A stretch of DNA of 64,000 nucleotides from Paramecium tetraurelia (GCA_000165425.1 CT868063.1:124001-188000), one strand, 5' to 3'; counted from the first letter of the stretch, positions 1 through 64,000 are shown. Notes: generated from the letters alone by a model not told the origin. Numbers and translations: made by a program.

Positions 1-140
1 CAAAATTAATTTATATTGCAATGCCAATACATGAGAAATTAATTGGAAGATTAAAATTCAAATGTAAGAATTATTACCTTTTAATTTTAATTAATAAAAT
101 AAATTATAAAAAAAATATAAATCTTAAAATAATCAGCAAA

Positions 141-377
141 ATGAAAGAAAAACATAACTCATTAAGAGTCAAGAAGATCAGAAAACTATCGCCAAAAAAG
201 CATTAATAATAAGATGATTTAAGTTCTCCAATAATAACTAATGAAGACCTATTATCAAAGCATCAAAGTTTATGTTCAAGTTTACTGTCGAGTCCTGAAT
301 CATCAAAATTTGTTCCAGGAAGTATGCTAGAATTCTTACTTAACATAGAAGAAATTCATTTCCCTCTCTCTTATTGA
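141..377 (+). CDS. 78-aa hypothetical microprotein, paralog of 719..958
   Basis: Ciliate-code ORF MKEKHNSLRVKKIRKLSPKKHQQQDDLSSPIITNEDLL...PGSMLEFLLNIEEIHFPLSY*; start chosen by alignment with the paralog. Confidence 0.7.
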
Positions 378-718
378 TTATTAGTCTTCTTTATTTATAC
401 AAACTTAACATAATACGTATTATTAACTTATTTATAAAACAAACAAATCTTCAATAATCATTGTATTGAAAACTACAAACATGACCTGTTCTTAAAGTGA
501 TATATAATTAAACGAGATCTCAAAGTTTATAATTCGATCTTTTATTATTTCTCTAGAGTCATATTTTTTATATTAATATTCATTGGTTTCTTGAACATTT
601 CATATCAAATATATAACATTCAATGTAAGAACGAGTTTGGGTCTGGATTAGAATTGAGGGTCGATTCATGTTTATAACCGAAATAATAAATATAAACAAC
701 TCTATATTATCAATAAAT

Positions 719-958
719 TCAGATGAACTGACAGTAGTTAGAATTCTCTAAATGGAGCAAGAATTCCAACATACTACCAGGTTCTTCTCGTGCAGAGTTG
801 GGACTTGAGATATCACTTGGGCAATAGATAGGATATTTCTATAACAGAATCTCATTCGTTATTAATGGTGAGCTTAACTAATCATCTATAATTTGAAATT
901 TTTTTGGGGATTATTTTTTTATCTTCCTTCTGATCATCATGTTGTTCTTATCTTTCAT
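719..958 (-). CDS. 79-aa hypothetical microprotein, paralog of 141..377
   Basis: Ciliate-code ORF MKDKNNMMIRRKIKKQSPKKFQIIDDQLSSPLITNEILLQK...PGSMLEFLLHLENSNYCQFI*. Confidence 0.7.
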
Positions 959-1925
959 TTTATTCAGGATGGTTATATATTTAATTTTTGAGTTTTCCTT
1001 ATTTGTTTAATTGTTATTATTAATAATGAAATTTATATTAAATTCAATTCCTTTTATAATCAGTTCAATTGTTATTTATAAATATATTTTATTTCAAATA
1101 TTTAATATTATTATCATCAATTTTTTTGTCATTGATTAAACTTATATAACTTCTTAAATTTAAAAATAATTAAACAAGGTTGGTTATTACTCGAATATAT
1201 ATGAAAATTAATTACTTTAGATATATTATTAAGAGATGAACAAAAAATAGAATAACAGATCATATTAGAATAAAGAATTAAATCTTTAGAAATAATAAGG
1301 CACATACCATATTTTTTAATACTGAAAATTATTTTAAATTTTTGCAATTTCTTTTTTGAATCATATTATTATTTTTAAGCCAATCAATAAAAGTATCAAT
1401 TCTATATATGATTTCTGGTTTTTTTGAAATCAAAATGTATATAATGAAAAATTGAGAGGTTTTTGGGATTTATAAATTTAATCTATGTTTACATGTATTT
1501 TATATTATTCTAAACATCCTTTTTTTTACATAATTAATGGAAAGGGTAATTTTTTTTATACATACACTTCTTTTGTTAAATCAGACAATCAAAATAGAAA
1601 TGTCCCTATATTAGTATATTAATATGATTTAACAATAAAATTAATATTAAAATATAATAAATTTATTCTGTAAAATTGTAAAGTGCTTTACTATATTTAT
1701 ATTTTGGAAATAGTTAATTGATATCGATCCTTCAAAATTATGACATTGATTTAATCTCACTTACAACATTTCTTTTTTGAAATGAATTTAAAGGAAATCT
1801 GTTAATAGATTAGAATATAAAATTAATAAAAGCAAATACTTCGTATTACCGCCAAAAAAATGACGTAATATTTAGTATATTTTAAGTTAAATTTAATTTA
1901 TTTTGTAGATTAAATAAAATAACAC

Positions 1926-2726
1926 ATGGAATTCATTATTGTGTCATTATTGCTTATCTCAACATTTGGATGGGTTGTGAAGATTGAAAATCAATGCTCT
2001 TGCTCATAATATCGACTTTAAGCTGAATGTGTATCATCTCTAGGTTGTCGATGGAATATAAACTCTAATTTATGCCTTGATATTTAATGTAATTCAATAA
2101 AAACTCAAGCTGAATGCCTTTAGTACTCATAAAGTTGTTCATTTAATTACTCTACATTAACTTGCGCAACATTTACTTCATGTAAAAATTTAAGCGGAAA
2201 TACTGTCTCATAATGTTAAATTTAGAATCCTATGTGTTTATGGGTATCTGGGAATTCTTGCATAGATTACGATTGTCAAAATTTCAATTTGAATAGTTGC
2301 CCTTAATTTTGTATTAATACAGGAACTGCTTGTGAAAATTTTCCAACATGCGAAAAATTAAACTAAACCTATTGTTCAATTTATTCTGGAGTTTGCAATT
2401 GGAATTCAAACAGATGTCAGAATTATGAATGTTCAAATTTTGTAACTATATCACAATGTCAATTTGTAATGGAATCAGAAAATACTATTAAACCATGTTA
2501 TTGGAACTAAACTTAGTGTATAAATGCTCCAGATGCAAGTGTTTTTAATGCTAATTAGTGCTTTATTTAAACTGCTGGTAAGTATCATTGGTCAAGTAAC
2601 AACTCTACAGCTGGAACATGCGAATAATGTTATGGTTCTTCATAAATTTACGAGCCATTGACATAGTATCTTTCAAAAGGTTTGATTCTGAACATTATTG
2701 TGGTTGGTATATTCATGGTAATATGA
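1926..2726 (+). CDS. Cys-rich surface protein (mini-antigen / Paramecium surface antigen-like), probably GPI-anchored, 266 aa
   Basis: Signal peptide MEFIIVSLLLISTFG, periodic C..C.W...C repeats, hydrophobic C-terminal tail; intronless ciliate-code ORF. Confidence 0.8.
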
Positions 2727-2948
2727 GATATTATCAAAATAAATCATTTAAAATTTATAATTCTATTTCAATATATATATTAAAAAAATCATTTAAATCT
2801 TAGAGAATTTTTGAGTCTTTTTGACTTCTTATCAATACCATAAAGAAATTAATAAGATTATTTCGACTTATTTTAAATTTCTGAATTTTCGAAATTATTC
2901 TACAGAATTCAAGTATCTAAATTTCATTAATTGATTAATATTTAAGAA

Positions 2949-3318
2949 ATGAAAAAGGCTCACAAATATAAAAAGAAGAATTTAGAAGTTTGCTGCCCTT
3001 ATAATCCTAATCACTTAATGCCCTTCAGTCAATTATGGTTTCACTTATCCTCTGGCTGCGAAGACAAATAAAAGTTTGGTAATAATCCTTCTTAATTTAG
3101 GTCATCTATATTAGATATGTCCTTATAATTCATTGCATATCTTATAAAAGGAGCACTATGAAGATCACATTAAAAATTGCCAAAAGAAGATAGATGTAGA
3201 TGATGATCTATTAAAACAGATGAGTAATGTAGCTTAGGAGTAATTTGTTGAGGAAAATTAATTTCAGGATTAATTTATATCTAGAAATTGCAATAATAAA
3301 TACAAGAAATATTATTGA
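2949..3318 (+). CDS. GTSF1: GTSF1/Asterix-like protein with two CHHC (U11-48K type) zinc fingers, 115 aa
   Basis: CPYNPNH-x9-H-x4-C and CPYNSLH-x9-H-x3-C, followed by an acidic tail; 22-nt intron 3079-3100 restores the frame. Confidence 0.8.
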
Positions 3319-3489
3319 ATAAGATGCAATTGTTTTATATTTATCGTTAAACATTAAAAAAATGTATATTTAATCTGTCAAGAAATCTAAAACATGCCAT
3401 TTTATATAAAAAACCCAATTATTCACTTCATAAAATTAACATAAATCAATCTAAAAATTGGTCCGCTCACTAATTAATTAAATATTCAT

Positions 3490-6400
3490 ATGAGTTGGAA
3501 TACTAATAACCTTGAAGAAGGTGAAGTTAAACCAGTAGATTCCACTCCAGTATGGGGCGGTGAATAAAACGCAGGTGGATAGTAAATAGATGAAGTGAAA
3601 AAAACTTAAGAGCCTTAATGGGGGCAGGATGAGAAAAAGGAGAACTAAGAAACTAATGCTTAAAATGGAACGGCAGCAGAATCAGGAGGTTGGGGAAATC
3701 AACCACAGCAGCAATCATCATCTTGGGGAGAAACTAAAACAGATAATAATGATAATGCATGGGGATCTGGAACTACAGGGTTTGGAAGCACATCAACAGG
3801 AGACAATGGAGGTTCATCTTGGGGAGGTGGTTCGACGTCTTGGGGAAATGGAGGAAGCTCAGATAATAATTTTTAATCAGATCGACCTAGAGGCAGAGGA
3901 AGAGGTGACAGAGGAGATCGAGGAGGTGGTTATAGAGGAAGAGGTGATAGAGGTGGAGAAGGTTTTAGAGGCAGAGGAGATGGATTTAGAGGAAGAGGAG
4001 ATAGAGGAGATCGAGGAGGATTTAGAGGAAGAGGTGATAGAGGAGGAGACAGAGGTGATCGAAGAGGAGGTTTTAGAGGTGGAAGAGATAATGGTGGAAG
4101 TTGGGGTGGCAACTCAAGTAATAACAACGGAGGAGGAAATAGTTGGGGAGGTAATGCAGAAGGTAGCTCTTGGGGAAATTCAGACAACAAAGATAATGCT
4201 GGAGGTGGTTGGGGTAGTACTTCAACAAATGAATAACCAGCTCAATCAGGTGGATGGGGTAGTACAACTACAGAATAGCCAGCACAATCTGGAGGATGGG
4301 GAAATTCTACTGAATAACCAGTTCAATAAGCATCTGAAGGTTGGGGAAGTAAAACAGAATAACCTCCATAATAAGCAGAATCAAATTAAGGTGGATGGGG
4401 CACTACTACTGAATAATCAAACTAATAATCTGGTGGTGGTTGGGGATCGACAACTGAATAACCATAAAAATAATCCAACGGATGGGGAAATTCTACTTAA
4501 GAATAGCAACCTTAATAATCTGGAGCTGGAGGTTGGGGATCTTCTAATACTGAACAACCTGCATAGTCATCAGGAGGTTGGGGAGCATCTACAACTGAAT
4601 AACCTGCAACTACTGGAGGTTGGGGTTCTACAACTGAATAGGCAACTACATCAGGAGGATGGGGATCTACTACTGATTAAGCAGCATCTTCAGGTGGAGG
4701 CTGGGGAGGTTCATCAGATCAATAAAATGGTAACTCTTGGGGCGGAGGAGGATCTGGAGATGGACAGAGAGGAAGAGGTCGAGGAAGAGGAGATCGTGGA
4801 GATAGAGGAGGTTTCAGAGGTCGAGGAGATGGTTTTAGAGGAAGAGGAGACAGAGGTGGAGAAGGTTTTAGAGGTAGAGGAGATGGATTTAGAGGAAGAG
4901 GAGACAGAGGAGATCGAGGAGGATTTAGAGGAAGAGGTGATAGAGGAGACAGAGGAGATAGAAGAGGTGGATTTAGAGGAGGAAGGGATAATGATAATTC
5001 TGGCAATGGTGGAAGCTGGGGTGGATCATCAAATGATTAAGGTGGTGGAGGATGGGGATCTTCAACAACTGATTAACCTGCATCTAATGGAGGTTGGGGA
5101 TCTACTGCAACTGAATAACCTTAATCAAATGGAGGTTGGGGATCTACTGCTACTGAACAACCAGCTTAAACTGGAGGTTGGGGATCTACAGCTACTGAAA
5201 AACCTGCATAGAATGGTGGTTGGGGATCTACAGCAACTGAATAACCATAATAGAGTGGAGGTTGGGGATCTACAACAACTGAATAACCATAAGCAAGTGG
5301 AGGTTGGGGATCTACTGCTACTGAATAACCAGCTTAAAATGGAGGATGGGGATCTACTACTACTGAATAACCAGCATAAAATGGAGGATGGGGATCTACT
5401 GCTACTGAATAACCAGCATAAACAGGTGGTTGGGGAAGCTCTGATGCTCCATAATAATCTAATGGTGGTTGGGGAAGTAGTAATAACGATTAACAATAAT
5501 CTAATGGATGGGGCTCCAGTAATCAATAATCAAATGGAAATGGCGAAAGAGGAAGAGGTCGCGGCAGAGGAAGAGGTCGAGGTGGTGATAGAGGTGGTGA
5601 TAGAGGCGGAGATAGAGGATTTGATCGAGGATTTGATAGAAATAATAATAACAATTACAACAACAATAACAACAACCACAACAACAACAATAACAACAAT
5701 CATAATAACAATAACAATACTGAAAATGGTGGAGGAGATTTACCAACTGCTAAAAGAATCAAACCTAACCCTGTAATAATTACAATATCAGATGATGAAA
5801 ACGGAAAGGCATCTCCTCATTTCAGTGAGGATGAATAAGAAAAAGTAAATATAATTAATGAGGCATTGAAATAAACTGTTGATGCAAAATAGGTTTCATT
5901 GTAACTACCAGTATTGGATACTAAATTTTCACCTCTTTTTAATCCTGAGCCTGATCCAGATAGTTTAAAAACTGATAATTTATGTCACCTTAAGGGAGGT
6001 CTTTATCCTCATGAATAACATAAAAAGGTGAAGTTTGTATACACAGGAGGAATAAAGGTCGATTCAGATAGACAACCAGTTGTTAATTTAGTTACTTTTG
6101 ATAATGATTTAGAATTTATTGAATCTTGTCCTAAAGTTGATTTAGCTGAAAAATAAGGAATAGAAACTGTGTTTTTGAGTCCATTGATAAATGAATATAG
6201 AATTCTGAAAAATGAATTGGTGTAATTAAGATAAGAAGAGAGAAGAACATAAATTAGGAGATAATATATGGGAATAGTGGAAGGAATTGATAAAGAAAAT
6301 TAAGATTTAATATGTTAAGTTGGATTGGCATTGTTAAAAGAATAGAAAGCAATAAGATTAAAATATGGATTTCTATTTGCTGAATTAACACTCTTTCACA

Positions 6401-6566
6401 TTAAATAGATATTTGGAAATATGGATCAAGTAGAACATTAATCTTTGCAAGCAAGAGAAAAAGAATTGAGACCATCAAATGTAGTTTTTTCATAGTTTCC
6501 ATTACTTAGAAATGGTTGAATGATGTGCCAAAATTGAAATGCAGAAGAAGAAAAGAGTTGTTATGA
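3490..6566 (+). CDS. NOWA: Nowa1/Nowa2-like GW-repeat RNA-binding protein of genome rearrangement, about 1015 aa
   Basis: Frame-1 ORF MSWNTNNLEEGEVKP... with alternating GGWG and FRG/RGG repeat blocks, an Asn tract and a non-repetitive C-terminal domain; 29-nt intron 6481-6509 gives the end KWLNDVPKLKCRRRKELL*. Cannot tell NOWA1 from NOWA2. Confidence 0.88.
3886..4090 (+). repeat. NOWA FRG/RGG repeat block 1
   Basis: Purine-rich repeats encoding RGRGDRGG..FRGRG; near-duplicate of 4765-4990. Confidence 0.85.
4765..4990 (+). repeat. NOWA FRG/RGG repeat block 2
   Basis: Shares agaggtggagaaggttttagaggYagaggagatggatttagaggaagaggaga...gatcgaggaggatttagaggaagaggtgatagagga with block 1. Confidence 0.85.
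5050..5480 (+). repeat. 42-bp tandem repeats encoding GGWGSTATEQPAQ(N/T) inside NOWA
   Basis: About 10 units of ggaggWtggggatctac...actgaataacc at 42-nt spacing. Confidence 0.85.
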
Positions 6567-6604
6567 TATATAAAATTAATATTATAATTACAAATTTGAA
6601 TTAA

Positions 6605-9600
6605 ATGGTGTGTGTTGACATTCTGAAATAATATCATCCTGAACAGTAAGGAAAGGTTTACATGAAGTAAGATCGATACTTAAAGAAACGTGTCTTATAT
6701 TTGGATGGAAATATGAATACAGTTGCCTAGATTACAATACCTGTCAATTTGAGATAAAATTATGTAATTATTCCCACCTATATAAGCTTCACTTTTAAAT
6801 TTAAGTTCCTTCCACAGGTGTGTTTATAATTTCTATAAACTATTAAAATAAGGGGTAAAATTTCAAAGTCTCAATTAGCAATGTAATTTGAATTATTTTT
6901 TAAAATAGTTATTTAAATCAGTTTCATACCCTCATGAAAATTAGATAAATCAACCCTGTGAAGGATTACCAAATTGGGGTACAATTGTAGTGGACTTGAA
7001 AAGCTTTTATAGTTTTACAGAAATTACTTAATTAAATATTAGTGGAAATATTGCTGTTAAAAATATATATAATACAAATGAAGATTAATTGCTGCCAACC
7101 GATTGTCAATTAAATAGTGTGCATCGAGCTTTTATTAAACATGTGAAACCAAAATTAGCACCTTTGAAAGGCATTTTGAAAGCAAAAGGGAAAAAGCAAG
7201 AATAGGCTCCTTTGGAAGAAATCCCTTTACCACAAGAAAGAGTATCTCCTATGAAATAGGAGATAAGAGAACCCATAATAGAAGAATAGGAAGCCAAAGT
7301 AAAAAGCAAACCTTAATCAATAATGAAATTAAAACATATACATGGTTATACTCCAAAACATTAAGCAAATGTAATATTTTTAGATGATAATTATTTTGCC
7401 TTTCCTTGTGATAAAACAATTGTAATTATGTCAGAAAAAGAATAAAAGTTTTGTTCAGCTACAAGTGAAATATAATCAATAACAAAATATAAAAACGAAT
7501 TGATAGCTGCTTGTGACTCTGAGATCTTAACTTTTGATTATACTACATGTTCAATACTGAACCATTATAAATTAGAAGGATACAAAGCTAAATTTATATA
7601 AAATTGGGATGACACATTAATTGTCTTAGCAAATGATGAAAAGCATTAAATGTTATTATTGATTAGGAATGAAACTGTTGTTATTAAATAAGCTTCGCCG
7701 TTTCATATCTCGACATTTAAAATACAAGACAAAGATAATTTCATATCAGTAGGTAAGGAGAATATTCGGTACTGGCACATAAAAGATACTTGTCTGCAAG
7801 GCCATTCTCCATATTTGGGATAGTATGCTAGAGAAACTGATTTTACAGACGTATTAATACAGGATAAGAGAGTTTTGGGATGTTGTAAAAGAGGTCGAGT
7901 TTTTCAGTTTATAGAAAAGGAACTAACTGGTGTCTGGTAGATTTCAGAAACGCCTATAACTACAATGAACAAATTTACATCTTTTGTGGTCACAACTCAT
8001 AAAGATGGGATCAAATTTTGGAAGCAAGATTTTAGTGAACTTGTCAGAGATATTAAATGTGAAGTTGAAGTAATTGGTTGTGATAGTCGATAAAAACTAG
8101 TATGTGCATTTAGAGATAAATCAATTGGAATTGTAGATGATAAAACTATTAAATATTTGGTGCATTCTCATCAATAGAATATATTGGATCTGATTGTTGT
8201 TTAAGATAAAATAGTTTCATCTGCAATGGATCATGAAATTAAAATATGGAACAAAAACCTATCATTAGAATATTAATTTAGATGTCTCGATGGTTTGGCA
8301 TCATCCTTATGTGGGTTATCAACTAAGCCTTAATTTATAGCTGGGTTTGATAATGGTTACATTAGAGTTTTTGAATTACAAACTTACACAGTCATCTTAG
8401 AAATAGATACAAAACATCCTATTCTAGCTATGAGTGGAAATTTGAATGATACTTTATTTTTAATAACCCATGAAAATGAGACACTTATTTTAAATAATAA
8501 ATTACTAATTATCAAACAACATCAACATCAAATTAAGTACAATTAAAATAACCAATAAATTGCTTTCAATGGGTTTTTTAATGAATATTATTATATAGCA
8601 AGTAGTTCTCATATTAAATTATATTCTTGCGATCATTTAGCAGAAAAATATCATTTGAATATACCGATCAGTGCCATTGATTGTAATGATGAACATCTAC
8701 ATATTGTGAGCAATGGTAACATCAAGAGATTTGATAAACAGTTAAATTTTCTTTAAGAGTTAATATCCAATAGTGTTTATATTAAGAGTTGCAATAATTA
8801 TGTTTTCAATGCAAATAATAAAGATTAATTGGTTGTATATGACTATTTATTTACAAGTGATGAAACAGGCAACCCCATCAAATAAGTTTACTAATAGAAA
8901 GTCAAAAAATTAGTAATTTCATCTTAAATTATCAGCTTTGTTGATGATTTCATCTTTATCTGGGATACAAATGGTTTACACTAAACTTTGTTAACTCATC
9001 CAATTGATAAACCATATATCAATTAATTAATAGATGTCATCTAAGAATCAATGAGTCCACATAAACAAAAATTAGAAAAAGAGAAAACAATAAAATAAGG
9101 GAAGGAAAATAAAAAGATTAATTAATAAAAATAATAATAAAATTAATAGTAATAATAATAATAATAGTAATAATAATAGTAATAATAATAATAATAAGTA
9201 AGTCCAAAATCATCTCCTAAAGCTGTTCTTCCAAATCAACATTTAAATATTTAAAATTAAAATAAATAACTAATAATAGATGAATAACAATTACCAAAAA
9301 TAAAAATTAAGAAAGTTATGGGGTATAGATTTAGTGATGCATACATATAATAATTTCCATGGAATAAGGAAGAATAATTTTATGTTTTGCCATCAGAATA
9401 ATTTATTTCTATCAATTATTATGCGCAGCAAAAGTAGCAGCTCATTTTGACAACATAGATCTAGGCCATACATTATAGTATAAAAGGAATAATTGTATTA
9501 CTTAAATAACAAGTTCTAGTATTTGATTTAAAAATGGACTTAATAAAATAATTTGATTATGCCGGATAATTAGCATGTTCCACAGTATCTCCATGCGGGA

Positions 9601-10979
9601 ATTATTTACTAATGATAAATGAAAATAGAATTTAAATATATATCTTAAGTAGTGGTAAAATACTGACTCAAACAATAATACAATATGGAAATGGTAATAT
9701 TTATACAGATTGGTGTCATGACCAAGATTTGATGTTTGTGACTCTGAGTGGAATCCAAAATTAATTATGGAGAGTTAACCAAAAGGCATTATTAGAATAC
9801 TGTGATTTAGATATACCACCTACTTACTATTAAAGTAGTGGATATTATAAGTAGTCATTGGTAGTTTCATAAGGACAAAAAGTTCATCACATTGATATCA
9901 AATAGGCTCGCACTTTATTAACAGTTGAAAATGCCACTTCTCAAGATATTACTTAAGTAATCTGCACTAAAGAATACGTTCTATTGTTCACAAATTCGCC
10001 GAACATCTATATTTATACATATCAATTTAATGATAAACACATTATATCTTTAGATAGTATTCCATTAGGTTATTCGAACATGTTTTAACAGGATATAATA
10101 GTGGCAACTAGATCTTAGATCTGGTTTGTGGATATTCAATCAAGAACTACAGTTAAAATTGAACCAAATATTCCATTAGAACATAAGATCCTCTGCACTC
10201 ATTAGGATATTCTTGGTACATCAGAAGGAACAATAATGATTAACAATGATGAAATATTAGTACCAAAGAGATAGTGCTTACAAATTTCACATTATAAAAA
10301 TTGCATAATAGCTGGATATTCAGATGGATATTGCAGAATTTTCAAAGATTTTTAATTGATTGGTCAAATCTAAGTAGGAAAGAGTGTGACTGCTTTAGTG
10401 GCAAATTCAAAAAATTATTTTGTTGTTGGAAATGAATTAGGTTAATTGTTTTATTGTACTGGTTTGAATGAAATTAAAATGCATGAAATAGTTAAAGAGA
10501 GAGGAGATTTCGCAATTATTTCCATTGATATGAAAGATAAGTTAATTGCTTATAGTACTGGAAATTAAAAGGTTTCCATCTTGCATTATAAAGAGAAAGA
10601 GGAGTTTATCATTAAAAAAGCCACCAATGTAGTTGATGATACTCCAGAATATTATTTAATGGATAGTTATAGGTTTAGATCAATTGAATAGTGCTAAATC
10701 TAGTTTAGTAAGACTAATCAAGAACAAATAATAATGTTGTGTTCCTAAATTGTGATCAGAAATTACATTGAACATTTAAATATCATCACTATAGAATGTA
10801 ATGGTATTTCGTTTATGCAATTTAATTAATATTTAATAGTTGGTCGAAAAGATGGTACTGTTAGTATGTATGACAATGAAATAGAATTGGATAAAGCCTA
10901 GATATCCTAGTTTCCTATTCATATGATGCAAAATGATAAAGTTGCATATGGAAACATGATAAGTGAATTAATATAATGA
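6605..10979 (+). CDS. Large WD40-repeat protein with N-terminal CFA20/DUF667-like domain (WDR90/POC16-like)
   Basis: N-terminus QDRYLKKRVLYLDGNMNTVAQITIP resembles a CFA20 domain; WD repeats (FISVGKENIRYW, SSAMDHEIKIW, AGFDNGYIRVF, AGYSDGYCRIF); poly-Gln linker encoded by TAA/TAG near 9120-9200; small introns near 6820-6910. Confidence 0.7.
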
Positions 10980-10989
10980 TCTATATACT

Positions 10990-11535
10990 TCAATGATTAA
11001 TTAATTCAACATCATTTTATATTAACACTTTGTCGAACTCTGACTACATATCTTGTCCAGGTAAAGTTGAGGGACTTTTCCATAATGATGCATGTACGAT
11101 TACGATTAAACATCCAAGACCCACATAAGTCAATATTTGAGGACCCGAAATAGCCAAAATAAGTAAGATATTAACTAAATTTAATGCTATTCATGTTACA
11201 TAGTAGTAAAAGTATCATTTTTTTATCTTGAGTATTGACGAATCCTAAATCAGGTAGGAAATCTAAAATAGCACTTTATTTCATAACATATGCCCATCTT
11301 CAATTAATAACACAATAATACCCTAAGTAACTAAGAAAGAGTGTTAACAAAACCGCGAAGTTTGTGAGTCTAAATTATTAATTTTAGCATACCCTCCAAT
11401 TGCAATTGCCACTACAACCAATTGAGTATATCGAACACCATAAAGGGAAAAGTTCTCTTGTATTCTCACAGATAAGGAATCACTCTTAGGCAAATTGTAT
11501 GCAGACAAATCTAATATTCCTGGTTGTGATTGCAT
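10990..11535 (-). CDS. PRA1 (prenylated Rab acceptor) family membrane protein
   Basis: Y.LP..S.RI.EN..Y..RY N-terminal pattern, two long hydrophobic hairpins, VHASLWK motif; tiny introns. Confidence 0.72.
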
Positions 11536-11544
11536 TAAATTAAA

Positions 11545-12479
11545 TCAATTTTTTTATTTATTTTATAAATATTACAACAATCCGTGTTTCCATGTACCAA
11601 TGATATGAGTTTGTATCGTTACTTTGCGTAATGATTGTTGAGCAACTTCTGTTGGAGTGCAAACAAATAATCTGGTTTTGAAATTAACAAAATCCTTGTT
11701 CTAGTCTAAAAGATTCGTAGCTATAAGGCCTGGAGTGACCAGTCTAACATCAATTTTTGGTGATAGTTCAATTGCTAAAGATCTAGCTAAATTTCCAATG
11801 TAAGCCTTTGTGGAAGATTAGATGGCACAACCACTATGTGGCCTTTCTCCAGTTTCTGACCCAACAAATACAATTAAGGATTTTTTGCTTCTCTATTTCA
11901 TATGTGGAACTAACATTTGACTTAAATAGGTGCAAGCATTAACATTAACATTTATCAAGGTACTAGTTTTTTATTCATGTTCAAATGGGTGCATTTCAAA
12001 AGTTCCAACATTGTTTATCAAAATTGCAATTTCTCCTATTCTGATTAACTTTTGATGCAATTCTTTGTATGAAGATTCACTAGTGGTATCAAAATCAAAT
12101 TAAATTGTTTCCATCTACACATTATATTCTTATTGGATCTGCTATTTAGTTTAGTCCAATTTATCTTGGGTTCTACCTACAATTATTATATTGTATCCCA
12201 TTTTTGCTAACTCTATAGCATATGCTTTTCCAAGACCATCACCTCCTCCTGTCACTATTGCCCATCCATTTCCATATTATCTTTGTAAATTTGACTTCCA
12301 TAATAAATGAACAGCTATGGATTGGACCATTGGTAATATTGTCTAAGCAAACCTGTAAGTTCCATCTAATTAAATTAGGTATATTTACATAGCCAAATTA
12401 ATTTCTAAGGTATTCCTGATTGAAATATTCTTAGTGCTTTAACTTTCTCTATATACTTTGAAACCAATTAAAATTACAT
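11545..12479 (-). CDS. Short-chain dehydrogenase/reductase, 17beta-HSD12 / 3-ketoacyl-CoA reductase-like
   Basis: [38 protein letters not shown]-type motifs; intron near 12367-12389. Confidence 0.85.
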
Positions 12480-12493
12480 CAATATTAATATTA

Positions 12494-12793
12494 ATGAAAA
12501 CTAATTCCGAAATTAAGTCCATCTACGACATTGTCAAAGGATTAAACTTTTCTAATAAACAAGCCTTAGCTCTGAAAAAAGAAGTTCTGTAGCAATTAGA
12601 ATAGAAATTCAGAAAAACAATTGAATTTAGAATCAAGTCTCAATCAATGCATGCAATTCACTCAATTCATACAGGTTCTGTCTCAACATAAAGACACAGA
12701 CAACTATCCTTCAAAATTACTCGATAAAAACCATAAATGCTATTTAGAAATTCATCATTAGTATCTCTATTAAAAAAACCTAACAATATGTGA
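12494..12793 (+). CDS. Hypothetical basic protein, 99 aa
   Basis: ATG..TGA ciliate-code ORF MKTNSEIKSIYDIVKGL...; no recognised motif. Confidence 0.55.
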
Positions 12794-13671
12794 ATTCATA
12801 CTTCTTGATATGTTAATTTTTGACTATTGAATTAAATAATATTAATTACTCTAACTGAATAAGTTACTCAATATTATATAGAGGGGATTAAACTTAAATA
12901 CATACTATTTTAAATAAAAGTTATATTATATCTAAAATTGTGAGTATAATTCTTATTTATATTGGTTGTTTTAAGAAATCATATTTACAATTTGAGCTTC
13001 TATTTAGATAAAATAATTAATGATACTTCAATTAATTATTGAAAAATTATAGATTTTTATTATTGATTTGTTTCATTCTATGGATTAGATAATATCTTAA
13101 TCATAGGAAATTACTTTCATCTTTATATTTAATTTAATCTAAATTTTATCTAAATGAAATTCTAGATACATAATACTAGCTTATCCAATGTAAAAAAATA
13201 TTTTTTATATTTAATTGAGTATTATTTTCCATTAAAAAGTGATTATAAATTATAGGTTAGACTGACCGTCCAAATAGAATTATTAAAATGAAGAATCTAA
13301 TCAGCTAATCTTGCCAAGATCTTTTTTATTAATTAAACCAATACAATTATGAAATGAGTAATCTTTTTAATTATATTTATTTTGAATTAATATTTATAAT
13401 TTATTATATTTTAAATAAAAAACCAAAGGCTTAATTACTTTTTCACTATTTTATAGTATAAGAGTTAATAGATTTATGACATTTTTATAAAACTTCATCT
13501 ACATACTCTTATCTATCATTATAGATAAAATTTAATAGCTACATTTTAAAATCATTAAGGATATAAATTTTGATTTTGTTGATAATTATTACATTTATTG
13601 AAATATTTTTAAAATTTATACCAGCAAAAAATATCAAACAATAGTATAAAAAATATTAATAATTTTAAGAA

Positions 13672-15138
13672 ATGAGTCTTTTTGTGAGTTATTTAAAATA
13701 GATAGATTTTTTTGGAGCTCCATTAGTTTAGCAAATCGATAAAGAACAATCTATTTATAAAAGTATATTAGGTGGAGTAATGACATTGCTAATTTGTTCA
13801 GCTAGTCTTTCTTATGCCATCTGGGTTATTTATTTATGGTAGATAAACCAATTTAGCCCTAAGATTTCAAGTTCTGTCTATGTTTCAGACTTTAGATTAT
13901 TGGATATCAACTACGATGTCATCAAAATTTGTTATTATAAATATGAGGAAAACCTAATTGATCCCTTTGAAGCGAAAGTGCTTCTTCCTTTAGTAATTTA
14001 TACAGAAAACTACACATTTACTGAAACGACATTGTTAGACATATCCAATAAAACAACATATTACGGAAATAGATTTGTAATTCCACAAATGAGATTAGGA
14101 TTCACAGATATAAACGATTAATTGATAACTACGTCTGAAATGTATATCTAAATAGTTAAGTGTACACCTGAGTATTTAAAGGATGGAGAGGAATGTGCAA
14201 CAGAGGAAATCAGTAATTAATTTTTCGATCAAGCACAAAATATTATTATAATGTAAGTTTCATACAAATAGTTAAATTCCAAAGATGGATCAATTTAGTC
14301 AAGTATTTAAGAATTTTTTGTTTAAATAGAAAAACCTAATTGTTATTCTTTGAATACATTCTTACAAAGTAGTTTTTATGAAGTAAAAGATTCATTTCTT
14401 TTTGGGTCTCCAAAATATTTCGAATTTGTTAATGGTGCCTTAATTTAGCCATAAACAAATTCAGTTTAATATTGTCAATAAGCATTTGGGGATGAAACAT
14501 ATGCATCTCTTTATGTAGTAATGAAAGGGAATTAAGTTAAAACTATTTTTGAATATCCAAATGCAGGTGACCTACTTGCTAATATTGGGTCGATTGTTTC
14601 TATCTTATTCATGTTTAGACATTTAATAGTGATATTCAATTCATATTACTTAAACGAAAAAATAGTGCATGACTTAATAACCTACTATTATCCACAATTT
14701 CCTTAGATCAAGATATACAAAAATTGGAAAAGAGATATAGTTAAGGTGATACTTCATAATTAACAACTGGATTTAAATGAATATTTAAGGTTCTATTAGA
14801 ACATCAAATAAAAAATAGAGCAAAAACTAACTTTTGTAAATATGGTCTATGAGATATCTAGAATTTATATATTAATTAGAGCAGATAAGTTGTAACATGA
14901 GATTAAAAAATGCCATGCAGTAGGTTTGAAACTTGATCATCTCAAATTGTCTAGTGTTGTAATTGATCCATTTTCTAAATCGAGTTGTTCTTCTAGAGAT
15001 ATAGAGGAACAAACTCTCAATGATGAAGATATCGGAATTCTTTCTTTGTAAGAGCGATAAATTTAGTCAAAAGTTTAGATTCCGGATGAGGAGGCTGATT
15101 TGATCAACTTTTACGATATAAATAAAGTTAAATTTTGA
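13672..15138 (+). CDS. Two-transmembrane ciliate-family protein with large extracellular loop (DEG/ENaC-like topology), 488 aa
   Basis: IDFFG...YKSILGGVMTLLI (TM1), Cys-containing loop, FEYPNAGDLLANIGSIVSILF (pre-TM2/TM2); intronless. Confidence 0.75.
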
Positions 15139-15345
15139 TATTATTATAATCTAATAAAATCAAATTAAACGGATTATTGATTTTCCTGTTCATGTATAAT
15201 TTTGTTATTACTTAATATGATTTGAAGTCATAGAATATGCTAAGGAAACATTTTCAACATACTGAAATAACATAAGAAAATAGGTTAATAATTTATTGAA
15301 AATAAATTTATTATATAAGTAAATGTAAAAACTTACTGGTAGTCC

Positions 15346-17672
15346 TCATTTCAAACTTAATAGATTGAGACTATTTTCAATGGCATGCTGATAGAGGGTA
15401 AAGAAAAGATTTGGGAACTGCTTGCTCCAGTAATCAAAGCAAGTTTCATCAGTTGGTCCTAAAAGTAATTTACAATCCTCTGTGAGTTAATGGTAATGAT
15501 TCTTTGTATTTCGGATTAGCTATCTTAAAATATTATATTACTCTAATTAGTTATTAGGCTTAGGTTTGATCATATCCTCTAATTTAGCATTTGAGTATCA
15601 TTCCGCATCGAGTACCCCAATTGTCTTTAAAAACAGAATTTGCTATGAATCTGTCATGAATCGAAACTTGATCGTTTGGTAAAGGGTATGTTTCAACATA
15701 GTCACTAAATTCGCAAATAAAAGATAGTTTCTTTTATTTGGTCCAGAAGTAAGGATGTGTAAAAATACATTAAGGATTACCGATTGATTGATCTAACAAA
15801 AGTTTCATCAATAAATCCTTAGTTTCCAATTCTTTGATATTAAATTTCTTGAATCTTTCCATTAGAAATTTCTAATCAATAGCTTATCTAAAATTATTAA
15901 GAGTATTACTTCTATGAGAAATCATCCCCTTTAGATAGTAAGAAATAAAAAATCAGGCCCACCTATTATAACATTGAATAATTTATTTTCTTAATAACTT
16001 TTTTATCATTAGGATTTTCTTAGTAGTAATCTGTCAAAGTCGATAGTCCAAAATCAGCTAATTTTATTTTTAAATCCTAACTGAATAAAACATTATCTGG
16101 AGTTATCCCATGATGCTAGGTATTATTTTCCAATAAGGTCTGTAAAGCATTCAATAGATCAAGGAAGATTTCCTTATAAAATTCTGGATTTTAAAGATTT
16201 TACTTAATATTTAATTTTTACGCTTCATTCAATTTTTAACAAGATTCATATTTAATAAATTCTCTAAGATTTATCATACATTTCTCCATAGCCAAATACA
16301 GACAATCATTTCTTTTTTCAAAGAAAAAGAGTTTATTTATTTAAGGAGAATTTAAAAGCATTTATTTAGATATTGACTCTTCAAGCAACTTCTCTAAATA
16401 TTTATTTTGCAGATTCTTAAGATTAATTTCTTTGACTGCTACCATTTTTCCCTGGAATATGCCTTCATATACACAAGTTCCATTCATTCCAATTCCCAGA
16501 ATTCGTTCTTTGTTTATTTAAATTTCCTTAGACTTTATGTATATATATTACACTTGGGGTTCCTTTACTATGACAACCTCTTTGGGCTTTTATTTTTTTT
16601 TAGATGACAGTAAAGGAATATAAGCAATCACCATTGATAACAATAATATGGATAAAAACTGATTAGTGTAATTTTCAACGACCTAACATTATTCTACTTT
16701 TTCAGATGTCTTTTCCTATTAATATATAACCAGTTAAGTTTAAAATTTGATCTTGTAGAATTAATTCAAGCATTGCTTAAATTGAGTATCTTTATAGACT
16801 CCCAAAGCATGAGGATCGGAATTAGAATCAAATTAACATTGTCCCTCTAGTTCACATTGATATTGATTATTAACTATAGACATTACTGTTAAACCAGTGC
16901 TCTTAGTGTGATCTTTAGAAAATAAGATGGAGTAGATCCCTTAGTCTGGTGTGTACTCGAATATTTCAAATACTTCATCATCCAAATAGAGATCAAGAGT
17001 TTTATTAGCCCATTGAACTTAAATTCCAGTGTTGGTTTTGTAAATTATAGTAGAATTAGAATATTTTGCTTAAGTTAAATCTCCACGTAAGTATTTGAGT
17101 AAAAAATTAATTTATATTCTAGAATTATGTTGTTGAGAGTCTTCATACTCCAAATCTGAAATAAACTTTTATTTAACATGAATTAGCACTCCCTTTTCAT
17201 ACATTTTCGGTTAACTCAAGAGCTGCTAAATGTCATATTGAGTCAACTCTTTTATATTTCCTGTGGCAATATCTAAAAAATACATTAACTCATTATTGTA
17301 GGTCAATGAGTTATGAAACATATTGCAAGTCTTAAACAGAATATCTAAATCTTCGGAAGGTATTTCCTAATTTAAAGAATCTCGTTACATAGAATCCTTC
17401 ATCGTAAAATAGAAATGAACCATCCTTGTATGGTTTCATAAAGTAAGTTCCATTCTGGATACCATCTGATTAGAGCGATATGCCCAGTTCTGATCTCCAT
17501 CTTATTTGTTGATACTTTAAGTCATATTTGTAAATCAGTCCATTCTTAGTCACAATCTAATGTATTACATTTATGATACTAACAACTTATCTTATAGCAA
17601 AGTGTCGTATTTACTATACAATTTAACGTCACCAGAGATGACAATTCCCAGGCACAAGAAGAAAACTAGCAT
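15346..17672 (-). CDS. IRE1: IRE1-like type I membrane protein: luminal domain, TM, pseudokinase, KEN ribonuclease
   Basis: Signal peptide; LLIVTKNGLIYKYDLKYQQIRW luminal motif; TM FLSILLLSMVIAYIPLL then KKNK; VYEGIFQGKMVAVK, LYLAMEKC, KLADFGLS; KEN GYDQTQAQQLIRLIRNTKNHYHQL...YWSKQFPNLF. Confidence 0.82.
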
Positions 17673-17706
17673 AAAAATATATATATTATAAAATAATAAT
17701 GTTTAT

Positions 17707-18025
17707 TCATGCACATTTCATACCTCCAACTTGCTCAATTACTACGTCAATTTCATCTCCCGTCTCCATTCCAATCTAATATATATCATATAACTCTAAC
17801 ATCAGCAGGGGTTTGAGTCTCCAAAATTCTTTCGCCGTCAAATAGGAATCTCACATTTTAGATTTGAAGCTAAAAAAGTTAGTTCATAATTACATTTTGT
17901 CTTGAGCAATAAGCATCCATTAATTTCTTGAATTGGGTTTGTTTCTTGATTTTGAAGAAAACCTCCTCTCCATCTTGAGACTTAACTTTTAAGTTCAAAT
18001 ATTCAGCTTATGATTGATCTGCCAT
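17707..18025 (-). CDS. SUMO: SUMO small ubiquitin-like modifier
   Basis: [40 protein letters not shown]...[36 protein letters not shown]; two tiny introns. Confidence 0.97.
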
Positions 18026-18171
18026 TTTTTTTAATTTAATTAATTATTTATACAATCTCACTCATTTTTGGTAATATTCTAATATAAATTAAAAGCTTTT
18101 AATATTAAACATAAACAATAAACAAAAAATCTGTTATCATAAGAGCTTTCATCATTTCATTGTCGAGTCAA

Positions 18172-18914
18172 TCAAAATTCTTAAGATTTATTAAAGATTA
18201 TTAATCTATTTGCGATTTGGGGATCCCTATAAGACTTTATAAATTATATTACTTCATCATTTTCTTTTATATGAAATTACTGGACCTTATCATTAAAACT
18301 TTGCATTTCTTCAAAGACTTCCTTAAAAATAGCATTCCTTTCATTATTTACACAGATAAAGGCTTCAAATAATTGAAAATAACACTCTAAGGAAATAATA
18401 AATAAAAATTCATACATTTAAATATGTAATTTATAACAGGTGTATTGATTATCCACAGATTAAACAAATGGTTCACCTATCCCATTGTGTAATTGTGTAC
18501 TACGCAGTCATAATTCATAGGTTAAGAGCTCCAAACGATAGAATCATCATTTGTACTTTGCGTCATAGTCTCGCAATTATCTGCTAGAATACATAAACAA
18601 CAAAAGTTTACTGTTTTCCATCATATTAAAGAGTCTCTTCGGACTTAAACTGAAATCATCAATCATTATTAGGATGAAATGAGATTGTTAAGTTGTCTTT
18701 AAAATTGGATTCCCTCCAAAGCAATCAAATGTAAATTAAGAATTCATTATAAAACCTTCAAATGTTTCAGTTTCTTAAACATAGGTTTTTCTTTTTTGTT
18801 ACTTTTCCATTTTGCCAATTTTCTAATCAAATTATGATAAAAATTAAATACATTCAAATAATCTTCCTCAGAATCTGCATGTACCCCTCCACTTCTCATT
18901 CTTCTTAAGCTCAT
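18172..18914 (-). CDS. Hypothetical protein with degenerate Rab/Ras-like fold
   Basis: Three about 28-30 nt introns give a continuous ORF; C-terminal part follows small-GTPase strand order but lacks G1/G3 motifs. Confidence 0.6.
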
Positions 18915-19493
18915 TTTTTTAAAACTAAATTTTTTGTTTATTTCTTTTTATTTATTTATTTAAAAACACAATCATTTAAGCATATAAATATTTAATCAGC
19001 TTAAATATTATTATATACAACCATTACAATAGTAATTTAGACTCCATAAGGCTAATCCTTATAGAAGGACTAAAATTATGACAGTTTTATTTTTTATTTG
19101 AACATAATATTGTTAATTTAATCTATCAAGTAGTACAAAGACAAGTGCTCAAATATCTTATCTTATTTTGCTACATTGATATCACTTAATTTAAGAGGAA
19201 TTTTAGGATCTAAATCTTAATCAAAAATGGTATAAATTCAATAAATTTTTAAAATTGTCTTAAAAAACTTTAACAGATTTGAAATAACTTAAATTAAGTA
19301 ATTAATAAAGCTTAAAAGGAGAATTTTGATATTGGATAATTGAATAATTATGGTGTTAATTGCATAATGAACTCTTTTTGTTTGGAAAAAATTAAAAGCT
19401 TTAGAAAAGTTTCAGAATTGAAGATTATAAAATATAGAAATTTAAATATATGATTTTACATTTAAATAAATTAATATACTTTATTAAATTAAT

Positions 19494-22400
19494 TCATAAA
19501 TAGAAATTTGAATTTTCTCTATTTCTTTATATTATTGGTTAGCTTCCGCTGATGCTAGAATTAATAAGGCTCTTTTGTTATTACAACCTAAAGATAGGAA
19601 TTTCTAGTTCGGTGTTGTCATCGTTTTTGTTTTATAACTTTTTAATTTTAGATAATTCTAAATTTTGCGATGATCTGGCTTATCTCTTCATGTAATTGAG
19701 TAGAGTGTCTTTAGAAACCTTCATTGTGAACATTAATAAATCAAGAATAAACATAGATAGTACAGATAAAGCAAGACTTAAATAAAATGCGGGACTGGAA
19801 AATAACATCCTAGTAGTACCATAGATTGATGATTGAGGAATAATGTTTGAAACCCACATATATGCAAAATAGGTGCCTAAACTTGTCCCAAGATAAGCAA
19901 CCCAAGTAATTATAGTCCAAAATTAAGTGTTCAAGGCTAATTTCAAAGTGACAAGCTGATGATAAAGATTTAGTTTACAATCATGATGGCAGTTGACATT
20001 GACATGCTGAAAAACCAAAAGTCATTGTTAAGACCAGTGTGTTTGATAAAGGTTGTATCATTTAATTCAAAGTAGAAAGAGAAAAAGCATGCTAGTCCTT
20101 AAAAGACGCCAATAAAAAACCATTTAAAGAATCTAAATAATAAGGATGGATTACTTCTCACTTGTGAATACTGTATTCCTTTGTCCAATATAATAGAGAA
20201 GGGGGTAATTTTGCCTAAGAATATCATTTTCCTATTCCCCTTCTTTGATTCTTCTACTGCCCAAAAGAGTTTATTTTCTTTTCTAAGTATAAAACACGTC
20301 CTCATCAAAGATTGCTCTTATCACAACAGGCAAGAAGGTGAATACTGTATTGTAGAATGACACAAAGCTATTTTAAAAAGATAAAGACTTACAATTAATC
20401 GAAAACACTAGTTCCAGTATGTCCACAAAAGAAGGCAAAATAAAATTAAGGAATAGTGAAAATAATGTTTTTGTAGAAGAAGTACAAGATCATTTCAGAA
20501 ATACGTATATAATTCTACCTACCGTGATATAACACTAATTTCCAAAGACATTTGAATTATCCAATAGCATAATTACTAGCTTAGACTGCCCTCATTCCTT
20601 CTTATCCATAAATACCAATTCCAATGTGTGCTTCCTAAATCATATTAACATCGTTAGCTCCATCTCCCACTGCTAATGTAATTTTGCCAAGCGAATTTTT
20701 AACTAATCTAACCATGTCAGCCTTTTACTTTGGAGTCACTCTACAGCAAATCACTGTATGTAAAAATGGTACTAGAGTAATTAAGTAGTTGATTAATTTC
20801 TCGTCGTCAATTAGTGTTGCTAATACTATACCTTCAATGATGATAGCTCTTTTCGTTGACGATTTATTAATAATGTGGTCTGCTACTTCATTAAATATTT
20901 TAATTGATTCACATCCAGGAGTTAAGAAAAATACATCCATGTTATCTTGCAATAGATTACAGGATCTTCCAATATTTTCTGCTGTTTCTAATTTGTCTCC
21001 AGTCAGCATCCAAACATTGATATTGGCTTTTAAGAAATCAGCTAAGGTTTCTGGAACATCTTCCTATAATTTATCTTCTACTGCTGTTGCCCCTATAAGA
21101 GTTAAATTCTTTTCAATTTGATTGATGAGATCATCTTACAATTTTTCTGTTTCTCCACTTCCTAAAGCATCATTCATTGCTTTTGAAAATTGATTAAATT
21201 ATTCCTCACTAAGTACTCTCATGGCTAAACATAAAGTTCTAAGTCCTTTTCTTGAAAACATGTCTAATTTTTGATCAATTCCATCCAAATATTTTTAATT
21301 TGGAGACAACCTAGCCTTGATGATTGCATCTGCTCCCTTAGTATAGAGTTTAATAACTCCATTGTGTCTGACGATAACAGACATTCGCTTTCTATCGCTG
21401 TTAAATTCAAATGAAAACAAGAGTTCAACTTTTTCAATCTCACCAAGAACATCAATTTCCATAATGCCCATAGTTATACCTTTATACACAACATTGAGTC
21501 TTCTGGCAGCATCAACCAAGGCAATCTCGTCTGGAGAAGGACCTTAATAGATGAATGATTTGTCTTCTTGTTATTCCAAAACACATTCATGACATGTGGC
21601 TAAAAGCATCAAATTTTCTCTCACTAAATCTCCTTAATTGCGAATGATATATTTGTCAAACATCAAATCTATGTTGGGATTCTTTGAAGGGTCTGTTTCT
21701 TTTATGACTTATTGGATTTTATCCCCTGAAAATGCATATTCAATTCCAGCCTTCTCATTCACTAAAGTTGATCTTCTTCTATGTAAGGTACTTTGTCTTC
21801 TTAGAATTTAATTCCCAACAAAAGTAGTTATTTCCTATTTGTTAAACATACTTAGATCACCGTATATGGTTTCTCCACAGACACATAATTTGAATTCCAT
21901 TTTATTACAAGTTAAAGTTCCTGTTTTGTCAGAAAATACATATTGTACTTGGCCTAGTTCCTCATTAATAGTCGTGCTAAAGACCTTGACGTACTTATCA
22001 TTCTCAGCAGAATACATCTCTGCATCCTTCTACATAAAAAATCCTTGGCCGACCTTAACAAATTCTAAAGAGACGATTAAACTTATGGGAATTAATGTAT
22101 TTAGGAGTAAAAAGTAAGCAGCGAAAGTCATTAAAGATGCCAAAGCACAATTGGGAATGTCTGGATCATAGACTTTATCTTCATCATTGTAGGATTCGTA
22201 CCCAGCAAAGTTTCTACTAAAATAACTGAAGTTTTGACTTTAGATTTGACAATTGATACCATATACTATGGCCAAGACAATGCAAATGACAGTTTGCATA
22301 ATCAAAATGTATATGATTCTTAGGTTGATGAGTCTGTCTATGTTACTAACTTTATTCTTTTGACCTTCAGAATTTCTCATAACTTTGGTGTCAATTCCAG

Positions 22401-23119
22401 TGTAAACAACAACTCCGATTGCTTATTTGACATTTTTTAATTTGGATCCTCTTAATAAGAAATTTTTATGGGTGATTTAGATCTTTTTGGAATCCAAGTA
22501 TAAAGTACCATCAAATGTATAAAGAAGTGGATTTGGATTTATACATTCGATGATTCCTGATCTACATTCAGTTGTTTAAGTTTCTTTGATTGCCTATTTG
22601 GGTTTGAGATTCTTTTCTCCGTCAAGAGAAGAGGTTTCTATGAAGCAAATGCCATCTTAGGATGTCTATAAAACAACGATGTCTGCTGAGATGATTTCTA
22701 ATTCATCAATTCTGATAATATCTCCGATGAGCACATCCTTCCATGTTTTTTTAACGAACCCTTTTTCTGTCCATATCGTTGCAGGCGAAGAATTCAATTC
22801 ATTATCGCTTATATGCTTTTGATAATCCTCATATCCGTCCCTTAACATTGATAAGGATACAACAAAAATTAATGGGGCAATAGAGGAGACTGGACTAAAA
22901 GGGGAAATAGATTTAAAAAAGGATAAGACTGCGATGATAAGAAAATAAATATTAGCCATTCTCTGGAATTACAATGCTAATGAATAAGGAAGAAATGTAA
23001 ATAAATTGTACCTTTTTAAATCATAAAGAATACCTGCTAGTTTTAATGAAATTGGTTGGAAAGCGATACTACTTGTTTTAAGCTTGCTCTTGTACTCCAA
23101 AATAGAGTTTTCGTTCCAT
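19494..23119 (-). CDS. P4-type ATPase (phospholipid flippase)
   Basis: NFIKTSRYN, IETSSLDGEKNLK, IPISLIVSLE, EELGQVQYVFSDKTGTLTCN, YQGPSPDEIALV, WMLTGDKLETAENIG, AVGDGANDVNMI, GR.NYIRIS. Confidence 0.96.
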
Positions 23120-23151
23120 TTTTATATATTATTTAAATATATTCCATAAAT

Positions 23152-24914
23152 TCACATTCTAAAAACCCCATGACCTGTTCTTTCGTAATTATAATGTTGC
23201 ATGCTAGTTAAAAGTGCCAATCCTAATGTTTGTCTTGTCTAAGTTGGTAAAATGATTCCATCATCCCATAATCGAGCAGTTGCATAATACGCACTAGATT
23301 CATAGTCGTATTTTTAGGTATATTTCTATTTTAAATCTTTCTCGACCTTTTCATTCCACTCCCCGCCATTTCTAACGATGGTTTATTATTATACAGATGT
23401 TAAGACTCCCGCTGCCTAATATGTTCTATATATTGATATTACCTAATCACCTCCCATAACTGAGATTCTACTACTGGGCCATGAGAAAAGGAACTTGGCT
23501 CCATAAGCCCTTCCACACATACCATAGTTACCAGCTCCAAAGCTTCCACCAAAAAGTAAAGTCAATTTGGGAACAGTTGCAGTAGCCACAGCATTAACCA
23601 TTTTGGCTCCATGTTTAGCAATGCCTTCTGTCTCATATTTTCGACCCACCATAAATCCTGTAATATTTTACAAGAAAATCAAAGGCACTCCTCTTTATTA
23701 GCATAAGCTCACAAAGTGTGCTCCTTTTAAGGCTGATTCACTGAACAAGATTCCATTATTTGCTATAATTCCTACCTCTTAGCCATACAATTCCCCAAAT
23801 CCTGTAATAAGTGTAGTACCATAATTCTCCTTAAATTCCATAAATCTTGATCCATCTAAAATGCGTGCAATAAGATGACGACTATCCATAGTCTTTTTGA
23901 GATCACTGCTCATCAAATAATTTAGATCCTCGATATCATAGAGTGGTTAGTCATCTCTAATATCACCTACTTATTTAGTTGTTAGATTCTTAATGATGGA
24001 TCTACCTTTTTATAAAGCTTCTAATTCAGAAGTGCAAAAGTGATCAGTCAATCCACTAGTGAAACTATGCACTCTAGCTCCTCCTAAGTCTTCTGCAGAT
24101 ACCACTTCACCAGTGGCTGCTTTCACTAAAGGAGGACCTCCTAAAAAGATGGTTCCATTTCCACTTACAATGACATTCTCATCACTCATTGCAGGGACAC
24201 TAAAACTTAAATGCATAATCATACTAAGCACCTCCAGCTGTACATGAACCAAGCACTATACTGATTTAAGGAATGCCTTATGCAGACATATTGGCTTGAT
24301 TATAAAAGATTCGACCAAAGTGATCTCTGTCTGGGAATACTTCGTCTTATCGCATCAAGCTTTTGTTATTTATGCATAATTACTTAGCACCACCAGAATC
24401 TACCAAATAGACACATGGCAATTTATTTTCCCAAGCGATCTCTTAGGCTCTGACATGCTTCTTCACTGTAATCGGATAATAGGTGCCTCCCTTTATTGTT
24501 GGATCATTTGCCACTATCATACAGAATCTCTTATTAATTAATCCTATGCCAGTTACGATTCCTAGAATTCAAATATACTTGACCTCCACTTGGTACTTCT
24601 TCCTTTCCGTATAATTCATATCCTGCTAATTAAGATAATTCCAAGAATGGAGATCCTACGTCCAATAATCTGGTGATTCTTTCTCTGACAGGAAACTAAA
24701 CATCAATAAGGATTTCTACTTTGTTTCTCTCTGCCAATTTTTGATGAGCCACTGTCCCACCATAATTGATCACCTTGTTGGTGATATTCAGGAATCTCTC
24801 ATTGCTTTGTTTCATCAACTCAAAATTGGCTAATAGACTGGGATCAGCTCGATCACATAAAGATTGGAGAACAGGATAATGGGAAAATCGGAATAAGGAT
24901 CTATAATGCATCAT
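23152..24914 (-). CDS. MCCC2: Methylcrotonoyl-CoA carboxylase beta subunit, mitochondrial
   Basis: [79 protein letters not shown]. Confidence 0.96.
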
Positions 24915-25181
24915 TTATATTATCTTATTAAAAATAATCATGGACTAAAACATTTAATACTAAGAAATTCAATCAAGAATGGTACTCCTTAATAATCGAT
25001 CTAGTAATTTACATATTGATTTTGTCTATCAACTTCAAATTTGGACTATCCTTGTTATTTGTAATTTCACATTGTTAAAACATGAGTATTCTGTCTAAGG
25101 ATAAATCTATTTATTAGATGTTCAGAAAATTTAAAGTAATTTATATTTTTTGAATGATAATTAATATTTTATATAATCGTT

Positions 25182-27912
25182 ATGAATGGAAGAAATATGC
25201 CTTTAGGACATCATTATGAATATTCTCCTCAAGTGTAGTAGAGGAGTCTCGCAACATTGAAAATAATAGCTCCATTATGCATTGTATTGGCATTGAGTAG
25301 CATCGTAATTGGATTCGTCTGGTACTCATTTAATGGACTGACTGAATATTTGTTAGTAGGGATCAACAATGTAATCTCATTCTTTAATTTAAGATAGCAA
25401 TTCTATTCACTTGTATATTTTCTCTTTACTGGAGTTTTACATCCAAAGTGGTTGTCAATGAAGGAATCGATATACCCGAAGGACACCCCAGTTCCACATT
25501 ACCCTACCTTCATTCCCTCTTTACTTAATTGGTTTGCGCAATCGAAGGTGGGTTAGTCTTGAGTTTGATTGAATATGATTCCTACAACCAGTTTTTATTA
25601 GTTTTGCCACTCCAGATCCTTGAGATATTTCTCCTATTGTACATGGCAAACGTGAGTCGGTAATTCAACATCAGAGAATACGGTATTCAAAGATTGATCG
25701 TCTATGGAACATCTACTGTAAACTTAATATTTTTGATATTTGCTGCATTCAGTCTTAAATAAGTACCCCTATTAAGTCTATATTAGGTCATATTATAAAT
25801 AAACTCACAATTATACTAAATCTCAGCTACTAACATAGAGGTAACTCTAGTCAAAGTAGTATTGTTTGTGCTATTTATCACAACATTAGTAGTTTCAATG
25901 TTCAATTTGAAGAGAATCAAAATTTACTTCGTAACCCTCGCTTTTCTGATCCTGTGCATTTGCATATTAGCATGCTGCTGCAATGGCTTACTAGTCAGAA
26001 GAGTATAAGAATTGGAAGTTGAACTTTCAACCAACAAAGGTTGTAAGTTTGCAATGTAATCCATTTCGGAGAAGAGTTTGAATGATTAGTTGGAATGTTC
26101 ATAAAAATATTTTGATTTGGAATTATCCCCTTATCTTCCATGTGAATAGGACCTCTAAACTTACCAGTGGGAAACCAATTCAAAAAATACTAAACTGGGG
26201 TGCATCAATTCAAAATGTTGTAATAATGTTAAGCAATATGTGTTCAACCAAATCAATAGTCTTACAATATGGATTAATCTTATAGTAATGGTTGGAATTG
26301 TGCAAGCTTTTAATACTGCAATGTTATCGGAAGGATCCTATAAGAAATTCAGAATGCACATAGTTGGAGATGCTATGGTTTTCATCATTCTTGTTCTCTT
26401 AGCTATTTTAGTGGTTGTAGCATATAATATAACTCCGGAGTTATCTGTAAATGTACAGCATTCGCTTGTCAAGTATATACTTATACCCAATAATATATAG
26501 ATAAGAATCCATGTTGAATCAGATCACTGTTCTGCCATAACCAGTTTACAAAAACTTTGATAAATAAGAAAGATTAGTTGGATTCTACAATCTGTAAAGT
26601 TGTGAGCCTATCTCTTCTATTATGATTCAAAAGATTTCATTTAAATCTACTGAAAATTAACAGGGGTAAAACGATAAAAATAATTAGAATTACTCTAGCC
26701 ATTTCTGGGACAAATGGATAATTTGTTGCCTTAAAAGAGTATAATACTGAAAAACTAAAAATAATAATTGATGATGAAATAAACAAATCTATATTCTCAA
26801 CATAATCTCAACCATTTGATGGGATTATAATTTAAGGAGAAATAGATGAAGTTGAGAAGTTCTACAATAATAATTTACATTATTGTTCAGATAATCCACT
26901 AAGTGCAGATTTTGATTTCATGATTGATCATTATGATATTCCTTAACACCATAATAGAGTTTTGGAAGCATTAACCAAAGAACAATAGCAAATTGGAGAT
27001 CAAGCATTTAAATTCTATAATGCCTAAATTACTATTGAAAATTCTGTAGATTTTTCGCCTATAGCTGATGCTGTAACTAATTGATTCCTATTCTAGTTAA
27101 TCGAAGTCTATGAAGGTAAATTCCTATCTTAATCTTGTCAAATCATCAGGCAATTAGAAAACAACCTGCATGAACTAAAAACTAATGAGCAAGGGACTGC
27201 AGTAATCAATAACTTAAGTTAAGGATACTCTTATACTGTGTTAATCTATAAATCAGGTATAAATATCATAACATATTTAAAGGGTACAAAAAGTCGTGTT
27301 CTGTCCTTGATCTATAAAGAAGAGTGCCTAAAACTAACTATATTTTCAGATTAACAAAGAGTATACCTAAACATTCAGTTCGGATATTGTTAGAATGGAC
27401 ATCAAAGACTCTCAATTTGGATTTATACAGTGTGTTTAAAGTGGGAGAACACTCTTGTATAACTGGTGCTCTCTCTAAGTCATGCGGTGGAATGCAATAG
27501 ACAACTTTTTCAAAAAATGATTAAAATATAGAAGTGATCGACATCTATCAATTGGAACCATAAGTCTACACTATATTTGTGAAAAGATTCCTGACTAGGA
27601 GTTAAGCTTTAGATCTCTTAAAGAATCCTTTAGTCGGCTAAGAATGGATTGACGCAGATCCTCATATCACTGTGTACTTGAGTGAATTAAACTACCCTCT
27701 GATTGAATTTAGATTACCTTAAAGTACTAATTTTCATTAACTTAGATATCAATCTATAAATGGATAAATTAGATTTGACTTGGATGGTCTTTAAAATTGA
27801 TGGACAATAATCAGATGGTCCGTAATCTATACAAAAGATGGAATCTCTAATTACGAATGAGGATATCAGATCAAACACTGCATCCAATAAACCTTTCTGG
27901 CCAGAAATTTGA
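25182..27912 (+). CDS. Polytopic membrane protein (about 9 TM, Cys-rich loop) with a long C-terminal domain ending in a YfaP/DUF2135-like module
   Basis: Continuous ORF after removing tiny introns; hydrophobic segments 25250-26430; loop ...LGCINSKCC; VRILLEWTSKTLNLDLYS motif near 27375-27430. Confidence 0.7.
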
Positions 27913-28033
27913 ATTTTTTTGAACACATACACAATTATGTATTTATATAAGAACGAATACATTTATATTAATTTAATGATGTGACTCAAAATCAACTTAT
28001 AAAATTATAGGCATTTAAATTATGTAATAATGT

Positions 28034-28833
28034 TCATATATTATTATTTAAATTTGATCTTGGTGGAGCCTGTGGTTATACCTTTTAAGGGGCGGGCTAA
28101 TATTAGGGTTGATAGGCTGGGATCACTCTTGAAGAAATTATAGGTGAGGCATATTGTGGGGCATAAGTTACAGGCACAGCCTAGACTGGTTGCTGATAAA
28201 CTTAAACAGGCTATTGCACAACTTAGACTGGTTGTTGAACAACTTAAACAGGTTATTAAGCAACCTATTAGTGAACAACTTATCTTTCAACTGGATAATA
28301 TTCAACTCTTTCTTAGTATCTATCGACTGGTACGTATTCTATGAGATTACTTAATTATGAGTACCTGTATATTTCTCCTAGAACACTTAGGGTACGTATT
28401 CAGTCTGATATTCCACAGCATAGTATTCGGTCACTTTTCTCTCTCTTGGAACATATTACACTACTTCTTATTCTTCGTACTCAGTTATGGCCTTTTAGTA
28501 AGGAATGTATTCGATTCTTGACTCTCCCTTGATGTTTGGCTAAGTCTCATTTTAGATTAATACATGAACCGATTATTGGACAGGTTAGGCGATGACTGGT
28601 TAAGCCACGTATGATTGAGCCAATAATGGTTGTGGAGCGACAACCTGTTGAACGACAGGCTAGACAGGACTGGCAACACTGTAAGCCAAAGGAGCATTGA
28701 TGGGCTGATATTAGACAGGGGCCAGCGTGGAATAGGGTTGGTAGGTTTAAGGTTATCCAAAGAGGGCTGGTTGTTATTAGAATTATGGAGGTGCTTGAAT
28801 TGGTTTATTGGATGGAACTGGAGGAGGAGCCAT
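28034..28833 (-). CDS. EPI: Epiplasmin (membrane skeleton protein)
   Basis: Central KGESRIEYIPYQK....YEE...YVPRERKVTEYYAVEYQTEYVP...ERVEYYPVERQVV domain flanked by P/V/Q-rich arms; two introns. Confidence 0.93.
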
Positions 28834-28952
28834 TTAAATGTTTGAACTGTTAAAAGAAAATAAAATTTATTGTTCTTATTTTTTATGTGTTAAACTTATA
28901 TACAACAACAAATCTGGGTGGTTTTGAAATTTTATATATTTAATTTTTATAT

Positions 28953-31206
28953 ATGAAAAGAAGATAAATACAAGTTGGAAGCCCATTTGATGAAGCATAA
29001 AGTATATTGGGAGATCCATTATGGTTAGTTAATTACGCAATTTAAGTACCAAACCAACCTTTCCAGGAGCCAATTTAGTCTAATACTTAAATGAATGTAC
29101 CAACCATTCCAAAGGTCAAGGAATTAGCCCCAATCCAAGAAATCGACTTTCGAGAAGCTCTGCTTCAAGTAATAATCTTCTTTCTTCAACAAGGAAATTG
29201 ATAGCATATAAAAAAGTGAATAATAGGGTGCCCCTGTGGTTTAATAATAAGTCTTTCTGACATAAGAGAGGACTGCTCCACAACAGAGCTAACCTGTTAC
29301 TTAGCAGACTCAATCTAATTAGCAATAGAGCAGAGCACAACAATTGATTTAATAGTCATAATAACTGATACAAAGAAGGAGACAGCCCAAATAGTAGGAT
29401 CAGCATTAGAAGTAAAAAACTTAAATATCCAAGCGATGTTAATTAGCATTAGCAATAATCCAATCCAACTTAATAAGCTAATTCTTTTCAATCAACCAAA
29501 ATCGAAGAGAATATTCAATAACCTGTAATTTAAACAAATCAAAAATAAGACTCACAGAAATTAAAGGAATAGTAATATGAATCATAATAATACCAATAGT
29601 ATGAATAACCACAATAACAATAAAATCAAGATAATCATCCACAATTTTAAGTTGAAGTACCTAATGACTAATTACAAAAATTAATTGATCCTCCCATAAC
29701 TAAAGCAAATGCAAATTAAAATGAATAATTGAAGTAAAATTAAGTCTAAAGAACACGTCAGTAAGTCCCACCTCCAATAAAAAAAGAAATTTAGTAATAA
29801 CATTAAGTTGCTCAAAATGAAGTTAGACAACAAATACCTCAATAAAATCAATAGTTGTTGTTAAATAATCAGAATCACTAAAATCAATCATCAGTCATCA
29901 CTGCTTAAACATTTTATCATGGGCTAGTAAGCTATGATATATGTAATTATGAATCATAATTAAATTAGAATCAAATAAACTCAATAAACTTAGATACACC
30001 TCTCTTGTGTCTTAATATCCTGGTCCATTCTTTAAGAACAGAAGCCCAGATAATTTAAGATCGTTGCGTTACTTTTGGTCCTCCTTCACTACAAATAATG
30101 CCTTGTTGTAATTAGCCATTGATCACCTTGAAAAGCCACTCGAAAAGAATAGTGCTTTGTACATAATAGAGTCTAAATTGCTTAATGATTAAAGTGGCCA
30201 AGCATTTGTTGAAGTACACATATATGTGAGATTATCTTAGGCCTACGAAAGAATATACAATCAAAATGATTGGGAAACTAAATTGTTGGTGAGCATCTTG
30301 GAAGGAGAATTCATAAATACTAAGTAATAATAGAGTTTAATTGAATACATAAAAAAGAGGTCTTATCATGATGATTAAGAGGCCTGGCTAATTCGATTGG
30401 CAGTTTTGCTTAAGATGATCCCAATTGACCAAGAATACTATTCAGAATTACTCATCTAATTATAGCATCTATATTCAAGCGAATAAATCTAGGCTCGATT
30501 ATTGTGGCTATTATTAAAGATGGAGATTTAGAATACCTAATTGGATGTATTTTTGTTGAGCTTTTTTACAAAATTTAATTACAGTCTATGTCATTCTGAA
30601 ATTCAATTGTTGATTGGAGATTCTCACATGTGTATCCATAATTAATAGAACGCTGAATTATACTATAAGTTGAGTTTGCTATTTGTGGAATCCGAGAATT
30701 ACGATAAGGCATTGGAGTGTGTCAAATTCTCAATTGATCTGGGATATCATTCCAAAGCCAGAGATTTGAGAGAAAGAATATTGTAAGTGATAGAATTGAA
30801 GGAAAAAAATAAATCAAATAACAACAATAGTGGTCTTTTTGGGTATTTCGGTTAGGCGGTCAATGCTGTCAAAAATATATAGAAATAACAACCTTAATAA
30901 CAACAAGCCACCTATTAGCCATAGCCATAAAACTTTTATTATGACAAATAATTAAAAGCTTATGTGATTAATGGCGTTCCGTAAATAGCTCCTCCTGAAG
31001 AGGAATAAAAGAAGGAAGTAGTTGTGGCAGCTCCTCCTCCTCCTAGAAGAAAGATTGATCCACCAAAACCTGTTGTCTATGAAGAATAAATAACTTAATA
31101 AACATAAGAAGCAACAGAAGACCCTTTTGCATCTTAATCATAAGCTCATTAATCAGAACACAATAAGAAAAAGAATAATTTATTGAGGAATAGATATGTA
31201 TAATGA
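28953..31206 (+). CDS. Sec16-like COPII scaffold protein
   Basis: Gln/Pro-rich N-terminus, YPGP, helical domain with YYKLSLLFVESENYDKAL, C-terminal NFYYDKQLKAYV and RNRYV motifs typical of Sec16. Confidence 0.7.
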
Positions 31207-31214
31207 GTATAATA

Positions 31215-32811
31215 TCATAATGCTGACAATTCTTAACCAGGACCATCTTCCTTATCTATTTAAGATTGTTTGGTCAAGAAATTCTTGTTCTCTTCTAACT
31301 TTTCAGTTCTATTTTTGCATTTCCTATAACAAACGAATCCGACTATCAATAACCATACCATAATAAAGATTATGATGAATGCAATTACAAATAGAATAAG
31401 GTTAGCCTTTGAAAGTAATGATACGTCATCTATTACTATTTTGAATACTTGATCTACTTTAGTTGCTTCAAAAGGATTTGTTGAATTCTAAAAGTAACTT
31501 GAAACTAAATAGTATTGTTAGAACATTTCCTAGGATTCACACTCTATATGGGCAGGTATAATCGATAGATTGAGTAATCTAATTTGTTTTTTTGATAGGC
31601 CAACGACAGAGTTATTCCAAGATTTGAGTTACAACATTTAAGGGAATTCGAAATAATTATTGCTTGTAAACTTGATAAAATTAGAATAAATAGAATGCTG
31701 AATGATTTTATGGACTTCATAACCAATCAGTACAGCAAAATGCTCATATACTTTAACATCGTAGAATTGCATATCATCAAGGTAATAATGATTAATGTAA
31801 AAGGAATTGTCTGTAAAGTTTAAGAAGGCTTCAACTGCATAATCTTATCTGGTTATCGATTCAGCTATAATAAAGAAGGTATTATTGTAATGCCCAAAAT
31901 CACTTCCCTTTAATATTGGCACTCTGAATTTAACCTTAAATTGATAATCACAAATATATAGTCCGTGATTATGATCCAAGATAAATAGATCTAAAATAAT
32001 AATATGAGTAGAATACTTTCATCATCACCACTGATATCCACTGCATCCAGATGTGAATTATCTATTCTTAATTGTACATTCTCGTGTTTCAGCACCCCAT
32101 CCTTGAAAACATAAATGTCGATTCCCTCATTTCCGCAAGCCACATAAATCCTATCATTCTTAATAAAAGCATCGTAGATCATCGATCTTTTCTTGAAGGG
32201 TTCCTCGTTTATAAAAAATACTGTTGAATCCAAGGGACTAAATAATCAGATTTACTGCCTTACATCCAATCTGGTATGCTGACACCTCCACCTTCTGAGA
32301 TGATGTAGATCCTTTTATTGATAGGATTCTATATGAAAATGGGATGACTAGTGGAGGTCTATTAAATTTTTATTTTTTTTTATTAAATGGTCTTAATGAA
32401 TTGATTCTCCGATAAATTTATTTCTTATAGAGTGAAGTCATTTCTGATAATCAAAGCTCTATTTTGTAAGATAATCAGATCAGTATAAAATATTTTTTCA
32501 TCTGCTGGTAATCCCATTCTTAGTTTTTGTTAGACAGGGAAGGACTTCTATATAGCTCGGCATCCAGCTGTTCCATTTAGTTTGTTCTCTTCTTAAACCA
32601 ATGTATCGTAATCATTATCTGTGTAGGAATAAACTCTATGGTCGGAATCACTTCTTTTCCATAAAAGGATTTAAAAGCAATTTGGGTCTTCATATAGTGT
32701 TTTGACTTAGTTCATGATTGCATAGTGGGTTGTGGAATTCAATTTTTTTGTAATTACTTGTGCTTCCTATTTGGATGCCCATACAGATTAAAGTAATAAT
32801 AAAATAAACAT
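31215..32811 (-). CDS. Type I membrane protein with LVIVD-like beta-propeller repeats
   Basis: Signal peptide MFILLLLQSVWA, IYVACGNEGIDIY and LDHNHGLYI repeats, single C-terminal TM then short tail. Confidence 0.68.
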
Positions 32812-32822
32812 AATATTAATAA

Positions 32823-33620
32823 ATGATAGAGTCCAAAAAGTCAGAACTAAAAAATGATTTGAAGGAAACCAATTAATAGATATACGAATTGATCGAATAA
32901 GCCAACTAGCAATTATAAACCTCATTTAACAAAAGAGAAGAGGAATTGTTGAAGTTATATAAATAGGAGATGCTTAATGTTTAAAGACAACTAGTTAAAA
33001 TAAGAGATGAGGAGAGTTAGACTGAGATTGAGAAAAGAATTCAAAAGAATAGAGAGGAACTAGCAAAGGAGAGAGAGTTGTATCTTGAGAGGAGCATTAA
33101 GTTGAGTGATAACATTAAAGAATTGGGTAAAATTGATCGTGATATTCGATAAAGTTTCAATGAATTGCAGAGTGAAATCAAATTCTTGGATGAATAGTTG
33201 ATTTATGCTGACAAACACAACATAATATTGCAAGAGGAATTGAACAGTTTGGGAGAGGAAGAGCAGCAAATTCAGACTTAAATTAGAAGATAACCGAAAT
33301 CAATGTAGCAATTATAATCAGTTCGTTTGATGCCATTGCCACAAATCAAGAGGAATTCATGTCATTTACAATAGGAGCAAGAATTGAATGCAAAATTAAA
33401 GTAGCAAATTAATTAAGTTGAGGAATTCTAAGAATCAGAATTGGAGCGATGTTTTGATGAGTCACTCTTAACTGTAACGGAGTAGAGTGAGGCATCTACC
33501 AATATTGATTTAACATGTTGTAATGATTTTTCTGAGTATTCTAAACGAAGAATTTTCGAAGACTTTTTAGAAAAACCATATGTAAAATAAAAAATCTATG
33601 AATTATTAATAAATAAATGA
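32823..33620 (+). CDS. Coiled-coil hypothetical protein, 265 aa
   Basis: Intronless E/K/Q/L-rich ORF MIESKKSELKNDLK...YELLINK*. Confidence 0.75.
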
Positions 33621-35397
33621 ATAAGTATATTACGTATATCAACATTCCAGAGGTCCGTGGTAAAATACCAAAGTGTTAGATATGTGCAAAGGGCTTTTCA
33701 AAAGTGACAACACGAGAACATATGTGCAAAAGGTAGAACAATTATTTGATTATTTCATTCCAGATGTTTGAGAGTTGTCTGTAGTACTTGTTCTCCATTC
33801 AAAATTACATTCGAGTTGAATAAGGGTAGAAGACTATGTAAAACATGTAAAGATGTAAATTAACACCTTTTCTTTTAAGGAATAAGATTCAATCAAATCC
33901 TTTGTAGAATATTATCATATTGCTTATGGTGTTGATACCCTCTCAAAACAATGGCTTGGAAGTGCATTTAATTCTTAAGATTACAAGACTGCGAGAGAAT
34001 CCACTAAACTTAAAATGGATTAGATTGAGTTTGCTGGTTTAGATAACATTAACTATTCCTTGAAGGATTTCTATGCATTAGCTGGAAAAGATAATGTGAA
34101 ATTGTAGAATGTTTGCATGACATTTTGTTCAAAGAATCCAGACATCAAATTGACTGCTGATATGATTTGTTTAGCTAATTTTTTGCTTTGTTTCTCATCT
34201 GAAGCTTCTGCCTTTTAGCTCCTAAATATCATATACAGATAAAAGCCACCTGAGGAGTTTTTAAAAAGCATAGTAACTTGTTGTGTAAAAGGATTCAATA
34301 TGTCTGAGAGTGATACCATATATTTGAGACAATTTTTGGAAGCCAGATTAAAAAGATATTTGCTTACATTTTCAATTAATATGTTCAATTTTGATACCAC
34401 TCTGCTGTTGATTTAATAACTGATACAAAAATATGATTATTTCATTCAAGGGTTATCAGCTATTTTTATGATTGCTAGTCCGAATCTGAAATCCTCGACT
34501 CATGAAGAGTTAGAGATTTACATTTTAAGAGAAATCAGAAGAAAAGAAGTAGAACTTAAACTCAAAACTATTTAATAACCAAAACCAAAATAGGATTCAG
34601 AGAATAAGGATCGAACTCAATCTATCATGAGTTTGGCTTTTTCGACTTTCGAATAATAAGATACATCCCAGATAAATGATTTAAAAACCGAGATTTCAAA
34701 TCTTAAATTATAATTGTCATTGAAGGATAATGAAATTGAAAGTTATAAGTTTCAGTTATCTTAACTTTAAATACCAGATTAATAAAAAAAAGAAAAGTTT
34801 CTAAAGTAAAAATGCGATGAAATTGCAATTCTATTATCTAGAATTGACGAATTAACACTTGAGAATTAGGTCTACTAAAAAAAGGAACGTACTAATTCAG
34901 ATTTCTCATTAATGTATTAACAATCATAGAAAATCATAGAGGAAAAACAGAAATAAATTAACAGATTGAAAGATAAAGTGAAAGAGAGTTCTTTAGAGAA
35001 TAGGACTATGTCTTTATCCTTGGCTGGTGGAGTTTAAGGTATTCTGTCAGGAAAGGAGGTTTAAGAGTTGAAATAGGGTTTTGAAGAGGAGAAGCAATTT
35101 CTGACTGATTAAATAAAATAGTTGGAAAGTAGCAAGGCCCTCTTACAAAAGAGTTTGGATGCTCAAAAGAAACTGAATCAAAGAGTAATCGACTATATTG
35201 GGTCTATGACTTTAAATAATAAGTTAATTGAATTGTAAATTAAGACTTCTGAAGAAAAAGAAACAATTTCATACAAAGATGAGGTCAATAACTTGATTGA
35301 TATAAAAAATTAGTAGAACCAGATGCTGTCTAGATTACAGAGTACTAATTTGCAATAAATTGAGGAACTCAAAGTTAAAATTAAGAATTTGAAATGA
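33617..35397 (+). CDS. FYVE-type zinc finger + degenerate TBC (Rab-GAP)-like domain + coiled coil
   Basis: CQICAKGF...REHMCKRCLRVVCSTCS...RLCKTC after removing one intron; LQNVCMTFCSKNPDIKLTADMICLANFLLCFSSEASAF resembles a TBC core. Confidence 0.75.
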
Positions 35398-35436
35398 ATG
35401 AATTAATTGTTGATCATTAATTATAAAATATTTAAA

Positions 35437-38400
35437 ATGTAAAAGAGAGAATAAATCAATCAAATAGTCAATTCTTTAAAATATAAATTTTTCAAGTAAT
35501 CCTCCTTCTATTTAGAGTTATTTATCTTATCCTTAAGTAATGGTCGAACTATTAGTGGATCACAATAATTATATGCTTAACCTAGTATCTGCAATATACC
35601 TACTTAAACTTTGGTCTCAAGGTTTAGTATGTATGGAGAAACAAGGCCTATAGTGATATGATCAACCTCCTATTGAAGTAAGTCTCATATATGAAAAATA
35701 GGTATTTTACAATAACAATATCTGTCAAGAATCTAGGAATCGGAACCTACCTCACCATCTTTTACTTTTGTTTGGGTTTGGTGTTATTTTCAATATTACT
35801 GATAATGCTTTTGGCTTTTGTGATTTAAAACAAGAAATTGCAGAGAGGACCCTTAATATTGCTACGCCTTTTGTTGAGAATTATTCTTACCTTTGGTTTC
35901 TGGCCAATAGTGAGGATGCAATTTGGCTTATTGGCTTGCGAATACAACAAGAAAGGCAAGCTGATTATGATGTTCGAGTAATCCTAAGAGTGCTGGACAT
36001 CAGACTATTATATTCATGCAATCGTAGCAATATTAGGATTAATAATCACATTGAGCTTTGGTGTATTGATGGCCTTCGTAACTTATGAATCAAGGAGAAC
36101 TGACTAAGATGCAAATGCAATGAGAAATGGAAGATCCTATTATTAGTTGTTGATCTACATATTCACTCAGATAATGACATACTAGTTATTGGCAACACCT
36201 GAATACACAATATTGATCATAGCAGTCTTTTTGATTGGGAGTTCCATTGTATTTATAAATACCCATATCGACCAACCTTACTATGATACATTCATATAGA
36301 AAATGTGGTCGATCTTGGCAGGAGTAAATTTTTGGACAATCATTATGATGTTCTATTCATATCTTCTGGATGGCAAAACCTTTTAAAATACCATCTAAGC
36401 ATGGCTGCTAGGGATTCCCCTAATTATTGGCATCATAATATTTAGATAGAGAGAACAATTTGATTTGATGAGGGCAAATTTAAGAAAGTTTCAAGATGGG
36501 GGATAGGTCATAAAGTTATGCGAATATCTTTTGCTTCTCATTCACAACTCAAGTAAATCTCAGAGGTATTAACTGCTGATTGATAGTTATATTGAAGTCC
36601 ATAAAGAAGTTTGCAATAGAAACGACTGTGTTGTCAAACTCAAGGAGGAAATGGCAAATAAATTTAAGGGCAATCCCAAATACACCAATCGAAAAAATAT
36701 AGTCAATGAGTTGATCACTCAAATTTATTAGGAATCCATCAAGAATTTTCCAGAGGACATTCAATTAAGACTTAGTTATGTTTACTTTCTTTATGATAAT
36801 AAAAAATCTTATTCTTTAATCATGTCAGAATTAGTCCAAGCTATGGAATTCAAACCAACCTTTGATTATGAGTTTCATATTTACAGATACAAATTAATTA
36901 TTGAGGAAGAATCCCAACAAAAAGCAGAACAATTTGATATATCCAATTCAACTAAATAAACCAAATAATTGATTGAAGTTCTAGAATAAGCAGCATTGCA
37001 AATGATAGAATTTTGGATCTCTATGTCTGATGATCATCCAGATATGAATAAGCTCATGAGTTTGGGATTCAAGATTTTGAAGTAAAAAGAAGAAATAGAT
37101 TTATTTTGGTCTAAGTTGAAAAACAGCGATTCTTTAAAATTATTTAATTTGATGGCTAAATTTTACCTTTTGGTATTGGATGATTAAGAAGTTTCAGATC
37201 AACTACAGAATCAACTTTGGGTCTTATAGAAAATTAAATAGTAAGAGGTAACTGAAATAGAAGAAGTATGCAATAAATCGATTCCAACGTTAGTGGTAAC
37301 TGCATAATTTTAAAACTTCCATATCTAAACTGTTAATAAAGCTTTATGCAGTCTGCTCGGATATTCTAAAACGGATCTTATTGGGAGATCTGTCAATCAA
37401 GTAATTCCAGAGATGTAAATATTTATATATATATATATTTAATTAGATATGCGACTCAACATAATTCTTGTTTGGAACTATTTATTGAAAATTAAGCCAA
37501 ATATTAATAAAATTTAGTTACTTAGATTGTCTACCTTTAAGCAAAAAGTAATTATATAATACCTCTGTATTCAAATGTAAAATTGATACAAACAAATAAT
37601 AATCAATTGTATTTCATTGCATAATATCAATAAACCTTCAGTCCAAAATAATAATGTATTTTACTCTTAGACATGGAAGGATACATAGAAAACATAACAA
37701 GTTCTTGCATTATATTGTTGAGATTGGACATTATTAAAATACAGATGAGAAGAATCAACATTAAAGAACTATTTCCGGATTTTCATTTTAGAAAATAAGA
37801 ATTTCTATAAAAAAGTGGAGCAAAACTACACCTTATTCCCCATGGCTTGAAATTCAGTACTAGAACTGTAGACACAGTAAGTATTTACGAATAGATTGAT
37901 TTTCAATGTTATTTGAATTACATTTAATTTCCATGTATCTAAGATGAATAACTTTATGGCATAGTAATGAGATTAGAAAAAATTATCAGTCATAATGCTT
38001 CAGAATCCATTTTGAAATTAACCCCATAATAATAACCCAAAATAACTAGATTTCCTATTTTTTAATTCATTCCTCCATCAGTTTATTATTTGGACTATTT
38101 AAGTGTAACAGAGATTGAAGAGTCGATGGATCTTAAGTTGTCTTAAGACAATTAACCTAAATTATCTAAAATTGTGAATTATTTTTGCATGGTAAAAAGG
38201 ATGTCATAATCTTAAAAACAAAGCATTCATTATGATGATGGAATTAGAGTAAAACGATTATGGGATGGGTAGATTAGAGATTTAGAAGATTTTGATATTG
38301 AATAACAATAATTAGAAGATGATGAAGAGGAATATTTAAATTCTCAATAATTAATTAAGGAAAAAGATAAAGAGATGCAGGAATTTCAACACTACTTTGA

Positions 38401-40289
38401 ATTATTTTAATCTAAAACCTCAATGTACAAACTATTAATTAATTCTAATGTTTCAAGAGGATTTTAAATATTAAACTATTTAGTGAACATATCACTATTT
38501 GTCCTTTACATATCTGGTTTGTTAGTATTTATATTCAATTTGAACGACGACTTAAATGTGTCTAATATGATTTTTAATTTGAGTTTGAACAATAAACGAC
38601 TATCAACTTGTTTGATGATCTAAACAATTTTATAAGATGTTAGACTACTAAATTATGGAAAAATTAATGGTGATTTTGATTACATTGAATAATAATTTAA
38701 AAGTAATTTAGATTAATTAAATTCAGAGATATAGGACTTAATTTAAATTCATACTTCATTAATGACATCTGAACCATTAATTAACTAAGAATACCTAGAA
38801 TATTCTGATGCATATTTTTCACTAAATATAGAGCTTTAATCACTTGATGGCAGTAAGAAAAATTACACATACAAGGAAGCAATTGATTTGTTGATTGGCA
38901 AGGCTTTATATTTAAATTCTGGAAATATTTCTAAATTTGATGACTCAGATGTTGATTTTTATTTTTACAACTACAACACGATAAATTCAATAACTAAAAA
39001 TTATTAAATTCCTTTAAACTACCGATATTATTCAATCAAATCAGTTGCATAGAACTCGTTAGATAATAAATTGATTTTTTTGATTCTGCAAACCTTATTG
39101 CAATTAATCGCATATATCCTAATAGCTTTATATTTAATTTAATTCAATAGATTCTAGCATTAAATTTATTAGTTATTTTTTGAAGTAAATCAGATACAAA
39201 TAAAATCTATAATTTAGAAATGCGAGTCCTTCTTATCATTCTTAAATATTGGAGAAGATGAAAATGTATGAATAATATCACTATTAAATAGGATGAAGTC
39301 CAAGATGATAAACAAATGAAGTACACCTCTGACTAGGATGAAAACAAAATGATGAATAACAAATAAATTAAAAATTGGAAAAACAGCAATAAAAAGTTCA
39401 AAAACTTTATGGGTGTTGTCTTCTTGATATTTGCAATCATCGAAGGATATTTCATTTATTAATATATCTCAGCTTAAGGAGTTGTAGAAGCTACTTTTAA
39501 TTTGAGTCCCATTCTGAATACAACATCTTTGTTAGAATCACAATATAGATTAGGAGACAATGCTATTAGAGAGTATTTAGTAAATCCAAATTAGAGTATA
39601 TATTGTAATCCTAATCCTTTGAAATTCATCAATAATTATTTTGATAGGCTTTACGAGACTAATGCGGATGTGTAGACTAAATTTACTTAAAATTTGGATT
39701 TGTTTTAGCCTGATTACATTAATTTATTTCAAGAACTATTTGTTAAAAACCCCTGTCCTACAGTGGGTATATTACAAGATTTCATCACAGAGGATTATTG
39801 TAACACATTTTTTAATGGGGTTGTGTCTGAAGGGTTGTCAATTGGGCTAACCAAATACTTTGAGAGTCTAGAACTCTTCCTTTTACAATACTAATCATAT
39901 TAACTTTAGGAAGGAAAGGATGAGATTAGGAATTTGGTGATATATTTATTAAATACTACCTTAAGTGTTGAAATCAGGACTATGGAGAAAGTAGTGATAA
40001 GATACACTTAAAGATATTTAATTGATCAATTGGAATAAAGCATTAAGGATTCATTTAGTGAATTATCATTAACAAGAATTCTGCTCTTTATTTGTTTTAC
40101 GTGGTATATATTATTTATTACTTTCTTCCTTTGGATTCCAGCAAATTAGGCTTTGATTAAGTAAATTTAAAAAAGCAGAACCTTGATTTTAAATATGCCT
40201 ATGTCTACTTTGATGAAGTAATTAGTTATTAATTTTCCATTAGTTCTGCCTTAGTTAGAAGATATATAAGATAAGTACTGAAAAATTGA
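35437..40289 (+). CDS. Large multi-pass membrane protein with PAS domain (TmcB/TmcC-like ciliate family)
   Basis: N-terminal TM bundle, helical region, PAS-like VNKALCSLLGYSKTDLIGRSVNQVIPE, C-terminal TM pairs ending ...RTLILNMP. Confidence 0.8.
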
Positions 40290-40491
40290 TTAATGATTTT
40301 ATGGCAAATAATTAATTTAGAATACAAATAAAAATTTGAAAATCTAATAATCTTCAAAAAAGATAAGTCGATTTAGATTGGAAGTGTAATATATATATAT
40401 ATAAATATTCGAATAGTATATTAAATGAATAATGATTGATAAGGTGGATTGAGTGAGATATTTATTTGTTTAATAAAATAAAAAATAACTG

Positions 40492-41164
40492 ATGTTCAAG
40501 AACTCATTCTAAAGTGGATTTCTTTCAATATTATATTCAATAGGATCAAAGCCATTGTAAATTTGGGATAAGCAAAGTAATTTATGATTGGATTATTTAA
40601 GTCAAGAATGGACATATTAAACGTATCACAGATCAAGACATTTAATCATCAGTACTTGAAATAATGGGTACCAATGTGAGTACTAATTTCATAACTGCTC
40701 CTGCCGATCCCAAAGAAACATTGGGAATTAAATTGCCATTCTTAGTCATGATCATTAAGAATGTAATTTATTGGTATTATGATTAGCTTAAAAAATACTT
40801 CACATTTGAGGTGTAGGTATTGGATGATAAGAATGTCAGAAGGAGATTTAGAGCATCGAATTATTAAGTAATTAGTATAAAGAATGTAGTCAACTACGAG
40901 AGTGAAACCTTTCATCTGTACAATGCCTATGAGATTGGATGAGGGATGGAATCAAATCTAATTCAACTTGTCTGATTTCACCAGAAGAGCATATGGTACA
41001 AACTATATAGAAACACTCCGGTATCCATATCAATCTCATTTTCTAGAGTTCAAATTCATGCCAATTGCAGAATCAGAAGAATCTATTTTAGTGATCGTCT
41101 TTACAGTGAAGAAGAGTTACCCCCTGAATTCAAGTTATTCTTACCCATCTAAAAACAAGGATGA
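40492..41164 (+). CDS. BUG22: Cilia- and flagella-associated protein 20 (Bug22)
   Basis: [28 protein letters not shown]...[41 protein letters not shown]...[13 protein letters not shown]; four tiny introns. Confidence 0.97.
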
Positions 41165-41202
41165 TCAATATTATATATATATATATTCATTGATCTATGA
41201 AA

Positions 41203-42156
41203 TCAACTCAATTTTGATATTAATTCATCTAATCTTGGTTTCCATTTTTCATCGTTTTCCACTTGTTTTTGTAAGATTTCTAAGAGTGGTTTGATATATT
41301 GCTCTTCTTCCTTCAAAATAGTCAATCTAACATCAATATCTAAAATATACCCATCCTTATGTTCAATTACTTTGGCTAATTCGACAATAGCTTATTGTTT
41401 GTTTGTCAAATAAACATGAGTAAATAAAACACTTAATGAAGAATAGATGTCATTTTCATTTCCATTTTCTTGTGCAAATTAAGTCATAAAACCACTAATC
41501 ATAATAAGAATAATAGTTATACACTTTTCTAACTTTATTTCCAGACAAAAACTATCTTGCAATCCTATATAAATCTTTAGGTTATAATTTTATTTTCTTC
41601 TACAAAGCCACTCTATAAACCTCGTATGATATTTTGGGATCATCCTTAATCAAACTTGATAGATTAGCACTATCAATTCTCAAAAATGGACATGTTTTCA
41701 AAATTTTGAATAATTCAATCAACCCTTCATCATCAAGCTTTTTGGCCAAAGTCATTATCACAGAAGGATGAGGGAAATATCTTATTGCTGAATGAAATTT
41801 CAAAGCATCCATAACATATTTTGTTTAATCGAAGTCAATACATTTAAGCATAAACTTATCTTTAATACCACAATGCACTTAATTATTATGTCCTAATATA
41901 TTATTAAATCCCTAATCAATTTAAGTACTTAAAATACTTCTATTGCCTCCTTGATGTTATCCTTTTCAACCATGTTAACGAAATGCCCCACATCACTTGT
42001 CTCGAACTTGTATCTCCCATTTTTATTTGTTGGAGTATTCAGTAACAAATTATTATAGAAATCAATTGCAGTGAATGCCTTGGCTTTGCTATTAACAGAT
42101 TGCACTCTTGTAGCAAAATACTAGACTTTGAATGCCAATTTTATTAATTTACTCAT
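41203..42156 (-). CDS. Hypothetical helical protein, probably mitochondrial
   Basis: Basic amphipathic N-terminus MSKLIKLAFKVQYFATR; one intron; ends KPRLDELISKLS*. Confidence 0.65.
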
Positions 42157-43083
42157 AATTATGATTATTAATTTAATTTACAGCTTTAAATATAAAATAT
42201 ATTCAAAGAATAGTAATATATTATGATTATCAATGTTTTATCTGTGCCAATCTAAAATGAATAATTTCTGTCTGTTAAATTGTATTTACAATTTTAGTAT
42301 TTTGTTTAAATCATTGTTAATAATCTGCTTATTATTGTAAGTTTGAAATTAAGATATGAAATGATATGATTTAAATATATGGTTTAATTCTACAAAATTG
42401 AAGCTTTCAAGTAAACAAGAATTAATAAATTTAACAGAGATATTTATCTTTTATAAATATAAGAGAAAAGCTGTTCTGTATAAGGCTTATACTTACAAAA
42501 TCTATGGCTTGATAACTATATTTATTTGATTTTTCTACAATATTATATTTCTAAAAAAAAAATCTAATGAAATTTTGGAGATTTATTAAGCAATATCTAT
42601 CATCTAATGAGATGAATGATAATATAAGAAATTAAAATTATTAGATTTATTAAAATTGTGTATTTTTAGAAAATATATCTTTATATTGACCTTTAGAAAT
42701 GCTCAAACTAAATAGTGATTATTCATTTAGTATATTAAACAAGTTTTGTATTTCTAAATCTACGATAATTAACTATATTCTATTAAAAAAAATTTAGATA
42801 TGAAAGTATAATAAAAGAATTATATAAATTACTTATTAGTTTACATTTATAAAAATAAAAAAGGATTATACGTAAATTCATTCATCTAAAATTGGCTTAA
42901 AATAAAGTACTTTTGTTTTCATACAGTTACCATTTTAATTTCACATTGTTATGATCTTAAGAATGTTTAATAAATGTCATCTCAACGAATTTTTGCACTT
43001 TTTAATGATTATAAATGATAGGTTGAATATCTATAATATTTTGAGATACAAATTTTAAGTTAATTATTAATTAAATTTAATTT

Positions 43084-43612
43084 ATGGGAAGCAAAGCTGA
43101 GAACTAAATTGAACAATATTCTGGATAAGACTTCGGAGATAAGATAAGTTTTACAGTAGGTGTGAGTTACATGCTTGGTAATAGAATATACCCTATTTTA
43201 GCTTCATCTATTGGATTGGTCAAGGGAGCAATTGAAGGTTTCCCAAGATCACTTAATATGCCAAAGAAGTTGATCTTAAACAATTTCTTTAATGCAGTAG
43301 GAAAGCGAACATCATCATATGGGTAGGCAGCAGCTAGTGCAAGCATGCTATATTATTTTGTTGGGGCAGGAATGAATTTATTATTTGAAGATGAATTGGC
43401 AGATATAAATTAATTGAAAAAGAATATGTTGTGTGGTGCAATTTCAGGAGCAGTATACAAATCAACTCTGGGTAATTCCTTCTGAATAATTTTAAGGATT
43501 TGTTCCTTTTATTGTTGGCGGTATTGTTGGAGGAGGTTTGATTGGAAGTGTAACTTTATTGGTTGAAAATCTCAATAGAAAAGGAGTAGTAGCTTTTGAA
43601 ATGAAGTTTTGA
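43084..43612 (+). CDS. TIM23: Tim17/Tim22/Tim23 family translocase subunit (Tim23-like)
   Basis: FTVGVSYML...GLVKG...KKLILNNFFNAVGKRTSSYG...CGAISGAVYKSTLG; two introns. Confidence 0.85.
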
Positions 43613-43963
43613 GAATGGGTTTTTTATTTCTTTTAACTAATTTAATAACTAATTGATATATTCTATCAGAATTGTTTTTTTATTTTATGTGTTCAATTGA
43701 TATCTGTATTAAATAGTTGGTCTGTCAATTAATACAGAAATTGAATCTATATCTTTGACTAGTCGATTTATTATTCTTTTATAATTTTCAATAGTAGATA
43801 TTTTTATCATTAATGTCATCTTTTAGGATATTAATAATAAAGAGAAACTAAATTTATAATGATATATGTATGAAATTCTGAAATCAAAAACTAAGCTTAA
43901 TAAACAATGGAATGATAAATAGTTAAACTGAATATTTTTTTGAATGATAAAAACTTAATAATA

Positions 43964-45648
43964 TCATAGCTATGATTTGAATTCTTCGAAAGAGATCTAA
44001 TCATCGTGATTCTTATCAAAGACATGGAAAACACTGGCAGCCTCATTTCTACTTATTTTACCGTCTATAGCCTATTTACAATTAGATTATATTATGTACT
44101 TTTAATAATTAGAAAAATTCTTCTTAATCAATAGCTCCATCACCAGACTTATCAAAACGTTGAAATATTTTACTGATATCTAAATTATTAATCCTTATAG
44201 TATTTTGTAGTTGTTTTAACACTCCAGATGCTCTTTAGGTAATTCCATCTTTTTAAGTTTGACCTGTGCCTTTACTGAGTACATACTGAAATTCAGGGAA
44301 ACTGACAGCACCATTGTTATCTCGGTCAAATTTTGTAAACATCAATTGAATTTCATAATCTTTAATTCCAGGCACAATAACTTTGATTAAATTGTAAAAC
44401 TCTTAATAGTCTAGATCTCCTTAATGGTTCTTATCATATTTATTGAATATTTAAGTAATATTCATGTTATTAGCCTTGATTACAGCCTAAATATCTTTAA
44501 TAATATGTCCTGCTCTATCATTGAGATCAGAGAAATCAAATTCTGTGAATAGTTTTTAAAACTCAATGTAATTAACGATTTGATCCTTACCACAGATCCT
44601 TGTGAACAATGTTTAAATTTCATATTGAGTAGTATTTGGATCAACGGCCAAAATGAGTTCTTTAAATTCCTTAGCATCTAAAATATTATTCTTGTCTTTA
44701 TCGAATCTTTGAAAAATGAAATGTGGATCAATGTTATTTTCAGTAACAACCTCCTGCATCTTCCTTAAGATCTTGATACATTATTAGGGCAATTCATAAT
44801 TTTGTTTCTACTACATTTGTCCAGATTATTTCATAGTAAAAATTGGATGAGTGAAAATTTCGTTCCATCCAATTCTATTGGCCTCCTCAATCATCAAGCA
44901 CTTTTTAATAAAATCCTTAGAATTTTCACTGATGGGTCTTTCATAAGGAAATCTTAAAGGCTAAGTCTTGATACTCCTAAGAAGACTGTTCATGTCTCTG
45001 CAAGACCAGGCAGTTTTACCAAAAAGTATTTCGTAATACATCATCCCAATAGACCAGATGTCACTTTTGGCAGAGTATTGGTGTTTATTTAAAATCTGAG
45101 GAGACATATATATAGGAGTGCCAACACATTCCCTGAGCAGTTATCTCCCTGTTATATCAACTTTAGTAGCGAAACCAAAATCAGCCACTTTATATACATT
45201 ACTTTTGACTAAACAATTTTCAGGTTTTATATCCCGATGAATGTAGTTATGAGACACCAAATCCTTGAATCCATTCATCAATTATGCAAGTACTTCTATA
45301 GCCTATTACTCCTATATGTGACCCTTTTTGTGCATCACAGATCTGAGATCTGAATCACATAATTCTATGGCCATATATGTCTGTTATTTATTGCCAAATA
45401 CATCAAGCATTCTAACCACATTAGGTGAAGTCAAGGTTTACATTACTTTAATTTCGTTCTTTAGTGAGTCAATCATAAACTAATCTTAGAATAACTTCAT
45501 ATCCAAAACTGAAAATGAATGAGAATCAAATACTTTTTAAAGCTACAATTTCCCCTGTTTTTATATTCTTAGCCTTGTATACACTACCAAAACTGCCTGC
45601 TCCTAGAAATCCCTTCTTGTCATATTAATAGTTCTCTATGGTTTACAT
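43964..45648 (-). CDS. Ser/Thr protein kinase with C-terminal EF-hands
   Basis: LGAGSFGSVYKA, HRDIKPEN, DFGFA, GTPIYMSPQI; EF loops DKNHQGDLD, DRDNNGAVS, DKSGDGAID, DKNHDDQIS. Confidence 0.92.
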
Positions 45649-45773
45649 TATTAATTGAATATATCAAATTTTATTTTAATGAATTTAATATCAAGATTGA
45701 GATATAAGCTACATTATGTTATTTGTTGGATATAGTTTTTATTAAATAATTTTTTATTAGATATTCCTTAAAC

Positions 45774-46882
45774 TCAATTATTGATTTCCTCATTCTTTTT
45801 ATACAGAGTCTGTCTAGCCTCTAAATTGAATCTATGTAATCCGCTCTTTCCTGTATCATAATTTTCAGCCAATTGCTCAGCTTCTTACTCCACAATTTGA
45901 CGATGAAGATATTTGAAGGACAAACCCTAGAATTTATTGAATATACTTAACTTTCTCTTTCATTTCCTTTTATGCTCTTCTCTTTAACATCAATTTCTAT
46001 TGTTGTCTACCTTTAGAAGTCAGGAACAATTAGAATCTTCTAATTTTAGCATAATCAGCTTTTTCCCTAACCAATTAATCTTTCATTAAATAGGAGATAA
46101 CACTAGGAGTTTTACCTTAGACAAAATCTTTGAACATCTAAAAACGCTATAAAATAGAAATTAAACCTCTTTAGTAGGCCTTTCTTCTAAGATGACTTTG
46201 ATTTGACTGGTCTCTCTAAAAGCTGGATTGATTCTAGCTTTGGCATGAAATCTTGCCTTTCTGAATTTCTTATATCTGCCAACTTAAATTGATTGGACAT
46301 AGAGTCTTTCTGGATCATACCCTCTTTAAACAGCATGAGATCTAACCATTACCAAGGTTTTGGCTAGGAATTAAGCTGCCTTTCTTCCTGAATCAGCAAT
46401 TGCCTCTTGAGCCTAATAAAGATGCATATTAATTAAAGGTCTGCAAATAGGAATTAATCTTCTTAAAGAAGCAGGCACTTTTCTATTTAAATGAATTGTT
46501 ATAAACAATACCTTCTTACTCCACTAATTAAAACTTTCTCTTGTTTTGGGACTTTCTTAACAATAAAAGGAGTGACATTATCAGTCTCTGTTTTTGTTTC
46601 AGTTGTTGTTACTTCAGCATTCTTAACTTTGACTTTAATGAAATTATTGGGATTGCTATCATTTTGTTTCAAATTGTAAATGTATTGCTTAAAATTTTTG
46701 GCATCCTCTTCTAATTAGATTTATCTCAATCTTTCTGCTTAGAAAGGATCTTCAATTTCCAATCTGATTTGCTCCCTGGTCTTTTTCTCTGGATTGATTG
46801 TTTTGATAATTGAGCCAGCTCTTGTACGCAATCCAAATTGAGCTTGGCAAATGTGATTCAAACGAAAAGCAATTTATTTCAT
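45774..46882 (-). CDS. Mitochondrial ribosomal protein uL22-like with extensions
   Basis: ASLRRLIPICR...GYDPERLYVQSIQVGRYKKFRKARFHAKAR...SNIKVILEE matches the L22 signature; mitochondrial-type N-terminus. Confidence 0.85.
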
Positions 46883-46905
46883 AAATTAATTTACTCTTAT
46901 ATATC

Positions 46906-48012
<1,107 letters not shown>

Positions 48013-48136
48013 TCGGAAAATATAAAATTAAATCAAAAATATTTTTAGGATATTATCAATTTATATACTTAGTTAAACACACCCCGTTGATAAATTTGGC
48101 AATATATTTTTATTTTTTATATCAATTATTTTATAA

Positions 48137-48704
48137 ATGAAGAATGTAGAGTTCTTTAGTAGTGATTAAAACTAAATAAAAAGATACAGGTATGTTACTA
48201 AATTCTTTAATACTGAATAGAAACAATAAGTCAATATGAAATAGACCTAATTATAAATGAATTAGAAAGTTAATAAAAATTAGAATAAAATAAACTTGAA
48301 TTTAAAAGAATAAGATAAAGAAATGATACATTATTATAAGTTTATTGAAGCGGAGGAATAAATAATGTAGTTGCCATATTCCAATAAGAATTAAGATATA
48401 AAAATAGAATAGAGAATTAAGATTGCACATTTCATATTTCTAATTTTAGAATGAAGTAAAAGACGATGAATCGAAAGTGAAGGAATAATCCTCTATTTAT
48501 TTGTAATCTAATTCAAATAAATATGACAATCAAAAAAAACTCAGTTTTTAAAATAAATGAGACAATATGATTAAGGAAATGAAGGGAATAGCAAAATCCA
48601 ATATAGAAAAGAGCCCAATCATATAGAGTGAACCAAAAGTTACTCCAAATTAAGTAATTGAGCATTTTATTGAGCAAATGAAGTGTATTATATAAATAAT
48701 TTGA
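48137..48704 (+). pseudogene. Probable pseudogene of a hypothetical protein
   Basis: Frame is continuous only if a 28-nt intron-like segment 48422-48449 (AT..TAG, donor lost) is removed and an in-frame TGA at 48558 is ignored. Confidence 0.5.
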
Positions 48705-48735
48705 TGAATTAAATTATAAATATTTTTTTAAAGAA

Positions 48736-49937
48736 ATGAACGATGGCGAGTAATAACCTGAAAAAGGTCCTCAAACTGAATAACCTCAGTTAGGAAATAC
48801 AAACTAAATGTAATAAGAGAATCAGAATCAAATCTACACGTTCAAAGCACCTTGGCTAATCTATGCCATGGGATTTCAATCAAAACCAACTCCACAATCT
48901 CGTATTGCAATTGGTAGCATGATTGAAGATATTCAGAACGAAGTTAGCTTTTATTATTGAAAATAGGTTTACATCTTACAATTAGACAAAGAATAAGAAT
49001 CCTTTTTCAAGAAGGCTAAATTCAGTCATAGGTATGCTCCCACAAAAGTATTATGGATTCCTGATGTTGAAGGCAAGTATCCAGATCTCCTAGCAACAAG
49101 CGGAGAAAATCTGAAGGTTTGGGAGTATGATGACTAAAATGCACAAGTGAAGATTAAATGGGACTTAAAGAATGTATCATAATTAATTATCAACCATAAT
49201 TTTAGACTAGTGATTTCAATGCTCCCTTGACTTCCTTTGATTGGAGTTGCAAATAACAGAATTACATTGGAACTGCCTCAATTGATACTACTTGCACTTT
49301 ATGGGAAATTGAAAAATAGACTGTCTTCACCTAGTTGATAGCACACGATAAAGAAGTCTATGACATCTGTTTCAGTGTGGATCATCAGATCTTTGCTTCT
49401 GTGGGAGCAGATGGCAGTTGTAGACAATTCGACTTGAGGTTCTGATCTCATAATATTTCAATAGAGCTTTAGATCATTCTACAGTTTTGTTTGAGACTGA
49501 AAATAACAATCCCATCGTCAGATTGGCATGGAATAAAATGGACACCAACTATCTAGCAATTATCGAGATGGATGTAAATTATGTGACCCTATTGGATACG
49601 AGGTATTTATTTAATCTTTATTCAGACAACCACTTCTACCATTGGCAAAATTAAAAAATCATAAAGACTATGTAAATGCCATAGCCTGGGCACCTGAATC
49701 AACAACTCATCTTTGTAGTGTTTCTGATGATTCTTCTGCTTTGATTTGGGACTTCTCAGAATTATAAAATAAATAGAATGACCTTAATTCTATTGGTAAT
49801 TTTATATTGATAATCTTGTAGATCCCTTATTAGAATACAAAGCAGAAAACGAAATAAGCAATTTGTCGTGGTCCTTAACTAAGGTGGATTAAGTGAGCAT
49901 TTGTTATAATAAATCGTGTTAAATTTTAAATGTTTGA
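48736..49937 (+). CDS. DCAF7: DCAF7/WDR68/TTG1-family WD40 protein
   Basis: [71 protein letters not shown]. Confidence 0.93.
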
Positions 49938-50595
49938 TATTAACCTAATATAATTTATATCTTAATTATGCAATATTAGTTATAAAGATTGCCAAATATA
50001 ACTAACAACAATAACTAAAATTTTGAATGAATCTTAAAAAATATTGCCTAAAATCAAAAACAAATAATAACTATAGTTTTTATAATGATTAAATAATCTA
50101 TAAAATTATTTGTCTTTCAGGGAATTTAAAATCCTTAGTAAGATAAAATAATCAATAATTTTTAAAGAAAAAATAAAGTTTAGAATCTTCAGAATCAATT
50201 TTAGTTAAGCCAAAAATTACTTAATTTAGAATTATTATAAGTGCTATGTAATAAGAAAATAATTTCTTATATGGTCCAATGTTTTAATGAAGAGAATATT
50301 TCTTTCCTTCCACCTATTAATATTGATATTGTTTTCCTATATAAGAATTAAAAATAATATATAATTTTCTTAGATTTATTTCATCTTAATTTACTTTTAT
50401 GTAACCTAAGGATAAAAAGATTATTTATATTTTAGTGAGTTGATTTCGACTTACTTTTTTTATTTTTATTTTTTTAGTTCAAGTGCAATTTCATCCCTTA
50501 AATTGTTGTATTTAATCTGTGATTAAATATAAATTTAGTTTTTATATATAATAGTACAGTTATAAAAATAAATTGATAATACAAATTTGATAAGA

Positions 50596-52308
50596 TCACC
50601 TTTTTTACTAAGTGAATTGATGATCTTATTTTTATTATTAAGGTAGAATTCTAAAAACATATAGAAATATGAATTACTGTTTGAATTGCGAATGTTTAAT
50701 CAATGGAGATTAAAAAAAAGAACTTTTAATCTTTGGAGTTCCAATATTTGATAAACTATCTATTGTTTAAATCTTCCCATTTAGCAAGGGAGAATTCATT
50801 TAAATTTGGTTTACGGAGTCTATAACTTTCTGTTGTTTTAATTATTAAGTTTCAACAATTCCTGGTGAACCTGGAGAATTCATTATGGCATTTCTTCTGA
50901 ATATATCGAATTTTATGACTCTAGGAATATTTAATAATTGTTATACTCTTCATTCAATGCATTCATTCTAGAAGCAACTCCTCCCAATTCATTATCTTCA
51001 TCTATTGAATCATTAACTGAATCATCTGCCATATAATTATTCATCTCAGCAAGGAAAGGATGTTTTAAACAATCAGCAGCTGAAATTCTTCTATTTGGAT
51101 CTTTCTCAAGCATTCTCCTCATCAGATCCATAGCTGAACTTGGAGCTTATTGCAATTATTTAATTTAAAAGTTAATTACAGCTTCTCTATTTTGTTTAAT
51201 TACAGTTCCATAGCTTTTACCAGAGAATGCTTATTTTCCAGACAACAATATATAGAACACAAGTCCAAGACTGTAAATATCACAAACCTCACTATAATGT
51301 GCTTTCTAATCTTTCAAATTTATAACTTCTGGGGCAACAAAGCCTGGAGTGCCACATCTACTATATAAATATACAGGTTCGTTGACTTTAGTTGCCAAGC
51401 CATAATCGGCAATAACCACTGAGTCCATTTTCCTAAAATATAGTTAACTTTTACTTTTAATGTTTAAATAGAATGTTCTCCAATTTCAAGTCGCGATGCA
51501 TAATATCTTTTTAATGCATATGATGTAACCCTTATAAAACACCTACCATTATTTATTAAATCTAAGAAGTTGAGAGCAAAGTCTTCTCTTTTATCAAGTC
51601 ATACAAGGAACCTCCTTCCAACAACTCAAGTCCCACATATAGCGAATTTTAGGTTTCGTATACCTCGTACATCTACATTATATGTGTATGATTCAGCTAT
51701 CTCATGATCTATAACTCATTTAATATCGCCTTTTTTCCTTGTTCTTCTGCATATGCTACTTACTTAGAAAATACTTTAATTGCCATATTTTTCTCATTCT
51801 CAATATTCTATGCCATATAAACCTATAAGTATGATTTTTGAGGATAATACTGATGCAAAATTTCCCTTCCCAATTTTCTTATACACTCTAAACATTTGGT
51901 GAAATTGCCATTGGTTTATCCTGTTGCTCAAATACTCTCTCCATTGCTTAATCAGGTTTTCCTCTCCATAATACCTCTCTTATAGTATTTTGTCATTCCC
52001 TATATCCTTTATTAAGCATATCCCTTTAATTTAACCCAAAGAATCCTCATTTTCACTTTTTTTTACAACTTTATCCCTTAAAATTTCAAATTTAATCTCA
52101 AAATCTAAAGGAACATATTTCTTTGGTCCTTTTTGATGATCCTACACATCAAATAAACTCATATTACTTTCATATATAGAATATAATTATTAAAACCTAA
52201 GAGATGGCAAGTTTTATCGTTCTCTTTTTTAAATTAGGATTGAATCACTAATCTATCTTGTTTCCATTTTAAATCTTAGGACATACTTTAATACAAATTA
52301 CTCCTCAT
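50596..52308 (-). CDS. CAMK-group Ser/Thr kinase with N-terminal extension
   Basis: IGKGNFAS, MAIKVF, MHRDLKLENI, ADYGLA, CGTPGFVAPEV, RRISAADCLKHPF; several tiny introns. Confidence 0.9.
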
Positions 52309-53050
52309 CTTATTTAATTAAATATATAATTTTTTAACCAGTTACAATAGTGATTTAAATATCAAAGTCATGTCAAACAATAATAAAACAAAACAAAACT
52401 AAACTAATTTATTATCGATCAATCTTCTTAACTTCAAGAATATTTTTAATTAAATTCTTATATAGTTATTCTAATATTATATAAATTACAAATGATTATT
52501 ATTAAATACTCATGATTTAAATTATTAAATATTAACATTATCAATTAAAATGCAAATGCACATTAGATATTTTTGATCAAAGCCTTTGCATGTTCTTGTG
52601 TCTCTCTTTAAAACTACAGGATTTATTCAGTTTAAATCTTTGCATCAACAATTCCCTTTTTGAACACATCTTTATTATTAGAAATCACTCTATTTAAACA
52701 AGAGTTGGTTTAATATAGAATACAACATCTATACTTTCGGTTTTGATATATCTATTTGCAGAAGCTTATACTTAAAGTTTATAGCTTAATTAAACAAGGC
52801 ATTTTATTGGTTAATTGTAATAGAGAAATTATTGTTGATAAAATCACTAATTTTGATTAATTTGATTAAAGAACCTTCATTTTATTTTCATTTCTAATTG
52901 AATAATTAACTAATCTGTAGGAGTGTAAAGATTTTTCATATCCTTAAATTATAAATTTTAATTAAAATGGAAATAATACAAAAATAACCAACTACGCTGA
53001 TTTGGATAATTCAACTTAAGAATATAATTTATGATTCCATAATTAAATAA

Positions 53051-53913
53051 TCATTTTTACACAGATGTCATGTCTTTTATATTCATCAAATTCTTAGTTT
53101 TTTGATTAGTCACTAAACTATATGGGGAACAAGGGGCAAAATAGATCTCGTTTAGATTCTTATCTTGAATCGATTTTTCATTCTTCCAGAAGTTACAAGT
53201 AATAGGCTTAGACTTTAAAAACTAGGTTTATTAAGACAATTCTATACATTATCCGTGAAATCAGGTTGGTTCATAAAATTTACGAATTTTTCATCAAACA
53301 TGTATTACAAATTTTTATTCTTAACATTTATAATGCTTAATCCAAAATCCAGATTCACATCATGTCCCATCCTTATTAAATCATTAATAGCTTGTGTAAA
53401 TGTTTTGAGAATCGATTCGATTGTTAATTTATCAACATAACACATATTCGAGAGTGTTTATGGATTACAAAATTATGTTGCATGTCCTTGGTTGTATATG
53501 CTTCCAACTCCTCTACTCTTGTTAATTTCATCCTTTTATGAATAACGAGATAGTTATTTCTGTAAGTATGGGTCAACTATAAAACAAGGCCTAATGTTTT
53601 GATATAATTTCGGTAATTATTTTAATTGTGTTGATTGCTTAATGGGAATAGCTTGTGAAGTCGGGCCTATGAATTCAAAACTAAATGTCCCAAAGTTGTG
53701 AATGTGCAGAGAATTGCCTTTGCTGTAACAATCCTATAGCAATTCTTTCAATGAGTTAATAACCAATAGAAATTAATCCTTTGTAGTAAGATCTCTGTAA
53801 ATTGACAACGTCCTTTATTACTAGTGATTATGTCTGCCTGGGTATTGGATTGGATGTAAAAGAATCCTAAATTAATAACATTTATACCAATCAACTATTC
53901 CAGATATATTCAT
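53051..53913 (-). CDS. CCDC81-like protein with tandem HU-like domains
   Basis: SKGNSLHIHNFGTFSF...IRPCFIVD and LIRMGHDVNLDFGLSII match the two CCDC81 HU-domain patterns; two introns. Confidence 0.68.
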
Positions 53914-54779
53914 TAATAAATTTAAATAATTTATCGTTTCCTATCAATATGGATGAAGACATGGTAATTCATAAATAAAATTTATTTCTATGATTATGGT
54001 GAAAATTATACATAATGATTCCAAAATAACAAGCATCAGCATAACTAGACTAGCTATTATTGGGATTAATTATCTATTTACAATATTAGATATACTATAA
54101 ACCAATTTAATATGATATATATAGAAAATTGACCTAAATTATCTCTATCATAATGATTATTGTAATTCATTTGGCAGATAAATCTATAATGATACAGATA
54201 TTTTCAATATTTTCAAAGATATTAATTAGGTTCATTATAAAAATTAGTTAAAACAACAATTTATAATGACTGAATAATCATTTCATTAACAATATACTTA
54301 GCTCTATAAATCTATCTATACTATATTGATTAACTACTTCCGTAATTCTTCCTTTATCTATCATTTTTACATATACATAATAATAATAATTTGATAATCA
54401 CTTAATATGATAATTCCTTTAAGTAATTGTTACCATTATTTTAAAAATGACAATGATTTAGGGATAATATATTTACTTGAGAGTAAGATTATTTAATATC
54501 ATCCCATAAATTTATTTTGTCATGTATAACCAATTATAAGTCAGTCCGTTGTAAAATAATAAGAGAGAGATCCTTAATGGGATGCCAGCTCCTGTGATGA
54601 GTGCATGGCTGTTTTGGTTTCATCTCAAAATAAAACTATGTGTCCTACGCGAGCAAGTTGTATGATAAATTTGCAATTCGAATTAAACACATAAACAATT
54701 TAGGAAATGTTATATTTTTTAGAATATTATGTGTATTCACAATTAATTTAACTATTTTATTTACAATTCATAATTAAAA

Positions 54780-55685
54780 ATGGGAAGAGGAAAGAATTTT
54801 TTTAAAGTTAAAAAGTACTTGGGTCGTATACTTTTAGTGTTAACACAGGTTATTTTTGTATGGGCACTGTATACGACATCATTTTATGAAAATTCATCAT
54901 TATCAATCCTACATTATTTGAGGGCATCTGCTTTTTGTTTTTGTTTATTGCTGTAGGCCTGTTAGATCCGAGCTTCTATTTCGGACCCTGGAGAAGTTCG
55001 TTAGAAAAGTATTCCATTGAAATTGTTATTGTTCCATGAGATGTATGATCGAAAATGTAGGTAGTGCAATTCATGGAAGCCACCGAGAGCACATCATTGT
55101 AAAAGATGCAAAAAATGCATTTTTAAGATGGATCATCATTGCGTATGGATAAATAATTGCATTGGAGCTTTAAATTAAAAATACTTTGTTCTATTTCTGT
55201 TTTACTTACTTTTATTCATTTTAACAGTTTTGGGTATTCACACTATTGGAATTTGTGATTATTTCATGAGGTCAAAGAGAAAGATTTTATCAATTATTAT
55301 GACGATGACTATCACAAAATTTTAAATTTATAGTATTCTAGTAATTATTTTCTGTTTTACAATAATTATAAGTCAAATGCTTTTGAATTAAATTACAGCA
55401 ATCAGAGATAATTAGACAGCGGTAGAATCAATATAGGATAAATTTGGCAGATAACAATTTTTCGTTAATAACTTTAAACAAGTGTTTGGAGATTAAGAAT
55501 GGTACCATTGGCTCTTACCAACAAAACCAAAATTAAAATTAAATTATGCTGAAATCGTGTATGCCTAAGAACTCGATAATTTTGATACTGAATTTGTAGA
55601 AGATATCCTATACGATGAAACTAATCCAGCTAATATTCACTTTGCAGAATTTATGTTGGATAACTATTCTAAATAAAAATAATGA
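54780..55685 (+). CDS. DHHC palmitoyltransferase
   Basis: [52 protein letters not shown]; intronless. Confidence 0.95.
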
Positions 55686-55718
55686 TTGAATATTATATTA
55701 TTATATATTCTTATTGTT

Positions 55719-57097
55719 ATGAAAGGAGGTGGTTTCAAGGTGAGACCCACAACTCGTTGTAACTCTGCCATAAGGAGGCCAGCCTAAGAATTAGCCATCT
55801 TGGATCTGTATTAACAAACAACCATCAATCCAGTTCCCTAACTTATTTTAACACCAACTTAAAGAAGTCTCAGACCTAGGCCTAAAACTGGCATGAGGGT
55901 TACAGATTAATATTGCACAGTGGCTAACCAAGAAAATAAGACAGAACATTTCCTCAGACATAAGACTGCTCAAGGCTCTTACAGAACAACCAAATAATCA
56001 ACGAAAATTTAATTGGAAACCTTAGCAGATGGCTTACTAAAAAAAACTAGCATCACATAATTAGATACTGATGTTCCATAATAATGTGAACAGAAATTGA
56101 AAACTCAACCTATAGATCTTTTCAAGTATAAGCATTCTCTACATTAATAATAGGATCTCACGTTCTAGTTCTCAATAACAAGTGAATGCCAATACCGTAT
56201 TGCATCAACAAATTTCTAATTTAGATAGATACTTAATTTTGACTACTCTTGGGTAAGGTTCCTATGCAACCGTTAAATTAGCAAGAGATAAATTGACAGA
56301 AAAGTATAATTCATTTATATAATTTAGACTAATTGCAATCAAGATTTATTCCAAAGCTAAATTATGCAACTAACAAAGGAAATAATAATTGAAAAGAGAA
56401 ATCCACATTCTCAAATTATTGGACCATTCAAATATCATCAAGTATGTCAATACAATCGAAACCCAAATGGATATCAATCTAATCGTTGAATACGGTGGTT
56501 CCAAGAGTTTGCGATCTTATTTAAAAGTATACTTGACCCTTTCTAATCCTAGCAATTTCCCAATAGAAGACTTGATGAAGAAGATGCAAAACTACTATTT
56601 AGATAAATTGTAAAAGCTGTAGATTATTGTCATTCTTTGAATATTGTACATAGAGATATTAAACTTGAAAATATACTCCTAAAAGATAACAATGAGATTA
56701 AATTGATTGATTTTGGATTCTCAGTCTTAGTTAATAGAGATTGCAAATTAGGAGTATTTTGCGGAACTCCTAGGTAATAATACTTCATTTACAATAGTTA
56801 CATGGCTCCAGAATTAGTCAATAAATAGGATTACTTTGGTAAACCTGTTGATGTCTGGGCCTTGGGGGTTCTGCTGTATGTTTTATTGACAGGTCATTTT
56901 CCATTTAAAGGGTCCAATGATTCTGATCTATATGGATAAATTAAAAAAGGAATATACCAAAAGGTTAATGCATCCCCTCAATGTCAAAAGTTAATTTCAT
57001 AAATGTTAACCATCAGGGCGAGCGAGAGAATCACAACTTTAAGAGTATAAAAAAAATAAAATTATAGATCTTGTAAGACAGATGGTTCAATTCTTGA
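55719..57097 (+). CDS. SNF1/MARK-like Ser/Thr kinase
   Basis: LGQGSYATVK, HRDIKLENILL, IDFGFS, FCGTPSYMAPEL, DVWALGVLLY. Confidence 0.92.
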
Positions 57098-57110
57098 TTT
57101 TAATTAATTT

Positions 57111-58024
57111 ATGTAATATAAAATTCGTCTGCAGGTTGCTAAGGGTCTCTAAGAAACCTATGGATCAAAATAATCACAATCAAGTTAATTACCTGATAAT
57201 CAAGTTCAATCCTCATAGGCATCTTCTTCTGCTTTTAAAACATCGATTCCTTAATTTTCTAAAGAAGAAATTGAGAAGCATGATCAGACCTTGAAGGAGC
57301 AAACTTAAATATACAACGAGAGGAAAAAGAGGAATGGATAGAAATTTTAGCGTTTGACTAAGGAATAGTAATTGTAATTGGTAAAGCTCATTAAGAGTGA
57401 TCCTCAATTTTAAAATCAATTGGCTGAAGCCATAATTAAGCACACTGAAATTGCGTAATTCATAAAGAAGGCCAATACACTTAAGGTGATGAAGTCATTA
57501 AATAAAACAGTAATTGAATTTAAAACAAATATGACAAATAAAATATAAGCCATATTTCTAAATCATCAAAATTAAACTTACAATAAGCTTAAATACTTAT
57601 TAAAAGAAAAGGAGATGCTCATGATTAAAGTATTGGAATAAAAACTATCAACATATGTTGAAATCAAACAAAATTTCAAGGAGGCTTTATTAGCATAGTT
57701 GAAAAAAGTATTAAAAATGCAAATAGAGGAAAATTGTAGGAAATATGCTAAGACTTTGTCATCATAATTATAGCTGATGTATGAGGGAATCGCATAGATA
57801 ATTGGACAACACGTTGAGCTTAATAAGGATAGTAGATTTGAATAAGAATTATGTCTGCAAATTTAGAAAGTCAAAGATTACTTTGCCACTAGTGAATAAT
57901 AATACATTAAAGTATTTCTATTATAGATGTATAATTATAGCGCCTGTAAACAGATATGAACGATCATTATATAAATACAATATAGACTATCATTTAGGTT
58001 TAGCAAAAACTTAAATTAAATTGA
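57111..58024 (+). CDS. Hypothetical coiled-coil protein
   Basis: About 800 nt open in the ciliate code from ATG 57111; a probable 29-nt intron near 57912-57940 extends it to TGA 58022. Confidence 0.65.
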
Positions 58025-58205
58025 ATTATAATTTTATTATGAAAACTCAATAGTGATATATGTATTTATGCAATTAAACAAACGTAGCTATCCAAAGTGT
58101 AAATTACATTTTTCTATATTTCTTCTATTAAAGAGATTTTTTACATTTGTCTAGCTGTTTAATTAAAGAAGCAATATAAATCCTTATTAATGATTTTTAA
58201 TATTA

Positions 58206-58839
58206 ATGAGTGGCTAAATTGATTCAGAAGAAGCATTGTAAAAATCAAAAGTATTATTTGAACGAAAACGACTTGTCACAATATCAAATGCGTTGCAGTT
58301 GATGGAGAAAAATGCCAAATAGTATTTAGAACAATTTGAGCAATCTCCAGATTATAGATTGTTTAGAACTTAATTTAGATAATATCAACATACATCTTAA
58401 TTAGATTAAATAGTCTAATTTCAATTGTGCGATTTGAGTGATCCAGATATATCATTTTATCGATAGGCAGAAAAAAAAATTTTGGTTTGTTATAATAAAA
58501 TTCGTGATTATGCGCATTTTTAATAGATAATGAAATACGATGTATAGATGAAATTAAATGTATTAGTTAACTTTTCTTTATGATGATTTAAGAGCCAAAA
58601 TAGATTGGTATGATTGCTCAATGTTATCTTGTATGAAGATCAGAGGATTGAATATATCTGGGAGATGCAAATAGAGTGACAAATAATGTTTTATTGATGA
58701 AGTAAGGACTTCTCTGGAAAGAAGTGAGGTTTGTAAAGGTAAATATGATGAGTACTTTGAAAAATCATTTAAATAGTGTGTAATGGATATCGCTCCAATA
58801 AATAGTGTTTAGTAAACAAAAAAAACTATATTTTTCTGA
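58206..58839 (+). CDS. ATP23: ATP23 / peptidase M76-like protein lacking zinc ligands
   Basis: ILVCYNKI...IMKYDLTFLYDDLRAKIDWYDCSMLSCMKIRGLNISGRC...QCF...SFKQCVMDIAP aligns by eye to Atp23; 25-nt intron 58542-58566. Confidence 0.8.
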
Positions 58840-58938
58840 TCTAATTTATATTTAGAGTGTAATAAAATTAGTTTATAGTTTTGCTTATAGTTCTTTTTGA
58901 AGAAATTAAAACTAAATTAATAAGTGATATTTTAATGC

Positions 58939-59441
58939 TCAATCATAGACATGTTTAAATCCAACATCAGTCTCACATGAAACAATTCTTTTTTCTAATG
59001 TAGATGTAACATCTTGTAATTTATCTTTATCACTTTTTAATACATTTAGTTGAGCATCCAAAAATTCACTATCGTGTTAAGCATCTTAAGATTTTTTGAG
59101 TGTCTCATTTAACACTCTTTTGGCCTAAAGTTCATTTGATTAATAATACATCATTTTGTATAAAAGTAGTAAGATCATCACTCATGGTCCCATGAGTATT
59201 CTTTACAGTAGCAATGTCCATTCTTAGATTAGACATCTCCTTTTTGCTGTTTTCGAGGTCTTTTTTCAATTCAACCAAGTAATTCTAAAGTAATTCGATG
59301 GATTACTTCCAATTTAATGATATGATCTTTCACACTTAATTAGAGACTCTCCTCAATTGACTTCTATCTCTTGAGCATTAGTCTTTGTCTTTCTCTTTCT
59401 GGGTCGAGCTCCTTATCAGATTCTAAACTTTCGTTAAGCAT
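58939..59441 (-). CDS. Hypothetical coiled-coil protein
   Basis: MLNESLESDKELDPERERQRLMLKR...LEKRIVSCETDVGFKHVYD*; tiny introns. Confidence 0.65.
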
Positions 59442-59460
59442 ATTAAAATATTAATATATA

Positions 59461-60209
59461 TCATTATGTGGCCCCTGCCTTCTACATACTTTAATACTGT
59501 TTTTCGTAATCGCTGGGTGATAGTTTCTGCGCTTATTAAATCTTCTCCTAAGCCTTCTGCTATCTGGCTATCGAATTTTGAAGTTCCATCATAGCCAATT
59601 GTTCAAGTTATTCTAATTCCTAAATTTTTAAATCATATAACTCCTTTTCTTTTCCTATTCTATCTTTTTCGTTTTCTATTTCATATCTTACTCTCTCTCT
59701 CTTCTACTTTAATTTGGCAACAGCCAATTAAGTCGATTGCCTCTCCTCTTCTTTCACTTAAATAGCCTTAATGCGACATCCTTCCTGTTCTAAACTTTTC
59801 TATAATTAAACGCTCTTGAATTCCTACTTTAATTGTTCTCTAAAAATCTTAGCTTCAGACTTCTTTTTGTTTAACTCATCCTCCTTTATTTTCTTCAACA
59901 ATTCTCTTTGATGATGAGAAACAGCCAATGAGAATGGAGGTGGCTATGCTTATTTCTATTTCATTTTATTTTCTTTCTAAGCATTTTATTTGAAGTAGAT
60001 GTTACCTTCATTTAGATTTCTACTCTATGACGATAAATTTCTTCAGCTCTCTGTTCATCCTATTGAATGTGCTTCAAAATCTTCTCATGCTCCATTTTTA
60101 ATTACAGTATCCTATTTTGGATCTTTTATGCATCAGTCTCTGCCTATTTCTTTTGAACCAGAGTGGAAAATAATGTCTTCTTCTCCTATGGCACCTCTCC
60201 GGAGGACAT
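59461..60209 (-). CDS. Hypothetical coiled-coil protein
   Basis: MSSGEVPQEKKTLFSTLVQKKQAETDAQKIQNRILQLK...; E/K/Q-rich. Confidence 0.7.
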
Positions 60210-60347
60210 ACTGTATAAATATATTAATAATTAATAATATTTAGCTCGCTCACGTTTCACATTTTCAAAAATATTGGAATAACATACCCATTCATAAAGA
60301 GATGTAAGAATATATTATAACAAATATGTAATTATTTAAATTTTATG

Positions 60348-63118
60348 TCATTTTTTCTATTATTATTATTATTAACCCCATAATCCGTAATTTTACTATT
60401 ATTGTTGTGGGTATTAGGCATATGGGTATTATTATTATTATGGATATTGCTATTATTATGGATATTGTTATTATTATGGATATTGTTATTATTACGGATA
60501 TTATTATTGCTATGGGTATTGTTAGGGTGGTTAATTTTATGGATTTTTTGCTAAAGGATGATTAATTACATTAGATTATTATGGATAATTAGGTTATGGG
60601 TATTATGGATATTAAGGTTAGTTTGGATATGGAGGGTATTGATATCCTGATTATTACAATGGCTATTATGGTTATTATGGCTGCACTGGAGGTTAGTTTT
60701 TCTAGGATTATTGGTATGTTTATTATTGATTGAATTATTACACTAATTGTTCTGATTCCAGGTTTCGTGCCATCAAGAAGTCCTTGACTTTTCTATCTTA
60801 TTCTTCTAAATGCATTTTTAATTGCCTAAATATAAAAATTGATTGTACTCATAGAAGACAACTGAATGGTCAATGTTGTCAATTGCTTATTAAGCACTTG
60901 CAAAGATATTAGTCTATCCAGATTATTACACCTATTCAGCTGATTGCTTCTTAAAATTTGAGAGTTCTCTGGCAATTCCGCAAACTTAAGAGATCAATTC
61001 TGAGACTTAGTTCATCTTGAGATATGTATGAAATACTTACATCGTTGTTAAATTGTTCAATAAAACCTTAAACATTCTAAAGGGCAGCATTGAAAATTTA
61101 ATTTTTGGGGACTCCATCATTTAATCCTTGGACTGCTATCTTAGAAACATTTATTTCTTGCATTGCTTGATTATACTATTGGATCAAGAACTTTAATTAA
61201 TCAACAATAGAATTGACTTATTAATCTAAGTTGGTCAATTGTCCAAAAAGTTAAGCATTTTGATTTACGAAATCTGAATTATTATTACTTTTAGGGAGTT
61301 TCTGAATGATGACTTGATCACTTTATGCAGCAAGTATAACTGTTTCTTTGCACTTTTCAAAACCACTTATCACATCAAAGTCGATCTTTTATGCTAATGA
61401 GTATTTACCCTTGAGGTCTTACAAGGATTTGAAATATTGTTAATTCAATTATGTTGAAGGACTTCTTGTCCATTTGGCACCATATTTAGTTCTATTTTCC
61501 TAATCCTGTTGCTATTCCCCCAATAATAACTATTCAATTTGACCTAACAATTAATTGCAAGTAATAGATGCTTATTTAGATTGTTCCATTATCTTCTCTA
61601 TTCCGCTTAAACACCCTCTAGTTCTTATGTATGCAATTTTTTCTTAGATGCCTTGAGGTATTCCTCCTTAATCAAGTTGTTTTTGTTGGGCCATATCAAT
61701 AAAATAGGTGACATAGGTTTCTGCATATGCTTGATTTTTTTGATCAAATAGCAATCTTAAGGATTCTTCAAGGGAGAATTTTGTTTATTCCACAAACATT
61801 TTGATCTCCCTAGACAATTATAAGGCTTCTTCTGATATAAAACCTGAAAATTTATTTGCTCCATAAACTGGTTCTTTGAAACTTGGAGGTTCAAGAGGTT
61901 TAAGTCTAATTTATTCCATCAAAGGGGGGTATGGCAATAAATCTTAGGCAATTAGTTACTCTTTGTATATTTGTTGATTCTTGTAATTATATTCAGTAAA
62001 CAATTAAGTTAATTGTTAATTCAATTACTTCAATTGATCCAGTTAATCTGGTGGGAATGTCTTGCTGGCATTCTTGTCATTAATGATTGGTAATAACAAT
62101 TATTGAGCATGAGTCAAAAAGCCCAATGCTTTTCCCATGTTTTAGCCTCTAGATTCATCCGATATTTTTCCATAATGAAACACTCCCATCTATATACACC
62201 CAGTAACAGTTGTCCATATTTGATTAAATTGAATTGTGGGTAAAATTTGAGAAAGAACATTCTATAATCATATAGGATTTAAAATACTTTTCCAATTTGT
62301 TTCTAGTATTAAGAATTCATTCCCTCAACAGCCTTCAAAGCGATTGTGAATTCCTTTGCAGCCTCAAAGATTGTCCCACAAACATTATTAAGTCCGAAAG
62401 TCTTCACTTGTGACATCATATTTTGATATAAAGCTTTATAGGCCAATCCACAGAACTATTTTAGAGGTTCATAATTACAGCATGTTCCAGAAATTCCAAA
62501 TTTAGAGTTTAAATATCATACAATTAGGATACTGAATCTTTAGATAATCCATGAATATTTTGTTTTAATTGTTCCAATGCCCATAACCCATTTCTAAGTT
62601 TGGTATATGCAGCCTTACGATCAGGGTCTGTATCTTTTACAATCTTACTATTGGCTTGGTAGTAGTAAGCGATTATCAGATTGTAATATTAAGATATCAA
62701 TTCTAATCTACCAGAATTCAATTGACAGCTTCTTTTCTAAAATTCATAGAACAATATATAAATACATGGTCATAGCTGTCACTCCAATTGAACATCACTT
62801 ATGGGGATCTTTAATCTCCTTGTTCGAATCTTAGATGCTTGAATAGCAAAGAAAAGTTCTTCAGATATTCAAGAAGATTGTTCTCTAGGTTTTCTGATGT
62901 CAAAGGATCAGTAGCAATACTCAAGTTGATCTTCTCATAATCCAAAATTTATCTCAATTTTTAGGTTTTCTCTACTACATCCCTAATCTATAATTTATGT
63001 ATAATATGGTTACTTCAGTGAAGAGAGTGGGTTCTCCATAGCAATTAAGAATTGCCTACTCGACTGGCTTGAGAAGATCTGCAGGTCTTGTCTATTTAAG
63101 AGGTAAGTTGAATAACAT
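60348..63118 (-). CDS. BRO1/ALIX-family ESCRT accessory protein with Pro/Gln/Tyr-rich tail
   Basis: LPLKQT N-terminus, SFAIQASKIR/SIEFW BRO1-like region, CYQYKNQQIYKE, helical V-domain-like middle, repeated YPQQQQ tail ending GLWGQQQQQKK*. Confidence 0.8.
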
Positions 63119-64000
63119 ATTATGGAATTTTTATTAATATATAAAGGATTCCGCAATTATAATAATTATGTTATGGGCACAATGAATTAGATAAAATAGA
63201 AACACGTAAAATACCATATTTATCATAAACACACAAAATAGGACTCAGCCGAAAATAAAAGATTGTCATTTCTAAGTATTTCAATCTTTTAAGAGGATAA
63301 CTCAAAATACTTAAATGATTCTAGAATGTGGAACCATATAATGATCTTAGGGTAATAATAATTATTTCCTAACAATATAGAATATGATTTAAAAATTAGA
63401 TTATCATCTAATCGATTATTTAAAATAATTGTACAATGAAAAATCATAATTATAACATCAATATCCACTTAATATTATCACCAATCTTTTGAATTATTTA
63501 TATACCCATAATAATGAGTTCATCAACACTATCAAAGATGTTCAAATGGCAATGGTCCCGTTTAGAATGGAAAGGAAAAGGACAATTTCAATAAGAAAAA
63601 GAGAAGGTTAGGACTGAATTAGAATGATATAAATCTATTAATAATTATTTAAATTTCATCTAGTAACTGGTCAGACAAGCAAAACTACCATAAAAATATT
63701 GCAAGCATCCTTAAAATATTCAAGCAATATTGATAATATTAAATATTTATATATAAATGTTTTAAAATTAGTTTTAGAATACACCGTTGTTTGAGATATT
63801 TGATTCCAAAGGTATTTCTATAAACCATTTAGATGTACTAAATAAAGCCAACAAGGAGAAAGAGAAGCATTACTAACAGCTATTAAAAATTACAACAAAT
63901 AGTTTTGTTAAAGATTTCGATAAATAATTAAAGAGTATTAACGATTCTTAATATCCATAGACTATATTATTGAATTGCAAGGACAGAACACAAAAGTCCA

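Follow-up and report, generated by a model that had tools for sequence, protein, structure and literature searches.

The gene on the minus strand at positions 15346..17672 of the analysed window (the whole stretch of 64,000 nucleotides from Paramecium tetraurelia, GCA_000165425.1 CT868063.1:124001-188000) encodes, judging by its sequence, a conserved form of IRE1 that is specific to its lineage and has a kinase module resembling that of RNase L; it holds neither the kinase signature of IRE1 nor the sensor of RNase L. The favoured reading is that of a phosphorylation-independent RNase of the ER with a pseudokinase switch and a probably decay-type output, and the probability of this whole chain is put at about 0.5. 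The role of the IRE1 kinase has been debated for years, and this gene offers a natural test of its purpose: a lineage appears to have fixed the loss of the kinase in a sensor-bearing IRE1 and to have retained it through a deep duplication, with tightened selection on the RNase. RNAi in Paramecium and a recombinant cytosolic domain would make it a tractable system for the switching on and off of IRE1 without phosphorylation. It also parallels the transition from IRE1 to RNase L, and offers a way into the ER-stress response of ciliates. The surprise is tempered, however, because pseudokinases make up ~22% of the Paramecium and Tetrahymena kinases (a passage of bioRxiv 10.1101/168187), and because RNase L already pairs a pseudokinase with a KEN domain.

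IRE1 has been classed as an ancient family that occurs in chromalveolates (in part of PMC3218828), with KEN motifs described as mostly conserved (in part of PMC3710099), and in the relevant sections of PMC10463195 it serves only as an outgroup. The literature searched, which took in few subscription journals, gave no description of a ciliate IRE1, of a naturally kinase-dead, sensor-bearing IRE1, or of a ciliate ER-stress response. The term "IRE" is absent from the main text of the Stentor kinome (bioRxiv 10.1101/168187) and from the searched supplements of an Ichthyophthirius paper. Supplements, kinase databases or subscription papers may nonetheless already carry the Paramecium genes as IRE-family pseudokinases.

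Gene structure, transcription and domain architecture

The gene lies in an AT-rich region and comprises five exons (17672-17580, 17556-17389, 17366-15910, 15887-15542 and 15519-15346, all on the minus strand). Once its four GT..AG introns are removed, the frame runs under genetic code 6 from the ATG at 17672 to the TGA stop at 15346 with no internal stop, giving a protein of 745 residues. It corresponds to the 745-residue P. tetraurelia record GSPATT00007000001 / A0CDC2 (P0004), with 100% identity over exon 3, which carries the name "protein kinase domain-containing protein". Intron 1 (23 nt, 17557..17579) is placed by its GT..AG borders and frame logic. The three remaining introns, of 22 nt each (intron 2, 17367..17388; intron 3, 15888..15909; intron 4, 15520..15541, which separates the loop carrying the Tyr from the R-N-x3-H helix), are supported by the splice model and by a contig of run X3, taken as RNA by the tool's guess, which lacks these 66 nt and is otherwise gapless. 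The contig ends at 17556, the edge of exon 2, and splicing is thus directly seen for introns 2-4 only.

Stranded reads from runs X20 and X21, of which portions of 33% and 42% were read, come from the same strand as the adjoining minus-strand SUMO gene. They cover the IRE1-like gene at a depth of 0-6, with several empty bins, versus 12-228 over the SUMO gene, and therefore indicate low-level transcription. The IRE1-like gene is real, transcribed and spliced, with low expression; a pseudogene or frameshift artefact is ruled out by the splicing, the open frame and the existence of nine homologues.

The SUMO gene (Pfam Rad60-SLD; 17707-18025, minus strand) is highly expressed, and read depth drops ~50- to 100-fold across the boundary between both genes. 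Only 34 bases separate its end from the downstream IRE1-like ATG, which implies that the promoter of the IRE1-like gene is tiny or overlaps the SUMO 3' end. Minority variants at window positions 17966 and 18008, in 11-31% of the SUMO RNA reads, are most simply explained by cross-mapping from a SUMO paralogue.

The protein follows the domain order of IRE1. A hydrophobic N-terminus (residues 1-14, 17631..17672), predicted as a signal peptide from hydropathy only, precedes an IRE1-type luminal domain of ~300 residues (~27-322, 16662..17594) with an invariant sequon, N191-x-T193. A single transmembrane helix (323-341, 16605..16661; hydropathy ~2.1, helix 323-340 in the structure model) and a basic linker lead to a kinase fold (~369-621, 15743..16523; Pfam PF00069), followed directly by a KEN (HEPN-type) RNase domain (622-745, 15349..15742; Pfam PF06479). 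HMM searches, proposed as a check in the initial annotation, returned both cytosolic domains (Pkinase, E 2e-15; Ribonuc_2-5A, E 4.5e-19), and the best Foldseek and VIA matches are IRE1. All these features lie on the minus strand.

Nine homologous proteins were collected from five species of the Paramecium aurelia complex, and they fall into two paralogue clades ~50% identical to each other, A (P0004, P0005, P0010 and P0011) and B (P0006-P0009 and P0012), both of which are kept in four of the five species. P0007, the P. tetraurelia protein of clade B, differs from the other eight over its first ~60 residues and has no signal peptide; its N-terminus is probably a wrong gene model, and it was excluded from the luminal profile and from N-terminal identities. 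By hydropathy only, type I topology with one transmembrane helix is conserved: 9/9 proteins carry a single internal hydrophobic stretch ahead of the kinase, and 7/9 a hydrophobic N-terminus.

The Pfam search gave no match for the luminal part at the cut-off used. Nevertheless, a profile of the Paramecium luminal N-terminal half aligned with 39 canonical IRE1 luminal regions over 133 columns (hhalign probability 90.8%, score 50.8, E 1.2e-6), against scores of at most 18.7 for 30 shuffles and 14.5 for the reversed profile, and the luminal HMM reached E 8e-8 to 2e-5 for eight of the nine proteins. By these profile comparisons, in which the match is confined to the N-terminal half of the domain, the luminal sensor is homologous to those of IRE1. 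Exactly five luminal cysteines (residues 101, 258, 264, 286 and 314; window 16662-17366) are invariant in the nine Paramecium proteins, and six Stentor-type proteins hold between none and two. This odd number leaves one cysteine free or available for an inter-chain bond, and the set is a possible redox or dimer feature.

The initial annotation had also called for structure prediction. The model, built on a 138-sequence alignment and leaning on canonical IRE1s, reaches a mean pLDDT of 73 (mostly 80-96 in the cytosolic part, and within the kinase fold outside residues 521-550) and is nearest to human IRE1 (6w3k; Z 29.8, rmsd 3.6, 345 aligned), followed by RNase L (Z 26.1, rmsd 4.6, 334 aligned) and by plain kinases (Z up to 21.9). 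Luminal residues 239-280 and 299-322 score below 50, and the luminal fold was therefore not judged by structure. An earlier fold from nine sequences (pLDDT 39) was discarded, and an atlas lookup gave IRE1-type and kinase clusters only, with no structure.

Lost catalytic residues and a preserved ATP pocket

The catalytic loop reads HHGITPDN (residues 505-512, 16092..16115, minus strand), in which the catalytic Asp is replaced by G507 and the Lys by T509, while N512 is kept. As first noticed from the sequence, neither catalytic residue is there, and the comparison extends this to the whole lineage: HHG stands in place of HRD in all nine Paramecium proteins, and the catalytic Asp and Lys occur in none, positions 509 (T/D) and 511 (D/E) being variable. 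Among 257 non-Paramecium homologues, each longer than 300 aa, the Asp is found in 253, the Lys in 253 and the full HRD in 247. The four exceptions for the Asp include P0018, which was misaligned here and is canonical when aligned otherwise; the true losses are P0074, P0141 and P0246, none of which belongs to the luminal-domain matches. Further KEN proteins with altered catalytic loops were noted (P0013, P0074, P0094, P0110 and P0141), and such proteins include a tandem kinase-KEN repeat from Rumex, an ankyrin-free Acytostelium protein of 1349 aa and a bivalve protein.

The activation segment (15969..16046, minus strand, intron-free) has evolved rapidly and has been shortened, and, as the initial annotation had observed, no GTxGWxAPE motif follows DFG. 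The GxxGWxxPE motif and the αF Asp are absent, and the APE-like Glu, the αF Asp and the RP-motif Arg have been lost together in the Paramecium proteins. There are 31 residues from the DFG Asp to the αF Gly, versus at least 42 in 255 of the 257 homologues, which makes the segment ~12 or more residues shorter than the canonical one. A hidden intron that would restore it is ruled out by the X3 contig, which shows no further gap. None of the nine proteins holds HRDxK and an activation segment with an APE-like motif, the marks of a canonical kinase, so the protein is classed here as a variant derived from IRE1 and not as a canonical IRE1 kinase.

The ATP-binding elements, on the other hand, are kept. 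VAVK (396-399, 16431..16442), with the β3 Lys399, and DFG (525-527, 16047..16055; DLG in clade B) remain, as the initial annotation had noted, both on the minus strand, and K399, N512, D525 and G527 are invariant in the nine proteins. The Gly-rich loop was described at first as reduced (LGMNGT), but this was a misreading: the actual sequence, LGIGMNGT, holds a complete GxGxxG (G378-x-G380-x-x-G383; 16476..16499, minus strand), with G378 and G380 in 9/9 proteins and G383 in 7/9. An intact loop makes nucleotide binding more likely than was then implied, and binding by the Paramecium pseudokinase is plausible from its residues. In the αC region, the Paramecium proteins carry a five-residue insertion, and the candidates for the αC Glu are E412, E416 (invariant) and E417. 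The IRE1 RNase requires a back-to-back dimer, with an N-lobe contact through R594/D620/R627 (part of PMC4536996); the position of K394 is basic in 8/9 Paramecium proteins and that of K432 in 9/9, and the Asp equivalent of human D620 is not clearly kept.

The KEN site, its conservation and its origin

The Y-x12-R-N-x3-H spacing reported for the KEN domain holds across the junction of intron 4, with Y678, R691, N692 and H696 invariant in the nine Paramecium proteins. The yeast catalytic set is H1061, Y1043, R1056 and N1057, and its helix-loop element binds stem-loops (passages of PMC3149027); yeast numbers were counted along the 3fbv/2rio alignment and are consistent with the residues named in papers. 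The RNase-inactive yeast structure 3sdj carries its altered residue in the alignment column of H696. The description of the RNase site as intact is right for the four catalytic residues, but not for their surroundings, where two changes are common to 9/9 proteins. A threonine, T693, takes the position of human K907 (yeast K1058), which is a Lys in 236/257 homologues and a different residue in a few others. The helix-loop element, in turn, is three residues shorter (W-to-Y spacing of 14 versus 17 in 241/257 homologues), and Q674 and I675 replace yeast R1039 and Y1040. Hence the pair of features expected of IRE1, the pocket Lys and a full-length helix-loop element, is lacking.

K907A is used as an RNase-dead mutant of human IRE1, and RNase L is not known to have a Lys at this position. 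K907 lines the RNase pocket and is the Schiff-base site of aldehyde inhibitors (in part of PMC7914947), and RNase L is insensitive to salicylaldehydes (in part of PMC3069474). With T693 at this position, K907-dependent aldehyde inhibitors of the RNase, such as 4µ8C and its kin, are predicted to fail on the Paramecium protein.

Identity between clades A and B is highest in the KEN core (residues 676-700), the most conserved part of the protein (0.90, 21 of 25 positions invariant), and decreases through the KEN domain (~0.65), the luminal N-terminal half (0.59), the N-lobe (0.54) and the C-lobe (~0.45) to the activation segment (0.23). Compared with canonical pairs, Paramecium A-B pairs are more conserved in the KEN domain (~0.64 versus 0.52) and less so in the C-lobe (~0.43 versus 0.57) and from the catalytic loop to DFG (0.38 versus 0.71). 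The identity of the KEN domain minus that of the C-lobe amounts to +0.21 in Paramecium (range 0.18-0.25) and to -0.05 (SD 0.07) in canonical pairs; even the smallest Paramecium gap, 0.18, is reached by only one of 2458 canonical pairs matched for overall identity, a comparison that is descriptive and no p-value, given the shared ancestry of the pairs. Selection is judged here from protein identity only.

Whether orthologues hold a canonical HRD, a test posed by the initial annotation, depends on the lineage: within Paramecium none of the nine does, whereas the IRE1 of Stentor coeruleus (SteCoe_9478, P0167) and its 20 relatives keep it in 20/21 cases. The loss is thus lineage-specific rather than ciliate-wide and, being common to 9/9 orthologues and paralogues, does not reflect a single copy under relaxed selection. 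No IRE1 from Tetrahymena, Oxytricha or a non-aurelia Paramecium was identified among the collected homologues, and a metagenome scan produced 376 pattern matches with no confirmed relative. In FastTree and in a quick IQ-TREE search, Paramecium forms an unplaced long branch, with a very long stem of 1.31+0.62 changes per column. When Paramecium was constrained to join the Stentor group, the log-likelihood of the tree rose by 19.8 units (p-AU 0.81; 42 of the 96 rows used, ambiguous columns dropped); for these sequences the AU test does not reject a ciliate clade, nor does it demonstrate one. On the simplest reading of the sequences, an IRE1 passed down vertically would have lost its catalysis ahead of the A/B duplication.

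Proposed mechanism, known relatives and alternatives

Under the favoured reading, the IRE1 of the Paramecium aurelia lineage would have evolved into a natural pseudokinase-RNase. Homology and topology suggest that this type I membrane protein is located in the ER. By analogy with IRE1, stress in the lumen or the membrane would cluster the luminal domains. The kinase fold is almost certainly unable to transfer phosphate, having lost both catalytic residues (Asp and Lys), its APE-like motif and at least 12 residues of the activation segment, but it is likely to bind ATP/ADP-Mg through the Gly loop, K399, N512 and D525, and may work as a switch between conformations and as a surface for dimerisation. 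The KEN site would then be assembled when two molecules pair back to back, with Y678, R691, N692 and H696 very probably cutting RNA. The decay of ER-bound mRNAs, as in RIDD, is somewhat favoured as the main output, with a specificity that, given the remodelled helix-loop element, presumably differs from that for the XBP1/HAC1 stem-loop. An autophosphorylation timer would be missing, and shut-off would then have to depend on release in the lumen, on nucleotide levels, on weak expression or on turnover. T693 and the altered helix-loop element, the αC insertion beside an uncertain D620 equivalent, and the thin read coverage weigh against this reading.

The proposal of a phosphorylation-independent ER RNase goes back to the initial annotation, and a pseudokinase and a conserved KEN domain on an IRE1 scaffold, together with a yeast precedent, argue for it. 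The precedent is Ire1(D797N,K799N), which likewise loses both catalytic-loop residues while keeping the nucleotide-binding and RNase residues. Sections of PMC3082176 describe no kinase activity, an ADP-stimulated RNase and a failing shut-off, and sections of PMC7904763 an over-reaction to weak stress; taken together, the engineered kinase-dead protein cuts RNA, does not shut off properly and is harmful under stress. Unlike this mutant, the Paramecium form is natural, is fixed over two paralogue clades and has lost its activation segment further, and it must have solved or avoided the shut-off problem.

IRE1/ERN1 itself (yeast Ire1p and human IRE1α; PDB 3fbv, 2rio and 6w3k) provides the best sequence and structure matches, and shares the signal peptide, luminal domain, single transmembrane helix, kinase fold and KEN Tyr/Arg/Asn/His. 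It differs from the Paramecium protein, in which the HRD Asp and Lys and GxxGWxxPE are absent, the activation segment is at least 12 residues shorter, the αC region carries the five-residue insertion, Thr occupies the K907 position, the helix-loop is shorter and five luminal Cys are invariant. RNase L (PDB 4oav, 4o1p and 6m11) resembles it in pairing a pseudokinase with KEN (Z 25-26), and nucleotide binding as in the RNase L pseudokinase is plausible for the Paramecium protein, whose ATP/Mg residues are kept and catalytic ones lost. However, RNase L is a soluble protein that senses 2-5A through ankyrin repeats, whereas the Paramecium protein has an IRE1 luminal domain and a transmembrane helix and gave no ankyrin match in the Pfam search. 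RNase L has been described (in part of PMC4718504) as a nucleotide-binding pseudokinase-RNase with a non-canonical activation loop and substrate sites. The Stentor coeruleus group (SteCoe_9478) shares the compact luminal-transmembrane-kinase-KEN layout of ~700 aa; unlike Paramecium, it keeps HRD (20/21), the Lys, a full activation segment and the Lys at the K907 position. Arabidopsis IRE1C (AT3G11870), which carries the UniProt label "inactive", is likewise a divergent isoform. The luminal domain kept in Paramecium is absent there (passages of PMC6883098 and PMC8850647), and the PMC6883098 passages do not touch on its kinase residues.

The suggestion of a decay-only, RIDD-like enzyme gains slight weight from E632/K694, an acidic/basic interface pair at yeast positions 992/1059 as in the RIDD-only Ire1 of S. 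pombe, which is regarded as an active kinase. The pair also occurs in 123/257 homologues. Promiscuous cleavage has been associated with it, but it is found in most species, human IRE1 included (in part of PMC8104961), and since human IRE1 splices too, it is no proof of decay alone. The same interface pattern fits enzymes that do both, and with the intact KEN set it leaves some room for a kinase-dead IRE1 that splices a ciliate mRNA, of a bZIP or another gene, by excising an unconventional intron. Ire1(D797N,K799N) cleaves an Xbp1 fragment at the wild-type rate (PMC3082176, in part) and splices HAC1 in cells (PMC7904763, in part). The helix-loop element, however, is short, the R1039/Y1040 and K907-position residues are changed in 9/9 proteins, and no HAC1/XBP1-type target of ciliates was found in the literature searched, which makes splicing unlikely. 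These same changes, T693 and the remodelled element, along with the very long stem branch (1.31+0.62), could instead point to a stress-regulated scaffold or RNA-binding module with both activities weak or lost. This is improbable, as the KEN core keeps an A-B identity of 0.90 with 21/25 positions invariant, all four catalytic residues survive a deep duplication, and a few other homologues are also without the Lys.

The retention of both clades in 4/5 species would suit an accessory subunit, either in an A/B heterodimer or activated by a kinase-active partner, a canonical Paramecium IRE1 or another kinase, through pairing or phosphorylation, and kinase-dead yeast Ire1 can be phosphorylated in trans (a passage of PMC3082176). 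Against such a partner, no Paramecium-named canonical IRE1 appears among the 120 matches listed of 1042 to Stentor IRE1, and of the 150 profile matches listed of 2022, P0009 alone could be recognised as Paramecium, rows being mostly nameless in both cases. The segment that would receive the phosphate is, moreover, shortened and poorly conserved, and an accessory role is rather improbable. An atypical but active kinase would agree with the full set of ATP-binding residues, and some predicted pseudokinases turned out to be active (PMC4718504, in part). In this case, however, a Gly stands for the catalytic Asp and the loop offers no conserved acid close to it, the Paramecium proteins have jointly lost the APE-like Glu, the αF Asp and the RP Arg, and the stretch from the catalytic loop to DFG evolves fast (0.38 versus 0.71), so that activity is extremely doubtful. 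The favoured phosphorylation-independent RNase may be extended, tentatively and against the odds, to a view in which the HHG-type proteins are the sole IRE1s of the aurelia lineage, having given up phosphorylation and arrived convergently, at the ER membrane, at the logic of RNase L. A pseudokinase that senses nucleotides and a novel luminal module with cysteines would there gate an RNase whose remodelled helix-loop element and pocket would bind RNAs other than XBP1/HAC1-type stem-loops, with a phosphate-free shut-off.

Elsewhere in the window, a long open reading frame on the plus strand (3319-6519) carries many GW repeats and RGG boxes with no Pfam match, and appears to resemble the ciliate Nowa GW-repeat proteins of genome rearrangement. 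A kinase on the minus strand (44043-45773) holds C-terminal EF hands and intact HRD and DFG motifs, in an ordinary CDPK-like architecture.
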